Shown in pieces: positions 1-64,000 of a stretch of 64,000 nucleotides of DNA (positions are counted from its first letter, which is position 1; each line of letters starts with the position of its first letter). A program made the translations under genes and the position numbers. The notes beneath the pieces were generated by a model. The model had not been told where the DNA came from. It did not search any database and saw only the letters and a program-made list of their open reading frames with translations. This stretch comes from Trueperaceae bacterium. Its GTDB lineage: Bacteria > Deinococcota > Deinococci > Deinococcales > Trueperaceae. Where the stretch lies: the NCBI GenBank assembly GCA_965215565.1, contig CBDCDZ010000004.1:4192001-4256000 (forward strand), read 5' to 3'.

Positions 1-131
1 ATACCGCATTCTTTCATGTGAACCCCGCCAGGACAAGCAGCGCCCACAGAGAAGCGCTCATAAAAAGAGAACACCCACGGGTGCATCTAAAAAACCGGGG
101 GGTGCTGATAGGCTAAAATGTAGGATGAATA

Positions 132-305
132 GCAGGTATCATCTGGTCAGAGTGAACGAAGTTATGCGAAGCAACACGCTCACTTTATAAAACGATGTTT
201 CGCTTTGCGAAAAGTGCCTAACTAGCACGCACTTCAAGGGATGAGACCCTTGCCGGAAGCAAAACTTCGTAAGCGCTCAACTGTCTCAATGTATCGCGAA
301 ACTGC
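132..305 (+). repeat. Family A dispersed repeat (MITE/REPIN-like), long form
   Basis: Starts GCAGGTATCATCTGGTCA, ends ...AACTGC; homologous to 5996-6198, 26958-27111 and 34527-34729. Confidence 0.85.
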
Positions 306-651
306 TGGAAGAAGCTAAAGTGGGAGCGGAATTGCCAACAGCGTATAGGCGTACCTCTTGAAAAGAGCGAGGAGCTAAAGGGCTTTACTGAGTTAGGCGG
401 TGAGTCAATTGGCGGAGCGAACCTTGCCACATATTATGACCTATCCTAATCTCTGGACACACCTATATCCTCACCTTGCCATCATTCATCCCATCCCATG
501 TTAAACTGTGCATGGCGAAGGACCTTTGACGTCCAACCTTCCACTTAGACCACGACATCTTGCACCTTCTCGCGCGACCGGCTTTTTTCGTGAAGCATTG
601 ACGGCGTGAATGTACAACTGAAGCTCACGGGGCAGCTTTAGGAGGCAGAGG

Positions 652-933
652 ATGGCGAAAATAGAGACCAAAACAGTGACTAAAGTCGAAATTTACGGCA
701 CGGACTGGTGCGGTTTGACCCAGAGCTTCCGCGATGACCTCACCTCAGCAGAGGTTCCCTTCGAGTACCACAACATCGAACGCGATAGCGAGGCGGAAGG
801 GCAAGTCATCGAGATGAACGGCGGTAAGCGCAAGTTTCCGATGGTGGTAGTCGGCGATACGGCTCTCAAGAACCCGGCTTTAGAGGAACTCGACGCGGCG
901 CTCAGCGAGTTGGGGCTGCTCGGCAAACACTGA
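652..933 (+). CDS. Glutaredoxin/NrdH-like small redoxin (WCGLT)
   Basis: YGTDWCGLT and NGGKRKFPMV motifs; AGGAGG RBS. Confidence 0.8.
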   Translation: MAKIETKTVTKVEIYGTDWCGLTQSFRDDLTSAEVPFEYHNIERDSEAEGQVIEMNGGKRKFPMVVVGDTALKNPALEELDAALSELGLLGKH

Positions 934-976
934 TTTGAAGCTACTAATCTAAAGATACTGGTGCGCGCTTCAAACC

Positions 977-2056
977 TCAGTCGGGGATGACCGGCGCGAG
1001 TTTTGGTGCGCCGCCCGAGAGGTCGAGTGCGACGCGGTAGAGCAGCGTGTAGCGCTCCCCTCGCATTTGCACCCCGAGGTCCAGCGTCCCGCGCGCCCAG
1101 GTGCTCGGAACCGTCACGCTGAGCGTGCGCCCGCGCACCTCCGGTTCGGTGTAGTCGCCGTTCAGCCAAGCGCCGAGCGTGTTTCTGGGCGGCGCGGCGA
1201 AGGTGAAGTCGGCGCGGTAGACGCGGCTCACCTGGAGTTGCCTCGAGACCCCTTCGATCTTCGCAAGCTCGCGCGGCGCGCTGCCCGAGGGCTGCCAGCG
1301 CCCGTCCGCGAGGAGCCAACCGTCGTCGTGTAGGATAAACCCGCCCGTTTCGCCGGGGCCACGCACGCCGACGCGTAGGTGGAGGGACGAGGCATCATCC
1401 GCCGTGAAGCTCAGCACGTGCCGTCCCGCCCCTAAAACCTCGCTGGGCAAAGGCGTCACGCCGTGAAAGAGCGCGACCTCTTTCGCTCGGGGCAGGGTCA
1501 ACGCGACTTCGACGCGGTAGCTCTCGCTGAGCCTCGAGGTCACTTGGGCGCGCTGCACCTCTACGGGTTGCGCGGCGAGCACCTGCGCGACGAAGACGCG
1601 CCCGCTGACGTCTCTCGCTGCGCCGAAGCCTACGTGGGTGAAGGAGGGCTCCAGCAGGTTTCGGCGGTGTCCGGGGCTCTCCATCCAGCCCTGTACGCTC
1701 CTCTGCGCGGTCTCTTGCGCGCCGACGAGCGCCAAATTCTCGCCTACGCTGAGCGCCGCCGAGCCCGCCCGCGCGACGCGCTTGCCGAGCGTGGCGTTGT
1801 CCGGCGTCGGTGAACTGTGCGAGAAGAAGTTGAGGTCTCTCATCTCCCGCGCGTGGTGCCGCGCCGCGAGCGCCAACGCCTCGTCTGGAAGGAGCGTACT
1901 ACGTCCCGCGCGCCTGCGCTCGCCGTTCGTGAGGTCTAAAAGATCGCGCTCTAGGCGCGCGTCCGCCGGGATGTACGTGTAACTCGCCGGAAAGACCTGA
2001 GCGTTGGCAACGTTCAAAAGGAGAAGTAGGAGGCAAAAGCGCAGGCTGAGGGTCAT
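977..2056 (-). CDS. Secreted CAP (SCP) domain protein
   Basis: Signal peptide; HAREM..NFFSH, GENLA, WMESPGHRRNLL motifs. Confidence 0.85.
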   Translation of the reverse strand: MTLSLRFCLLLLLLNVANAQVFPASYTYIPADARLERDLLDLTNGERRRAGRSTLLPDEALALAARHHAREMRDLNFFSHSSPTPDNATLGKRVARAGSAALSVGENLALVGAQETAQRSVQGWMESPGHRRNLLEPSFTHVGFGAARDVSGRVFVAQVLAAQPVEVQRAQVTSRLSESYRVEVALTLPRAKEVALFHGVTPLPSEVLGAGRHVLSFTADDASSLHLRVGVRGPGETGGFILHDDGWLLADGRWQPSGSAPRELAKIEGVSRQLQVSRVYRADFTFAAPPRNTLGAWLNGDYTEPEVRGRTLSVTVPSTWARGTLDLGVQMRGERYTLLYRVALDLSGGAPKLAPVIPD

Positions 2057-2339
2057 GATACGTCACTATAGAGAGAGGTCACGCTCGAGGGCGTGACCCG
2101 TGTCAAACCCTGTGTCCGAATGGCAGAAATGTCCGTCATCTTACACATTTCTATCGCTTCACGCGAGGAGATAAGCCTTATAAAGATTCCGGGTGAATCC
2201 ATCACAAAATGCATTCGCACCCCTGCGCTACTCACCGGAACCCGTCGCTGTTTTTGCTCGCATCCACTCGGATTGAACGCACGACTCACCATGTGTTTAA
2301 CCGGAAAGGGCAGTACTTTGTGCTCGAGCAAATAGCAAC

Positions 2340-2852
2340 CTAGCGGACGTAGAAGCTCGTGCGCGCCACGTCGCGCACCTCATAGCTGCGGATGTCGCTC
2401 TCGATGGTCTGCGTCCAGACGTCTTCGCCGCTACGCCCCCTATAGATGACGCGCTCCGTGTCGGTCTCGCGCGGGGTAAACGACGCGCGGACGCGGTTGA
2501 GACCCCTCGGTCCGCCCACCTGATAACTTACGCGGCTGTCCAGGCTCGGGATGAGGTTTGTCCTGCCGCCGCGGACGAAGATGTTGCGCCCGAACACGTC
2601 GATGGAGCCGTCGGGGTTGAGCGAGGTCAGCGTGAGGTAGCCGTCGCGCGTGGTGCGCACGCGGAAGCTGATGTCGTCGCCGATATCGTAGCTCGCGCCG
2701 CCGCCCCTGTCGGGCTCGAACTCGGTGATAATGTCGTTGTACTCTTGACCGCCTAAGCCAGGGCTGACCGAGGTGCCGTCTGGGGTGACGTAAATCGTGC
2801 ACGCCGATAAGAGCGCGCTCAGGGCGATGAAAGCTAAGATGGAGCGAATCAT
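2340..2852 (-). CDS. DUF4384-like lipoprotein
   Basis: GAGGAG RBS before ATG at 2852; lipobox LSAC; YDIGDDISFRVRTTRDGYLTL pattern. Confidence 0.7.
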   Translation of the reverse strand: MIRSILAFIALSALLSACTIYVTPDGTSVSPGLGGQEYNDIITEFEPDRGGGASYDIGDDISFRVRTTRDGYLTLTSLNPDGSIDVFGRNIFVRGGRTNLIPSLDSRVSYQVGGPRGLNRVRASFTPRETDTERVIYRGRSGEDVWTQTIESDIRSYEVRDVARTSFYVR

Positions 2853-3019
2853 GGGTGGTCTCCTCAGTGCAACGGGTGTGGTCAACGTAGCTAGGGTTCT
2901 AGGTTGCGTTGACACCTCGAGTTCACCCTCACAGGGCTCGAGGCTGACTCAATAACGACGTCGATCTTTCAGCGCTAAAGAAGCGAGCGCGGCTTAATAA
3001 GGAGTGTAGCAAGCTTCTA

Positions 3020-3538
3020 TTAAGCCGCGCCTAAGCGTTTCATGAAGAGGTTTTTAACGACTTCGCCTCTCGAGGGGTTCGGTGATGTTTGCTGAAGCAA
3101 CCTTGGCTCAGCTACGCCGTGCACCTCGTTCTGTAGAGATTCTGTAGAGCGTAAGCGTGACCTACTGCCCTCCTGGTGCTGTTTCTCCTGACTAGGTGCC
3201 GCGTCTCTCTGATTACCGGTCACGAGGTAGGGCAAGTCGCTCTGGTGATACTCCCCGGTCTCGTCAAACCAGAAGATGTAGGAGCCCGCTGCGGTCTCGT
3301 TGCCGTTGGAGAGTGTACCCGAGGCGCGGTTCACCTTGCCGTCCACCGCGCCGCTATAGATGGGCGTGCCGTCCAGGGCGTAAAGCGTAATGTACATGCG
3401 CCCACCTGTAAAGTCCTGGATGTCGCGGCGGATGCGGTTCTGGGTCTCGTTGCGGCAGCTTGCAAGCGCGGTGACGAGGAGCAGGAGTGTGAGGGCGAGG
3501 ATGAATTTCTTGGTGACCGTTTTGCGAAGGGTTTGCAC
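3020..3538 (-). CDS. Hypothetical lipoprotein
   Basis: AGGAGG RBS; lipobox LASC. Confidence 0.65.
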   Translation of the reverse strand: MQTLRKTVTKKFILALTLLLLVTALASCRNETQNRIRRDIQDFTGGRMYITLYALDGTPIYSGAVDGKVNRASGTLSNGNETAAGSYIFWFDETGEYHQSDLPYLVTGNQRDAAPSQEKQHQEGSRSRLRSTESLQNEVHGVAEPRLLQQTSPNPSRGEVVKNLFMKRLGAA

Positions 3539-3672
3539 GGTTGAGCCTCCTGAAAGTTTGATGTTCCAAGTATATCGCGTATAGAGCTTTGTGCCGCGTA
3601 TCGGTTATGTTCTTGCGAGGACGCAGAAGGAAATCATTGTGAGGTTGGGTGCCAGTATGTAGAAAGGTTGAG

Positions 3673-3782
3673 GGTTCTAAGTCGAATGCCGCCGCGCGCT
3701 CTTTCTGCCGTCTCCGCATGATGAACAAGGGGTTGAAACCCCTTGCTGTAGCGCCTGTATCATTCCAGATAGAACCACTACC
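3673..3782 (+). repeat. Family B repeat with CAAGGGGTTGAAACCCCTTG palindrome
   Basis: GGTTCTAAGTCGAA...palindrome...TCATTCCAGATAGAACCACTACC; homologs at 34450, 37305 (reverse) and partial at ~41920. Confidence 0.8.
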
Positions 3783-3908
3783 AAAAGGCTTTTCACACTG
3801 AGATCAGTTGAGCTAGCGTAAGCTCTCACACAACAAGTGGTTCTGACCCACGATGTGTGACTGCTGAACATTTGCTCGCTGCTACTCTCAATGGTTTCTC
3901 CCGCTCAC

Positions 3909-3950
3909 CTCGAGCCAAATTGACACAATAACACTCAAATAATGTATATT
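3909..3950 (+). promoter_or_regulatory. dnaJ-hspR promoter with HAIR-like operator(s)
   Basis: ATTGACA-N7-ACTCAAA and CTCGAGC-N7-ACACAAT resemble HAIR (CTTGAGT-N7-ACTCAAG) and overlap TTGACA; TATATT lies 7 nt before the GTG. Confidence 0.65.
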
Positions 3951-3957
3951 AAACAGA

Positions 3958-4896
3958 GTGACTAAAACGCTTCGCAACCCCTATGAGGTCTTAAGACTTA
4001 CGAGCAGCGCTGACTCCGCCGAGATCAAGGCGGCGTACCGCCGCTTGGCCCTGCAGTACCACCCTGACCGCAACCCCGGTGACAAGGGGGCGGAGGAACG
4101 CTTCAAGGAGATCAGCGAGGCGTACGCGACGCTCCGTGACCCCGAGGCTAGGGCGCGTTACGACCGCTTCGGCAGCACGCGCCCGCAGGCGAGCCGCCCC
4201 GACTTTAACACGGTGGACTGGCAGACCATCTTCCAAGAGGCGGACATCGACATCGACTGGAGCCAGCGCAACGCGGTGCCGCGTACGGGCAACGCTGTTT
4301 TCGACGCGCTCTTCGGTGCGATGACCGGGATGATGCGCACCTCGGGGATGCTGCCCGGCGAAAACCGCGAGGTGGGCATAGAGGTGCAACTCGCCGAGTT
4401 GCGAGGGGGCAGCGTGCGGCGCGTGCGCATTCCGGGACCGAGCATCTGCGCGACGTGTTACGGCAAAGGGGTCCTAAACAGTGGGCGCATGTGCGAAGTG
4501 TGCGGTGGGCGCGGCTTCGTGCGTAGCGGCGCAGAAGTCGAGGTCAAGGTGCCCAAGGGCGCGAAAGATGGTCTCAAGCTGCGCCTCAAAGAACTCGGCG
4601 GGCCGGGGCGTCCGCCCGGCGACGCTTACGTGACGCTCCGCGCGGCGCTGCCGCCGGGGGCGCGGCTCGAGGACAACGGCACCCTTCACGCCGACCTCGC
4701 CGTGACCCCCTTCGAGGCGGAGCGCGGCGTGACTACGGCGTTTTTGGGCGTGAACGTGGACGTCCCCAAAGGTGCAACCGAGGGCGAGGTTATCCGCGTG
4801 CCCGGCGGCGGTTTGGCGGGGCGCGACTTGCTCGTCACACTCCGCGTCGGCGTGTGGTCGGGGCTGTGGCGGCGCGTGCGCGGCGCGCTGAGCTAG
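3958..4896 (+). CDS. dnaJ: DnaJ-class chaperone (J domain, two CxxCxGxG repeats, C-terminal domain)
   Basis: HPD motif; CATCYGKG and CEVCGGRG. Confidence 0.85.
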
Positions 4897-4939
4897 GGGC
4901 AGTTTAGGTGCTGAGCGAGAGGCACTTGGAGAGGACGAT

Positions 4940-5365
4940 ATGAGTGACGACGTGAACAAAGGTGAAAGCGCAGACGACGCGGAAGCCAAGGCTGGCGTCA
5001 ATCAGGATAGACCCCTTTACGTCATCAGTGTAGCCGCAGAACTCGTCGATATGCACCCGCAGACGCTGCGGCTTTACGAACGCAAAGGCTTGATCGAGCC
5101 GAGCCGCTCGTCGGGCAAAACGCGCCTCTACTCGCAGCGCGACATCACCCACCTGCGCGAAATCCGGCGGCTCACCCAAGAGTTGGGCGTCAACTTAGCG
5201 GGCGTCGAAGAGATCATCCGTTTGCGCCGCGAACTCGATACGCTTCAGGGGCGCATGGAAGGGCGCATCGGCGAGTTATCCTCGGAGCTGAGCGAGAAGA
5301 TGCAGACCTACCGCGCGAAGGGGGCACTAGGTCCGCCTGAGGATGAGCCGGAAGAGGGTAAGTGA
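4940..5365 (+). CDS. hspR: Heat-shock repressor HspR (MerR family)
   Basis: [25 protein letters not shown]...GVNLAG signature; follows dnaJ. Confidence 0.9.
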
Positions 5366-5501
5366 CCCACCAACCTTGCGATAAAGTCCCCTTTGCCAAC
5401 TCGGTGAGCGGAGTTTTTACTATTTGCAAGCATTTCAGTACGGCACGGCGCGTAAACGAACGTTGATCTGTTTTAGAGATGTACTCAAAATGCTATTCGC
5501 T

Positions 5502-5780
5502 CTAAGATACTGCTAAGAGTTGGTTACGGCTTAAAAAAGCGTCGAGCTTGGCGCGGCTAAAGCCCGACATGCTCGCGGCGTCGCCCTTATAGACGAGCGT
5601 CGGCACGCTTCTGCGTCCGCCGTTGACGCTCATGACGTAGTCGGCTGCGCCTTCGACGTGCTCGATGTTGATCTCTTCGAAGGGGACTTGGAGCTTCTGC
5701 AAAAAGGTCTTCGTCACGTGGCAGTCGCCGCACCAAGAGGTGGTGTACATCTGAACTTTATCGGTCTGAGGGGTATTCAT
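5502..5780 (-). CDS. Glutaredoxin-like (mycoredoxin/NrdH-like) protein
   Basis: MYTTSWCGDC...VNGGRRSVPT. Confidence 0.85.
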   Translation of the reverse strand: MNTPQTDKVQMYTTSWCGDCHVTKTFLQKLQVPFEEINIEHVEGAADYVMSVNGGRRSVPTLVYKGDAASMSGFSRAKLDAFLSRNQLLAVS

Positions 5781-5995
5781 CGGGGTCTCCTAAGGCTTTA
5801 CAGTTATATCTAACAGTATGCTGCAAGCGCGCCGCGCCGCCGCACTAATTTTTCTCTCGAGTTAAGTCGTTGGTTTGTCGTCCACCTGGATAAGAACTGG
5901 AGCGGACCGTCCTAGTACAAATTATCATGCGCTCATTCGCCGCTTGTGTCGTGGACGTCATAGCTTCTTTGGGGGAAGGCGCTACGAAACAGATA

Positions 5996-6198
5996 ACAGG
6001 TATCATCTGGTCAGAGTGTACGAAGTTTTGCGAAGCAACACTCGCACTTTGTAAAACGATGTTTCACTGCGTGAAAACTACGTAACTAGCACGCACTTCA
6101 AGGGATGAAATCCCGCAACGGCAGGGCGGCCTGCCCGTAACGCTAGTCCTTGCGGACAGAGATCTGCGCTCAACTGTCTCAATATGTTGTGGAACTGC
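5996..6198 (+). repeat. Family A repeat, 203-bp long form
   Basis: 5 differences from the reverse complement of 34527-34729 by manual alignment. Confidence 0.9.
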
Positions 6199-6376
6199 TA
6201 AGAATAAAAGACCTTTCTATTCCACCTTCTTATAGTCTCGATTCTTTCCACCTGCGGCGCTCTATACCCTGCATCACTCGCAGTCTCACAGGCAATCAAT
6301 GTGTGTGCTGACGCCACATAATGTAAGCTGTGTTTCGATAGCGTGAGAACGCATACTTTACTAAGGAGGTTTTACT

Positions 6377-7756
6377 GTGATTCACGCCGTAACACGTATG
6401 ACCGTCACCTGCTTCTTTCTGCTCGCGCCTTTTGCCGCCGCGCAAACGATTGTCGAGGTGGCGCAGGACAACTCGGACTTGAGCACGCTCGTCGAGGCGT
6501 TAGAGGCGGCTGACCTCACCCAGACGCTTTCGGGTGAAGGACCCTTCACCGTCTTCGCGCCGGTCAACTTAGCCTTTGAGAAGCTGCCGCAAGGACAGCT
6601 CAATGCGCTTTTAGAAGACGGTGACGCGCTCCGCCAGATTCTCACTTATCACGTCGTGCCGGGACAGTTCGCCACTTCCGACATCTCAGCGGACATGACC
6701 GAGTTCGACACGGTGCAGGGCAGCGCGCTACCCATCACGCAAATTGGCGTAGGACAAGCGGCGGTCACGGCGGTCAACATCGAGGCGTCAAACGGCGTGA
6801 TTTACCTTATCGACTCCGTGCTGACGCCCCCGGATTTCGAGATGTCCGAAACGGGCGGGGCGAGTACGGGCGGCAGTATGGGCGACAGCATGACAGGCGG
6901 CGGTGGCGGCGCGTACACGAGTAACGCCACACGTACTGTTCGCTACGCTATCGACGCGCAAGGGGACAGCGGCGTGAGCGGTTCCGTTTTGATCGCTGAA
7001 TACAATCCTCAGTCCGGGACGCGCTCGAGCGGGCAGACCGTGATCACGCTGTCGCTCTCCGGCACGCCCGAGGATGGAACGCACCCCGCCGAACTGCGCA
7101 TGGGCGACTGCGGCGAGGAGGGGGAGGTTGTGCTCCCCCTCGAGAACGTCGACGGCAGCACCGGCTTGAGCACGTCGGTGACAGACACCTCATTTGGCGC
7201 AATCACAGGCGCGGACCACGCGCTTAACGTCTACTTCTCGCCCGACGACACCGAGAGCGCGGTGGCGTGCGGCGAAATCGGCAGCGGGGCGGACGAGCTG
7301 TCGCCCATGAGCGATGATGACATGTCTAGCAGTATGACGGGTGGCGACGTGACCAGTAGCGACGTGACTGGTGGTGCAAGCAGTGAAGAGCAGGGTCTTT
7401 TAGAAACAGTCTTTTATGAGATTTATCCGAACGAAGGGTATGACGTAGAGGGCACCGTGCAGGTCGTTGAGAACGCCGAGACGGGCGGCGCACGGGTTGT
7501 TATTTCCTTGCAAAACACCACCGAGGGGGAGGTGCACCCCGCACACTTCCACGCGGGAAGCTGCGGTGACGGCGGCGACATCATCGTGCCGTTAGAGAGC
7601 GTCGACGGGGAGAGCGGCTCGAGCGTCACCGACACGGACACCTCATTCGAGGAGATCACCTCTTCGAACTTTTACATCAACATCCACCTTTCGCCCGAGG
7701 AGCTAAGCACCATCGTGGCGTGTGGTGAGGTGGGGCAGGGCGCGGGAGACCAGTAA
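6377..7756 (+). CDS. Secreted fasciclin + two CHRD/Cu-Zn-SOD-like domains
   Basis: GPFTVFAP, ILTYHVV, NGVIYLIDSVL; HPAHFHAGSC...YINIH...VACG. Confidence 0.8.
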   Translation: MIHAVTRMTVTCFFLLAPFAAAQTIVEVAQDNSDLSTLVEALEAADLTQTLSGEGPFTVFAPVNLAFEKLPQGQLNALLEDGDALRQILTYHVVPGQFATSDISADMTEFDTVQGSALPITQIGVGQAAVTAVNIEASNGVIYLIDSVLTPPDFEMSETGGASTGGSMGDSMTGGGGGAYTSNATRTVRYAIDAQGDSGVSGSVLIAEYNPQSGTRSSGQTVITLSLSGTPEDGTHPAELRMGDCGEEGEVVLPLENVDGSTGLSTSVTDTSFGAITGADHALNVYFSPDDTESAVACGEIGSGADELSPMSDDDMSSSMTGGDVTSSDVTGGASSEEQGLLETVFYEIYPNEGYDVEGTVQVVENAETGGARVVISLQNTTEGEVHPAHFHAGSCGDGGDIIVPLESVDGESGSSVTDTDTSFEEITSSNFYINIHLSPEELSTIVACGEVGQGAGDQ

Positions 7757-7875
7757 AGCGCTTCATTAAGCTCGGCGAAGCGAGTAAACACTAGGTGCGC
7801 ACACGAGACTTCTGTTATATTTGCCACAGAGATACTCAAGTCGACACCTAAGACATTATCAAACAGGAGGCAGGA

Positions 7876-8661
7876 ATGAAACGCAACCTTTTACTCAGTA
7901 TTTTTATCAGTGCGGTGCTCACCGTTACACTCGTCGTCCTTGCGCAAGATACGGGCGGTGAGATGGATATGGAGGAGACGGGCGGTATGACAGGGGGTAT
8001 GTCCGGCGACATGACGGGCGGTATGACCGGCGGCATGATGGACTCCGACATGGCGAGCGAGATGGACGCGATGTTAGAGACCCTTATGCAGGACAGTAGC
8101 GCTACAGGCGGCAGCATGGAGGACATGGACACCTCGTCTATGACCATCGCTGAAGTCGTCGCGGCAAACCCGGACTTCGGCATCTTGGCGCAGCTCGTAC
8201 AGTCGGCGGGGCTCTTAGAAACGCTCAACGGCGAAGGACCCTTCACCGTCTTCGCGCCGAGTGACAGCGCCTTTTTACCCTTCACCAACAACCAGATCGT
8301 CTCGCTCCTCGGCGACACCGACGCGCTCACGAACGTACTCACCTATCACGTTGTGGACGGCGAACTAAGCTCAGGAGACCTCACGAGCATGAGCAGCGTG
8401 ACCACGCTGCAAGGCGGCGAACTGACGATCGGCGAGGGCATGATGAGCGACATGTCCGGCGACATGACGGGCGGCATGATGGAGGGCGATATGAGCACAA
8501 CCGGCGGCGAGATGTCGGATGACGTGTCTGGCGACATGACCGGCGGTGCGATGAGTGGACCCGGCCTCATGGTAGGCAGCGCCAGCGTTGTTACGGCGGA
8601 CATTCAAACTGTCAATGGCGTGATTCACGTGATCGACTCAGTGCTGATGCCGGGTAACTAA
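7876..8661 (+). CDS. Secreted Met/Gly-rich fasciclin domain protein
   Basis: GPFTVFAPSD, LTYHVV, NGVIHVIDSVL; MTGGM/MSGDM repeats. Confidence 0.85.
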   Translation: MKRNLLLSIFISAVLTVTLVVLAQDTGGEMDMEETGGMTGGMSGDMTGGMTGGMMDSDMASEMDAMLETLMQDSSATGGSMEDMDTSSMTIAEVVAANPDFGILAQLVQSAGLLETLNGEGPFTVFAPSDSAFLPFTNNQIVSLLGDTDALTNVLTYHVVDGELSSGDLTSMSSVTTLQGGELTIGEGMMSDMSGDMTGGMMEGDMSTTGGEMSDDVSGDMTGGAMSGPGLMVGSASVVTADIQTVNGVIHVIDSVLMPGN

Positions 8662-8676
8662 GTTTACGCGCTACTC

Positions 8677-8711
8677 AAAAAGAGCGGTCTCAGCGAGACC
8701 GCTCTTTTTTT
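8677..8711. terminator. Bidirectional intrinsic terminator
   Basis: AAAAAGAGCGGTCTC-AGC-GAGACCGCTCTTTTTTT between convergent genes. Confidence 0.85.
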
Positions 8712-8752
8712 GGCTTTAGTTTTCTTGTAGAAGCTCGAGCCTCTTTCTACTT

Positions 8753-9880
8753 TTAAGCAAAGAGCGTTGACTCGGAGAGGGCAGCGTTCGGCGCAACGGA
8801 CTCTACACCGAACGCCTCTCCTACACCCTGATGCGTCAGTTGTCCCTGATGTGTATTCAAGCCCTTGAGTAGCGCGGCGTCGTTCTGTAACGCCCCAGCG
8901 CCATGCTTGGCTAGCTCGAGCGCGTACGGCAACGTCTGGTTCGAAAGCGCAATCGTGCTCGTGTTCGGCACGGCTCCGGGCATGTTCGCCACGCCGTAAT
9001 GCACCACGTTGTCCACCACAAAGGTTGGCTCGTCGTGCGTAGTCGGTTTGCTTGTTTCGATACAGCCGCCCTGGTCCACCGCGACGTCCACGATGACGCT
9101 GCCCGCTTTCATCGTGCCGACCATTGCCTTTGTAACAAGATTTGGTGCCTTCGCGCCTGGGATCAAGACCGCGCCCACCAAGAGGTCCGCTTTCGTCACC
9201 ATCTCCGCGATGTTGGCGGGCGTGCTGGTGAGCGTCTGGATGCGGCTACCGAAGACGTCGTCGAAGTACTGGAGCCTCGAATGACTGATATCCAAAATCG
9301 TAACCCGCGCCCCCAGCCCGAACGCCATCTTCGCCGCGTTCGTCCCGACGACGCCGCCACCCAAGATGACGACTTCTCCCGCTTGCACGCCAGGCACACC
9401 GCCTAAGAGCAGCCCGCGCCCGCCCAAAAATTTACTCAGGTAAAACGCCCCCACCTGCGACGCCATGCGCCCCGCCACCTCGCTCATCGGCGTGAGAAGC
9501 GGCAGCGTCTTATCCGCAAGCTGCACCGTTTCGTACGCTACTGCCGTTGTTCCCGCACTGAGCAACGCCTCGGTAAGTGGCTTGTCGGCGGCGAGGTGCA
9601 AATATGTGAAGAGCAACTGCTCGTCACGCAAAAAGCCGTACTCCCGCTCTATAGGCTCTTTGACCTTCATCACCATCGGCTGCGCCCACGCCTCCTCCGC
9701 GCTGCCCACAACCGTCGCGCCCTGTGCTCCGTACTCATCGTCAGAAAAGCCGCTACCCACGCCCGCTTGCGTCTCGACGAAGACCTCATGCCCTGCGTCT
9801 ACAAGCGCCTTGACCGCGCCCGGCGTCACCGAGACGCGGTACTCGTGCCGTTTGACCTCTTTAGGAATGCCTAGTTTCAT
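8753..9880 (-). CDS. ald: Alanine dehydrogenase
   Basis: MKLGIPKEVK, KVKEP, FTYLHLAA, PMSEVAGR, VANMPGAV. Confidence 0.97.
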   Translation of the reverse strand: MKLGIPKEVKRHEYRVSVTPGAVKALVDAGHEVFVETQAGVGSGFSDDEYGAQGATVVGSAEEAWAQPMVMKVKEPIEREYGFLRDEQLLFTYLHLAADKPLTEALLSAGTTAVAYETVQLADKTLPLLTPMSEVAGRMASQVGAFYLSKFLGGRGLLLGGVPGVQAGEVVILGGGVVGTNAAKMAFGLGARVTILDISHSRLQYFDDVFGSRIQTLTSTPANIAEMVTKADLLVGAVLIPGAKAPNLVTKAMVGTMKAGSVIVDVAVDQGGCIETSKPTTHDEPTFVVDNVVHYGVANMPGAVPNTSTIALSNQTLPYALELAKHGAGALQNDAALLKGLNTHQGQLTHQGVGEAFGVESVAPNAALSESTLFA

Positions 9881-9947
9881 GAGGTAGTGTACGACACTCT
9901 GAGGAATGAGTTAAACGGGTTATTCAAGTTTTTATACAACATTATCT

Positions 9948-10475
9948 TTAAGGGGTGGGCTCGAGCAGAAATGAACTACCCCTGTTGGGATTACCCGTAG
10001 AGAGAAGTCCTTCGAAAGAAGGCTCGCTCTCTAAATTCTGACTATCGCTCGAGCGATAGTCAGCGACGAGGCTCCAGTTTTCGCCGCCAAGCTCAAACGT
10101 TGCATACACCGAGGGTGTCGTGGGCTCTCTAGGTTCGGTAAGTGTATAGAGGTAATCGCTGCTGTACCCTTCTCCGGTTAGAGGTACGCTCGCACTACCT
10201 TCGACGCTAATGTTCCCCGAAAAGGCGTAGCGGCAACAGGTATCTTCGCTGGTATCGCTCTCAGGATAATCGGCACATTCAGCCGTGAGGTTAGTCAGCT
10301 CGAGCGTCGAATTCTTGCTTTCAGGTACGTTGAAAATAGTCCCTGACCAGTTGCCGCGCAGCACGCTCGGATGTGTAGCGAAGGGTAATTCGGCAGCGGG
10401 CACAAAGGTATCGTCTCGCTGACAAGAGGTAAGCGTAAGCAGACTAAAGAGCACAACCACAAAAGAGCATTTCAT
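9948..10475 (-). CDS. Hypothetical lipoprotein
   Basis: Lipobox LTSC; immediately downstream of truB. Confidence 0.65.
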   Translation of the reverse strand: MKCSFVVVLFSLLTLTSCQRDDTFVPAAELPFATHPSVLRGNWSGTIFNVPESKNSTLELTNLTAECADYPESDTSEDTCCRYAFSGNISVEGSASVPLTGEGYSSDYLYTLTEPREPTTPSVYATFELGGENWSLVADYRSSDSQNLESEPSFEGLLSTGNPNRGSSFLLEPTP

Positions 10476-10487
10476 AACCCAACGTTA

Positions 10488-11423
10488 TCACTGCCAAACG
10501 CGCAGCAAGCTAAACCTTTCACTTTTCGGCTCCGCTACCGCTACAAGCTCTCCCACCTCGTCCACGAGCCCGACGCGCTCTGTGAGCTTTAAGCTGAGCC
10601 GCTGTCCCTGGCGCACTCTTTTTACCTCTTGTTCGTCCAGTTTAACGAGCGGATAGGGAAGCGCGTCGGCTTTGCTCTTACCTCTTTCATTAGGGAGGGA
10701 CTCTACACTCACCGCCTCTTCTAACCGACTGCGCCCCGCCTGCGTCCTCACCAAACCCGAGAGGTGCGCGGGGACACCTAACGCCGCGCCCAAGTCTCTG
10801 GCGAATGCCCGAATGTACGTTCCTGCTTGCACCTGAACTGAAAGGAGCGCCGTAGGCAACGCCGCAAGAGGTTCAGGTAAGTCGAACACTCGACCCTCTT
10901 CGTTTGGCGTCCAACCTCTTTGCATAGGGCTGAAAGTTTGCGGTAAGGCGTCTCTCGTACTTGCGAAGTCTAAAAGTTGAATGGACCTATAACCCGCTGG
11001 TCGTGGCGGCAACCCTAAATCCTCCCCCTTTCGCGCCGCCTCGTACCCTTTCACGCCCCCTTTTTTGATGGCGGAATACTGCGGCGGAAGCTGCTCGGTT
11101 AGCGCTAAAAAGGGCGGTAACGCAGCCTCTACCTCTTCACGTGTGAGGTATGAGGCGTCACCTCTTTCCGAAATCGGTCCCTCCGCGTCCAGCGTCGGCG
11201 TGCTCGCGCCGAACGAGACCCAAGCGAGATAGGTTTTGTCCGACTCGGTTAGAAAAGGGGAGAGCTTGGTGGCGTCTTCTGTCAGAATGACGAGCACGCC
11301 CGTCGCTAGCGGGTCGAGCGTGCCTGCGTGACCGATGCGTTTAGTTTTGAGGAGTTTTCGCGTCCGCGCTACGACATCGTGTGAGGTGACGCTGAGAGGT
11401 TTATCGACGATAAAAACAGCCAT
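10488..11423 (-). CDS. truB: tRNA pseudouridine(55) synthase
   Basis: GHAGTLDPLATGVL, PPQYSAIK, GTYIRA. Confidence 0.97.
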   Translation of the reverse strand: MAVFIVDKPLSVTSHDVVARTRKLLKTKRIGHAGTLDPLATGVLVILTEDATKLSPFLTESDKTYLAWVSFGASTPTLDAEGPISERGDASYLTREEVEAALPPFLALTEQLPPQYSAIKKGGVKGYEAARKGEDLGLPPRPAGYRSIQLLDFASTRDALPQTFSPMQRGWTPNEEGRVFDLPEPLAALPTALLSVQVQAGTYIRAFARDLGAALGVPAHLSGLVRTQAGRSRLEEAVSVESLPNERGKSKADALPYPLVKLDEQEVKRVRQGQRLSLKLTERVGLVDEVGELVAVAEPKSERFSLLRVWQ

Positions 11424-11441
11424 ACCTCTTTCATACCACCA

Positions 11442-11517
11442 GCAGGTATCGTCCGGTCACAGACACTATCACCATATAGAACATCCTTTAGTACACATAT
11501 CAGGTGATGGCACCTGC
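11442..11517 (+). repeat. Family A 76-bp inverted-repeat core
   Basis: GCAGGTATCGTC...GATGGCACCTGC. Confidence 0.7.
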
Positions 11518-11569
11518 GGCAATTTATCATCACACGGTGTTGTCACACCTTTATCATCCGTCTGACCTC

Positions 11570-11598
11570 TTGACAAAATGTTGCAGATATACAACAAT
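11570..11598 (+). promoter_or_regulatory. Promoter with palindromic operator for the Xre operon
   Basis: TTGACA followed by TGTTG-N8-CAACA (11579-11596). Confidence 0.55.
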
Positions 11599-11624
11599 AC
11601 GTTTTAAGAAAAAGACGAGGAGAG

Positions 11625-11900
11625 GTGCGCGTGCCGGGAGACAAACTGACCATCTACAACCGCCTCTCCGTGCTGCGGGCGGAGCGCGGGTTGTCGCGTC
11701 AAGAGCTAGCGGACGCCGTCGGGGTGAACTACCAGACGGTGGGGTATTTAGAGCGCGGCGACTACAACCCGAGTTTGGAATTGGCGTTTCGGCTCTCGGA
11801 GTTTTTTGAGTTGCCTATCGAGGTCATTTTCTCGACTAAGCCCCTTGAGCCTCTTAGCGAAGCGCTTTACAAATTTCAGAAGGGGAGTGAAGCAGCGTGA
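11625..11900 (+). CDS. Xre/Cro-family HTH regulator
   Basis: NRLSVLRAERGLSRQELADAVGVNYQTVGYLERGDYNPSLELA. Confidence 0.92.
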   Translation: MRVPGDKLTIYNRLSVLRAERGLSRQELADAVGVNYQTVGYLERGDYNPSLELAFRLSEFFELPIEVIFSTKPLEPLSEALYKFQKGSEAA

Positions 11901-12406
11901 CTAACCTATTTAGATTTCGTTCACCGCTCAAGCGAAATGTTCGGCGCGTGCTTATTGTCGTTACCCTCACTATGCTTACGCTGTATCTCGGGCTGGCTTT
12001 ATATGGCGGCAGATTTAGCTGGGAAGGTCTTCTCCTTCTCTTTCTTTTCTGGCTTTTCGTATCACGCCTTTGTTACTCAACTTCAATCGTTATGAGTACG
12101 TCTTATCCGTTCAGGAGTAGGAAGGAGAGGCGCTTAGATGAGCGTCAGGAGAGTTTATTAAACCAAGCGTACCGTTTAGCTTACTTCGTCGCCGTTCCGC
12201 TTGCACTGGTCATTTTACTCGTGGATTTCTTTGGTTTTGGCGACACTCAAACTTTTTATAACAACTTGGGAGGTATTACCTCAATTCTAATCTACGCAAA
12301 CTTTTGCCTGATTGCGACGCTTCCAATGATGTACATTGCCTGGCTCGAGCCCGATCCCATCCAAGAGGGAACCGCTTACTCAGTTAAGAAAGGAAGTACA
12401 ACATGA
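11897..12406 (+). CDS. 4-TM membrane protein (DERQ...AY...WLEPDP family)
   Basis: Overlaps the Xre gene stop; paralog of the next gene. Confidence 0.75.
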   Translation: MTNLFRFRSPLKRNVRRVLIVVTLTMLTLYLGLALYGGRFSWEGLLLLFLFWLFVSRLCYSTSIVMSTSYPFRSRKERRLDERQESLLNQAYRLAYFVAVPLALVILLVDFFGFGDTQTFYNNLGGITSILIYANFCLIATLPMMYIAWLEPDPIQEGTAYSVKKGSTT

Positions 12407-12903
12407 GGCTGACGAAACCTTTTCACCTCGAGCTGAGCCGCTTCTGGCGCAGGGTCCTTGTGGTTCTTCTCTACGCCCTCGACGCCGGGCTGATCACCTT
12501 TTGGGCCTTGTTACCTCCTCCCTTATCCACCTCATTCACGCCATTGGTGCAGTGGGTGTCGCTTGCAGCGTTTGCGCTGATGGTCCTCACTGCGCTCGTT
12601 CTGTACGCCTCAACGGGCGGCGTCTCTGACATACACGACCGTGACCTCTATCCAAACGCCAAACCGCCCCCTGTTGATGAGCGCCAAGAAAAGGTCCGCA
12701 ACCAGGCTTACCTCATAGCCTATCTCATCTTGGGTCCGAGTCTGCTCGTACTCATCCCCTCAGCGGGGCAGATTGCTCCAATATGGCTCGTCACGCTTGG
12801 GCTTTTGCTCTACGCGGTTTTACCCATTGTAGTACTGGCCTGGCTCGAGCCCGACCCCCTCCCAAACGAAGACACCGAGGACGCACCGCACCTCTTGACG
12901 TAA
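12403..12903 (+). CDS. 4-TM membrane protein, paralog of the previous gene
   Basis: DERQ..NQAY..AY and AWLEPDP shared; ATGA overlap. Confidence 0.75.
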   Translation: MRLTKPFHLELSRFWRRVLVVLLYALDAGLITFWALLPPPLSTSFTPLVQWVSLAAFALMVLTALVLYASTGGVSDIHDRDLYPNAKPPPVDERQEKVRNQAYLIAYLILGPSLLVLIPSAGQIAPIWLVTLGLLLYAVLPIVVLAWLEPDPLPNEDTEDAPHLLT

Positions 12904-12950
12904 GCCCGGCGCGACCTCTTGGTCTGTAGCAGCGCTAAGATGAGAAGGAC

Positions 12951-14090
12951 ATGACATGGCTCGCTAGCGCTACTCTATTCCTTTGGCTCGTCCTCGCCCT
13001 CGACTGGTATAGGGGAATGCGCCGCATCACACAGCTTACATATGGCGCGCCGACATTAGAGGCATGCCCGGTGCTTTCAGTTGTTATCCCTGCTCTAAAC
13101 GAGGAGCGAGACATCGAGCGGAGTTTGGAATCCGTCTTAGCGCAGGATTACCCGAACTTAGAGGTCATCGTCTTGAACGACCGCTCGACGGACCGCACGG
13201 GTGAGATTTTGGAGGGGATGAAGGAGAGGGTTTCGCGCTTAGAGGTCATCCATATCGACACGCTGCCCAGCGGGTGGCTCGGCAAGAATCACGCTCTGTA
13301 TGTGGGCGCGAAGAGGGCGAAAGGTGAATGGCTCCTTTTTACCGACGCGGACGTGCGTTTTGATGAACGTGCCCTCGCTACCGCTGTCGCTTACGCCCAA
13401 AAGCAAAGCCTAGACCACCTCGCCGCGCTTCCTTGCTTGGAGGCGAAGAGCGTCCCACTCAAGTCGTTCGTCTCGGCGTTTTCACTCCTCTTTAGCATCT
13501 ACAGCCAACCGTGGCGCGTCACGAAGCCAAAGTCCAGGTGGCACATCGGTATCGGCGCATTTAACCTCTTGAAAAAAGAGGTGTACGAAAAGGTAGGCAC
13601 GCACCAAGCTATCGCCCTGCGCCCGGACGACGATATGAAGCTCGGCAAGCTCGTGAAGAGGGCGGGTTACAAACAAGAGGCGGTCTTTGCGCCCGAGCTG
13701 ATGCAAGTGGAGTGGTATACGGGCTTACGGGAGGCGATTCGTGGACTCAATAAAAACGCCTCTGCGGGATTAAATTACTCGCTACCTCTTGCTCTACTCG
13801 GCGTTGCTAGCCTCTTCGTGACGAACGTGCTCCCTTTTGCCGCAGTATTTTTCGCGGAGGGGTTGGCGCGTTGGCTGTTCGCCTTTTCCGTTGTCACCGT
13901 ATTCCTCGTCTACGTTTGGAACAAGCGGCTTTCCAAGTTGCCCGCATGGTACGCGGCGCTGCACCCTTTTGGCATCACAATGGTTCTTTACGCGACGTTA
14001 GAAGCGGTTGCTAAAGCTCTTTGGCGCGGGAGTATTTCGTGGCGGGGTACGCGCTATTCGCTCTCAGAGTTGAGGAAGAACAAGGTGTAG
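12951..14090 (+). CDS. GT2 glycosyltransferase (HpnB/CrtQ/CruC-like)
   Basis: IPALNEE, DRSTD, GWLGKNHAL, FTDADV, DDMKLG, ISWRG. Confidence 0.85.
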   Translation: MTWLASATLFLWLVLALDWYRGMRRITQLTYGAPTLEACPVLSVVIPALNEERDIERSLESVLAQDYPNLEVIVLNDRSTDRTGEILEGMKERVSRLEVIHIDTLPSGWLGKNHALYVGAKRAKGEWLLFTDADVRFDERALATAVAYAQKQSLDHLAALPCLEAKSVPLKSFVSAFSLLFSIYSQPWRVTKPKSRWHIGIGAFNLLKKEVYEKVGTHQAIALRPDDDMKLGKLVKRAGYKQEAVFAPELMQVEWYTGLREAIRGLNKNASAGLNYSLPLALLGVASLFVTNVLPFAAVFFAEGLARWLFAFSVVTVFLVYVWNKRLSKLPAWYAALHPFGITMVLYATLEAVAKALWRGSISWRGTRYSLSELRKNKV

Positions 14091-14212
14091 GCGGTGTGTC
14101 AATAGGCTCGGCTGTCCTCTGCGACGTGTCGATTACGGGAGAGGGAGAGGGCTCGAGCCCTCTCTCACGTCTAGCAACCGTTCCGACTTCACAAAAACGA
14201 CTTTATAAAAAC

Positions 14213-15985
14213 TCAGACAACGAGCCGATTTCTACCTCCGCGCTTCGCCTCGTAGAGCTTCTTGTCCGCGATGCCGACGAGCTTCTCGTGATTCTCGGAG
14301 GCGAGATCATCGGAGAGACCGGCGCTCATCGTGATTTTAAGCTCGGGGTGGAAGGTGTGCCAGGGGTAATCTTGAATCGTCTGGCGGATGCGCTCGACGA
14401 TGTGCGCCGCGTTCTGTGAGGGCGTTTCGGGTAGCACGATGACGAACTCCTCGCCGCCGTAACGCGCCACCGTGTCGCCTTGGCGGACGCCCGCTTTAAG
14501 AAGCCTCGCGACCTCTTTAAGGACCACGTCGCCCATCTGATGCGAGAAGTCGTCGTTAACGCGCTTGAAGTGGTCGATGTCGCACACGACGACGCTGAGC
14601 GCGTGTTCGTGGCGCTTGGCGTGGGCGAAGGTTTTCGCCAGGGTCTCGTCTAGGTGGCGGCGGTTGTAGAGACCGGTCAGACCGTCTTCACGCGACTGTC
14701 TCTCCAGCCGGCTCAGCAGGGCGGCCTTTTCGTCGTTGGCGCTTCGCAGCGACGCGGTCAGCTCGCGGAGCGCCTCGACTGCCTGGGCTAGCTCGACGTT
14801 CTTGAGGCGGTAGAGTTCGTTCTCGTGCTCGGTCTGCTCGACCTCATACTGGACGCGCAGCGCCTGGAGTCTGAGGTCGGACTCGCGGTTGAACGCCGCC
14901 TGAGTGAGTTCGTCGTGTTTTTCCAGGTGCGAGCAAGCCTCGCGGAACTGGCGGTTCTTTTTGTACGCGGTGGCGAGGGCGCGGTGCGCTTTGCGGACTT
15001 CGTCGCCCGCGTCGCTCCTCTGCGCGTTGGTGAGACCTTCGTGCAGGGTGTCCAAGGCAAGCTCGAGCCGCCCGAGGCGCAAGTAGAGATTGCCGAGCTG
15101 TAAGCAGACCTCAGCCTCCCCCTTGGTGTCGCCCGCACCCCGCTTGGTTCCCAAGCTCTCCACTAAACACGCTTCCGCTTGCTCCATCTGCTCGAGCTTG
15201 ACGTAAATCGCCGCAAGGTCGTCTTGCGCGTAGCTCGCGCCTAAACGGTCGTCCAAAGCGGTCATGAGCGTCAGGCTTTCCTGGTTGTGGACGAGCGCCT
15301 GCTCAAACTGACCAAGCTGCAAGTAGGTGCGCCCGAGGTGATTGCGCAAGAGCGCGTGGGTGTGTTCGTCTTCGGCTTCGCCGCTCTGGGCTTGCAAAAA
15401 AGCGTCCAGCGCCTCTGTAAAGCGCCCTCGCTCGAAGTAGACCATCCCGATATTGATGAGCGTCCCGACTTCGCCTCGCGCATGTTCGGCGTCGCGGAAG
15501 ACGTCGAGCGCTCTAAAGTAGTAGTCCAGCGCGTTCGTGTGGTCGCCGAGGTTGAAGTAGGCGATGCCTATATTGTTGAAGGTGTCCGCCAACGCTTTTG
15601 TCTTGCCTAGCTCGGCGCATAGGGGCTGCAACGTTAAAAAGGTCTTCAGTGCGCCCGCGTAATCGCCAGACTGACCGTGGATGATGCCCAGCAGGTTGAG
15701 CGCTCTGCGCCTCCCCTCCTCGTCTTGCGAAGCGTCGAGATGTTTGAGGGCGCGCTGCACCTTGTCGCGGGCTACCTGGAGGTCGGACGAGCGCATCGCG
15801 CCGTAGCTCAGGGTGATGAGGCTGAGCGCCTGACCCCGCTCGCAACCTGCCCTCCTCGCGCGGTGGAGCGCTTCCTCGGCGAGTCGTAGCGCCCGCCTCG
15901 TGTCAGTGCGGTGCAGCGTCCAAGCGAGTGCGTTAAGCTCGTCGATTTCGTGGGTGGTAGGGCCTATAAGGTCTGCGCAGATCAT
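14213..15985 (-). CDS. TPR-repeat diguanylate cyclase
   Basis: TPR array; DGLTGLYNRR, DIDHFKRVND, RQGD I-site, GGEEF; AAGGAG RBS before ATG at 15985. Confidence 0.92.
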   Translation of the reverse strand: MICADLIGPTTHEIDELNALAWTLHRTDTRRALRLAEEALHRARRAGCERGQALSLITLSYGAMRSSDLQVARDKVQRALKHLDASQDEEGRRRALNLLGIIHGQSGDYAGALKTFLTLQPLCAELGKTKALADTFNNIGIAYFNLGDHTNALDYYFRALDVFRDAEHARGEVGTLINIGMVYFERGRFTEALDAFLQAQSGEAEDEHTHALLRNHLGRTYLQLGQFEQALVHNQESLTLMTALDDRLGASYAQDDLAAIYVKLEQMEQAEACLVESLGTKRGAGDTKGEAEVCLQLGNLYLRLGRLELALDTLHEGLTNAQRSDAGDEVRKAHRALATAYKKNRQFREACSHLEKHDELTQAAFNRESDLRLQALRVQYEVEQTEHENELYRLKNVELAQAVEALRELTASLRSANDEKAALLSRLERQSREDGLTGLYNRRHLDETLAKTFAHAKRHEHALSVVVCDIDHFKRVNDDFSHQMGDVVLKEVARLLKAGVRQGDTVARYGGEEFVIVLPETPSQNAAHIVERIRQTIQDYPWHTFHPELKITMSAGLSDDLASENHEKLVGIADKKLYEAKRGGRNRLVV

Positions 15986-16229
15986 CTCGAGGCTCCTTTC
16001 TGGTCTCACTCTAGAGGATGTCCCCTTACACGCTTCTTACAAGCTTGCTTATAGGGAGCTTGCCGCGCCCTCGCCGCAAGGAGCAGCGCGCGAGCGTCTG
16101 TAAGAATTTTGTAAGGTTATCCGCTCTATGCTCGGCAGGAGTATCTCGAGCTGTGCGTGAGCCGCGCAGCCGACATGTGAAAAATATCTATCTGCGAGGC
16201 AGCGCGTAGGCGCTGCGGAAAGGTCGAAT

Positions 16230-19200
16230 ATGTTCCAGACAGTTTGGTGGCGCGCCGCGCTCGCGGCGCTCACTGCCGCCGCGCTCAGCGCGTGCGGCGG
16301 CGCTCCCGCCCCGGACGCCGAGCCGCCCGTCCGTTACGACTACGCGCTGAGCGTCGACATCACGCCGCAGGACAGCCGCGCGGAGGTAGAGGCGCGTTAC
16401 GGCGCGTCAGCCCTCGTTTGGCACCCTGAGGCGGGCTTCGCCGTGCTTGGCGTCGAGGGCAGCCTGGTCCCGCCGGACGCCGAGGCGCTCCGCGAGAACA
16501 ACAAGGACGCTTTTAGCATTCCTGGTGTGAGCGCGCTGGGGCGCAACTCTTGGGCGAGCGGCCGCAATTCCTGGGCGAGCGGCTGGAATGCGGTAGCGGG
16601 TGGCGCGGATGAAGCCGTGCGCACCACCTTCGAGCAAAACCTGACCGCGTGGCGGCAGGTCAGGCTCGCCGAGGGTCAAGCGCTCGCGCCCAGCTTAGGG
16701 CGCGGGGTCAAGGTCGCGGTCATCGACACGGGCGTCGACGTGTATCACCCCGCGCTGCAGGGCAGGCTCGCCCCCAAGAGCGAGTGGAAGGACTTCGTGG
16801 ACGGCGACGCGCTCCCGCTCGACGAGCGCTCTGACGCGGGCAACGGGGGACATGGGCACGGCACGGGCGTGGCGGGCGTGATCTTGCAAGTCGCGCCCGA
16901 AGCAACCATCTTGCCTCTTCGCGTGTTGCGCTCGGACGGCTCGGGCGACCTCACGGACGTCGCGCTGGCTATCGACTGGGCGGTCCAAAGCGGTGCGGAC
17001 GTCATCAACCTCTCGCTCGGGGCGCATGGCGACACGGACTCCAAAGCCCTATCGCGAGTGCTCAAGTACGCGCGCCAGCAGCGCGGCGTCCTCTTCGCTG
17101 TGTCCTCGGGCAACTCCGGCGACGACAAGGTTGCCTATCCTGCTAAACTCGCCCGTCGCGGCGGCTTCGAGCACCTCGTCAGCGTCGGCAGCGTGGACGC
17201 GCTGCGCGTCCGCTCGGCTTTCTCGACCTACGGTTCGGACGTCAGCCTTTATGCGCCCGGTGAAGCGGTCTACACGCTCGCGCCCGAACGCGGTGTTATG
17301 CACTGCACCGGCACCTCCTTCGCTGCGCCCGTTGTGGCGGGCGCGCTGGCGCTAGCCCTCGGCGACTTTGGGGACGATCCGGTGACGCACGCCCAGACGC
17401 TCCTTTCATCCGTCAGTGACGATGTTGATACGAGGGACGACACGGCGGATGGTGCGGACACGGGGATGCTCGACGCTGGACGCTTCTTGAACGTGGTTAA
17501 AGGGGTGACAGGCGAGATGGTTCTCAGCAGCAGTACCGTGCTCGAGAACCAAGCGGCAGGCGAGGTGGTAGGGCGCTTCAGCGTGACGGACGGTAGCCTT
17601 CCGAGTTACAGCCTGGTGCCGGGTGAGACCGACAACGGTAGTTTTACCCTTACCAACGACGAACTCAGAACCGCCGAACGCTTCGACTACGAAACCAAGC
17701 GCAGCTACAGCGTTCTTGTCGAGGCGAATGACGGTAGCGGTAATACCTTGCGCAAGGACTTTACCGTGACCGTTCAAAACTTGGACGAGCAAAACCCTAA
17801 CGCAACGTTTGACAACCCCGGCACACTAACTGAAGGGGAAGCGGTGACGCTCACCGGAAGCGCCAGTGACGACGTGGATGTGCGCAAGCTCGAGCTGTAC
17901 GAAGACGGCCTCCTGCTGGGCGAGGCTACCCTCGCGCCGCCTGGCTCCAGCAGCGACTGGCACTACCTCTACACCCCGCGCTCCGCTGGCACCTTCACGC
18001 TCAAGTTGATAGCCTACGACGCGGCGGGTAACACACTAGCGACAACCCTGACGGTGACGGTAGTAGAGGTAAAGGGATGGTCCGTGCAGTTCGGTGACGA
18101 CACTACCACCGACGATGCCGAAAGCATTACGGCTGACGCCGAAGGCAACCTCTACCTTGCGGGCAAGACCAGCGGCAACTTAGCGGGTACCTCTAGTGGC
18201 AAGCTCGACGTCTTTGTGATGAAGCTTAATAGTCGCGGTGAGCGAGTGTGGGCAGATCAGTTCGGCAGCGGCGGCAATGATGATGCTGAAGGCGTCGCCG
18301 TTGACGCAGCAGGCAACCTCTACGTGGTGGGCTACACGCATGGTAGCCTCGATCCTGAGGGCAGCAACTTCGGCAACACGGACGCCTTTATCGCTCAGTA
18401 TAGCGAGGGCAGTGACGGTGTGCTGAAGCTGAGCTGGAGGAAACAGTTTGGCGCGGCGGGTCATGAGAAGGCTGAAGCTGTGGCGGTTGACGCGGCGGGC
18501 AATATCTACATTACGGGTCACACTACGAGCGGCTCGGCGGACTTCGACAAAGACGTCTTCGTGGCTAGATATGACAGTAGCGGCGTCCAGAAAGGGTTCA
18601 GTCAGTTTGGCAGCTCCGCCGACGAGGAAGGCAAAGATATCGCTGTTGACGCGACGGGCAATGTCTACATCACAGGCTATACAGATGGTGACCTGAAGGG
18701 TTTGGGTTCTAACGCAGGTGGTTTCGACCTCTTTATCGCCAAGTATAGAAGTAGTGGCGAGCAGGAATGGCTCAAGCAGTTCGGCAGCGAGGTTGACGAT
18801 GAGGGCAAAGGCATTGCTGTTGACGCAGCAGGTAACGCCTACGTTGTTGGTTATACGCGCGGCAGTTTAGAATTGGGTTACCAAAACGCCGGCAATTCCG
18901 ACTTTGTTATTGCCAAGTACGACAGTACTGGCAAGCAGGAATGGCTCGAGCAGTTCGGCAGCGCATCGGATGACGGTGCTCACGCCGCCGCAATTGACGC
19001 CCAAGGCTACATCGTCGTTACTGGTTATACCTATTCCGACGATATCCTCGCCCTGAAATATGACAGCGCGGGCAATCAGGTTTGGGCGGAGCAGCTCGGC
19101 AGTGCCCAGCGCGAGCACGTTGACGGTATCGCGGCGGATATGCGAGGCAACGTTTTCATCACAGGTTATACAGAGAGCACGTTGGATGGAGCGCCCATAA

Positions 19201-19253
19201 CGGGTAGGAACATTTTTGTTATGAAGCTTGATAGCAACGTTGCCTTACAGTAA
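16230..19253 (+). CDS. S8 subtilisin-like lipoprotein with cadherin/Ig-like and SBBP beta-propeller domains
   Basis: Lipobox LSAC; VAVIDTG, GHGTGVAG, GTSFAAP triad; FDYETK cadherin; repeated VDAAGNxYxxGYT. Confidence 0.9.
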   Translation: MFQTVWWRAALAALTAAALSACGGAPAPDAEPPVRYDYALSVDITPQDSRAEVEARYGASALVWHPEAGFAVLGVEGSLVPPDAEALRENNKDAFSIPGVSALGRNSWASGRNSWASGWNAVAGGADEAVRTTFEQNLTAWRQVRLAEGQALAPSLGRGVKVAVIDTGVDVYHPALQGRLAPKSEWKDFVDGDALPLDERSDAGNGGHGHGTGVAGVILQVAPEATILPLRVLRSDGSGDLTDVALAIDWAVQSGADVINLSLGAHGDTDSKALSRVLKYARQQRGVLFAVSSGNSGDDKVAYPAKLARRGGFEHLVSVGSVDALRVRSAFSTYGSDVSLYAPGEAVYTLAPERGVMHCTGTSFAAPVVAGALALALGDFGDDPVTHAQTLLSSVSDDVDTRDDTADGADTGMLDAGRFLNVVKGVTGEMVLSSSTVLENQAAGEVVGRFSVTDGSLPSYSLVPGETDNGSFTLTNDELRTAERFDYETKRSYSVLVEANDGSGNTLRKDFTVTVQNLDEQNPNATFDNPGTLTEGEAVTLTGSASDDVDVRKLELYEDGLLLGEATLAPPGSSSDWHYLYTPRSAGTFTLKLIAYDAAGNTLATTLTVTVVEVKGWSVQFGDDTTTDDAESITADAEGNLYLAGKTSGNLAGTSSGKLDVFVMKLNSRGERVWADQFGSGGNDDAEGVAVDAAGNLYVVGYTHGSLDPEGSNFGNTDAFIAQYSEGSDGVLKLSWRKQFGAAGHEKAEAVAVDAAGNIYITGHTTSGSADFDKDVFVARYDSSGVQKGFSQFGSSADEEGKDIAVDATGNVYITGYTDGDLKGLGSNAGGFDLFIAKYRSSGEQEWLKQFGSEVDDEGKGIAVDAAGNAYVVGYTRGSLELGYQNAGNSDFVIAKYDSTGKQEWLEQFGSASDDGAHAAAIDAQGYIVVTGYTYSDDILALKYDSAGNQVWAEQLGSAQREHVDGIAADMRGNVFITGYTESTLDGAPITGRNIFVMKLDSNVALQ

Positions 19254-19272
19254 CCACAACATCCCCTACTTG

Positions 19273-19306
19273 GAGGAGGCTCGAGCTTGCTCGAGCCTCC
19301 TCTTTT
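19273..19306 (+). terminator. Intrinsic terminator
   Basis: GAGGAGGCTCGAGC-TT-GCTCGAGCCTCCTC followed by TTTT. Confidence 0.75.
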
Positions 19307-19408
19307 GAATCTATTCGCTCAGGCGCGACCTCACACCCCTCCACTCAAAGACGTGGCATTTCTCACGGCTGAAATAGGGCGAGCGGTGCGCCCATTATAC
19401 TAGCCGGT

Positions 19409-22042
19409 GTGCGCACCCTCATGTACTCCCTTCTCATCAGCTTATTTTTCCTCCCCCACGCATTAGCGACGCAAGAGGTCACTGCGCCCCGCGTGCGCGT
19501 GCTCTTCGAGGACCCTGCTTTAGAACCTTTCGCCCAGCGCGTCGCCGCCGAAGCGGAACGGGCGCTGGACGTGCTCGTCCCACTTTTTGACTTCGCCCCG
19601 GGTACCATCACCCTGACGATTGACCCCACCACAGACGTGTATAACGCCACCGCGTTCGCGCTGCCTCGCCCGAAAGTTGCGCTCCGCGCCCTCTTTCCTA
19701 ACGACGTGAATTTGGGCTACCGCACCGAGGATGACCTCACGCTTTTGCTCCTCCACGAACTCACGCACAACCTTCAGCTCAGCTACAACGCGCGCCCTGA
19801 GGGAATATCCGGTGGGCTCGGCGCGCTGCCGCGCCTCGGGCTCGTCGGTGAGACGCTCGCCGCCGTACCTCCGCCTTGGCTCATCGAGGGGTTAGCCGTG
19901 TGGGTGGAGAGCGAGTTCACGTCAGGCGGACGCTTAGGCGACGCGCTCACCACGGGGCTGGTGCGGAGCGCGTCGTTAGGGGAGCACCCCTCCCTCAGCG
20001 ACGTGAGCTTGTCCACCTACAGCGCGTGGCCCGGTGGCGCGGCGCGCTACCTCTACGGGGCGGAATTCACCGGTTATCTGATCGAGCAGCACGGGTTCGA
20101 GGCGATTCTAAAAACGCTGCGCACCTACAACGAGGGTGGCTTCTTCACCCCTTTCGCGGATGCGTGGCAGGAGGCTATAGGCACCTCTTTAACGGACGAG
20201 TGGGCGGCGTGGTGGGCGTCGGTGGAAGAGGTGGCGGCGGCAGAAGCTGACGAGGTTCACGCAGGACGCACCCTCACCGAGACGAACTGGTACACGCGCG
20301 CCCCCACACTGAACCCTGCGGGCACGCAGCTCGCCTGGGTCTCGTGGCCCCCCGCTGTCAACGTCGCTGACTTTATAGACGGCAGAACCATGAATGGGCG
20401 CGAGCTTATCGCCGACAGGCTGCCGAGCACGCTGGCGTGGTTGGACGCGCGGACGCTTCTCTACGCCAGAGCGGTGCGCCGCCCCGGAAGCGAGTTCTCT
20501 GAGCTGTTCGCGCTAGACGTGGTGACGGGCCAAGAGACGCAGTTGACCGAGGGCGCGCGGGCGCAGTTCCCCGCGCCGATGCCGGACGGGTGTGTCTTAT
20601 ACATCTACGATATCGTGACCGAGCCTTCGCAGGTGCGGCGCTGGTGTGAAGGGGAGACTGAAACGCTTGACGTGTTGTGGCGTGCGCCCGGCGGTGAGCA
20701 CGTCGTAGGACTCGCTGTAAGTGACGCGGGGCGCGTGGCGCTCAGCGTGTGGCGCGGCGGCTTCGTGGACCTCGCGGTGTTAGAAGCGGGGCGGCTGCGT
20801 TACCTCACGCAAGACGCCGCGCAGGATTTGGACCCCGCCTGGCGCGGCGAGACCGCGCTCGTATTTCGTTCGGACAGGGGAACGCATAGGGGAGAGGTCT
20901 ACGAGCTTTACAATCTGGAACTGTCTAGCCAAACGCTGACTCGTTTGACGCAGACGGTGGGCGGCGCGTTCGACCCGGAGGTCGCCGAAGCGGGGCTGCT
21001 CTACACCCAACTCGGCAAACAAGGCTATAACCTCGCATTTTTGAGTGAACCTTTAGAGGTCTCGGTGCCGCTCACGCGCGAACCTCTACCCGAGAAACGG
21101 CTCGAGCCAATCCAAACTTTCCCCGTGCACGATTACTCTCCGCTCCCCAGCTTGCTCCCTTATGGCTGGCTGCCGACGAGCGGTGGCGTGTCGGTCTCGC
21201 CTTTGAACGTGGCGGCGAGCGCGGCGGTGTTGGGGCAGGACGACAGCGGCGCGCATAACTACGCCCTCACGCTAGGGTTGAACAGCAGCCTCGCGGGAAC
21301 GCCTCTAGGTCTCTATTCGAATCTTCGCTACGCCTACGGCGAGGGCGGACTTTTGGAAGCGCAGCAACCCCTGAGCTTCGGCGTACAAGCCGGGTTGTGG
21401 CCCCACAGCCCTCATTTGGGAAGGACGGAAGAGGTAGTTATGGGCGTGCGAGGTGACGTGTCGGCGCGGCTACCTTTGGACCAGTGGGTAGGCTACGTTG
21501 GCGTTAGGGCGGGCGGGGTGCGCTTGCCCTCGCGTGGCGATGTTCAGTTTGACGGACGTATCGACGCCTCGCTCTCACAGCAGCGTACCGACAGGTGGGG
21601 CTACCGCACGCGGGGACCGCGCTTTGGCGCGTCGGGTGTCTGGAGCGCCACACCGACGGACCCGTCGCTCGGCGCTTGGCTCGACGCCACCTACTTCACC
21701 TCGCTGTGGGACGGCACTTTAGAACTTTGGGGTCGCAGTGGCTACCGCCCAGCGAAGGTTATCCCCACCCAAGCCGCTACCGACTTCGGCGCGACCTTTA
21801 CAGTGGGCTACCGGCGCAGCTTACCCCTCCGGCTTCGCTACGGCGACGGGCTCTACGCCGCCGAACGCCTCACGCTCGAGCCGAGGCTGCGCACCTGGGT
21901 GGACTCAGGGTTTCACGTCGGCGCAGACCTCACCCTCTCGCTCGACACGGTTGTCAACTACGGCGCGCCGACGAGCTTGAGCGGGACATTCGGCTACGCT
22001 GACGGGTTTTGGTACAGGTTGGGCTTGAGCTTGCCGCTCTGA
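19409..22042 (+). CDS. Secreted gluzincin peptidase + TolB-like propeller + probable beta-barrel C-terminus
   Basis: HELTH...WLIEGLA; PD40-like repeats (DLDPAW, AFDPEV); alternating beta strands ending WYRLGLSLPL. Confidence 0.75.
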   Translation: MRTLMYSLLISLFFLPHALATQEVTAPRVRVLFEDPALEPFAQRVAAEAERALDVLVPLFDFAPGTITLTIDPTTDVYNATAFALPRPKVALRALFPNDVNLGYRTEDDLTLLLLHELTHNLQLSYNARPEGISGGLGALPRLGLVGETLAAVPPPWLIEGLAVWVESEFTSGGRLGDALTTGLVRSASLGEHPSLSDVSLSTYSAWPGGAARYLYGAEFTGYLIEQHGFEAILKTLRTYNEGGFFTPFADAWQEAIGTSLTDEWAAWWASVEEVAAAEADEVHAGRTLTETNWYTRAPTLNPAGTQLAWVSWPPAVNVADFIDGRTMNGRELIADRLPSTLAWLDARTLLYARAVRRPGSEFSELFALDVVTGQETQLTEGARAQFPAPMPDGCVLYIYDIVTEPSQVRRWCEGETETLDVLWRAPGGEHVVGLAVSDAGRVALSVWRGGFVDLAVLEAGRLRYLTQDAAQDLDPAWRGETALVFRSDRGTHRGEVYELYNLELSSQTLTRLTQTVGGAFDPEVAEAGLLYTQLGKQGYNLAFLSEPLEVSVPLTREPLPEKRLEPIQTFPVHDYSPLPSLLPYGWLPTSGGVSVSPLNVAASAAVLGQDDSGAHNYALTLGLNSSLAGTPLGLYSNLRYAYGEGGLLEAQQPLSFGVQAGLWPHSPHLGRTEEVVMGVRGDVSARLPLDQWVGYVGVRAGGVRLPSRGDVQFDGRIDASLSQQRTDRWGYRTRGPRFGASGVWSATPTDPSLGAWLDATYFTSLWDGTLELWGRSGYRPAKVIPTQAATDFGATFTVGYRRSLPLRLRYGDGLYAAERLTLEPRLRTWVDSGFHVGADLTLSLDTVVNYGAPTSLSGTFGYADGFWYRLGLSLPL

Positions 22043-22081
22043 ACGAGGTTCAGTTGAAGTCTGCAGAAAATGCAGTGCCGT

Positions 22082-22109
22082 GTAGGGGCAATTCATGAAT
22101 CGCCCCTAA
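22082..22109. repeat. GTAG-type REP-like palindrome
   Basis: GTAGGGGCAATTCATGAATCGCCCCTAA. Confidence 0.75.
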
Positions 22110-22147
22110 GCCGTCGTAAGGGGATACGCGCTTAGGTCAACATGAGG

Positions 22148-23947
22148 CTACGACAGCCGCCTATCTAATTCAAACGCCGCGCTGATAAGCCCCAAATGCG
22201 TAAAGGCTTGCGGGAAGTTGCCGAGCTGCTGCCCGTAAGGACCGATCTCTTCGGAGAAGAGCCCCAAGTGGTTGGCGTAGCCCAAGAACTTGTCGAACAG
22301 GAGCCGCGCCTTTTTGACCTCGCCGGAACGCGCCAAACACTCGATGTACCAGAACGAGCAGATGTTAAAAGTGCCCTCTTTGCCGCGCAGACCGTCGTCC
22401 GTATCGTCGCTGTGATAGCGGTAGACTAAAGACTCGTCCACGAGTTCGTCTTCGATGACGCGCAAGGTAGAGAGCCACTTGGGGTCATTTGGAGAGACGA
22501 ATTTGACTAGGGGCATCAGTAGGCTCGAGGCGTCCACCGCGCGCGAGCCCTTGTACTGCACGAACGCCCCTCTATCCTCGTCCCAGAAGTTCTCGAAAAT
22601 ATCGTAGTAAATCTCGTCTCTGACCTTGTGCCAGCGCTCTAAAGGTGCGGGGAAGGAGCGCTTGTGCGCCAAGCGAAAGCCCCGGTCCACCGCTACCCAA
22701 CACATGAGCCGGGAGTACAGAAACTCCTGCTGACCGCTCCGCACCTCCCAGATGCCGTGGTCCTTGCGCTGCCAATTCTCGCATACCCAGTCGATCATCT
22801 GGATGAGCCGCTGCCACAACTCGAAGGAGATAGGGTCGCCGTATTTGTTATACAGATAAACCGAATCCATCAGCGTGCCGTACACGTCGAGTTGAAGCTG
22901 GTCGTAGGCGCTGTTGCCTAAACGCACGGGCGCGGAGCCCCTGTAGCCCTCCAAATGTGTCAGGTTCTCCTCAGGGATTTCGCGCTCGCCGCCGATGCCG
23001 TAGAGCGCTTGCAACAATCCTTTGTCGCCCCCTTCAGTGTACTCCGCCGCCCGCGCCGAAATCCACCGCATGAAGTCCGCCATCTCGTCTAAGTAGCCGA
23101 GCCTCGAGAGCCCGTAAACCGTAAAAGACGCATCCCGAATCCAGGTGTAGCGGTAGTCCCAGTTGCGCTCGCCCCCCACCTCTTCGGGCAAGCCCATCGT
23201 GGCGGCCGCGACGATGGAGCCCTCTGGCGCGTAAGTGAGGAGCTTTAGAGCCAATGCCGAGCGCCGCATCTCCTCGCGCCAACGCCCCTCATACGTCGAG
23301 CGGTTCACCCACGCCTGCCAGTAGTTGAGCGTGTTCTTAAACGACTCAGAGACGAAGCTCTCGTCTGCGGCGGGCGAGTGTTCGCCCTCTTTCTCCAGTA
23401 CGAACGAGGCTGTTTCTCCGGCTTGCAGGGTGAATTCAGCCGCCGCGTCGTCGCCGTTAAGTTCTAAGTCCAGCGGCGTGCGTAGCAGCAGCGTCAACCC
23501 TTCCGAGCGGAAGCGCACGCCCTCGTCGCACAGCTCCGCCTTGTGGGACGCGCGTGCGTAGTCGAAACGTGGCGCACACAGCAGGCGAAAGCGCATCTCG
23601 CCGCGAATGATCTTCACGCGCCGCACGACGCGGTGGCGGTGCCCCTCCTTGACGGGCATGAAGTCCGAAAGCTCCGCTACGCCCTCTTCGGACAAGAAGC
23701 GCGTCAGGAGGATGTTCGAGTCGGGCAGATAGAGCTGCTTTTTGGTGACGCGCGCCTCTTCCTTCTGGGACAGAAGGGGCTCTACGCAGAAGTGTCCCCC
23801 CTTCTCCGCGTCTAGGAGCGCCGCAAAGACAGTCGGCGAGTCGAAGCGTGGAAACGCCATGTAGTCGAGTGAGCCGCCCTTGCTGACCAGCGCCACCGTG
23901 TGCAAGTCGCCGATAATCCCGTAGTCTTCGATAGGGCGATAGTTCAC
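22148..23947 (-). CDS. Glycoside hydrolase family 15 (trehalase/glucoamylase-like)
   Basis: RNWDYRYTWIRDA, QLQLDVYG, GIWEVR, LGNFPQAFTH. Confidence 0.93.
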   Translation of the reverse strand: MNYRPIEDYGIIGDLHTVALVSKGGSLDYMAFPRFDSPTVFAALLDAEKGGHFCVEPLLSQKEEARVTKKQLYLPDSNILLTRFLSEEGVAELSDFMPVKEGHRHRVVRRVKIIRGEMRFRLLCAPRFDYARASHKAELCDEGVRFRSEGLTLLLRTPLDLELNGDDAAAEFTLQAGETASFVLEKEGEHSPAADESFVSESFKNTLNYWQAWVNRSTYEGRWREEMRRSALALKLLTYAPEGSIVAAATMGLPEEVGGERNWDYRYTWIRDASFTVYGLSRLGYLDEMADFMRWISARAAEYTEGGDKGLLQALYGIGGEREIPEENLTHLEGYRGSAPVRLGNSAYDQLQLDVYGTLMDSVYLYNKYGDPISFELWQRLIQMIDWVCENWQRKDHGIWEVRSGQQEFLYSRLMCWVAVDRGFRLAHKRSFPAPLERWHKVRDEIYYDIFENFWDEDRGAFVQYKGSRAVDASSLLMPLVKFVSPNDPKWLSTLRVIEDELVDESLVYRYHSDDTDDGLRGKEGTFNICSFWYIECLARSGEVKKARLLFDKFLGYANHLGLFSEEIGPYGQQLGNFPQAFTHLGLISAAFELDRRLS

Positions 23948-24066
23948 GCTCTGACTCCGCTAAGTAACTTGAAGAGGTTTGGACTGTTTCTCGTCATCCC
24001 CTACAATAACGCACGCTCACACTGTAAATAGGGGGTAAACAGGGAGCAGCGCCGTATACTCGCCCT

Positions 24067-25083
24067 ATGAACATTCTCGTTTTAGGCGGTACTCACTTTA
24101 TCGGCGCGCACGCAGTCCGGCGGCTCGCTCTGGAGCATGAGGTCACGGTGTTCCATAGAGGTCAAACCGAGGCTGAGTTACCGGAGAGTGTCGAGCATAT
24201 TTACGGAGATAGGAAGAGGTTGAGCGAGTATAAAGAGGTGTTTGCGGAGCTAGGTCCTGACGTCGTTTTAGACACTTTGGCGATGACCGAGGCGGACGCG
24301 GAAGCTGTGGTAGAGGTTTTCCGAGGACTTACGAAACGCTTAGTCGTGTTGAGCAGCGGCGACGTTTACCGCGCGTATGGCAGGCTCATCAAGCAAGACC
24401 CCGGCCCGCCTGACCCCGTACCTCTCACCGAAGATTCGCCGCTCAGAGACGAGCTTTACCCCTACCGCGAGAGCGCAGACGGTCCCGACGACTTCGAATA
24501 CAGCTACGACAAAATTCTAGTCGAGCGCGTCGTGATGGCGCGGCCCGACGAGTTGCCCGCGACTGTGCTCCGCCTACCGATGGTCTTTGGTCCTGGTGAC
24601 TACCAGCACCGCTTGTTCTCTTACCTCAAGCGGATGGACGACGAACGCCCCTTTATTCTGCTCGCTGAGGATTGGGCGCAGGCTCGAGCCTTGCGCGGCT
24701 ACGCCGAAGACATGGCGGAAGCGGTTGCGCTCTGCGTGACGAAAGAAGCGGCGGCGAACCGCATCTATCACGTGGCGTATAGGGAGAACTTCGTGGAAGA
24801 GGTCTGGTTGAACAAGGTTGCCGCAACGGTTGGCTGGCAGGGCGACGTTATCAAAGTTCCGAACGAGGAGCTTCCCGAAGGCTTACAACATCACATGGAT
24901 ATGCGTCAGGATTGGTCCGTGGACTCAGAGCGCATCCGCGCCGAACTCGGCTACGAAGAGGTTGTCCCGCTAGAGGAAGCCTTGCGCCGCACGGTAGCGT
25001 GGGAGCGCGAGCATCCGCCTGAAGTTGACCCGGAGAGGTTCAACTACAAAGCCGAGGATGAGGTGGTTGCGGCTAGAAACTAA
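24067..25083 (+). CDS. NAD-dependent epimerase/dehydratase
   Basis: GGTHFIG, SSGDVY, YDKILVE, LPMVFGPGD. Confidence 0.88.
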   Translation: MNILVLGGTHFIGAHAVRRLALEHEVTVFHRGQTEAELPESVEHIYGDRKRLSEYKEVFAELGPDVVLDTLAMTEADAEAVVEVFRGLTKRLVVLSSGDVYRAYGRLIKQDPGPPDPVPLTEDSPLRDELYPYRESADGPDDFEYSYDKILVERVVMARPDELPATVLRLPMVFGPGDYQHRLFSYLKRMDDERPFILLAEDWAQARALRGYAEDMAEAVALCVTKEAAANRIYHVAYRENFVEEVWLNKVAATVGWQGDVIKVPNEELPEGLQHHMDMRQDWSVDSERIRAELGYEEVVPLEEALRRTVAWEREHPPEVDPERFNYKAEDEVVAARN

Positions 25084-25319
25084 GAGGTGAAGCGGAGGGA
25101 CTCGAGGGTGTATGTTCTAAATTTCACATCCCGCTTCCCTCCGCCCTTTTGTGGACCAATGTAAGGTTTTTGTAGGAGTAGAGGGGTCATACTAACGGTA
25201 GCTTTGAAGTCATTTGAGCTTGTACCGCGCGAATATAATCCCGCGATATGAGTGCTAGTCGACGCTTTATCTACTGAAGGTGTCTGCAACCAATGAGACC
25301 TGCTATACCCGGAGGAACC

Positions 25320-25655
25320 GTGAGAGAAGCTATTCGTAAAGCGATTCAAGATACGGCTGACGAACTCAACCTAGACGTTGCGTTTTCGCTCGGCAGGCGG
25401 CAGACGGATATTTTGGTCATGCACCTTAGAGGCAAGCGCAAGCGTACCCTGGCGTTACCCACCTATATTCTCGACATGTTCCCCGACGTGGACATCGAGT
25501 TTATCCGTTCGGGCAGTACGGGCAGCGAGCATACGCTCACCGCCGTTGTTACGCAGAAACTTTCGGAGCAGTCTACCGAGGTGCAAGAGCGCCGCGCCAA
25601 ACTCCGCTTGCTCCTCACGCAAACGCCGGAGATGCCCTCGCTCAACGCCGATTAA
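25320..25655 (+). CDS. Hypothetical protein
   Basis: GGAGG RBS before GTG at 25320; host-like codon usage. Confidence 0.6.
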   Translation: MREAIRKAIQDTADELNLDVAFSLGRRQTDILVMHLRGKRKRTLALPTYILDMFPDVDIEFIRSGSTGSEHTLTAVVTQKLSEQSTEVQERRAKLRLLLTQTPEMPSLNAD

Positions 25656-25656
25656 A

Positions 25657-25811
25657 GCAGTTCACAGAAGTACTGAGTTGGAATAGCGCTTACGAAGTTT
25701 TGCCCCCGGCAAAAGTCTCAGTTCGAAGAACTAGCGGGATTTCATTCAAGAACGTGCGTGCCCGCCGATGTTCTCTAATGTGGGACTGGCTCAAACCAAA
25801 TGAAGTTCCGC
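25657..25811 (-). repeat. Family A repeat (subfamily shared with 46857-46963) with internal insert
   Basis: GCAGTTCACAGAAGTACTGA...GGCTCAAACCAAATGA matches the reverse complement of 46857-46963. Confidence 0.8.
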
Positions 25812-25900
25812 TAGGCTCCGCCTGAGACTTGCTATAGCCCGAGTACACGAACGTTCAGCCTCCACCTTCTTGTTATAACGAACGCGGGAAGGTGACTTTT

Positions 25901-26923
25901 ATGCCTCAAACGGAAAACACGCAAATTTTACTCTCGAGCCGCCCTCAAGGTTGGGTCACGCGCGAGAATTTCGAGACCGTCCGAAAGGACATCCCGGAGG
26001 TTCGAGCGGGTCAGATCGTGGTGCGCAATCTCTGGCTCTCGCTAGACCCCTACATGCGCGGGCGGATGAACGACGCGAAGTCCTATGTGCCGCCCTTTGA
26101 AGTTGGTGAGGTCTTGCAGGGTCAAGCGGTGGCGGAAGTCGTGGCGTCAAAGCATGAGAAGTTCGCCGAGGGCGACTTCGTGACGGGCATGTTCGGGTGG
26201 GAGAACTATACGCGCTCAAATGGGGAGGGGGTGCGCAAGGTGGAGCGGGGCGGCGTTCCCCTTTCGTACTACCTGAGCATCTTAGGCGTCACCGGGCTTA
26301 CGGCGTACCTCGGGCTGTTCGATATCGGCGGGCTGCAAGCGGGCGAGACGCTGTTCGTATCGGCGGCGGCGGGCGCAGTCGGCAGCGCGGCGGGGCAGAT
26401 GGCCAAGCTTAAAGGGTGCCGCGTCGTCGGCACAGCGGGCTCGGACGAGAAGATCGACTACTTGACGGGTGAGTTAGGCTTCGACGCGGCCTTCAACTAC
26501 AAAACTGCAAAGCTGAGCCGGGCGCTTAAAGAGGGGTGCCCGGACGGAATCGACCTCAACTTCGAGAACGTAGGCGGCGACATCTTAGAGGCGGTCCTAC
26601 CTCGTATGAACGACTTCGGGCGCGTGGCGGTCTGCGGCATGATCGCGCACTACAATGACGAGACGCCGCGCCCCGGTCCGCGCACCTTGCCGCTCGTGAT
26701 CAGCAAGCGGCTCAAGCTGCAAGGCTTCATCGTCTCAGACCACTTAGACCGGATGAAGCCCTTTATCCGGGAGATGAGCGGTTGGATAGCCGAGGGTAAA
26801 GTTGTGCAGCGCGAGAGCGTCGCCGAGGGAATCGAGAGTGCGCCTGAGGCGTTTATCGGGATGCTCAAAGGGGATAAAATCGGCAAGCAACTTGTCAAGG
26901 TCGGCGAGAAGCCGAGTGCGTAG
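25901..26923 (+). CDS. NADP-dependent oxidoreductase (prostaglandin reductase/CurA-like MDR)
   Basis: SLDPYMRGRM, GLTAYLGL, SAAAGAVGS, FENVGG. Confidence 0.92.
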   Translation: MPQTENTQILLSSRPQGWVTRENFETVRKDIPEVRAGQIVVRNLWLSLDPYMRGRMNDAKSYVPPFEVGEVLQGQAVAEVVASKHEKFAEGDFVTGMFGWENYTRSNGEGVRKVERGGVPLSYYLSILGVTGLTAYLGLFDIGGLQAGETLFVSAAAGAVGSAAGQMAKLKGCRVVGTAGSDEKIDYLTGELGFDAAFNYKTAKLSRALKEGCPDGIDLNFENVGGDILEAVLPRMNDFGRVAVCGMIAHYNDETPRPGPRTLPLVISKRLKLQGFIVSDHLDRMKPFIREMSGWIAEGKVVQRESVAEGIESAPEAFIGMLKGDKIGKQLVKVGEKPSA

Positions 26924-26936
26924 GGACGCCTACTCT

Positions 26937-27136
26937 GTAGGGGCAATTCATACAGCAGCAGTTCCACGACACATTGAGACAGTTGAGCGCTTACGAAGTT
27001 TTGCCTTTTGCATCCGCAAAAATTCCATAACCGGCAAGGGTCTCATCCCTTGAAGTGCGTGCTAAACATCGTTTTATAAAGTGAGCGTGTCTCTGACCAG
27101 ATGATACCTGCTACAGTAATAAATATGTGCCCCTAC
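26937..27136. repeat. GTAG REP palindrome split by a family A insertion (26958-27111)
   Basis: GTAGGGGCAATTCA | family A | ...TGCCCCTAC; compare the intact REP at 22082. Confidence 0.75.
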
Positions 27137-27384
27137 ACAGCGCCGCATCGCCTTTCAGTCTTTAGCTAAATCACCCAACCTCTTTTGGGACCTCGAGCAA
27201 AAACACGACGCCCTCAACCTCTTCTCCGCGCTTCATTCGCGTCCTCAACCTCTTTTCACAGGTACACCGTAGCAACCTCCACAACTCGTGATAGACTTGC
27301 GCGTGCAGTCAAATCTGCAACATCGCTGCCGGACAGAAAGAGGGGCTTTGTGGCAAGTTTGCGGAACTATTGCCTCAAAGGTTC

Positions 27385-27460
27385 GCAGATATTATTTCGT
27401 AATACACGTGCTAGTCACTACCTTTTTGACTGAGCGCGTTCATGACCGGATGATACCTGC
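27385..27460 (-). repeat. Family A 76-bp core in the hppA upstream region
   Basis: GCAGATATTATTT...GGATGATACCTGC. Confidence 0.75.
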
Positions 27461-27494
27461 TGCTTTTGTCTGACGATTTTTTAGTGGAGGGTCT

Positions 27495-29615
27495 ATGAGG
27501 TTTTTGATTATTCTGATTCCGCTCTGCGCCGTCGGCGCGCTTGTAGCGGCAGCTTACTTCGCGCGGCGCATCTTAGCCGCCGAGACCGGCAACGCGCGTA
27601 TGGTGGAAATTTCGGACGCCGTCAAGCAGGGCGCGATGGCCTACATGAGCCGCCAGACGCAGACTATCGCAGTGGTCGCGGCGATCATCACCGCGCTCTT
27701 CGCGGTGGTTGCGCTGACTCAGAGCGGCTTCGAGGCGACGCTCTGGTGGTGGACCACGGCGGGCTTCGTCGTCGGGGCGCTCTTTTCAGCGGTGAGCGGC
27801 TACATCGGCATGAATATCGCGGTGAGGACGAACGTGCGTGTGGCGCAGTCGGCGCGGAGTGGGCTTTTAGGGGCGCTCGAGATCGCCTTTAACGGCGGCG
27901 CGGTAGCGGGCTTAGCCGTCGCGGGTTTAGCGCTTCTAGGCGTGAGTGGCTTTTTCTTCCTCTTTTATTCGGTTTTCAATCTGGAGAACCCCGTCGAACC
28001 GCTCGTCGGCTTCGCCTTCGGCGCAAGTTTGATCAGCCTTTTCGCCCGTGTCGGCGGCGGCATCTACACGAAAGCGGCGGACGTGGGCGCGGACCTTGTC
28101 GGTAAAGTCGAAGCGGGCATCCCCGAGGATGACCCACGCAACCCGGCGGTCATTGCGGACAACGTCGGCGACAACGTGGGCGACTGCGCGGGTATGGGCG
28201 CGGACCTCTTCGAGACCTACGCGGTGACAGCCATCGGCGCGGTCTTCTTGGGCTACTTGCTCCCTGGTACGGGCGAAATCACAGCGCTCGTCATCTATCC
28301 TTTGGTCCTCGGCGCGATTGCGATTTTAGCGAGCGTCGCAGGCGTCTTTTTTGTCAAGCTAGACGACGACTTAAACATCATGAAAGCGCTTTATAAGGGT
28401 GTCTTCGTAAGCGCGGGTATCAGCGTGGTGGGCTTCTTCTTAGTTTCCATCATCGCCTTCGCCCGCTTCGACTTTTCGGCAGTCGGGCTCGTCTCCGAAC
28501 TTACCGGGCTCAGCACCTTTCCGCCTACGACGAACTGGTTCACGGTCTTTTTAGCGTCCGTCGTCGGCATGGGCGTGGTGCTCCTCCTCATGTTCATCAC
28601 GGAGTATTACACCTCGACGCGTTACGCTCCCGTGCAACGTGTGGCGCGGGCGTCAGAGACGGGTAGCGCGACGAACATCATCAGCGGTTTAGCCGTCGGG
28701 ATGCAGAGCACCGCTGTGCCCGTGATTATCCTCGCCTTTGCGATTTTCTTCTCCTATCAGCTCGCCGGGCTCTACGGCATCGGCGTCGCGGCGGTCGCGA
28801 TGCTCTCGGTTACGGGCATGATCGTCGCGATGGACACCTACGGCCCCATCACCGACAACGCGGGCGGCATCGCGGAGATGAGCGAGTTGCCCGAAGAGGT
28901 CAGAGAGGTCACGGACGCGCTCGACGCGGTGGGCAACACGACGAAAGCCGTGACAAAAGGTTACGCCATCGGCTCGGCGGCGTTGGCGGCGCTGGTTCTC
29001 TTCGCGGACTACACCTACCGCTTGGACTTAGGCGCGGGCGCGTTCCGTTTGGATGACCCCATCGTGCTCGTCGGGCTCTTCCTCGGCGCGATGTTGCCCT
29101 TTCTCTTTTCGGCGTTCCTCATGGAGTCCGTAGGTAAGGCGGCGGGCAGCGTCATCGAAGAGGTGCGCAGGCAGTTCCGCGATATTCCGGGCATCATGGA
29201 AGGTACTGCGAAACCTGAATACGGCAAAGCGGTCGACATCGTGACCCGCGCCGCCCTTCGTGAGATGGCGCTGCCGGGCATCCTCGCTGTCGTCTCCCCG
29301 CTCATCGTCGGCTTCTTGTTCGGACCACTCGCGCTCGGCGGACTGCTCATCGGCGTCATCGGCAGCGGCTTGATGATGGCTTTGATGATGTCCAATGGCG
29401 GCGGCGCGTGGGACAACGCGAAGAAGTACATCGAGGACGGCAACCACGGCGGCAAAAACAGCGAGGCGCACGCGGCGTCGGTCGTGGGGGACACCGTCGG
29501 TGATCCTTACAAGGACACGGCAGGGCCGTCTATCAACCCGCTCATCAAGGTCATCAACACGGTAGCGCTGATTTTCGCGGGTATTATCGCGAGCGTCGGT
29601 GGGATATTGATGTAG
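27495..29615 (+). CDS. hppA: Membrane H+-translocating pyrophosphatase, K+-independent type
   Basis: [35 protein letters not shown] has the Lys of K+-independent enzymes. Confidence 0.95.
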
Positions 29616-29705
29616 CGCAGTTTATAACTCGAGTTTCCTGCTTTGTATCAAGTCTGGGGTCTGCCTCGTGCAGACCCTTCGTCTTATATCAACGTTCCGA
29701 AAACC

Positions 29706-30602
29706 TCACGTATACCTCTCGATAGCATCAGCAACTAACTTTCGGAGTTCGCGAAGTTGACCTTCAATGTTCGAAACAGTTTCATCCCAGTTGAATTTGT
29801 CAGTACTCCGGTCATGAGCATGACCAACATCGTTTCTGTGCTTTGTAAATAAGGTTTCCTGCCACTTTTTTACACTTCCCCCGTTCGATGTTGATACCCC
29901 CGGAGTTTCTCCATACCGCGTAACAACTCCGACGCTCGAGCCCAAGGCATCTTTTATAAAATTATCTACTTCATTTTGAGATGGTCTCTTGTTCTTGTCT
30001 TTATTATTTTGCCTGCGTTGTTTTACAACGGGCTCTACAACAAAAAGAAGTGTATTGTAGAGCAAGAGGTAGCTTACAACAGCATCGTCAACAGATAAGG
30101 ACGTTTTTAGCATTTTAGAAGCTATTTCTCGCTGCCGCGAAGGTGTGTCTTTGCTGAAATCCCCCAGCTTATGCAGATAGTTTTTTACCTCTTCTGAGTC
30201 GTTATGAAGTGCCCGAGTCGTCGAGTTTTCATGAAATAAAGATACTCTGTGCTCATTTGTTATAAAAGCTTGATCTTCACTACAAATTCTTCCTCTCTCA
30301 TAACGAACGCTTCCAACGTAGTTCAGGGTATGCAAAAATGTGAGGACAAACTGTTCCACCAACAGTTCTACCCAATATGCAAATTTCTGGTGTAAATCAG
30401 CTACTTGCCTCTCAGACTCATCAAGTTGGTCAATTTTGATCTTCATGTTCAGCAATATTTTTCTATCTGGTTGCTTTTGAGTCGTAAGAGTTAGGTGGGC
30501 TACTTCAGGTCTCGGTCTGTCTTTTTTCATGGGTTCAGTAAGCTCTAAGCCTGCAATTTCTATTGAGTAGCTGAGGCTTGCGGTTCTTTGATTAGAATTC
30601 AT
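29706..30602 (-). CDS. Low-GC MauJ/HEPN-like protein
   Basis: C-terminal ETLFTKHRNDVGH (Rx4H); visibly AT-rich relative to neighbours. Confidence 0.6.
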   Translation of the reverse strand: MNSNQRTASLSYSIEIAGLELTEPMKKDRPRPEVAHLTLTTQKQPDRKILLNMKIKIDQLDESERQVADLHQKFAYWVELLVEQFVLTFLHTLNYVGSVRYERGRICSEDQAFITNEHRVSLFHENSTTRALHNDSEEVKNYLHKLGDFSKDTPSRQREIASKMLKTSLSVDDAVVSYLLLYNTLLFVVEPVVKQRRQNNKDKNKRPSQNEVDNFIKDALGSSVGVVTRYGETPGVSTSNGGSVKKWQETLFTKHRNDVGHAHDRSTDKFNWDETVSNIEGQLRELRKLVADAIERYT

Positions 30603-30611
30603 ATTTAGATT

Positions 30612-31457
30612 TTACTCTTTACTACCTCTTTGCCTCACCACCGTGATAATATGCGTCCCTCCGTCCAAATTCCCAGGCTCCGCGCACAGCTTCTGCTCCC
30701 ACCTGAGCACCTTCTCCCACACCTCTTTCTCCTGCTCATAAACTCTCGCGACCTCTTCACTATGCGAGGTCGTGAGGTGATTCGACGCGGTCGCGGCGAG
30801 AAGCTCACAGCCGTGACGCTCTAAGAGCGCTTCGAGTTCAGCCCAGGTGTACATCTTCATCGCGTGACCTCTCGCGAACGCTTTGGGTAGCACGCCCGTT
30901 TTGATAACCTCTTCGGCGGCACCTAAGCCGTATGAGCGCACGAATTCCAAAACGCCCGGTAAAAAGACGCGCGTCGCGCCGATTTTGGACATGACGCTGA
31001 GGAGTAGAGGTCCACCCGGTTGGGTGACGCGGAGCAGTTCGGCGAGGGCGTCGTCAGCTCGTTCCATCACGTAGCTGAGCGGACCGCCGTAGCAGAGGGT
31101 AGCGTTAAACGCCCCGTCTTCGAAACGTGACAAGTCGGTGATGTCGAGTTTGTGGTGGGCTTGGATGAAGGACTCGAGCCCCGCCTCTTTCACCCGCTCG
31201 CGGTTCTGCGCCAACTGCTGCTCGGAAATGTCTCCCACGGTCACCTTCGCGCCTAGCTTAGCGAGTTCAGTCGTGAAGCGCCCCGGTCCTGCGCCTGCAT
31301 CTAAAACGTGCATCTCGCCCTGAACAAACCTCTTCAGATAATGCGTGTGCAGATGCAAGCTCACCCGATCCAAAGGTGCCTCGAAGCGGTTCCACTCGCG
31401 CTCGCCGTAGGCGTCGAAGAAGCGGGCGATGTGTTCGGCGTCGTAACGTGTCGGCAC
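30612..31457 (-). CDS. Class I SAM-dependent methyltransferase
   Basis: VLDAGAGPGRF, GDIS, YGGPLSY. Confidence 0.9.
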   Translation of the reverse strand: MPTRYDAEHIARFFDAYGEREWNRFEAPLDRVSLHLHTHYLKRFVQGEMHVLDAGAGPGRFTTELAKLGAKVTVGDISEQQLAQNRERVKEAGLESFIQAHHKLDITDLSRFEDGAFNATLCYGGPLSYVMERADDALAELLRVTQPGGPLLLSVMSKIGATRVFLPGVLEFVRSYGLGAAEEVIKTGVLPKAFARGHAMKMYTWAELEALLERHGCELLAATASNHLTTSHSEEVARVYEQEKEVWEKVLRWEQKLCAEPGNLDGGTHIITVVRQRGSKE

Positions 31458-31502
31458 CCTTCACTTTACCCCCACCTCGTGTTTACCTTACGGTAGCTGC
31501 GG

Positions 31503-32249
31503 TCAGGGATGCTGGTTAGGAACGTGGGCTCGCTGCGGGCTCGCCTGTTCGAAGCGGCGCGTCGGCTCGCTGTACTCGTCACTATATTCACCTCTACGTC
31601 CCTGCCTCTCCGCCGCCAAGCGCCACACGAACGCGGCAATTAGGCTCGCCACCACCATCTCGCCGCCGTCCTCGAGCACCGCGAAGCCCTCTTGCAGCGC
31701 CACCGGCGACGCGCGAAATAAGCTGTGCACGACGTCTAAGCCCAAGCCGAAGACGCCGAGCAGGGCGAAGCGCCAAGCGAGTCGCCTGGAAAGGTGACGT
31801 AATTTGGGCGTGGCGCGTCGGTACGATATCCAGAGCGCCAAGAGCACGGCGACGCCTAGGGCGCTCCAGGTGATCAGCTCGCCGAAATCTTGTCCGCGCA
31901 GCCCTAAAGCGTGCGGAATGTCAAAACGGCTCACGAGGAACCTGCCCCCTCTTTCGTGGAGGCCGAGCGCGTCATCGAGGAGCGCCAAGGTAAAAATAGA
32001 CGCCCAGAGCGCATAGGTCCAGGCGCGTTGTTTGCGAAAGAGGTAGAAGAGTAGCCCCGCGATGAGTGAGAACTTGAGGTACTGATACAACTCCGCGAAG
32101 CCGCGTTCGCGGTCAACCGTGAAACGGTTATAGAACGCGGATAGGTCTTCCGTGAAGAGGACGATAAGCAGAATGTGCAGTGCGATAAAGAGGAGGTCTA
32201 AGCTGAGGAGAAAGCGCAAGGGTTTGAAGCGGTGCAAGACGTGAAGCAT
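31503..32249 (-). CDS. Multi-pass membrane protein
   Basis: AELYQYLK, LDDALGLHE, LEDGGEM motifs; RBS before ATG at 32249. Confidence 0.75.
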   Translation of the reverse strand: MLHVLHRFKPLRFLLSLDLLFIALHILLIVLFTEDLSAFYNRFTVDRERGFAELYQYLKFSLIAGLLFYLFRKQRAWTYALWASIFTLALLDDALGLHERGGRFLVSRFDIPHALGLRGQDFGELITWSALGVAVLLALWISYRRATPKLRHLSRRLAWRFALLGVFGLGLDVVHSLFRASPVALQEGFAVLEDGGEMVVASLIAAFVWRLAAERQGRRGEYSDEYSEPTRRFEQASPQRAHVPNQHP

Positions 32250-32450
32250 GACGGCCTTTCTGGGAACAGTGCGTGAACGACATAGGTCAGCGGGCGAATC
32301 AGCGAGGCGTGAAGCAGTGGGATTCATCCAAACCCTGCCTGACATTACCATGACAATTCCAAAGCAAAGCGGACGTAGAGACAATTAGGCAGGGCAACGC
32401 CGCTCGAGTCGCCCCTTCCCCCGCCGCCGCTCTATCCCTTATGATGACCT

Positions 32451-32885
32451 ATGGACAACCTCCGCGACGAAGTAGCCAGCGCAGATTCCAACGAGACGCC
32501 TACCGCCAAGATGGAGCCCTCCACGTTGGGCGGCGTGCCCGGTATCGGCACCCTGCAAGTCGTGCGCGGTCAGAGGCGCGGCGATATTCTGGAAGTTTTA
32601 GGAACCTGGCGGCTCAAAGATGACGACGAGAGGGACGTGAGCGGGCTCCACGAAAGGTTGGAGTCCAGCGAAACCGTCACCTACAAGGGCAAGCTCGACG
32701 ACCCCGATGAGCCCGAGCGCAACGAAATCGAAGTCGAAGTCAACATCCTCTCCATCGAGACCTACACGTATGAGGGCGAAGAAGAGGGCAAGGCGGGACC
32801 GGAGCGGACGCTCTACACCTACCGCTTGTCCGGTGAACTTCCCTACATGAGCGAAGAGGAAGATGCGCGGGGGAGTAAGCTCTGA
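32451..32885 (+). CDS. Acidic hypothetical protein
   Basis: Host-like codon usage; followed by a terminator. Confidence 0.65.
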   Translation: MDNLRDEVASADSNETPTAKMEPSTLGGVPGIGTLQVVRGQRRGDILEVLGTWRLKDDDERDVSGLHERLESSETVTYKGKLDDPDEPERNEIEVEVNILSIETYTYEGEEEGKAGPERTLYTYRLSGELPYMSEEEDARGSKL

Positions 32886-32910
32886 GTGCTCGCACGGAAA
32901 AGAGAAACAG

Positions 32911-32952
32911 AAAAAAGAAGAGGTCAGCTTTGCGGCTGACCTCTTCTTTTTT
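32911..32952. terminator. Bidirectional intrinsic terminator
   Basis: AAAAAAGAAGAGGTCAGC-TTTGCG-GCTGACCTCTTCTTTTTT. Confidence 0.85.
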
Positions 32953-32973
32953 AGCAAGCTGAATTGAAAGGGC

Positions 32974-33048
32974 GCAGATAACATCCGCAACGTGAAAATC
33001 AAACATCGCTATTCAGACTGAGGGCGTTGGTGACCAGATGTTACCTGC
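32974..33048 (-). repeat. Family A 75-bp core next to the tRNA 3' end
   Basis: GCAGATAACATCC...AGATGTTACCTGC. Confidence 0.75.
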
Positions 33049-33053
33049 TAGTA

Positions 33054-33138
33054 TGCCGAGAAGGGGACTTGAACCCCTACCTCCTCAACGGAGACTAGCC
33101 CCTCAAGCTAGCGCGTCTACCTATTCCGCCACCTCGGC
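33054..33138 (-). tRNA. tRNA-Leu (anticodon GAG), CCA not encoded
   Basis: GCCGAGG acceptor stem; GGAATAGGTAGAC D arm; CTAGC-TTGAGGG-GCTAG anticodon arm; long variable arm; GGTTCAAGTCC. Confidence 0.95.
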
Positions 33139-33222
33139 TTACTCGCTGTGCGTACTTGGAAACACAAAGCGTGCAAAAGCGATAATACTTGCTTTTTAGG
33201 GGGTGTGTCAAGCGTGGGGTTC

Positions 33223-33927
33223 TCAAGAGCACGCGCCGAGCACGCGCCAACCTCTTGCGTGAGCCACCGCTCCGAGTTCGGCGCTCGGATAGACGGCGAC
33301 AGCCTCTTCCGCCTGCGTCAACATCGGCACGTCCGCCTCGGTGTCGCCGTAAGCGACGCCCAGTGTGCGTCCGCTCAGCCAAGCGGTGAGCCTCTCCAAC
33401 TTCGCCTCGCCCATGTTGACCTCTCCAGTGAGACGCCCCGCCGCGACGTTAGCAGCGTTCATCTCTAGAGGTGTCCCGAGCGCTACCGCACCCAGCCGCG
33501 CCGCGAGCACCTCTAAGATAGGTTGGTAGACGCCCGACGCTAAGACGAGCGTGCGCCCCGCCTTTTTGTGACGCTCCAGCTCTGCGACGACGTCCGGGCG
33601 GCGCTTCGCCCACAGCTCGTGCTCGACAACCCAAGTTGCAACTTCGCCGAGCGTCGCCGCGTCCATGCCTGAGAAAAACTGCGCTAAGTCCTCTATCCAG
33701 CGCGTTTTATACGCCGCCTCATCCTTTACGCCCAGCTTCATGAGCGCGAAACCCGGCACTCGCGCCGCGAAGAAGCGGCGGTACGCGCCCCGCTGCTCAC
33801 GCTGCTGATAGTAGCGCCCGAGGGCTCGCCAAGTCTCGCCCGTGGTGAGCGTGCCCTCGACGTCTGAAACGACGATGACTTCGGATGTAGCTAGTGGCAT
33901 CTCACGCGCCCTCTCTACCCGATCCAC
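33223..33927 (-). CDS. HAD-IB family hydrolase
   Basis: DVEGTLT, ASG, K, YGDTEADVPML. Confidence 0.88.
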   Translation of the reverse strand: MDRVERAREMPLATSEVIVVSDVEGTLTTGETWRALGRYYQQREQRGAYRRFFAARVPGFALMKLGVKDEAAYKTRWIEDLAQFFSGMDAATLGEVATWVVEHELWAKRRPDVVAELERHKKAGRTLVLASGVYQPILEVLAARLGAVALGTPLEMNAANVAAGRLTGEVNMGEAKLERLTAWLSGRTLGVAYGDTEADVPMLTQAEEAVAVYPSAELGAVAHARGWRVLGACS

Positions 33928-34349
33928 CTTGCTTCACCGACAGGCTCGAGCCTGCCGCGCACCGCTTCAGGAATAGGCGTCGCCTTCTTCTCCTGCAGAT
34001 TGACGAAGACACACGTCTGCGTCGCTTGAACCGCGAGCGCGTCGGCCACCTTGAATTCCGCCTCCAACATAAGGCTGCTGCGCCCCGCTTTGGCAACCCA
34101 CATTGCGCTACAGACCTCTTCTAACAAGGTGACGGAGCGCTTGTAGCTGACATTTGTCGCGGCGACGACGGGCACGACGCCCGTGCGCTCCATCTGCTCT
34201 AAAGGATAAACGTCTTCGAAAAGCTCCGAGCGCAAGTCCTCCAACCAGCGTACGTAGACGATGTTGCTGACGATGCCTGCCGAGTCGATATCGTAGGTGC
34301 GCACGGGGCGGATGAGTTCGGTGTAGAGGGGTTTATCGCCTTTATTCAT
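33915..34349 (-). CDS. Acyl-CoA thioesterase (4HBT/YbgC-like)
   Basis: VRTYDIDSAGIVSNIVYVRWLE. Confidence 0.88.
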   Translation of the reverse strand: MNKGDKPLYTELIRPVRTYDIDSAGIVSNIVYVRWLEDLRSELFEDVYPLEQMERTGVVPVVAATNVSYKRSVTLLEEVCSAMWVAKAGRSSLMLEAEFKVADALAVQATQTCVFVNLQEKKATPIPEAVRGRLEPVGEARWIG

Positions 34350-34449
34350 AAAATCTCCAGAGAGTAACGTAGCACGGCTCTGTAAAGTGCGTTGTCGGAC
34401 GTTGTTGAATTTGTCTTGGAGCATAGAAGGGAGAACAAAAACGGATAGC

Positions 34450-34767
34450 GGTTCTAAGTCGAATGCTGCCGCGCTCCTTCTACCGTCTCCATGTGATGAA
34501 CAAGGGGTTGAAACCCCTTGCTTTTAGCAGTTCCACAACATATTGAGAGAGTTGAGCGTAGATCTCTGTCCGCAAGGACTAGCGTTACGGGCAGGCCGCC
34601 CTGCCGTTGCGGGATTTCATCCCTTGAAGTGCGTGCTAGTTACGTAGTTTTCACGCAGTGAAACATCGTTTTACAAAGTGCGAGTGTTGCTTCACAAAAC
34701 TTCGTACACTCTGACTAGATGATACCTGCTATTTGATACCGGCATTACTTCAGCTAGAGCCACCCCC
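34450..34767 (+). repeat. Family B repeat interrupted by family A
   Basis: B 5' part and palindrome at 34450-34520; B 3' remnant CATTACTTCAGCTAGAGCCACC resumes after 34730. Confidence 0.75.
34527..34729 (-). repeat. Family A repeat, 203-bp long form
   Basis: TA|GCAG...CTGC|TA ends; near-identical to 5996-6198. Confidence 0.9.
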
Positions 34768-34905
34768 TAAAATGTTCCCTTCTCTGTATTTTGTCTTCTG
34801 TATGCTCCCTCCTTTCGTCCGCGTAACTGATACATGCCTTCAACTCTAAAGTGCCGCTTTCCTACCGCACCACCTATCCTCACTTCATCCGCTATGCTGG
34901 CACAC

Positions 34906-35568
34906 GTGACCAAAGAGCGTTATCAAAAAATCATGGCGGTCTTACGCAAGCGCCAGAGTGACCTCACCATCTTGGCGGAGAATGTCTACAAACCGCACAA
35001 CCTCTCAGCGATGATCCGTTCGTGTGACGCGGTAGGTGTCGGCACGGTGCACGCGCTTAACCCGACGGGAGGCGTGCCCACCTACAATGAGACGAGCGCG
35101 AGCGCGAACAAGTGGGTCAAAGTGCGCGTGCTGCCCTCTCTACAAGAGGTCAAGCGTGAACTTCACGGGATGCAATTTCTGGTGGCGCACCTCTCGGATG
35201 AAGCCGTGGACTACCGAGAGGTAGACTACACGAAGCCAACCTGCGTCCTCTTCGGCAACGAGAAAGAGGGGGTTTCAGAAGAAGCTGCCGCGCTCGCGGA
35301 CGCGCACCTCATCGTCCCGATGCTCGGTATGGTGCCCTCGCTGAACGTCTCGGTGGCGACGGCGGTGATCCTCTTCGAGGCGCAGCGGCAGCGCTTAGTG
35401 GCGGGGCTCTATGACGCGCCTGAGCTAAGTGACGAGGCGATGAACGCGCAGGCGTTTCGCTGGCTCTACCCGCGCCAAGCCGCGCTGTTAGAGGAGCAGG
35501 GTGAGCCTTTGCCTCAGTTGGACGAAGAGGGAAGTCCAGTCCAAAACACAGTGAGCGACCAGGCGTAG
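34906..35568 (+). CDS. trmH: tRNA (guanosine-18 2'-O)-methyltransferase
   Basis: KPHNLSAMIRSCDAVG, FGNEKEG, SLNVSVA; likely leaderless GTG after TATGCT. Confidence 0.92.
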   Translation: MTKERYQKIMAVLRKRQSDLTILAENVYKPHNLSAMIRSCDAVGVGTVHALNPTGGVPTYNETSASANKWVKVRVLPSLQEVKRELHGMQFLVAHLSDEAVDYREVDYTKPTCVLFGNEKEGVSEEAAALADAHLIVPMLGMVPSLNVSVATAVILFEAQRQRLVAGLYDAPELSDEAMNAQAFRWLYPRQAALLEEQGEPLPQLDEEGSPVQNTVSDQA

Positions 35569-35808
35569 TTGCCTGACGCAGCTTAGCCTTCTCGGGCGCT
35601 CGCGACGCAAAGAGCCTCATCGGAACGAAAACCGAAGATTTTTGATGATTTCTCCGAATACCCCCTCCGCTTGTGGCGGAGTTCATGAGTCGGCAATAGG
35701 GCATTGAGCGAGACCCGTGCAAGCTACGCAATTCCATATGAGGACCTCGAGCCGCTCGCTGCAACCTCGCATTGCATTTTGTTTCACAAACGCTTGCTAC
35801 ACTGAGGT

Positions 35809-36984
35809 ATGACTATCTCAGCTTGGAAAACGGCTATGCTTCTTGGCTTTTTACTCCTTTTAGCGGCGTGTGACTCCTCAGCGAACGCGCAAGTGAGCGG
35901 AGAGGTGGGGCTCGAGCCCGTCACCAGCAACCTCTCCCAGCCTACCGCCATCACCCACGCAGGCGACGGGTCAGGGCGGCTCTTCGTCACGCAGAAAGGG
36001 GGCGAGCTTGTGATTCTCGAGGGTGGGGAAGTTCTGTCTCAGCCTTTCCTAGACCTCAGCGACATGGTCACGACGAACAGCGAACGTGGGCTTTTAGACG
36101 CGGCGTTTCACCCGAACTACGAGGAGAACGGGCGCTTCTTCGTCCACTACTCGGACACGAACGGTGACACGGTGATTTCCGAATACAGCGTGTCTGATGA
36201 CCCTAACGTAGCGGACGCGGGCTCCGAGCGCGTGCTCCTCACCGCCGAGCAACCCTATTCGAACCACAACGGCGGTGAGTTAGCGTTCGGACCGGACGGC
36301 TACCTCTATATTGGGCTAGGTGACGGCGGCTCGGGCGGCGACCCGGAGAACAACGGTCAGGACTTGAGCACGCTTTTAGGCGCAATCTTGCGCATCGATG
36401 TTGACGCTGAGGGGGGCGACCCCTACAGCATTCCCGAAGACAATCCCTTTGTGAATGACGAAAACGCGAGACCAGAGATTTGGGCGTACGGGCTGCGTAA
36501 CCCGTGGCGCTTCTCCTTCGACCGCGAGACGGGCGACCTCTTCATCGGAGACGTGGGGCAGAATGCCTATGAGGAAATAGACTTTCAGAGCGCGAGCAGC
36601 GAGGGCGGCGAGAACTACGGTTGGAATCCCACCGAGGGGGCGCACTGCTACCTCTCCGGCTGCGCACTAGAACCTTACGTCCTGCCGATTTTGGAGTACA
36701 GCCACGCCTCGGGCGAGGGCAGCTCCGTCACGGGCGGCTACCGCTACCGGGGTGAGGCAACTCCGAGTTTGGAGGGCGTGTACCTCTTCGGCGACTTCGG
36801 CAGCGGCAACCTCTGGGGCGCGACTCAGGGCGAGGACGGCGCGTGGTCGAGCGAGAAGCTCCTAGAGACCGGGCGCAATCTCGTCGCTTTCGGCGAAGAT
36901 GAAGCGGGCGAGATTTATGTTGCGGACTTTTCGGGCACGCTTTACCGAATCACAGGGAGCGTAGATGCGGCGCAAGCAGATTGA
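35809..36984 (+). CDS. PQQ-dependent sugar dehydrogenase (GSDH) lipoprotein
   Basis: Lipobox LAAC; ERGLL, NHNGGELAFGPDGYLY, YGLRNPWR. Confidence 0.9.
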   Translation: MTISAWKTAMLLGFLLLLAACDSSANAQVSGEVGLEPVTSNLSQPTAITHAGDGSGRLFVTQKGGELVILEGGEVLSQPFLDLSDMVTTNSERGLLDAAFHPNYEENGRFFVHYSDTNGDTVISEYSVSDDPNVADAGSERVLLTAEQPYSNHNGGELAFGPDGYLYIGLGDGGSGGDPENNGQDLSTLLGAILRIDVDAEGGDPYSIPEDNPFVNDENARPEIWAYGLRNPWRFSFDRETGDLFIGDVGQNAYEEIDFQSASSEGGENYGWNPTEGAHCYLSGCALEPYVLPILEYSHASGEGSSVTGGYRYRGEATPSLEGVYLFGDFGSGNLWGATQGEDGAWSSEKLLETGRNLVAFGEDEAGEIYVADFSGTLYRITGSVDAAQAD

Positions 36985-37063
36985 TAGTATTTTCATTTTG
37001 TAGGGATGGACGCCGAGGTTGCGGAAGAGGTGACAGCTCTGGTTCTCCCGGTTAAACTCTCCT

Positions 37064-37294
37064 ATGGCTGATAGCAGCGACATCAAACTGGGTGTTCCGC
37101 CCGCAACGAAACGTTACGATCTAACTGAAAGCATCGTCTGTGCGGCGCTCTCAAAAAATCCTGACCCGGCTGGACGTCCGGCGGCGTTAGAGAAGCTTTT
37201 AGGTAAGACGTTGGAAGAAGCGACGCAAGAAGAAGTGGCAGAAGTCACTATCAAATACGCTAAGCTCGTGAGGAGGGTTTTCGACGCGCTGTAA
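37064..37294 (+). CDS. Small hypothetical protein
   Basis: TAAACT box 4-5 nt before the ATG; protein-like sequence. Confidence 0.55.
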   Translation: MADSSDIKLGVPPATKRYDLTESIVCAALSKNPDPAGRPAALEKLLGKTLEEATQEEVAEVTIKYAKLVRRVFDAL

Positions 37295-37304
37295 TTCGCA
37301 GCTT

Positions 37305-37417
37305 GGGTGGTGGCTCTACTTGGAATGACGTCGGTACCAAAGCAAGGGGTTAAAACCCCTTGTTCTCACTACGTAGAGATAGCGAAGGGAGCACGTAGCA
37401 GCCTTCGACTTAGAACC
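37305..37417 (-). repeat. Family B repeat
   Basis: Reverse-complement homolog of 3673-3782 with CAAGGGGTTAAAACCCCTTG. Confidence 0.8.
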
Positions 37418-37458
37418 TCACGACTACTCAACGTCGTAAACAAAGCTAGGGATATACG

Positions 37459-37492
37459 AAAAAGCGCTCGAGTCTAAACTCGAGCGCTTTTT
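37459..37492. terminator. Bidirectional terminator downstream of csp
   Basis: AAAAAGCGCTCGAGT-CTAA-ACTCGAGCGCTTTTT. Confidence 0.85.
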
Positions 37493-37512
37493 GATTGCGA
37501 AGCTAAGAAAAC

Positions 37513-37749
37513 TTAGTAACGCTGACGCGAAGGAGCGGGCGCGGCGTTCGTCACGGTGACGTTTTTCGCCTGGAGGCCCTTTTGACCCTGCTCGACGTCG
37601 AACTCTACTTCGTCGCCTTCGTTGAGGCTACGGTAGCCGTTGCCGCCAATCGCTGAGAAGTGGCAGAAGACGTCGGCGCTGCCGTCGTCTTGCTCGATGA
37701 AGCCGAAGCCTTTTTCGTTGCTGAACCATTTCACTTTACCTGTTGCCAT
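37513..37749 (-). CDS. cspA: Cold-shock protein
   Basis: [23 protein letters not shown]. Confidence 0.93.
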
Positions 37750-38018
37750 GTTTTACCTATCTTCCTAACTGACTAAGCTAAGGCTTAATCACTAAACACT
37801 TCTCGAGCTTGGGCTCGAGCTACGAAGAAGCCATGAAATTTGCTCTCTCGCAGTAACGCTAGTGTAAGCTATCCTCACAAAAAATACAAGCACCTATGAG
37901 CACCTCTTCATCGTAGCTTCACTCTTTCCTTATTGAAGTGAGGTATTTGCGGAGCGGAGCCTTTCCCAATGCAATACGGCGCATCCGAAAAAGAGCGCCC
38001 TTCTGCTATGATGAAGGG

Positions 38019-38705
38019 GTGGACACGCTCGTCATACGCGACTTAGGACGCTTAGATTACAGAGAGGCGTGGGGCGTGCAGCTCAGGGCGCACGCCGCCG
38101 TTGCGAGCGGCGACGCGCCGCCGACGCTTCTGCTAGTCGAACACCCGCCCGTCATCACCTTCGGTAAAAAGGGCGGACGCAGCAACCTCTTGGCGGACGA
38201 AGATTTTCTGGCGTCGCAGGGTTTCTCCCTCTACGACATCGAGCGCGGCGGCGACGTGACCTACCACGGACCGGGTCAGCTCGTGGGCTATCCGATTCTG
38301 CCGATCGGCAGAAAGGTGCGCAACTATCTGCGCAACTTAGAAGCGGTGATGGTGGGCGTCTTGGCGGACTATGGTTTGGAGAGCGAAGGCAGCCCCGGCT
38401 ACGCAGGCGTGTGGGTCGGTGACGAGAAGGTTGTGGCGATTGGCGTGGCGATCAAACGCAACGTCTCCTTTCACGGTTTCGCGCTGAACGTACACACAAA
38501 TTTGGAGCACTTTACCTACATCGTGCCCTGCGGCTTAGCGAACAAGGGCGTAACGAGCCTGTCGAAACTCACCGGGCGACACGTGCCGTTAGAAGAGGTC
38601 AAACCTAAGCTCATACGAGAATTTGAGAAGGTGTTCGGGGTACAAGTGCAGAATGTGGATTATCTAGCATCACCAAACTTGGATTATGCAGATATCATCT
38701 CATAA
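38019..38705 (+). CDS. lipB: Lipoyl(octanoyl) transferase
   Basis: EHPPVITFG, RGGDVTYHGPGQLVGYP, IVPCGL; leaderless GTG after TATGAT. Confidence 0.95.
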   Translation: MDTLVIRDLGRLDYREAWGVQLRAHAAVASGDAPPTLLLVEHPPVITFGKKGGRSNLLADEDFLASQGFSLYDIERGGDVTYHGPGQLVGYPILPIGRKVRNYLRNLEAVMVGVLADYGLESEGSPGYAGVWVGDEKVVAIGVAIKRNVSFHGFALNVHTNLEHFTYIVPCGLANKGVTSLSKLTGRHVPLEEVKPKLIREFEKVFGVQVQNVDYLASPNLDYADIIS

Positions 38706-38762
38706 CGTACGTGCTAGGCGATACTTTTCAACTGAGCGTATCAACGACCAGATGATACCTGC
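38688..38762 (-). repeat. Family A 75-bp core between lipB and lipA
   Basis: GCAGATATCATCT...AGATGATACCTGC; contains the lipB stop and abuts the lipA RBS. Confidence 0.8.
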
Positions 38763-38776
38763 AAGGAGGTTCTTTC

Positions 38777-39718
<942 letters not shown>

Positions 39719-39731
39719 AGAACGTCAAGTT

Positions 39732-39766
39732 AAGAAGAGGTGATAGCGCTATCACCTCTTCTTTTT
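39732..39766 (+). terminator. Intrinsic terminator
   Basis: AAGAAGAGGTGATAGCGCTATCACCTCTTCTTTTT. Confidence 0.8.
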
Positions 39767-39833
39767 GCACGTAATTTTTTGTCGTGCCGGAACCCGACGC
39801 GCCAAAGATCGGGTAGAGGGCACGCGCTAAAGT

Positions 39834-40418
39834 CTAGCTCGCCGTCTCGACCTCTGGCTGCTCTTCTGGCGCAGCCGCGCCCTGATGGATGACCTCGTCA
39901 CTCGTCTCCTTAAAGGTCTCGATGCCGTCTTGGATGAGCTTGTGCATCTCTTTTTCGCCGCGCCAGCCGTCCACTTTGGTCTCTTTGCCCTCTAACTCCT
40001 TATAGATATTAAAGAAGTGCTCGATTTCGCGCAGACGGTGGCGCGAGATGCTGTCCAAATGGCGGTTGCCGTCGAAGCGGGGGTCGTCGGCGGGGACGGC
40101 TAGAAGCTTCTGGTCGCCGCCCTTCTCATCGCTCATCTCCAAGTAACCCAGGGGACGCACCTGTAGCACCGCGCCGGGGAAGGTTGGCGCGTTGACTAAA
40201 ACGATTACATCGATAGGATCGCCGTCTTCGGCTAAGGTGCTCGGGATAAAGCCGTAGTCGCCGGGGTAGTGGAGCGGGCTGTAGAGCACGCGGTCGAGCC
40301 TGAAGATGCCGTGCTCTGGGTCGTACTCGTACTTGTTCGCGCTGTTCATCGGCACTTCGATCACCGCTTGAATGATGTCGGGCGCTTTCTCGCCGACGGG
40401 TAGGTGGAATAAATTCAT
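39834..40418 (-). CDS. ppa: Soluble inorganic pyrophosphatase, family I
   Basis: KYEYD, DRVL, YPGDYGF, DGDPIDV, YKELE. Confidence 0.96.
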   Translation of the reverse strand: MNLFHLPVGEKAPDIIQAVIEVPMNSANKYEYDPEHGIFRLDRVLYSPLHYPGDYGFIPSTLAEDGDPIDVIVLVNAPTFPGAVLQVRPLGYLEMSDEKGGDQKLLAVPADDPRFDGNRHLDSISRHRLREIEHFFNIYKELEGKETKVDGWRGEKEMHKLIQDGIETFKETSDEVIHQGAAAPEEQPEVETAS

Positions 40419-40619
40419 GCGTGTTCCTTTCTAAATTCGTGTGAATGAGGGCGCTGCCGCATCGGGTTCAACTATACAGGTAAGATAGGAGTGCTTTTGT
40501 GACAGATAAGCGTTGTTATGCGAGACTAGAAGCTCGAGCACCTACTGACTCAGTGACGCGCTACATTTGAGCGACTCGGGGGTCTCCTCGAGAAGCGGTG
40601 AGCGCTGGCACTAGAAGAA

Positions 40620-41738
40620 CTAAAGAGGTTGGCTCGCGCTGCCCTCGAGCGGCACCGCTGCGCCTCGGCTCGTCAGGTGGGTGACGTCGCCGACTTGCGC
40701 CGCACATTCGGGGCCGGTCTGCACGATGAACGTCTGCCCGGTCTCGTCGGGCTCGGCGATGACGCGGCAGGTATAGGTGAGATCGTGACCCTTGAAGTCG
40801 CGGCTCACGATGCTCACGGGTATGCCCTGTTCGCTGAAGGTCAGGTCTTCGGGGCGCAAGGACAGGAGCACGCGCCCGGTGGCGGGTTGCGCCATCGGCA
40901 GCGTCCCTAAGAGGGTGTCCGCGACGCCTTCGCGCCCGGTAGCGCGCATCAGGTTAGTCGTGCCCAAAAAGTTAGCGACGAAGGCGGTGCGCGGGCGCAA
41001 GTAGACGTTTTCGGGTACGCCTAGCTGCTCTAAGTGCCCCGCCCTCATCACCGCGAGCCTGTCCGCGAAGGTCATCGCCTCTTCTTGATCGTGCGTAACG
41101 AGAATCGTCGTCGTCCCGGACGCCTCTAAGATGCGCCGCACCTCTTTGCGCGTCGAGCCGCGCAGCGCGGCGTCTAGGTTGCTGAAGGGCTCGTCCAACA
41201 AGATGATGTCGGGTGCGGGGGCGAGCGCCCGCGCTAACGCCACGCGCTGCTGCTGCCCGCCCGAGAGCTGGTGCGGATAGCGGCGGCTAAAGATGGTGAG
41301 ACCGACTAGGTCTAAAACCTCTTTCGCCCGCTCGAGGCGCGCCTTTCTAGGCAGACCTGTCAGACCGAACGCGACGTTTCGCAGTACGTCAAGGTGCGGA
41401 AAGAGCGCGTAGTCCTGAAAGACAAAGCCGATCTTGCGCCGCTCGGGTTGGAGCCATACGTCTGGTCCAGCTACCTCTACGCCCGCGACGCCGATGCGCC
41501 CCGCGTCCGGCACTTCGAAGCCCGCGATGAGGCGCAAAAGCGTCGTTTTACCGCAACCCGACGGTCCTAAAAGCGCCAAAATTTCGCCCTTTTCGACGCT
41601 CAGGTTGAAGTCGGCGACCGCCGGGTGCTTGGGGTCTTGATAGCTTTTGGTGAGGGCGTGGAGCGTCAGCGCGGCTTGCTCTTTGGGCGTTTCTGTCGGT
41701 AGCGGCGTATGAGAAGCGGTGGGCGCGACGTCTTTCAC
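40620..41738 (-). CDS. ABC transporter ATPase, FbpC/PotA-like with TOBE domain
   Basis: GPSGCGKT, FQDYALFPH, LSGGQQQR, DEPFSNLD. Confidence 0.9.
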   Translation of the reverse strand: MKDVAPTASHTPLPTETPKEQAALTLHALTKSYQDPKHPAVADFNLSVEKGEILALLGPSGCGKTTLLRLIAGFEVPDAGRIGVAGVEVAGPDVWLQPERRKIGFVFQDYALFPHLDVLRNVAFGLTGLPRKARLERAKEVLDLVGLTIFSRRYPHQLSGGQQQRVALARALAPAPDIILLDEPFSNLDAALRGSTRKEVRRILEASGTTTILVTHDQEEAMTFADRLAVMRAGHLEQLGVPENVYLRPRTAFVANFLGTTNLMRATGREGVADTLLGTLPMAQPATGRVLLSLRPEDLTFSEQGIPVSIVSRDFKGHDLTYTCRVIAEPDETGQTFIVQTGPECAAQVGDVTHLTSRGAAVPLEGSASQPL

Positions 41739-41755
41739 AAGCGCACTATAACAGA

Positions 41756-41780
41756 AATCCTGAGTGTTTAGGTAGGGTAT
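41756..41780. promoter_or_regulatory. Rrf2/IscR type-1-like operator upstream of the ABC ATPase
   Basis: AATCCTGAGTGTTTAGGTAGGGTAT, just upstream of the TATAGT -10 box. Confidence 0.4.
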
Positions 41781-42000
41781 GGGCTCGAGCTTAGCAGGCA
41801 GACCCTACACCGAAATGGGCACAGTTCGCTTAGGAGACTTTCTCTGACTCGACCTTTTATGCAGCGTGTTCGCCTAGCCGCATCGGTAGTGGGTTCAGGG
41901 CGAACACCGATGGGTACGTCTTGCGCCGCTTCCGCGCGATGAATAAGGGGTTCCTTTAACCTCTACATCATTCCAAATAGCGCCACTACCGCCTCTAAAA

Positions 42001-42870
42001 CTACGCGGCTTTTCGAATGGTTGTCTCTGAAGCGGGGCGAACCTTGTTCTCTAGCAGTTGGAGCGAGGGGTCCGCGATCCACCCCTCGAGCCTGTCCACC
42101 CCTTCCGGCACGCCGTAGTTCTCCTGGCGCGCTGCCCACGCCGCCTGCACCGCGCAGAGCACCGCGTCGAGCGCGTCGCCCGTCGCGTCGTCCAAGAGGT
42201 ACGCGGCGAGCACGTCGCCTAGTTCCAAGCGGAGCCCGTATAAACCCCCGCGCATCTTCTCGACGACCTCTTGCCGCGCGCCTCTCATCCCTTCGGTCTG
42301 CTTCCGCTTAGTGTCGCTTTTATACCTCTGCTTGCCGATGAGCTGCCGCGTCACGAGTGCTGGGTAAACTTCTAGAACGGTCTGGTCACTCGGTGTTTCA
42401 CGGAGCGCCGGGATGTTGAGGTGCGTCCGCTGCAACCTCGGCGCGAGTTCGAAAAACATCTTGCCTACGGGCACGTAGTGAAGCGCCATCGGGCTCACCG
42501 CGCCCGCCAACTCGTCCGCGTAGCGGCGGTGGAGTTTATCGCCCTTGGGTTGCGCACTTGTGTAGCGTTTCAAGGTGCCCTCGAAGCCTCCCTTACCGAG
42601 CGCGGCTATCTCTTCGACGTACCCCGTCCACGTCGGGGACCAAGCGAGCGCGTCCACTAAACGGCGCGGCTGCGCGAAGGGCGCGTCGATGCCCATGACC
42701 CAGGGACCGGGACGCGCTAAGAGCGCCTCGAAGGTGCCGAAATCCACGAGCGGCTCGAGCCGCTCGGTACGGAGCACGTCGCCGCTGAGCTTCGCGTGAA
42801 CACACGTGATAGGCTTCGCGCGGCGCGGCGCGCTCGTAAAGTCGAGCCCGCAGATAGAGAGGTCATTCAC
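42001..42870 (-). CDS. DUF429 domain protein (RNase H-like fold)
   Basis: GLDFTSAP, GIDAPF, EVYPA, DALDAVLCA, EGWI. Confidence 0.85.
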   Translation of the reverse strand: MNDLSICGLDFTSAPRRAKPITCVHAKLSGDVLRTERLEPLVDFGTFEALLARPGPWVMGIDAPFAQPRRLVDALAWSPTWTGYVEEIAALGKGGFEGTLKRYTSAQPKGDKLHRRYADELAGAVSPMALHYVPVGKMFFELAPRLQRTHLNIPALRETPSDQTVLEVYPALVTRQLIGKQRYKSDTKRKQTEGMRGARQEVVEKMRGGLYGLRLELGDVLAAYLLDDATGDALDAVLCAVQAAWAARQENYGVPEGVDRLEGWIADPSLQLLENKVRPASETTIRKAA

Positions 42871-43083
42871 CCTCTTAATGTACTTGAGAAAAGCCGCACG
42901 GCGCGTTGAAAACCCGTCATCCGTCGGCGCGCTCGTCCGTGCGTCAAGCGTAAATTTATGTATCAGTCTTTGCGTCCGTTTAGGTCTAAATTTTTAATCA
43001 TGACCCCATGTTATGAAAAGACCGGGGTAAAAAGGTTGGGGTGGAGAGATTGTGGGAGGCTCGGGTCAACGCTAGGAGTTGAG

Positions 43084-43269
43084 ATGGATGTAGGCGCGTT
43101 CGCAACGGTTGCGCTCGGTGTGTTGCTTTTCGGGTTGGTCTCGAGGCGCTTGCAGCGGGGCGTCGTCACGCCGCCGATGGCGTTCACGTGCCTCGGTTTG
43201 CTGCTTGGAGCGACGGGGCTGGTCGTGCTCGAGGAAGAGGTTGTACGGGACTCAGCGTCGCCCCACTGA
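43084..43269 (+). pseudogene. N-terminal fragment of a cation:proton antiporter (NhaP-like)
   Basis: AGGAG RBS; LLFGLVSRRLQRGVVTPPMAFTCLGLLLG, then an abrupt end at the convergent gene. Confidence 0.6.
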
Positions 43270-43276
43270 CGTTTGC

Positions 43277-43840
43277 TCAGTCCGCCGCCACCGCCTGGTG
43301 GTCCACCACTTCACCCCGCGCGGGGTAATCCTTTTCCATCACGAAGTCGAGCGCTCCAAGCACCTGCGCGAAGTCGGGTCTGGCGAAGGGCATGGTCTGC
43401 ACTGCGCCGAAGTAAAGCGTTCCGTCAGGGCGAACTAGGTAGAGCGCGGGCTCGCTGAACATGTCGGGCTCGACGACGCCCGTAGAGGTTTTGCCGCGAC
43501 TCGTGGAGATATAGAGACCCCACTCGCGCGCTTTATCCAAATCTAAGTCATATGCCACGGTGAGGTTGTCGAGCTTCCACTGCGCTCTACTCTTCTCGGC
43601 GCGCTCTTGCACGTCGCTGCTCGCCACGATGACGTTCACGCCGCGCTTAGCGAACTCGTCCGCTTTGCTGTTCAGGTCGCGTAGGTATTTCCCGCAGATG
43701 GGGCAGTGTAGCCCCCTATAGAACACGATCATCGTGAAGTTCTCGCCCGCTTGTTCGCTCAGCGTCCAGGTGTCGCCGCTGACGGTGGGCAGGCTAAGGC
43801 TCGGGGTCTGTTGCCTCGGGTAGAGGGGTGTGAGGTCCAT
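43277..43840 (-). CDS. Peroxiredoxin-like AhpC/TSA family protein
   Basis: FYRGLHCPIC, FSEP, MPFARP, YPARG. Confidence 0.9.
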   Translation of the reverse strand: MDLTPLYPRQQTPSLSLPTVSGDTWTLSEQAGENFTMIVFYRGLHCPICGKYLRDLNSKADEFAKRGVNVIVASSDVQERAEKSRAQWKLDNLTVAYDLDLDKAREWGLYISTSRGKTSTGVVEPDMFSEPALYLVRPDGTLYFGAVQTMPFARPDFAQVLGALDFVMEKDYPARGEVVDHQAVAAD

Positions 43841-44122
43841 GTCTTTCTCCTTTAGCTGAGGACTTGGGTTTGTCTTACCTTTACGGCTCCAAACTAGCGC
43901 GGAAGGACGTTGGAGGGATGTATCATGTAAAACGAAGCGGCGCTTCGACGTCTATGCGCTAGAGATGCTCGGGCTCGAGCGGAAGAACCGCGTCGCCGAC
44001 AACCTCTTGCTCTCGTCATTCGGTTTTTTCCTGATTTGCTGAAACGCTGACAACCTGACCTGCTGAGCTTTCCATGTCCTTTTGAGCACCACTTCTTCAT
44101 CTCTATTTCTTATGATAGAGGC

Positions 44123-44557
44123 GTGATTAAGAATAGGCGTGCATCATTCGACTACGAACTCCTCGGCTCCTACGAGGCGGGCTTGGCGCTGACGGGCAGT
44201 GAGGTGAAGTCCCTCAGGGCGGGCGGCGCAACCTTGGGCGAGGCGTTCGCCCGCTATAAAAATGGCGAGGTGTGGCTCGAGGGGATGCACATCCCCCCCT
44301 ATAAACAAGCGAGCTATAACAACCACGAGCCCTTGCGCAGCCGCAAGCTCCTCCTTAAAAAACGCGAAATCGCCGAGATTCAAAAGGGCTTGGAGCGCCA
44401 AGGTCTGACGCTCGTCCCGACGCGGCTCTACTTCAAGGACGGCTGGGCAAAGCTGGGTATCGCGCTTGCAAGGGGCAAGAAGCGCTACGACAAACGGCAA
44501 GACCAGGCGAAAAAGGACGCTAAGCGGCAGATCGAGCGGGCGCTCAAAGAGAGGTGA
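44123..44557 (+). CDS. smpB: SsrA-binding protein
   Basis: NRRASFDY, GSEVKSLR, RKLLL, ARGKKRYDKR. Confidence 0.97.
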   Translation: MIKNRRASFDYELLGSYEAGLALTGSEVKSLRAGGATLGEAFARYKNGEVWLEGMHIPPYKQASYNNHEPLRSRKLLLKKREIAEIQKGLERQGLTLVPTRLYFKDGWAKLGIALARGKKRYDKRQDQAKKDAKRQIERALKER

Positions 44558-45828
44558 CTAGGTGCGTCATTTTCGCACTGCTCGCGCTCAACCTCTTGAC
44601 GGCGAGCGCGGCGCAGCGGCTCGTCGTGAATGGGGTAGACATCGCGGCGTTCACGAACACGCTCGAGCCCGGCACCGCCTACGTCGCCGCCGAGCCCTTC
44701 GCGCGCGCAGTGGGGGCAACCTACCGCTACAGCGGCGAAAGGGTCAACTTCGAGCTGGCGGGACGTTTCGTCACCCTACCGATAAGCGACGGGGCGGGTG
44801 ACGCGCAGCTTCAGGAGGGGACGCCCTTTGTCCCCGTTAAAGAGACTGCGCAGCGGCTCGGCGGCGAGGTGGACTACCTCACGGCGGAGAAGCTGGTGGT
44901 AGTGGTGTTCCCAAGGGCGCAGCTGAGGAGCGTGCGAGCGCCCGACCTCTGGGGCAGCTACGAGCGCTTCGTGTTGCGTTTCAGCGCGCCTGTGGCAATA
45001 GAGGAGCGCTACGAGCCGTCTCTCAGCACGGTGCGCTTCCGCTTCGAGCGCACCGACGTGGCGCAGAAGCAGAACTTCGGCGGCGAGCGCTTCTCCGACG
45101 CGGCGCTCCTGCCGGGTGACGGCTACACGGACTTCACGCTGACGCTCACTCGCGGCAGCACCTACGAGATGTACACCGTGCCCAAGGGCGCGGGGACGGA
45201 AATAGTCGTGGATATCTTTTCGGAGGAAGAGGTTGAGGCGGAGGAAGCGGAAGACGAGCCGCCGCTCGTCATGCTGGACTCGAGCCCGAGCGACGTGGCT
45301 GTCGCCGCCGCCGAGAGGCTGCGCAGCGCCCTCCGGGAGCGCGGCTTAGACGCGCAGTTCACCCGCGCCGGGGGTGTGTCCGCCTCGCTCGACGCCCGCA
45401 CGAGGGCGGGCGTCGGCGCACCTCTTTTCGTCTCCGTCGGAGACGCGCCCTTAGAGGCAAGTCAGTTCAACCTTTACTACTTGGCGGGCGATGTGACAGC
45501 CGGCGGCGCAGGGCTGGACGCGGTCATCCGCCAGAGCGCCGCCGAGGTGAGCCGGGCGAACCCGCGCGAGCCCACCGCGCCGCAGCGTACGCTACAACGT
45601 TTAGCGCCCGACTTATCGCAAGGCGAACGGTACGCGGACGCGCTCAGCGAGCGCTTAGAGGCGCAGGGCTGGCGCGCAGCGCAGATTGGGGGCGCGCCGC
45701 TCTACTTGCTCTCAGGCGCGGCGGGGCGCGGGCTCATGCTCGAGCTTAGCGCTGCTGACCTCGCCTCGGACGCGCTGACGGATACGCTCGCCGACGCGCT
45801 CGAGACGCTGCTCGCAGCAAGTCCATGA
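44554..45828 (+). CDS. Secreted protein with stalk/AMIN-like domains and a degenerate Amidase_3-like domain
   Basis: LVMLDSSP, ERGLDAQFTR, LFVSVG, LMLELS occupy amidase motif positions without the His ligands. Confidence 0.6.
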   Translation: MTRCVIFALLALNLLTASAAQRLVVNGVDIAAFTNTLEPGTAYVAAEPFARAVGATYRYSGERVNFELAGRFVTLPISDGAGDAQLQEGTPFVPVKETAQRLGGEVDYLTAEKLVVVVFPRAQLRSVRAPDLWGSYERFVLRFSAPVAIEERYEPSLSTVRFRFERTDVAQKQNFGGERFSDAALLPGDGYTDFTLTLTRGSTYEMYTVPKGAGTEIVVDIFSEEEVEAEEAEDEPPLVMLDSSPSDVAVAAAERLRSALRERGLDAQFTRAGGVSASLDARTRAGVGAPLFVSVGDAPLEASQFNLYYLAGDVTAGGAGLDAVIRQSAAEVSRANPREPTAPQRTLQRLAPDLSQGERYADALSERLEAQGWRAAQIGGAPLYLLSGAAGRGLMLELSAADLASDALTDTLADALETLLAASP

Positions 45829-45903
45829 GTTATTGCGCCACATCTGAGGGCGTCCATTTCTATTCGCGTCCGTTTCCATTTGAGGCTGCGCCAACAGCCT
45901 CGG

Positions 45904-46437
45904 ATGAAAACGCTATCGGGTAACGTGTTTGCCGACGCCTTTACAACGCGCGCCACGCTGCCGACGCTCCTGGGCATCCTCGTCCTAATTTTAGGGCTCT
46001 ACGCCTTCTTCAGCGGACCTGCCGGTGATTCCGATTCGTCTCCTGACATTGTGACGACACCCGTCACGCAAGTCGGGCGCGTAGTGACGCTTGTGAACGC
46101 GGCGACAGGGGAGACGCGCACCGTGAGCGTACAGACACCGGACACGCCGAACGTTGTTCTAAAAGCTACCCTCGCTGAACTGCGCGCCTGGCTCAGCCCC
46201 GCCCTCTGGGTGGAACCGCTCGGTGCACCCACCGTGTTTCGCTTAGGGGAGCGAGCAGTCCTAGATTTTCCCCTGGAAGGCTCGCCTAACATCTCCGTGG
46301 GGAGAGAGCAGCAGCTTCTGACCTCCATTGAGCAGACCCTAGCGGAGCAGGACATCTCAGAAATGATCATTCTCACGAACGGGGAGAGCCGCCCGGTGTT
46401 TTTAGAGCACTTGGCGGTAGAGAGTAGACTCGAGTGA
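45904..46437 (+). CDS. GerMN-like membrane-anchored protein
   Basis: TM helix; AVLDF...GREQQLLTSIEQTL...ILTNGE...HL. Confidence 0.65.
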   Translation: MKTLSGNVFADAFTTRATLPTLLGILVLILGLYAFFSGPAGDSDSSPDIVTTPVTQVGRVVTLVNAATGETRTVSVQTPDTPNVVLKATLAELRAWLSPALWVEPLGAPTVFRLGERAVLDFPLEGSPNISVGREQQLLTSIEQTLAEQDISEMIILTNGESRPVFLEHLAVESRLE

Positions 46438-46438
46438 G

Positions 46439-46834
46439 CTAGCCTCCTCGTGCTATCAAAAACTGAATGGCTGCGAGCATCACGCCCACTGCTCCGATTG
46501 CACCCAAGATGACCGTCTGTGAGTGGCTGATTTTGCTCTTTAGGTCATTTCTGAATGTTTCGATCTTGTCATCGAGCTTGCCCATATCAGCACTGACATC
46601 GCTTTTAAGTTCACTCATATCGCCGCGCAGGTTCGTCTCGAGCGCCTCAATTTTGCGGTTCTGCTCGCTAAGGAGGTGCTGCGTCGAGGAGGCTATGGTT
46701 TGAATCGCCGCCGTATTCGCCTCAATAAACTTTTTTAAGTTTTCAAAGCGTTCACCGCGCTCGAGGACCTGTACGCTGCGTTTAAGGTCGTCCACCTCAT
46801 TCCTGAGCGCTTGATAGTCGGGATAGTCTGACAT
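46439..46834 (-). CDS. Coiled-coil protein with C-terminal TM helix (DUF1640/Bdr-like)
   Basis: Heptad repeats LRGDMSELKSD; AAGGAG RBS before ATG at 46834. Confidence 0.7.
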   Translation of the reverse strand: MSDYPDYQALRNEVDDLKRSVQVLERGERFENLKKFIEANTAAIQTIASSTQHLLSEQNRKIEALETNLRGDMSELKSDVSADMGKLDDKIETFRNDLKSKISHSQTVILGAIGAVGVMLAAIQFLIARGG

Positions 46835-46856
46835 CGTTTCTCCTTGAACGATTATA

Positions 46857-46963
46857 GCAAGTATCATTTGGTTTGAGCCAGTCTCACGTTAGAGAACACC
46901 GATGAACACGCACATTCTTAAATGATGCTTGCGCTATTCCAATTCAGTACTTCTGTGAACTGC
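46857..46963 (+). repeat. Family A minimal full element (76-bp IR core + tail)
   Basis: GCAAGTATCATTT...AAATGATGCTTGC plus a tail ending GAACTGC. Confidence 0.8.
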
Positions 46964-47079
46964 TTTATAGCGCGTCGAAGCGTGGACGCTGCCGAGGTGT
47001 CCGCACGACAAAACGCAGTTGCCGATGAGATTCCGCTAGCAGAGCGCGTTGTAGCAGCGCATTTGCGAGGTTGGGTCAC

Positions 47080-47287
47080 GTAGGCATCATCTTTGTAACG
47101 TGCGAGTCAAGGGATGTTCTCTAAAATGAGTGCGTTTTCATATAGATGAAATCCTGCTAGCCTCACGGCTGAGACCTACTGATGGTCTTGCCTTTGGTGA
47201 GGTTGTGTCACGCAGGTATCATCTATAAATGTGCGAGTTAGGGAATGTTTTCCAAAGTGAGCGCGTCCGTGACCAGATGCTACCTGC
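47080..47287 (-). repeat. Two tandem family A cores (47080-47157, 47212-47287)
   Basis: GTAGGCATCATCT..AGATGAAATCCTGC and GCAGGTATCATCT..AGATGCTACCTGC, each preceded by GAGGTTGKGTCAC. Confidence 0.75.
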
Positions 47288-48585
47288 TATGGATACATCC
47301 TCGTCAACATCCTCGGAAAAGGAATCACCTCTCGTAAATGGCTCACGCCCGTAATCCACGCTAAGGTCCGCTCCAAGCCCATCCCGAAGCCCGAATGCGG
47401 CACGCTGCCGTACTTACGCAAGTCCAAGTACCACGCGAACGCCTCCAAAGGAAGCCCGTGCTCCTCGATGCGCCCTTTCAAGAGGTCGTAGTCGTGGATG
47501 CGCTCGGAGCCGCCGATGAGTTCGCCGTAGCCCTCGGGCGCGATGAGGTCGTCGCACTTGACGCGGGTCGGGTCGCCGTCTAAGGGTTCCATGTAGAAGG
47601 CTTTCGTTTTAGTCGGCCAAGAATGCACGAAGACGGGGCGGTCAAAAGCGTCGCCTAAGATGGTCTCGTGCGGCGCGCCGAAGTCTTCGCCCCAAGCGAG
47701 TGTCTCGCCTTTGTCCTCGAGAATCTCCAAAGCTTCATCGTACGTCACCCTCGGAAAGCCGCCCTTCGCCGTCGCCTCTAAAACCGTCGTGTCGCGCTCC
47801 AACATCTCAAGCTCCGCCCTGCGGTTCTCCAGCACGCGCCCCACCAGATATGAAACGAAGTCCTCTTGCAGCGCTATGTTACCTTCGTGCTCCAAGTGCG
47901 CGACTTCGGGCTCCACCATCCAAAACTCCAAGAGGTGTTTTCTCGTCTTGGACTTCTCGGCGCGAAAGGTAGGACCAAAGGTGTAGACCTTGCCGAGTGC
48001 CAACGCGCCCGCTTCCGCGTAAAGCTGCCCCGACTGAGAGAGGTACGCCGTGTTCTCGCCGAAGAGGTCGATTTCGAAGAGGTTGGTGGTGCCTTCGACG
48101 GCGGTGGGCATGAAAAAGGGGGTGTCGAAGCGGATGAAGTCTCGCTCGTGAAAGAAGTCGTGGACGGCCCGCTCGAGTTCGTCCCTCACCCTCAAGATTG
48201 CCCAAGGTCGTTTGTGCCGCAAGTAGAGGTGGCGGCGGTCCATCAGGAATTCGACGCCGTGCTCTTTAGGCGTAATCGGGTACTCGTCGTCATTTTGGGC
48301 GGTGATTTGCAAATCCGTCACACCGAGTTCGACGCCTAAAGGGGAGCGCGTATCCTCGCGCACTTCGCCCGTGACCTCTACGCTCTGCTCCTGTACAAGA
48401 TCTTTTGACAGTGCAAAGACCTCTTCGGATACGTCCGCCTTGACGACGACGCCCTGCACGAAGCCCGAGCCGTCGCGAAGTTGCAAAAAAGCGATTTTGC
48501 CGCTGCTGCGCGAGTTGGTGAGCCAGCCTCTAACAGTGACGCTCTCGCCGATGTGATTTTTGAGTTGATTGATGGAGACGTTCAT
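47287..48585 (-). CDS. asnS: Asparagine--tRNA ligase
   Basis: [54 protein letters not shown]. Confidence 0.96.
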
Positions 48586-48627
48586 AGAGGAAAGTGTAAC
48601 AAGTGGAGACGCGGATTTGGTATTTCG

Positions 48628-49203
48628 CTAGAGTTCCCAAGTGGAGCTGTAAGTTCGGTCCGCTAGAAGTGCGCAAAGCTCGACTAGAACGGACATGCTT
48701 TTATCAATACGTTGTTTTTTCTCCTCGAGCAATGTGCCGTCCTGCCAGTGACGGTTATGCGCGTAGATGTGGTAAGGATTGATAATGCACTTGAAGTCGA
48801 GTATGAGCGACGTCGCCATCTCCCTGAACGCAGTGTAGCTGTGAGGCAAGCCGCCCGCACTGACAAACGTAATGACCTTGTCGAAGAGCGCACCTTCGAA
48901 TGATCCACCAGGAGGGGTAGAGCCGATGTACTCAACGTACTTTTTAAGCTCGGCGCTCATCCCCCAATTGTAGACCGGACTGCATAAGACGATACCGTCG
49001 CTTTCGCTCGTCGCGCGGTGAAGCTGACGGTAAACTTCGGTCTTATAAATTGTGCTGTTGTCGAAGTTGGGTATATCGAGGTGCGATAAATCCACAAACA
49101 CGGTCTTTATACCTCTCTCTTCGAGTACCTTCTGACACGCTCTTCCGAGTTCGCGACTGCGGCTTTCCTCGTCTAAACTGCTGCTCAGGACTAAAATTTG
49201 CAT
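48628..49203 (-). CDS. NADPH-dependent FMN reductase (lower GC)
   Basis: SSSLDEESRS, SPVYNWGMSAELK. Confidence 0.85.
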   Translation of the reverse strand: MQILVLSSSLDEESRSRELGRACQKVLEERGIKTVFVDLSHLDIPNFDNSTIYKTEVYRQLHRATSESDGIVLCSPVYNWGMSAELKKYVEYIGSTPPGGSFEGALFDKVITFVSAGGLPHSYTAFREMATSLILDFKCIINPYHIYAHNRHWQDGTLLEEKKQRIDKSMSVLVELCALLADRTYSSTWEL

Positions 49204-49226
49204 AGGCTAAATAAGCTCCAGTATCG

Positions 49227-49286
49227 CTAAACTTCATCAGCGAAAGCAGCGAGGTCATCTTCTGTAGCGAACCGAACATTAACCAT
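49227..49286 (-). pseudogene. Possible N-terminal remnant of a GNAT acetyltransferase
   Basis: MVNVRFATEDDLAAFADEV* resembles the GNAT 'IRxATxxDL' start. Confidence 0.35.
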
Positions 49287-49322
49287 AAACGACTCTATTT
49301 TAAGCCGATTACTATAGGTTTA

Positions 49323-49429
49323 GCACTTCCAGAACTTACTGAGACAGATTGCCGCAGATATCATCTCTGAAAGTGGGTGCTCATCAATGCTTTCTACAGT
49401 GAGAGTGTCTCAAACCAGATGATACCTGC
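49323..49429 (-). repeat. Family A element (core 49354-49429)
   Basis: TA|GCACTTCC...GCAGATATCATCT...AGATGATACCTGC|TA. Confidence 0.8.
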
Positions 49430-49743
49430 TAGTTTACGTGCCGTACCCCGAGCCTGCTAAACTTTCGGTAAAACATGGGGTCTTGCTCGCGCGAGGCTTC
49501 ACGCAACGCTTCAAAGCTAGCTTTTTCCTCCTCGAGATAAGCGTCAACCTCTTCTTAATGCGCTAAGTAGCGCGCGGTTGCGTCGTAGACCTCTTCAAGT
49601 ATCGGAACCGGAAAGGATTGCGCGACGCTTTCTGCGCTCTACCTTTGCTAGTAGACGTAGACGGTGGAGTTGAGCGAGACTCGAGTACCGACGAGTCGGT
49701 AGGTGCTGCTCACCTTTTCCGCATGAATACTGTTCTCTTGTAA
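49429..49743 (-). pseudogene. DUF433-family antitoxin pseudogene
   Basis: One frame reads YRLVGTRVSLNSTVYVY*QR*SAESVAQSFPVPILEEVYDATARYLAH*EEVDAYLEEEKASFEALREASREQDPMFYRK; three internal stops. Confidence 0.75.
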
Positions 49744-49879
49744 AGAATACCTCAACTGCGCCGCCCTTACGCTGAAAGTTGCCGTTCAACTCGTACTTAG
49801 CGCCTGCCGGGAATCCAGGAACTTAACCGAGTAATGTCTCGCAACCCCACCTCACCGTTCTCTTTGCTACAATAGCAGC

Positions 49880-52099
49880 GTGAAAGTACTCCAGGGAATC
49901 TTCCTCGTCATCTTGAGCGTCGTTTTGGCTGTCGCGGCGCTCCTCACCGCCTCGGCGTTTAAGTGGGCGGAGGAGCTGCCGTCTATCGAAGAGGTCGAGA
50001 GCCTCAAGTTCACCGCCACCTCGCAGATTTTCGCCGCCAACGGTGAGCCTATCGGGGCTATTCTGCCCTACATCGGTGAAGACCGGGAGCTGACCAACCG
50101 CGTGAACGTGGCCTTGGACGAGGTCTCACCGGCGGTCATCTGGGCGGTCGTCGCTTCGGAAGATGACCAGTTCTTCGAGCACTACGGCTTCGACATTCCG
50201 GGCATCGCCAAGGCGACGTACCTAGAGTTCTTGGGCGACGGCGGGCGCGGTGGCTCGACGATTACGACGCAGGTCATCAAGAACACGCTGCTCAGAGGGA
50301 TGTCGGACGAGCGCTCGCTGGAGCGCAAAGCGAAAGAGATCATGCTGGCAACCGAATTAGAGCGCCGCTTAACCAAGCCCGAAATTTTGCAGCAGTACCT
50401 CAACTTGGTCTATTGGGGCGGCAACCTCTACGGCGTACACGCCGCCGCAAAAGCCTACTTCGACAAGGACCCTATCGAACTCAACCTAGCCGAGTCGCTC
50501 TACTTGGCGCGGCTCATCCCGACGCCCTCGGCGAACTACAGCGACTTCACCGCGACGAGGCGCGCGATGCGCGTCGTGCTCGACACTATGATTGAGCAGG
50601 GCGTCGTGAGCCGCGAGATTGCGGACCAGGCGTGGCGCTACCCCTTGGAGCCGACGGGCTGGCGCGTCGAATACGACGAGGTGGGTAACATCGTGGGTGA
50701 GCCGACGCGCACCGATGCGCAGCCGCGCATCGCCCGGAGCGTCTCGTCGAATTTGAACCCCTACGTCGCCTACGCCGTGCGCAACGAGACCTCGCAGCTT
50801 TTAGGGCAAAACCGGCTCTTCGGCGCGGGCGGGCTCAAGATTTACACCACCATCGACGTGCAGAAGCAGGAGGCGGCGAACCAGACCGCCGCAGACCCCA
50901 AAGGTAACCTGCCCCCCGGCGCGGAACTCGCTATCGTCAGCGTGGAGCCCTCCACTGGGCGCATCCTGGCGATGGTGGGCGGCACGCCGCAAAGCTCGGG
51001 CGACGACACCTTCAACCGCGCCACCGACGCGCGGCGTCAGCCGGGCAGCTCGTTTAAGCCGATCATCGTCGCCACCGCTATCGAGCAGGGTAACTATACG
51101 CAAGCGAGCGTCATCAGCGACGAAAAGACAGTCTTCAAGCAGCGCGGACGCCCCGACTGGGAGCCGAAAAACCACGACGACAAGTTTTTGGGCGTGAAAA
51201 CGTTGCGCTACCACCTCGACGTGTCGCGCAACATCCCTATAGCCAAACTCGTCGAGGCGGTCACGCCCGAAGAGGTCGTGGCGCGCGCCACCGAACTCGG
51301 CTACGAAAATTTGAAGCCCTATCCGTCTATTGCCCTGGGCTCCTTTGAAGTGACGCCGCTTCAGCACACGAGCGCGATCAGCGCCTTTGCGAACGGCGGC
51401 GTTCACGTCGAGCCACACCTCATCGCCAAAGTCACAGACGCCGAGGACAACGTGCTCTATGAGGCGGAGCCGCGCGAGGCGCGCGTCTGGAGCGAAGAGA
51501 CCGCCTACCTCATGCTCGACATGCTGCGCGGCAACGTGACAGACACCGCCCCCTACGGCTTCTCTAACCGCGCCACCATTGACGGACGCTGGGTAGGTGG
51601 TAAGACCGGCACCACGAACAGTGACCGCGACATCTGGTTTGTCGGCACTACGCCGGAGATGACCACGGCGGTGTGGATAGGGTACGACGACAACCGGAGC
51701 TTGGCTAAAGAGATGCCGGACGGCGAGAGCCTCAACAGCTCGCGTCAACCCGTACGCTTGTGGCAGTCCTACACGCAAGCCGCCCTCACGGGCACGCCCG
51801 CAGGGTCCTTTACGCCGCCCGAAAATGTCGTCTTTAGAAACATCAACTTAGCGACGGGTACCCCTTCGCCTAGCGGTACGCGCGTCGCCTTTGTGGAGAA
51901 CGCCCAACCAGGAGCGCGGGCGCAGCGCATCGGCAACCCCATCACCATCACCATCCCCGTAGACCGCCGCACCGAGACCCGCGCGAATGAGACCACGCCG
52001 CGTGACTTCATCTACTGGAAAGAGATTTCGCCTTCTGAGATCGAGCAGTACACGCAGCCTGCGCCCACCTCGAGCGACGATCTAGGTCAGACGCCGTAA
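49880..52099 (+). CDS. Class A penicillin-binding protein (PBP1A-like)
   Basis: EDDQF and GGSTITTQ transglycosylase motifs; SSFK, SRN, KTGT transpeptidase motifs. Confidence 0.95.
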   Translation: MKVLQGIFLVILSVVLAVAALLTASAFKWAEELPSIEEVESLKFTATSQIFAANGEPIGAILPYIGEDRELTNRVNVALDEVSPAVIWAVVASEDDQFFEHYGFDIPGIAKATYLEFLGDGGRGGSTITTQVIKNTLLRGMSDERSLERKAKEIMLATELERRLTKPEILQQYLNLVYWGGNLYGVHAAAKAYFDKDPIELNLAESLYLARLIPTPSANYSDFTATRRAMRVVLDTMIEQGVVSREIADQAWRYPLEPTGWRVEYDEVGNIVGEPTRTDAQPRIARSVSSNLNPYVAYAVRNETSQLLGQNRLFGAGGLKIYTTIDVQKQEAANQTAADPKGNLPPGAELAIVSVEPSTGRILAMVGGTPQSSGDDTFNRATDARRQPGSSFKPIIVATAIEQGNYTQASVISDEKTVFKQRGRPDWEPKNHDDKFLGVKTLRYHLDVSRNIPIAKLVEAVTPEEVVARATELGYENLKPYPSIALGSFEVTPLQHTSAISAFANGGVHVEPHLIAKVTDAEDNVLYEAEPREARVWSEETAYLMLDMLRGNVTDTAPYGFSNRATIDGRWVGGKTGTTNSDRDIWFVGTTPEMTTAVWIGYDDNRSLAKEMPDGESLNSSRQPVRLWQSYTQAALTGTPAGSFTPPENVVFRNINLATGTPSPSGTRVAFVENAQPGARAQRIGNPITITIPVDRRTETRANETTPRDFIYWKEISPSEIEQYTQPAPTSSDDLGQTP

Positions 52100-52109
52100 G
52101 ACTGTAAGT

Positions 52110-53057
52110 TTGAGCGTGAATGAAACCCTCACCGCCGTACCCGGCTTGCGCGTCGGGCACTGGTCCGACGAGGTGGCGGCGACGGGCTGCACCGTCGTCC
52201 TCTGCCCGGACGAGGGCTGCGTCGCCTCGGGCGAGGTCTTAGGGAGCGCGCCAGGCTCGCGCGAGACCGCCCTGCTAGCGCCGGAGAAGAGCGCCATGCG
52301 CATTCACGCGGTGACGCTGGCGGGCGGCAGCGCCTTCGGCTTGGCAGCGGCGGACGGCGTGACGCGGTGGTTGGCTGAGCGAGGGGTAGGCTACGAAACC
52401 CCTTTCGCGAACGTGCCGCTCGTGCCGTCCGCTGTTATCTACGATCTCGGCGTGGGCGACGCTTCGGTGCGCCCGAGTGCGGAGGCGGGCTACCGCGCCG
52501 CGCAAGCGGCGAGCGACGCGCCCGTGCCGCTCGGACGAGCCGGCGTCGGCGTGGGCGCGACGTGCGGCAAGTACCTGGGCTTTGAAGGGGCGGAGTTTGG
52601 CGGCCTGGGCAGCGCGGCGGTGCGCGTCGGCGGCGCGACCGTCGCCGCGCTCAGCGTGTCGAACCCGGTAGGCGATATCGTGGACCCCGACACGGGCGAG
52701 GTGGTGGCGGGCGCGCGGTTAGAGGGGGGCTCGAGACCTGTCCCAGCGAAGCGGTTGGAGAATTTCTCGAGCGCTCTCCTCGGCACCAACACCACCCTCG
52801 TCGTCGTCGCCACAGACGCGCCCATCAGCAAAGCGAACGCCAAAGCCCTCGCGCAGAGCGCCCACATCGGTATCGCGCGCGTCACTCGTCCCTCACACAC
52901 CGTTCACGACGGCGACGCAGCTTTCGCGCTCAGCACCGGGGCGGGACCGCAGGTGCCCCTCATGCTCCTCTCCGTCGCCGTGCAAGAGGTCGTGGCGGCG
53001 TCTATCTTGGCTGGGGTGGAAGCGGTGAACAGTGAGTCAGAATTCAGAAAGAAGTAA
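52110..53057 (+). CDS. P1/S58 (DmpA-like) peptidase
   Basis: GLRVGH, APGSRET, GGSAFGL, NTTL, DGD. Confidence 0.9.
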   Translation: MSVNETLTAVPGLRVGHWSDEVAATGCTVVLCPDEGCVASGEVLGSAPGSRETALLAPEKSAMRIHAVTLAGGSAFGLAAADGVTRWLAERGVGYETPFANVPLVPSAVIYDLGVGDASVRPSAEAGYRAAQAASDAPVPLGRAGVGVGATCGKYLGFEGAEFGGLGSAAVRVGGATVAALSVSNPVGDIVDPDTGEVVAGARLEGGSRPVPAKRLENFSSALLGTNTTLVVVATDAPISKANAKALAQSAHIGIARVTRPSHTVHDGDAAFALSTGAGPQVPLMLLSVAVQEVVAASILAGVEAVNSESEFRKK

Positions 53058-53144
53058 GAATCAGGGAGCAAGGAAGGACGAGGCTCGTCCCTCCTGTCGC
53101 CCTCCCACTTCCTCTTCAAGCTTATTTTGTGCCAAGATAGCGCT

Positions 53145-53789
53145 ATGGCTGAGGTCGGTGTACTCGCGTTGCAAGGCGCGTTCCGCGAACATAGAAGAGC
53201 CTTGGAGCGTCTCGGCGCGGCGGTGCGAGAGGTGCGTTTGCCAGGTCATCTGACGGGGCTCTCCGGCGTCGTCATCCCTGGCGGCGAGTCCACCACAATG
53301 GCGAAGCTGATGTCAGCTTACGGGCTCGGCACCGCTCTAAAAGAGTTTTACGACCGGGGCGGCGCAGTTTGGGGCACGTGCGCAGGGGCCATCTCCGTCG
53401 CGACTGACATCGCAGGTCATCCCGAGCAACCCCGCTTAGGACTTTTGGAGATGAGCATCGCCCGCAACGCCTACGGGCGACAAGTCGCCTCGTTTGAAGC
53501 GGATATCAGTGTCGCGGGTTTTGCCGAACCTTTCCGCGCCCTCTTCATCCGCGCGCCGCGCATCATGAGCGTCGGTCAAGAGGTTGAGGTGTTAGCTGAA
53601 TACGGCAATGATCCGATTATGGTGCGTCACGACAGGCTCATGGCGACGGTTTTCCACCCCGAACTCTCCGGTGATGACCGTGTCCACGCTTATTTTTTAG
53701 AACATGTCCTCGTTCACGCTAGAACAGACGCTTCTAAAATAGACGCTTCTAAAACAGCCGGTGCGCCGCAAGGCGACCCAGCACAATAG
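53145..53789 (+). CDS. pdxT: Pyridoxal 5'-phosphate synthase glutaminase subunit
   Basis: GVLALQGAFREH, PGGESTT, GTCAG, RNAYGRQ, FHPEL. Confidence 0.95.
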   Translation: MAEVGVLALQGAFREHRRALERLGAAVREVRLPGHLTGLSGVVIPGGESTTMAKLMSAYGLGTALKEFYDRGGAVWGTCAGAISVATDIAGHPEQPRLGLLEMSIARNAYGRQVASFEADISVAGFAEPFRALFIRAPRIMSVGQEVEVLAEYGNDPIMVRHDRLMATVFHPELSGDDRVHAYFLEHVLVHARTDASKIDASKTAGAPQGDPAQ

Positions 53790-54114
53790 CCGCGAACCCC
53801 AAGAGCAGATTGCCGAAGAGGTACGCGCCCGCCCAGCCCCACTGCTCCTCCTGCACGAGCTTATAGCTGTCCAGTTCAAAGGTTGAAAACGTCGTAAACG
53901 AGCCGAGAAAGCCCGTGCCGATGGCGAGTTGCATTGTAGGGGAGAGGCCGGACGTGTTCGCGTGGAAGAGCAGCGACAACAAAAACGAGCCTGTGACGTT
54001 GACCAAGAGGGTGCTGAGGGGAAAGCCGGTGGCGAGCGTCCCCTGAACGAGCAACCCCACGAGATAGCGGCAGAGCGCCCCGAATGCGCCGCCTAGCATC
54101 ACGCCTATAATCAT
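53749..54114 (-). CDS. crcB: Fluoride channel Fluc
   Basis: GGAFGALCRY, TLLVNVTGS, GFLGSFTTFSTF. Confidence 0.95.
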   Translation of the reverse strand: MIIGVMLGGAFGALCRYLVGLLVQGTLATGFPLSTLLVNVTGSFLLSLLFHANTSGLSPTMQLAIGTGFLGSFTTFSTFELDSYKLVQEEQWGWAGAYLFGNLLLGFAAIVLGRLAAHRLF

Positions 54115-54231
54115 TATGAGATCAAGCTACCACGTGGACGGGCTTGTGAATCTGTGAAAATAAAGCTGTAGAGGATTGCTTTCGAGCCTACTGGATTCGA
54201 ACCGCGCCCGTGTCGAAGAGGAAAACATCCC

Positions 54232-54570
54232 CTACAAACAAGCTACCTCACGTTTGAACGAAAGGACGTAGAAAAGCGCTTCAGCGAGGGGCTGTGTGTA
54301 CTTAGGCTCGAGGCTCGCCGCGTCCACGTCGAACCAAAGCTGCGTCACGCCCTGCTGCAACGCCGCGCGCAAAAACTCCTCTTTCGCCCGAAAGTCCTCC
54401 AGAGTATGGACGCTGACCTCTTCGGGCAGGTTGTGTAGGTGCGCCGACGCGAGCGCGATGTCCCTAAAGACGAGCACGCTTTTGTGCCTTTCATGCAGCA
54501 TCACGAAGTCGAACGCGCTGCTGCTTGGGTTGCGTCCGAGGTAATAGAGGGAGTGGTCTAAAACTGCCAC
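54232..54570 (-). CDS. Hypothetical protein
   Basis: Likely leaderless GTG at 54570 after TACGCT; the ORF-track N-terminal extension overlaps the proS promoter. Confidence 0.6.
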   Translation of the reverse strand: MAVLDHSLYYLGRNPSSSAFDFVMLHERHKSVLVFRDIALASAHLHNLPEEVSVHTLEDFRAKEEFLRAALQQGVTQLWFDVDAASLEPKYTQPLAEALFYVLSFKREVACL

Positions 54571-54638
54571 CTCTTTAGCGTAGCAAAGTGGAGGGCGATT
54601 CTTCGGATGTGAGATACGAGGGCTAGCTCGAGCCCTAC

Positions 54639-54804
54639 TTGACCCCAGAACCCACCTCCTCGTATACTCCACACCATGACCCGCATTCCTCACGTGACGA
54701 ACGACGTACAGGTCCCGTCCACGTCTAGGGGTGCGCTCAGCTAGGCTGACGCTTTCACGCTTGTGCGCCCCGCCACCTCTTATGGTTGGCGGGGTTTTTC
54801 TTTT
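54639..54804 (+). promoter_or_regulatory. proS promoter, leader peptide (54676-54744) and attenuator
   Basis: TTGACC-N18-TATACT-N7-ATG; MTRIPHVTNDVQVPSTSRGALS*; antiterminator 54728-54771 overlaps terminator 54768-54804. Confidence 0.65.
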
Positions 54805-54834
54805 GGGCGCAGTTCAGCCAGAAAGAGGTGAACC

Positions 54835-56691
54835 ATGAGAATGAGTCAGCTTTTCTTCCGAACCTTGCGTGACACGCCCGCCGAGGCGGACACCGCCGGT
54901 CACAGTCTGCTGCTGCGCGGCGGGTTCGTCCAGCAGCTAGGCGCGGGGCTCTTCGACCTCTTACCACTCGGGCTCAGGGTGAAGCGGAAGGTTGAGGCGG
55001 TCATTCGCGAGGAGTTGGACGCGCTCGGCGCGCAAGAGGTCCTCTTTCCGCTCGTGCAGCCCGCCGACTTGTGGGAGCGCAGCGGGCGCTGGCGAGGCGT
55101 CGGCGGCGAGATGGCGCGCTTCACGGACCGGGCAGGGCGCGCGCTCTGCCTCGGCATGACGCACGAAGAGGTGGCGGCGGACGCGGCGCGTCACGCCGTG
55201 CGCAGCTACCGCCAACTCCCTGTCACGCTCTACCAGATAGGGACGAAGTTTCGCGATGAGCCCAGGGCGAGGGGCGGGCTCATCCGTTTGAGAGAATTCA
55301 CCATGAACGACGCTTATTCGTTCCACGCGGACGCGCAGAGTTTGGAGGTGATGTACCGGGAGATGTACGCCGCGTACAGGCGCATCTTCTCGCGCCTCGG
55401 TCTGAGCGTCGTCGCGGTGGAGAGCGACATGGGCATGATGGGTGGGGACTCGGATGGGGACGCGGAGGCGAGCGGCGCGCACGAGTTCATGGTGCTCACG
55501 CCTATAGGTGAGGACACGCTATTACTCTGCACCGAGTGTGACTACAAAGCGAACCGCCAGGTGGCGAGGTTTAGGAAGCCTAATGTGAACGCCGAAGAGG
55601 TCAAAGAGGTGGAACGCGTAGAGACACCCGGTACGAAGACGATCGAGGCGCTCGCTGACCTCTTGAACGTCCCTAAGTCGCGCACGGCTAAAGCGGTGTT
55701 TTTCGTCGCTGAACCCGCCGCTGAACCCATTGCTGAACCCGTTGCCGAATCAGAAGCGCAAGAGGAGGTCCGGGCGCGTTTCGTCTTCGCCCTGCTGCGC
55801 GGCGACATGACGCTTAGCGAGACGAAGCTCAGCGCTAAGCTAGGTGCACATATCGGCGCACACAGCTTGCGCCCCGCCACTGAAGAGGAGATTCGCTCCG
55901 TCGGGGCGGAGCCCGGTTACGCTTCACCTCTTAGTCTTACAGGGGACGTTCTACTCGTTGTAGACGACGCTGTGACTCTCTCTCCCAACCTCGTCGCCGG
56001 GGCGAACCGGGCGGGCTATCACCTCACGAACACGAATTACGGACGCGATTACAGCGCCGACCTCATCGCCGACATCGCGGCTGCGTCCGAGGGCGACGCT
56101 TGCCCTCGGTGCGGCGCGCAGATGGTAGCGCGGCGCGGCGTTGAGGTAGGCAACATCTTCAAACTAGGGACGAAGTACAGCGGGGCGTTGGGGGCTACCT
56201 ATCTGGACCGTGACGGCGCGGCGCACCCTCTCGTGATGGGGAGCTACGGCGTCGGCGTAGAGCGCACCCTCGCCTGCGTCGCTGAGTTGCACCGCGACGA
56301 CGCGGGTCTCTGCTGGACTGTGAGCACCGCGCCCTACCACGTGGCGCTCGTTTCGCTCGGCGGCGCGCGCTTCCCCGATGTAGCGGAAGCGGCTGAGGTG
56401 CTCTACGCGGACCTTGTGGCGGCAGGATTGGAGCCCCTCTTCGATGACAGAGACGCGAGCGCAGGCGTCAAGTTCGGCGACGCGGACCTGCTCGGGCTGC
56501 CTCTGCGGGTGACGGTAGGGCGTAGAGGGTTAGCCGAAGGCGTCGCCGAGGTCAAGGTGCGGCGCACGGGTGAAGTCGAGAAGGTGGCGCTGGCCTCTCT
56601 GGTGGAGACTCTCGAGACCAAACTCCGCGACCTCCAACGCGAAGAGACCCGTGAAGCGCATACTCCTCCTGTCCCTTTTCAGGTAGGCTAA
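54835..56691 (+). CDS. proS: Proline--tRNA ligase, bacterial type with INS editing domain
   Basis: MTHEE, KFRDEPRARGGLIRLREF, GAEPGYASP, EVGNIFKLGTKYS, MGSYGVGVER. Confidence 0.95.
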   Translation: MRMSQLFFRTLRDTPAEADTAGHSLLLRGGFVQQLGAGLFDLLPLGLRVKRKVEAVIREELDALGAQEVLFPLVQPADLWERSGRWRGVGGEMARFTDRAGRALCLGMTHEEVAADAARHAVRSYRQLPVTLYQIGTKFRDEPRARGGLIRLREFTMNDAYSFHADAQSLEVMYREMYAAYRRIFSRLGLSVVAVESDMGMMGGDSDGDAEASGAHEFMVLTPIGEDTLLLCTECDYKANRQVARFRKPNVNAEEVKEVERVETPGTKTIEALADLLNVPKSRTAKAVFFVAEPAAEPIAEPVAESEAQEEVRARFVFALLRGDMTLSETKLSAKLGAHIGAHSLRPATEEEIRSVGAEPGYASPLSLTGDVLLVVDDAVTLSPNLVAGANRAGYHLTNTNYGRDYSADLIADIAAASEGDACPRCGAQMVARRGVEVGNIFKLGTKYSGALGATYLDRDGAAHPLVMGSYGVGVERTLACVAELHRDDAGLCWTVSTAPYHVALVSLGGARFPDVAEAAEVLYADLVAAGLEPLFDDRDASAGVKFGDADLLGLPLRVTVGRRGLAEGVAEVKVRRTGEVEKVALASLVETLETKLRDLQREETREAHTPPVPFQVG

Positions 56692-56695
56692 GCTC

Positions 56696-57973
56696 ATGCT
56701 GGACCTTAAATTCATCCGTGAAAACCCCGAAACCGTCCGCAAAGCGATTCGCGACAAGCAACTCGGCACGCAGCCCAAGCTGGACCAACTCCTCTTAGTG
56801 GATGAAGAGTACCGCCTCTTGCGCAGTGACTTAGAGAAGAAACAAGCCGAGCGCAACGCGAGTAGCAAAAAGATTGGTCAACTCAAGCGCAAAGGCGAAA
56901 ATGCCGACGACCTCATCCGGGGGATGGGCGAGCTGTCGGGTGAAGTCAAGAGCTTGGAGGAAAAGGAGCGGAGCTTACAGCACCAGTTGGAGGGGCTGAT
57001 GCTGGAGATTCCCAACATCCCCCATGAGAGCGTGCCCTATGGCGAAAGCGAGCACGATAACGTCGTGGTGCACGAACGCGGCGAGAAACCGAGCTTTGAC
57101 TTTTCGCCTAAACCGCACTGGGACCTCGCGACCGCGAGAGGCTGGATAGACTTTGAGGCGGGCGTCAAGACGACGGGCGCGGGCTTTCCCATCTTCAAAG
57201 GGGACGGCGCTAAACTCGTACGCGCGCTCAAGAACTACTTTTTGGACACGCTCGCCGAAAAAGGTTATACCGAGGTCACGCCGCCCGTCATGGTCAACGC
57301 CGAATCCGCCACCGCGACGGGACAGTTGCCCGACAAAGAGGGGCAGATGTATGAGGTTACGGACGGCTTCTACCTCATCCCGACCTCCGAGGTGCCCGTC
57401 ACGAACCTCTACCGGGGCGAAATTTTGGACGAAGCCGACTTGCCCCTCAAGCTCACCGCCTACACGCCGAATTTCCGCCGCGAGGCGGGCTCGTACGGTA
57501 AAGAGGTGCGCGGCGTGAACCGCGTCCATCAGTTCGACAAGGTGGAGATGGTGCAGTTCGTGACGCCTGAAACGAGCTATGAGGTCTTGGAGGCGATGAC
57601 CGAAATTTCTGAGGGCATCTTGGAGGCGCTAGACCTACCCTACCGCAGGCTCTCGATGTGCACGGGCGACATGGGCTTCACGCAGGCGAAGAAGTACGAC
57701 TTAGAGGTGTGGAGCGCGGGTCAAGCGCGCTGGCTCGAGGTCTCCTCCATCAGCAACCTCACCGACTTCCAGGCGCGGCGCATGTTGACGCGCTACCGCA
57801 CGGGCGGGGCGCAAGGCAAGAGTAAGCCCGAGCTGGTGCATACGCTCAACGGGAGCGCTCTGGCTTTTCCGCGCACGATTGCGGCGATTATGGAGAACTT
57901 TCAAAGCGAAGACGGAACGGTAAAGGTGCCGGAGCCGGTGCAAAAGTATTTTGGCAAGGAGACGCTGGAGTAG
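56696..57973 (+). CDS. serS: Serine--tRNA ligase
   Basis: MLDLKFIRE, PTSEVP, FRREAGS, RVHQFDKVE, HTLNGSALA. Confidence 0.97.
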   Translation: MLDLKFIRENPETVRKAIRDKQLGTQPKLDQLLLVDEEYRLLRSDLEKKQAERNASSKKIGQLKRKGENADDLIRGMGELSGEVKSLEEKERSLQHQLEGLMLEIPNIPHESVPYGESEHDNVVVHERGEKPSFDFSPKPHWDLATARGWIDFEAGVKTTGAGFPIFKGDGAKLVRALKNYFLDTLAEKGYTEVTPPVMVNAESATATGQLPDKEGQMYEVTDGFYLIPTSEVPVTNLYRGEILDEADLPLKLTAYTPNFRREAGSYGKEVRGVNRVHQFDKVEMVQFVTPETSYEVLEAMTEISEGILEALDLPYRRLSMCTGDMGFTQAKKYDLEVWSAGQARWLEVSSISNLTDFQARRMLTRYRTGGAQGKSKPELVHTLNGSALAFPRTIAAIMENFQSEDGTVKVPEPVQKYFGKETLE

Positions 57974-57995
57974 TAGGGTTGCCCATGCGCGACCT

Positions 57996-58029
57996 AGAGT
58001 AAGGGCGGGTTAAGACCCGCCCTTACTCT
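57996..58029. repeat. Perfect 15-bp-stem REP-like palindrome between convergent genes
   Basis: AGAGTAAGGGCGGGT-TAAG-ACCCGCCCTTACTCT. Confidence 0.7.
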
Positions 58030-58066
58030 GCCAGAGAACTCTATCTACCTTTTGAGCGCCGTATTT

Positions 58067-58642
58067 CTAAGGATTCTCCGGCGCTACAGGCGTAATGTCT
58101 GCGGGTCTCTCGACTGGGACGACTGACTGTGAAGGAAAACGCTCGCGCAAATCCTCCACGACTTGCGCCATGAAGCGGTCCGCGCTCCGAGAGGTAGTGC
58201 CGTCCGGTCCGGTACTCGAGTACACCAGCGTCGCCCCCCGCTCTACTGGGCGCAGCACCGCGCTGACGACCGTGCGTTCCGGCTCTCTCGCCGGTACGGG
58301 CACGTATACGCGGAAGAAGGGACCGAAGAAGACGCCGTCCTCATCGCCCTGGTCCTCGTAACGTCGGCTGCGGAGCGTGACGGAACTGCGCGGGCTCCGC
58401 TCGTTTCTGACCGCCGTGATGAGCCCCGTGTCGCGGTCCGCTTCGACGATGGCAAACGTCAGGCGTGTTCCCCCCGAGCGCACGTACGTGCTCGTCATCT
58501 CCTGCAACGTCGCGTCGAAAAGCGCGTTGTAGCGGGCGCTAAAAAAGAGGGGTTCCTCGGGCGGCAGGGTGCTCGTGACGGGCGCACACGCGGCGAGAAT
58601 GACGAGTAGCGTAGAGAAGCTGAGGGCGCGAATTCCTTTCAT
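58067..58642 (-). CDS. Hypothetical lipoprotein
   Basis: AGGAGG RBS; lipobox LAAC; ADRDTGLITA. Confidence 0.7.
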   Translation of the reverse strand: MKGIRALSFSTLLVILAACAPVTSTLPPEEPLFFSARYNALFDATLQEMTSTYVRSGGTRLTFAIVEADRDTGLITAVRNERSPRSSVTLRSRRYEDQGDEDGVFFGPFFRVYVPVPAREPERTVVSAVLRPVERGATLVYSSTGPDGTTSRSADRFMAQVVEDLRERFPSQSVVPVERPADITPVAPENP

Positions 58643-58741
58643 AACGTTCCTCCTAAACGGGTTAGTAGCCCATCATAACGCCGCAAGGAACCCTCTACGG
58701 TGAGGAAATCTCGCACTTTCATGAAGGTTTAGGTGTAAACA

Positions 58742-59050
58742 TTAAGCGTCCGCGTCCACCGTACGCGGCACTTTGAAGTAGCCCTCTTCCTCTTCGACGG
58801 CGAGCCTCAACGTGTCGGCTTGCTCCAGGCTAGGGCGCACGACGTCTTCGCGAAACACGTTGTGACTCGGCGTCGGGCGCACGAGTTCGCTCACGCCGTC
58901 CGTGTCCAGTTCGCGTATCTGCTCGAAGTAGTCCAAGATTGTGTTGAGGTCCTCTTTGAGGTGCTGGGTCTCTTCTGGGTCAATCTCTAAGCGGGCGAGC
59001 GTTTTGAGGTGCGCCATCTCCTCGTCGCTGATGATCGGTTTATTGGACAT
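58742..59050 (-). CDS. gatC: Asp/Glu-tRNA amidotransferase subunit C
   Basis: HLKTLARL, LNTILDYFEQIRELDTDGV, NVFRED, YFKVPR. Confidence 0.93.
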   Translation of the reverse strand: MSNKPIISDEEMAHLKTLARLEIDPEETQHLKEDLNTILDYFEQIRELDTDGVSELVRPTPSHNVFREDVVRPSLEQADTLRLAVEEEEGYFKVPRTVDADA

Positions 59051-59204
59051 GAGGTGAGTGTACCACGTGCTATCTCAGACTCTGCAGTCGGTTGATGAGT
59101 AGAATACAGAACGGAGAATAAAGCGTACGCCGCAGCCTACCTTCTACATTCTTGCTCGTCTCTCGAGGACGTTTGTCCTCACCTACTTGGAGTAGACTGT
59201 CCCT

Positions 59205-59615
59205 ATGAAACGCGGTCTCAGTCTTTTAGCCATCCTCTTTTTACTCCTTAGTTGCAACGCTCCATCAGAAGGAAGTGCACAGGCCCAAGAGGCGCAGGGC
59301 GAGTCGGGGAGCAGCCCCACCGCCGTGCGCACCGAGTTGGAGGGCGAGCCTGCGCTGGGCGAGGCTAAGGTGCGCGTCTATGTCTTGGAAAATAACGAAG
59401 GTGTCTCGGGCGCAACCGTCGAAGTCACAGGCGATATGACCCACGCAGGCATGGCTCCGGTCACGGCTACCGCGAAAGAGGTCGGCGCGGGGCTCTACGA
59501 GACTGAGGGCTTCGAGTTCACGATGGCGGGCGACTGGCTCCTCACCTCCGAAGTGGTGTATCCTGATGGGACCGAAGTGGAAGATACCACGGCGCTGAGC
59601 GTACCTGGACAGTAG
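59205..59615 (+). CDS. YtkA/FixH-like lipoprotein
   Basis: Lipobox LLSC; GDMTHAGMAP and FTMAGDW. Confidence 0.8.
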   Translation: MKRGLSLLAILFLLLSCNAPSEGSAQAQEAQGESGSSPTAVRTELEGEPALGEAKVRVYVLENNEGVSGATVEVTGDMTHAGMAPVTATAKEVGAGLYETEGFEFTMAGDWLLTSEVVYPDGTEVEDTTALSVPGQ

Positions 59616-59626
59616 TTTGACCTGAT

Positions 59627-59947
59627 ATGAGACCTTCGCAAGACATCCTGAGAACTGCCTGCCGCGCAGGTAGAGGGGCGTTCTTCGCGTTTCTGCTGAC
59701 CTCGGCGCTCTTCGCCTCGCCCTTTTTGGCGGCGCAGCAGGATTTCGGACATACGCACCCAGAAGGCACGCCGCCGCATGTCCACGGCGTCTCGAGCGTC
59801 TTAGGTCACACACTTGTTACACCTGTCGTCACCTCCGTAGCGGTCAGCTTCGCGGTTATCTTTGTCTTATCTCTTACCTACACCTCTTTAGTTCTAGCTC
59901 CCCCTAGAAACCCCGCTCACGGGGTTCGCGCGCCACCTTTTGCTTAG
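59627..59947 (+). CDS. Putative DUF2946-like leader/arrest peptide ending RAPP
   Basis: N-terminal hydrophobic segment, HTHPEGTPPHVH, C-terminal ...HGVRAPPFA*; directly upstream of copC. Confidence 0.7.
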   Translation: MRPSQDILRTACRAGRGAFFAFLLTSALFASPFLAAQQDFGHTHPEGTPPHVHGVSSVLGHTLVTPVVTSVAVSFAVIFVLSLTYTSLVLAPPRNPAHGVRAPPFA

Positions 59948-60127
59948 CGTTTGACAGAGTCACACCTCTTTTTTAGTTTTCCACCTCTTGTGGACGACTC
60001 GAGCAACTCGAGCCTGTTCATAGATGTTGAGCCAGTGGAATAAGGTGTGAGGCTAGTCCCCGAGCTTCTCTAAGCTCGACTATCTTTACTCACCTCTTCT
60101 AATTCTAAGCAGAAGGAGTTTCATTCG

Positions 60128-60592
60128 ATGAAACGCATTTTCTTCGCGCTGATTCTATGCGGCGCGGCTTTCGGGGTGGCGTCGGCGCACGCCTATCTCG
60201 AGACTTCAAACCCTGCGACGGGCGCAACCTTACAAGCTGCACCCGAGCAAATCGTCCTGAATTTCAGTGAGCCTTTGGAGCTGCGCTTCAGCACCTTCAA
60301 AGTCGCCCCTCTGGAAACGGACGCCGCCGACCCGCGTGAGATCAAACTTGCCGCTATGGACCTTGTGGAAGAGGTTGTGGGAACAGACGAGGTGCAGTTA
60401 GAGGTGGACGTGCTCACCTCGGAGCGCACCGCTAAAGAGGTTGTGCTCGGACTGCCCGACCTCGCACCTGGCACGTACGTCGTCATGTGGCGGCTCCTCT
60501 CCACCGACACGCACACCTCGGACGACTTCGTCACCTTCACCGTCTCACCTGACGCGAATACATCTAGCACGGATACGTCCGCAGGGAATTAG
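60128..60592 (+). CDS. copC: Copper resistance protein CopC
   Basis: Signal peptide then HAYLETSNPA; LNFSEP; GTYVVMWRLLSTDTH. Confidence 0.88.
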   Translation: MKRIFFALILCGAAFGVASAHAYLETSNPATGATLQAAPEQIVLNFSEPLELRFSTFKVAPLETDAADPREIKLAAMDLVEEVVGTDEVQLEVDVLTSERTAKEVVLGLPDLAPGTYVVMWRLLSTDTHTSDDFVTFTVSPDANTSSTDTSAGN

Positions 60593-61536
60593 TGCTCGCG
60601 CTCGTCAAAGCGAGCTTGCTCTTGGGCGCGGTGCTGCTGATTGGCGCGGGCGTCTTCGGACGTTTCGTCGCGCCGGAGCTGCGCGAAGAGGTCCGAACGC
60701 CGCTCCGTTGGGGCGTTCTGACGGGTGCAGCCGTGCTCCTTATCGGGAGCGCAGTGGACGTGACGAAGACCGTGAATAACGCGCTTGGCAGGCACGACGC
60801 CGCGTTTTTGCTCGAGTACATGCGCTTCACGCGCCACGGCAACGCGGTGCTCGTGCGGCTCGGGCTCGTCGTCGTCGTCGCGTTTTTCACGCTCAGATGG
60901 GCAGCTCCGAACACCGCACCCTCGTTCGCGCGGCGAACCAATCACGCGCTCTACCTCGTCTCGAGCCTCGGCTTACTCGCTACCTTTAGCTGGACGAGTC
61001 ACGCGGCGACGATGGGCGGCACGCCCCCCTTGCTCGCGGACCTCGCGCACTTCGCGGCGGCGAGCGCGTGGTCCGGCGCAGTGCTCTACTTGGCGCTCGC
61101 GCCGGTGTGGGGGGAGGGGCAGCGGACGAAGTTGAACCGGGCGCTCGCTAGAGTGTCCGCGCTCGGCTTAGCGTGCGTCGCGCTTCTCTTCGTCACGGGC
61201 GGCTACACCTCTCTCATTCACCTGCAAAACCCCGAACGCTTCGCCCAGTCACCTTACGGTCAGGCGCTCATCTATAAGCTGCTGCTCGTCGCCGTTATTG
61301 TCGGGCTCGCAGCGTATAACCAGCTTTGGCTCCTGCCTGCTTCGCTCAAAGGAAAGCTTACGCGGCGCTTCAGACGGGTGATGAGGCTCGAGGCGCTGAC
61401 CCTCGTCGCCGTCTTTATCACCACGGGTGTTCTCACCACGAGCGCGGTGCCCCACGAACCCGGTGTTCAACCCACCGCATTAGAAAACCTCACGACCTTG
61501 CTGCGCTACTTAGGCGCATTCCTCAAAGGAGCTTGA
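60592..61536 (+). CDS. copD: Copper resistance/uptake membrane protein CopD
   Basis: SHA, HFAAASAWSGA, YGQALIYKLLL; 8-TM pattern; coupled to copC. Confidence 0.88.
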   Translation: MLALVKASLLLGAVLLIGAGVFGRFVAPELREEVRTPLRWGVLTGAAVLLIGSAVDVTKTVNNALGRHDAAFLLEYMRFTRHGNAVLVRLGLVVVVAFFTLRWAAPNTAPSFARRTNHALYLVSSLGLLATFSWTSHAATMGGTPPLLADLAHFAAASAWSGAVLYLALAPVWGEGQRTKLNRALARVSALGLACVALLFVTGGYTSLIHLQNPERFAQSPYGQALIYKLLLVAVIVGLAAYNQLWLLPASLKGKLTRRFRRVMRLEALTLVAVFITTGVLTTSAVPHEPGVQPTALENLTTLLRYLGAFLKGA

Positions 61537-61537
61537 C

Positions 61538-61969
61538 ATGACTACCCTCGCTAAGCTCGCCCTGACCCTTCTTTTCGCCCTCGGTGCGCTCGCCTTCGCG
61601 CACGAAACTCGTACCCTCGAGGCTGGCGACGGCGCGCAGTACGACGTGACCGTAGGATTGCTTAACGAGCCTATTTACAACACGGTGCGTACGGGTGTTG
61701 ACCTCATCATCCGCATGACGGCAGATGAAACGCCTGTGGAGAACCTGGAGAGCAGCCTTCAAGCCGACATCACCTCACCAGACGGCTCGGTAACTCGCAC
61801 CCTCACGCTCAGACCGCAGTACAATAAACCCGGTTACTACACTGCCGACCTCATGCTCGCTGAGCCTGGCACCTATGACGTGCGCGTGTACGGTATTATC
61901 GGCGAAATGGAGGTGGACGAGACCTACCCGCGCGAAGTCGCCGACATCAGCGAGATTCGCTTCCCGTGA
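61538..61969 (+). CDS. Secreted protein with mature N-terminal His (AFA|HET...), Ig-like
   Basis: Signal peptide; VGLLNEP, PGYYTA, PGTYDVR; inside the cop operon. Confidence 0.7.
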   Translation: MTTLAKLALTLLFALGALAFAHETRTLEAGDGAQYDVTVGLLNEPIYNTVRTGVDLIIRMTADETPVENLESSLQADITSPDGSVTRTLTLRPQYNKPGYYTADLMLAEPGTYDVRVYGIIGEMEVDETYPREVADISEIRFP

Positions 61970-62418
61970 TGAAAAACGTTTTCACTCTTCTGCTCTTCCT
62001 CAGCGTTAGCGCGGGTTTTTCTCACGCCGACCTGAAGAGCGCCACGCCTGGAAAAAACGCTGTCATAACTAAATTGTCTGGCGAAATCGTACTTAACTAC
62101 ACCGAAGCGGTAGAGGTTCGTTTCAGCACCTTCAAGGTTTACCCGCTCGAGGTCACGGGCGACTTGAACGAGCCGCAAGAGCGTCTGCGCATCAACGCCG
62201 CCGCTGCTGCGCTCATGAGTGAGGCGCTGGACGCAGAAGAGGACGAAGCGAGCCGCGCTGATATAGGCGTGCTGACCGAAGCGAGAACGTCGGACACGGT
62301 GACGCTTGGGCTTGCTGAACTAGGGTCCGGTTTCTACGTCGTGGTGTGGCGTGTCCTTTCGGCGGACACGCACACCACGACAGGTTCCTTTGTGTTCGAG
62401 TACGCTCCGAACGGGTGA
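61966..62418 (+). CDS. copC: Second CopC paralog
   Basis: HADLKSATP, EVRFSTFKVYPL, YVVVWRVLSADTH. Confidence 0.85.
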   Translation: MMKNVFTLLLFLSVSAGFSHADLKSATPGKNAVITKLSGEIVLNYTEAVEVRFSTFKVYPLEVTGDLNEPQERLRINAAAAALMSEALDAEEDEASRADIGVLTEARTSDTVTLGLAELGSGFYVVVWRVLSADTHTTTGSFVFEYAPNG

Positions 62419-62506
62419 GCTTAGTGGCAGAACCTCTGCACATCTCCGCGCGGTCCAGTTCAAAATCTCATATAGAGAGGAAGATACCTGTGAACATATT
62501 TACAGA

Positions 62507-63031
62507 GACGCGCTCACCACCTCCGAGCGGCTCGGCATGGACCTCTTCTTCAGTGAAAAGACCGAGTGCCACCACTGTCACGGCGGCTTCAACTTCACGC
62601 ACTCGGTCAAGCACCAGAACAACGCGCAGTTCGTGGAGAAGTCCTTTCACAACACCGGGCTCTACAACGTGGACGGTCAGGGCGCGTACCCGACGGGCAA
62701 TACGGGCGTGTTCGAGGTCACGGGCAAGCGCGAGGACCTGGGCAAGTTTCGCGCCCCGTCCCTGCGCAACGTCGAACTCACTGCGCCTTACTTCCACGAC
62801 GGCAGCGCCCAAACCTTGGAAGAGGTGGTGCGCTCCTACGAGGCGGGCGGGCGGCTTTTGGAGTCTGGCGACTTTGTAGGTGACGGGCGCGCGAACCCCA
62901 ACAAGAGCGGCTTTGTACGCGGCTTTTCATTGAACGACGAGGAACGGCAGGACTTGGTGAACTTTTTGAAAGCGTTGACGGACGAAGATTTCATCACGGA
63001 CGAGCGCTTCAGTGACCCCTTCGCGGAGTGA
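62507..63031 (+). pseudogene. C-terminal half of an MbnH-like di-heme cytochrome c peroxidase-family enzyme
   Basis: LFFSEKTECHHCHGG, FHNTGLY, GKFRAPSLRNVELTAPYFHDGS, GDGRANP; signal peptide and first heme domain absent. Confidence 0.8.
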
Positions 63032-63133
63032 GGTGTGATGGGGAGAGGGGAGCAATTTGCTCCCCATCTCCCTCTTCCCTCGAGCGTAGCCACAACCGTT
63101 ACCCCTCACCTTGCGATTCGGTAAGGTTTTCCT

Positions 63134-64000
63134 ATGGACACACCTCAGTTTGAAGCATCTGAAACTACGCCGACGATGAGCTACGCGAGAGCCCGCCTCT
63201 ACCTGGGTATTAGCTGTGTCGGCATGTGGACTGTGGTCTCAGCGCTGGCACTCCTTTTCCGCCTACCTGGACGCATCTTGTCCGAGAGTACGCTTTGGTC
63301 TCTCGCAGACGTCACGCAACTCGTGAGCGTCATCTTGCTCTACGCTTTTTTACAGGGGGCTTTTGACCTCTTCGGCGGCTTCGTCTTGCCGAAAGAATAC
63401 GGGCGCTACACGCCTACCTTGTCCGGCTTCTTGCTGCACTGGTTTCGCGGTGCGGCGCTGCACGGCGCACTCTTACTCCTCGTTGGTTTAATCCTCTTAG
63501 GGAGCGCGCGGCTCGGCGGTATTTGGCTAGCACTACTCGTCTTTTTGCTTTTGAACGTCGGCTTGATCTATGGACAAGGTCTGTTAGCGCGTCTCATCGG
63601 CGGACTCGGCGTTCGGCGGGAAGAGGATTACGCACTTCTACAGTCTCCTTATCCCCACCTCACGGGCGGCGTCGCGGGTTTCGACGCGGTGGTTCTCGTT
63701 CCGAAGAGGTGGCACGATATCTTTGATTCTGAAACCTTCAACCTCTTGGTAAAGCGCAAGCAAGAACTGATTAGAAGAGGCTCGAGGCGCTACGGTCTTT
63801 TCGCCGCCCTTCTCTGGAACACGCTCGGGTTCGTTTTAGCGTACATCGCAGCAGGTGGCACAGCGAGCGTCGCGGGCTTGGTCAGTTTCAGCCTCTGGTC
63901 CACGCTCTGGGCGTTCTTAGGCGTGCTTGTCTTACCGACGCTCTCGCGGCGGGCAGTGTTTCAAGGAGATGTGCTGGCGGTCTCGAGTGGTCAAGAAGCT
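63134..64000 (+). CDS. Membrane protein with M48/Ste24-like layout lacking HExxH (runs off the window)
   Basis: Open from ATG at 63134 to the window end (my translation); FDLFGGFVLPKEYGR, multiple TM helices, ETFNLLVKRKQE at the expected HExxH position. Confidence 0.7.
   Translation, partial: MDTPQFEASETTPTMSYARARLYLGISCVGMWTVVSALALLFRLPGRILSESTLWSLADVTQLVSVILLYAFLQGAFDLFGGFVLPKEYGRYTPTLSGFLLHWFRGAALHGALLLLVGLILLGSARLGGIWLALLVFLLLNVGLIYGQGLLARLIGGLGVRREEDYALLQSPYPHLTGGVAGFDAVVLVPKRWHDIFDSETFNLLVKRKQELIRRGSRRYGLFAALLWNTLGFVLAYIAAGGTASVAGLVSFSLWSTLWAFLGVLVLPTLSRRAVFQGDVLAVSSGQEA

Follow-up and report, generated by a model that had tools for sequence, protein, structure and literature searches.

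A 106-aa open reading frame immediately 5′ of a copC-copD cluster in a Trueperaceae bacterium probably encodes a cis-acting ribosome-arrest peptide whose stalling is gated by metal and which, judging from its sequence and relatives, would switch the cluster on when copper is scarce. His-only CutF-like leaders (PMC9973294) and RAPP-containing uORFs before copC (PMC12992588) are already in print. What appears to be new is a family of leaders with the motif HxH-x6-HxH and a predicted pairing of the Pro-Phe-Ala-stop codons with the copC Shine–Dalgarno (SD) region. Coordinates refer to the window, i.e. the whole 64,000 nt stretch analysed.

The leader is a gene under purifying selection

59627..59947, + strand: leader ORF, 106 aa, ATG at 59627, stop TAG ending at 59947 (dN/dS; family profile)
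59678..59734, + strand: hydrophobic helix, residues 18-36, predicted N-in/C-out signal anchor (AlphaFold helix 5-35; charge bias)
59750..59785, + strand: HxH-x6-HxH (H42, H44, H51, H53), predicted metal site (conservation in aligned members)
59927..59938, + strand: RAPP arrest motif, 47 residues past the last His, followed by Phe-Ala-stop (conserved R[AGSD]PP)

The leader ORF is a real gene under purifying selection, with dN/dS values of 0.14 and 0.24 relative to two congeners, similar to those of ytkA and copD (0.07-0.18), and of only 0.03 and 0.11 over the helix and His loop. An RNA-only element in place of a protein was ruled out, the substitutions being mostly synonymous. An earlier note made from this DNA had described a 106-aa ORF with a signal- or TM-like N-terminus, a central His motif and RAPP two codons before the stop, and all of this was found as described: the hydrophobic stretch covers residues ~18-36, the HxH-x6-HxH stretch at residues 42-53 (59750-59785) reads HTHPEGTPPHVH, and RAPP is followed by Phe-Ala-stop. 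RAPP near a stop codon is not rare in this genome (12 of 8817 mechanical ORFs of 70-200 aa) and the case for the leader therefore rests on conservation, not on RAPP itself. AlphaFold models a long helix (residues 5-35) followed by a confident non-helical loop. No structural relative was found by Foldseek, the best Z of a fold search was 4.2, and Pfam and NCBIfam searches with the protein gave no meaningful match.

Genes surrounding the leader

59205..59615, + strand: YtkA-like (CtaK-type) lipoprotein gene directly 5′ of the leader (Pfam YtkA 49.4 bits, cut-off 25.9)
60128..60592, + strand: copC (Pfam CopC 71.8 bits)
60592..61536, + strand: copD (Pfam CopD 65.7 bits)
61538..61969, + strand: exported Ig/YtkA-like protein (weak YtkA match below the cut-off; in 22 of 61 loci)
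61966..62418, + strand: second copC (Pfam CopC 58.1 bits)

The ytkA-like gene ends 11 nt before the leader ATG, and such a gene lies directly upstream in 22 of the 63 loci with enough flank. The earlier note had overlooked it, together with two features described below, a predicted −10 box just 5′ of the ATG and a predicted long-range pairing with the copC SD. The gap between leader and copC (ATG at 60128) is 180 nt, in agreement with that note, and both copC and copD pass their Pfam cut-offs. Further downstream (62351-63031) the window holds only the 3′ part of mbnH; mbnP and the 5′ half of mbnH, absent here, are present in both congeners.

CopC, CopD, MbnP, MbnH or NosL is encoded downstream of the leader in 47 of the 61 loci with at least 1.5 kb of downstream sequence, and in most of the other 14 the genes are those for a NapH-like 4Fe-4S membrane protein, exported proteins rich in His/Met, or PepSY-TM. 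CopC, CopD and YtkA are the domains of the B. subtilis importer YcnJ, described as needed in copper starvation (PMC13344008). This YcnJ-like domain set favours an uptake role for the cluster and hence release of the stall by copper.

Several other features of these loci deserve mention. The NapH-like 4Fe-4S protein (510-550 aa) occurs in 24 of 61 loci (L033, L129 and 22 more), and could, at a guess, donate electrons or act as a copper reductase. The gene most often found first after the leader (13 of 61 loci) codes for exported proteins rich in His/Asp/Met, whose C-terminal Ig-like domain is conserved and has an MxGMxH motif (L033:8012-8995, L075, L082, L084, L105, L113, L126); those scanned had no Pfam or NCBIfam match. 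One branch, often with RDPP, heads tandem nosL genes (L086, L087, L090, L093, L095, L098, L103, L107). Two variant leaders may represent a re-use for other metals: L104 (G138:C1:127771-128061), whose partial His motif is flanked by Cys, stands before genes for two siderophore/B12-type ABC substrate-binding proteins, and L108 (G058:C14:200774-201076), which has no His and keeps RAPP, precedes a carbonic anhydrase. In the congener G002 (L032:4992-6116) an IS4 element with 15-bp terminal inverted repeats and a 9-bp duplication lies between leader and copC, apparently within an older inverted-repeat element, and the stall site is 1.3 kb from the copC SD. The genome of the window also has two CsoR/RcnR-family genes far from the leader locus.

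A cysteine-free leader family

Orthologous leaders were found by position in 41 genomes, using copC as bait, and were then aligned. The family profile matched 60 of 128 Trueperaceae-family genomes, a tally that includes this genome and one unpublished genome from which no conclusion is drawn, and 121 proteins among 1.84 billion representatives, two of which (P0044 and P0104) are spurious long repeats and were left out. A 94-sequence profile matched 51 of 101 Trueperaceae genomes compared with 5 weak partial matches in 199 genomes from other families of the class, and a related-locus search with this locus returned only the congener. In the genomes searched the leader family thus seems confined to a single family of the order, Trueperaceae. 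To call it the Deinococcota version of such leaders, as the earlier note did, is therefore incorrect because other families of the order have Cys-type (HCxxC) leaders at the same place.

The members share the succession A-L-R-A-G, helix, P-x-x-A, D-F-G, HxH-x6-HxH, a divergent linker and R[AGSD]PP. H42, H44 and H51 are kept in 94 of 94 aligned leaders and H53 in 93, and any Cys in the loop is found in three. The six-residue spacer of the His motif is exact in 110 of 119 representatives, and none of the 116 representatives carrying the motif has a CxxC nearby, in keeping with the suggestion that His ligands may be used in place of CxxC. Small ORFs with HxH..HxH and RAPP upstream of copC, which the earlier note proposed to look for, were found, with both motifs conserved in the orthologues. 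Since alignment A2 was selected for RxPP, the invariance of R/P/P in it is built in. Excluded from every locus count were L108, which has no His, and the spurious L109.

Hydrophobicity, charge bias and the modelled helix point to an export-type N-terminus with a predicted N-in/C-out orientation, and the helix is unusually conserved. According to the positive-inside rule, the distribution of charges around a membrane helix indicates its orientation. In 91 of 92 leaders the N side of the helix carries a net positive charge, and in 83 of 92 the loop carries a net negative one, as would fit a loop that faces outward. We found no prior description of the HxH-x6-HxH family in the literature outside subscription journals, and no Truepera or Deinococcota entry in the supplement texts; members may still be contained in File S1 of PMC9973294 and Fig. 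4E of PMC12992588.

The distance between His motif and arrest motif is fixed

Circularity was avoided in the spacing test by using a profile of the N-terminal half alone, without the RAPP half. It produced 67 strong matches, all at already known loci, plus 2 weak extras (E 0.002 and 0.004). Of the 67 loci, contig ends truncate 2, a variant motif with RAPP is present in 1, and the other 64 are complete and have all four His. Each of these 64 carries R[AGSD]PP 44-47 residues past the last His (44, n = 3; 45, n = 11; 46, n = 20; 47, n = 30) despite the diverged linker, and the arrest words are RAPP (45), RDPP (8), RGPP (6) and RSPP (5), with no others. Ascertainment bias as the source of the fixed spacing was discarded since the half profile recovers the same loci. 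The spacing is 45-47 in 105 of 112 representatives, and the C-terminal tail after the motif measures 10 residues or less in 45 of 63 loci. The first Pro codon of RAPP is CCA in 24 of 59 loci, a codon used for 118 of 993 Pro residues in the genes downstream.

In CruR, 45 residues are reported between the metal motif and RAPP, and the insertion of five more spoils the copper response (PMC9426467). As published, Gly in place of the Ala of RAPP permits arrest fully and Ser or Asp partially (PMC12992588), and the four motif variants present in the family are among those that permit arrest to either degree. The distance from the peptidyl-transferase centre to the periplasmic end of SecYEG corresponds to about 50 residues in extended form (bioRxiv 2021.02.06.430026), and the His loop may sense metal at the outer mouth of the channel. 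CruR is described as working without its signal peptide (PMC9426467), and equal spacing hence does not prove sensing outside the membrane.

Predicted pairing of the leader end with the copC SD

59936..59947, + strand: 5′ strand of a predicted 12-bp helix, comprising the A-site Pro, Phe, Ala and stop codons (folding z −4.35)
60105..60116, + strand: 3′ partner strand in this predicted helix, taking in only the first three bases of the copC SD (AGGAG, 60114-60118)
59989..60078, + strand: looped-out intergenic hairpins, common to the closest congener (folding)

Folding of nucleotides 59900-60160 (z −4.35) pairs the end of the leader with the copC SD region ~160 nt away, and the 5′ strand of this helix (59936-59947) falls inside the footprint of a stalled ribosome. 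In a comparison of just two sequences, the congener keeps all 12 helix pairs, with one G-U changed to A-U, and the inner hairpins vary. A small hairpin at 59909-59925, just 5′ of the RAPP codons, is also common to the congener.

Pairing was assessed across the family between the 21 nt starting at the first Pro codon and the downstream SD region of the same locus, for 59 non-redundant loci. Left out of the RNA tests were L032, with its IS, and two duplicate anti-SD strands, and the opening-energy scan omitted a further five loci with more than 330 nt; downstream starts were chosen by script and some are likely wrong. Cognate pairing was −11.9 kcal/mol, compared with −9.1 for permuted (0 of 5000), −9.9 for GC-matched non-cognate and −10.4 for tail-shuffled combinations, statistics that are overstated since the loci are related and not independent. 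This excess is restricted to windows whose start lies 0-12 nt from the Arg codon. The helix is individually significant in 12 of 59 loci, and in only 33 of 59 is the cognate pairing better than the mean of its tail shuffles. About a quarter of the homologues have their own predicted helix, centred on the stall footprint, and three quarters have no significant one. Unrelated 10-13 bp helices spanning 160-320 nt are present in L072, L073, L130, L115 and L091. The median distance from PP to the first possible start is about 135 nt.

Removing the footprint from the fold lowered the opening cost of the SD by at least 3 kcal/mol in 14 of 54 loci and raised it by as much in none, compared with a drop of this size in 1 of 54 for each of two control shifts of the footprint. 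For the window the cost decreased from 10.7 to 7.2 kcal/mol, the SD staying mostly paired, and at the T. radiovictrix locus (L122) there was no drop (9.8 to 9.9).

The C/U-rich and G-poor 3′ half to which the earlier note had drawn attention does exist in this ORF (C55/T50/G32/A24), where its C-G skew of 0.26 is equalled or beaten by 1 of 359 long-ORF ends of this genome; it does not extend to the family, as the fourfold sites of the linker show no family-wide synonymous bias of C over G. The skew of the leader-copC intergenic region is an ordinary 0.08, and one third of 359 comparable regions are as high. A conserved rut inside the leader ORF found no support at synonymous sites. In these models an SD-masking helix is the better-supported output when compared with the C/U-rich 3′ half. 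Nevertheless, since a rho gene is present in this genome and C exceeds G after PP in 52 of 58 loci, a CruR-like termination may act instead or as well. A search of Rfam with nucleotides 59000-60400 yielded one chance-level match on the other strand and no known riboswitch.

Transcription of leader and copC

59613..59618, + strand: TAGTTT, predicted −10 box 8 nt before the leader ATG, overlapping the ytkA stop (TAnnnT enrichment)
59951..59979, + strand: promoter-like TTGACA-N17-TAGTTT (weaker form in one congener; not a family trait)

A TAnnnT box 6-9 nt before a start is found in 31 of 65 loci compared with 5.2 in shuffled sequences, and in 22 of the 41 loci without an upstream ytkA (3.3 in shuffles). 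Such −10 boxes are reported to drive leaderless mRNAs in this phylum (PMC12340547), and the leader promoter is likely to be of this leaderless type.

The earlier note had also pointed to TTGACA-N17-TAGTTT at 59951-59979 as a potential independent copC promoter. The sequence is indeed there, and it exists in a weaker form in a congener, which makes a basal copC promoter within the intergenic region possible at this locus. As a family trait an internal promoter found no support: similar sites occur in 2 of 61 loci, compared with 2.2 in shuffles. In the window itself the class has two matches where 0.44 are expected, and 5 of 100 shuffles reach two. A consensus promoter scan of the locus found none.

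Discussion

The leader likely works in the manner of CruR and CutF, with an output predicted to resemble that of CutF and SecM. Stalling in low copper would most likely free downstream translation, and metal binding would release the stall. CruR (Bp2923), the prototype of DUF2946 (PF11162), is described with an export-type N-terminus, a metal motif ~45 residues before a C-terminal RAPP, a C-rich ORF 3′ half, as at the locus in the window, and a long intergenic region (162 nt compared with 180 nt here) in front of copper-acquisition genes (PMC9426467). In contrast to CruR as described there, the leader has no CxxC, carries HxH-x6-HxH directly after its helix, has no Pfam match, is accompanied by CopC/CopD/YtkA/MbnH/NosL and not by a TonB receptor, and is predicted to act through an SD-masking helix rather than, or besides, Rho termination.

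Contrary to the link with DUF2946 that the earlier note proposed to check by HMM, the family falls short of this profile. Neither the window protein nor nine other members matched PF11162 above 23.7 bits, nor did anything else in the genome of the window, the 25 families listed, out of 48 for 94 members, do not include DUF2946, and one His-family member (G143) reaches 20.4 bits. A descent of the His family from DUF2946 is possible. The top ESM Atlas matches are unnamed clusters (0.96), the nearest named ones being DUF2946, DUF6769 and DUF2607 (0.92); with only 98-135 shared features this nearness is a lead only. The HCxxC leaders of the other families in the order resemble ours in their place before cop genes, their His-rich loop and R[AG]PP, with a spacing fixed at 42 in 7 of 7 loci, and differ in giving weak DUF2946 matches in two of three scanned. 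Homology to the Cys-type leaders found no support in hhalign, which matched the His family to seven Cys-side sequences only over RAPP, with a probability of 3%.

The small RAPP/RGPP uORFs before Cu genes, such as SLIV_16130 and SLIV_18480, are likewise described as membrane-targeted with RAPP near the C-terminus; SLIV_18480 has four helices with His/Met and SLIV_16130 has Cys and His, whereas the leader consists of one helix and HxH-x6-HxH (PMC12992588). The traits of that class are all found here (<300 aa, a localisation signal, C-terminal RAPP and a Cu-related gene downstream). In the same source, copC is among the enriched downstream classes of RAPP uORFs (133 RAPP compared with 72 AAPP) and His-based sites are predicted.

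We envisage the following sequence of events. The transcript, likely leaderless, would start at the leader ATG, and the emerging helix would bring the ribosome to the translocon. At the moment of stalling, 50-61 residues would separate the His loop from the peptidyl-transferase centre, with the loop at or just past the outer channel mouth. In the absence of metal, arrest with RAP in the P site would place the ribosome over the anti-SD strand (59936-59947), which would make copC initiation easier and might in addition block Rho. Metal-driven folding can exert a pulling force on a nascent chain. Binding of metal, most likely Cu(II), would make the His loop fold and so tug the nascent chain out of its arrest, after which the helix would re-form or Rho would terminate transcription, leaving the uptake genes quiet.

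A more elaborate version is tentative and in our opinion doubtful: a cysteine-free four-His hairpin reading Cu(II) or a second metal outside the membrane, its distance from the stall matching precisely the combined length of tunnel and translocon, an RNA helix that closes up to 320 nt of intergenic structure, and two stacked checkpoints that read two metal signals. The stacking would apply to T. radiovictrix and two congeners, three genomes of one genus (G138, G140 and G142; L122, L079 and L092) in which a His-type and a true DUF2946 leader share one cluster, in the order His leader, NapH-like 4Fe-4S protein, Cys leader, Ig-like protein, copC, copD. The Cys-type leader at L122:3504-3902 (+ strand-oriented) is over the Pfam cut-off with CxxC-41-RAPP, and in one of these genomes the leader is the same as a protein named Truepera radiovictrix.

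The same arrest leader could also operate with the opposite sign, copper inducing or prolonging the stall and the cluster being on in high copper for resistance. This is the logic of CutF from Rhodobacter capsulatus, which is described, in line with what is predicted for our leader, with co-translational export on which sensing depends, a Pro-rich stall and a stem masking the next SD (PMC9973294; bioRxiv 2025.02.05.636593). CutF differs in having CxxxC and PPP, a copper-induced stall and a detoxifying oxidase as its target (PMC9973294), and the predicted helix of the leader closes a 160-nt multi-hairpin domain. We consider such a sign unlikely here: the downstream genes are of uptake or delivery types (CopC/CopD/YtkA, MbnP/MbnH, NosL) and the annotated downstream classes include neither a multicopper oxidase nor an efflux gene, CruR has the same RAPP motif, and the leader lacks the Cys to form the disulfides on which the CutF model relies.

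It is improbable, too, that the arrest leader senses another metal (Ni, Co, Zn) or several, a thought prompted by the fact that His-only sites are not copper-specific. The published His-only CutF-like clusters SSN 14 and 17 share with the leader a signal sequence, a His-only motif and a C-terminal PP, and precede HupE/UreJ (Ni/Co) (PMC9973294), in contrast to the copper genes of the leader family, a difference drawn from their published description. The variants L104 and L108, with their substrate-binding proteins and carbonic anhydrase, point the same way, and the three genomes with a Cys-type leader in the same cluster suggest a different input for the His type. Against this stand the copper clusters at 47 of 61 loci and the lack of HupE/UreJ among the annotated downstream classes.

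We think it very unlikely that the ORF encodes a free-standing small membrane metal-binding protein, with copC transcribed from the internal promoter and RAPP being incidental. The promoter-like sequence at 59951-59979 with its weaker form in a congener and the confident AlphaFold model of helix and loop would fit, but such sites are at shuffle level across the loci, R[AGSD]PP and its spacing are kept in 64 of 64, RAPP-type words are reported to be avoided in proteomes (PMC12992588), and complementarity to the cognate SD peaks at the footprint. Leaders such as SecM and MifM use arrest to report on export or membrane insertion; least probable of all is a monitor of this kind with purely structural His. 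In its favour, ApdA and ApdP, which are RAPP peptides, go with protein-localisation genes (PMC10951233), almost every downstream product is exported and the helix is unusually conserved; against it, the four near-invariant His keep a fixed distance from the stall site and the neighbours are metal proteins and not Sec/YidC.

With a metal-gated arrest peptide as the preferred reading, the family would bear on a question which the account of CruR leaves unexplained, namely how copper releases the stall (PMC9426467), and which the CutF model answers with disulfides. With a family that keeps this ruler and is Cys-free, metal-controlled arrest can be considered apart from redox chemistry, and force-profile tests gain a minimal site of 12 residues along with more than 100 natural variants. 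Since a cultured species has His-type and Cys-type leaders in one cluster, both chemistries could be compared in one cell. The proposed mechanism extends a known one and does not constitute a new category. It gives a hitherto unannotated family a proposed function, and these bacteria a possible way to limit copper uptake after transcription has started.
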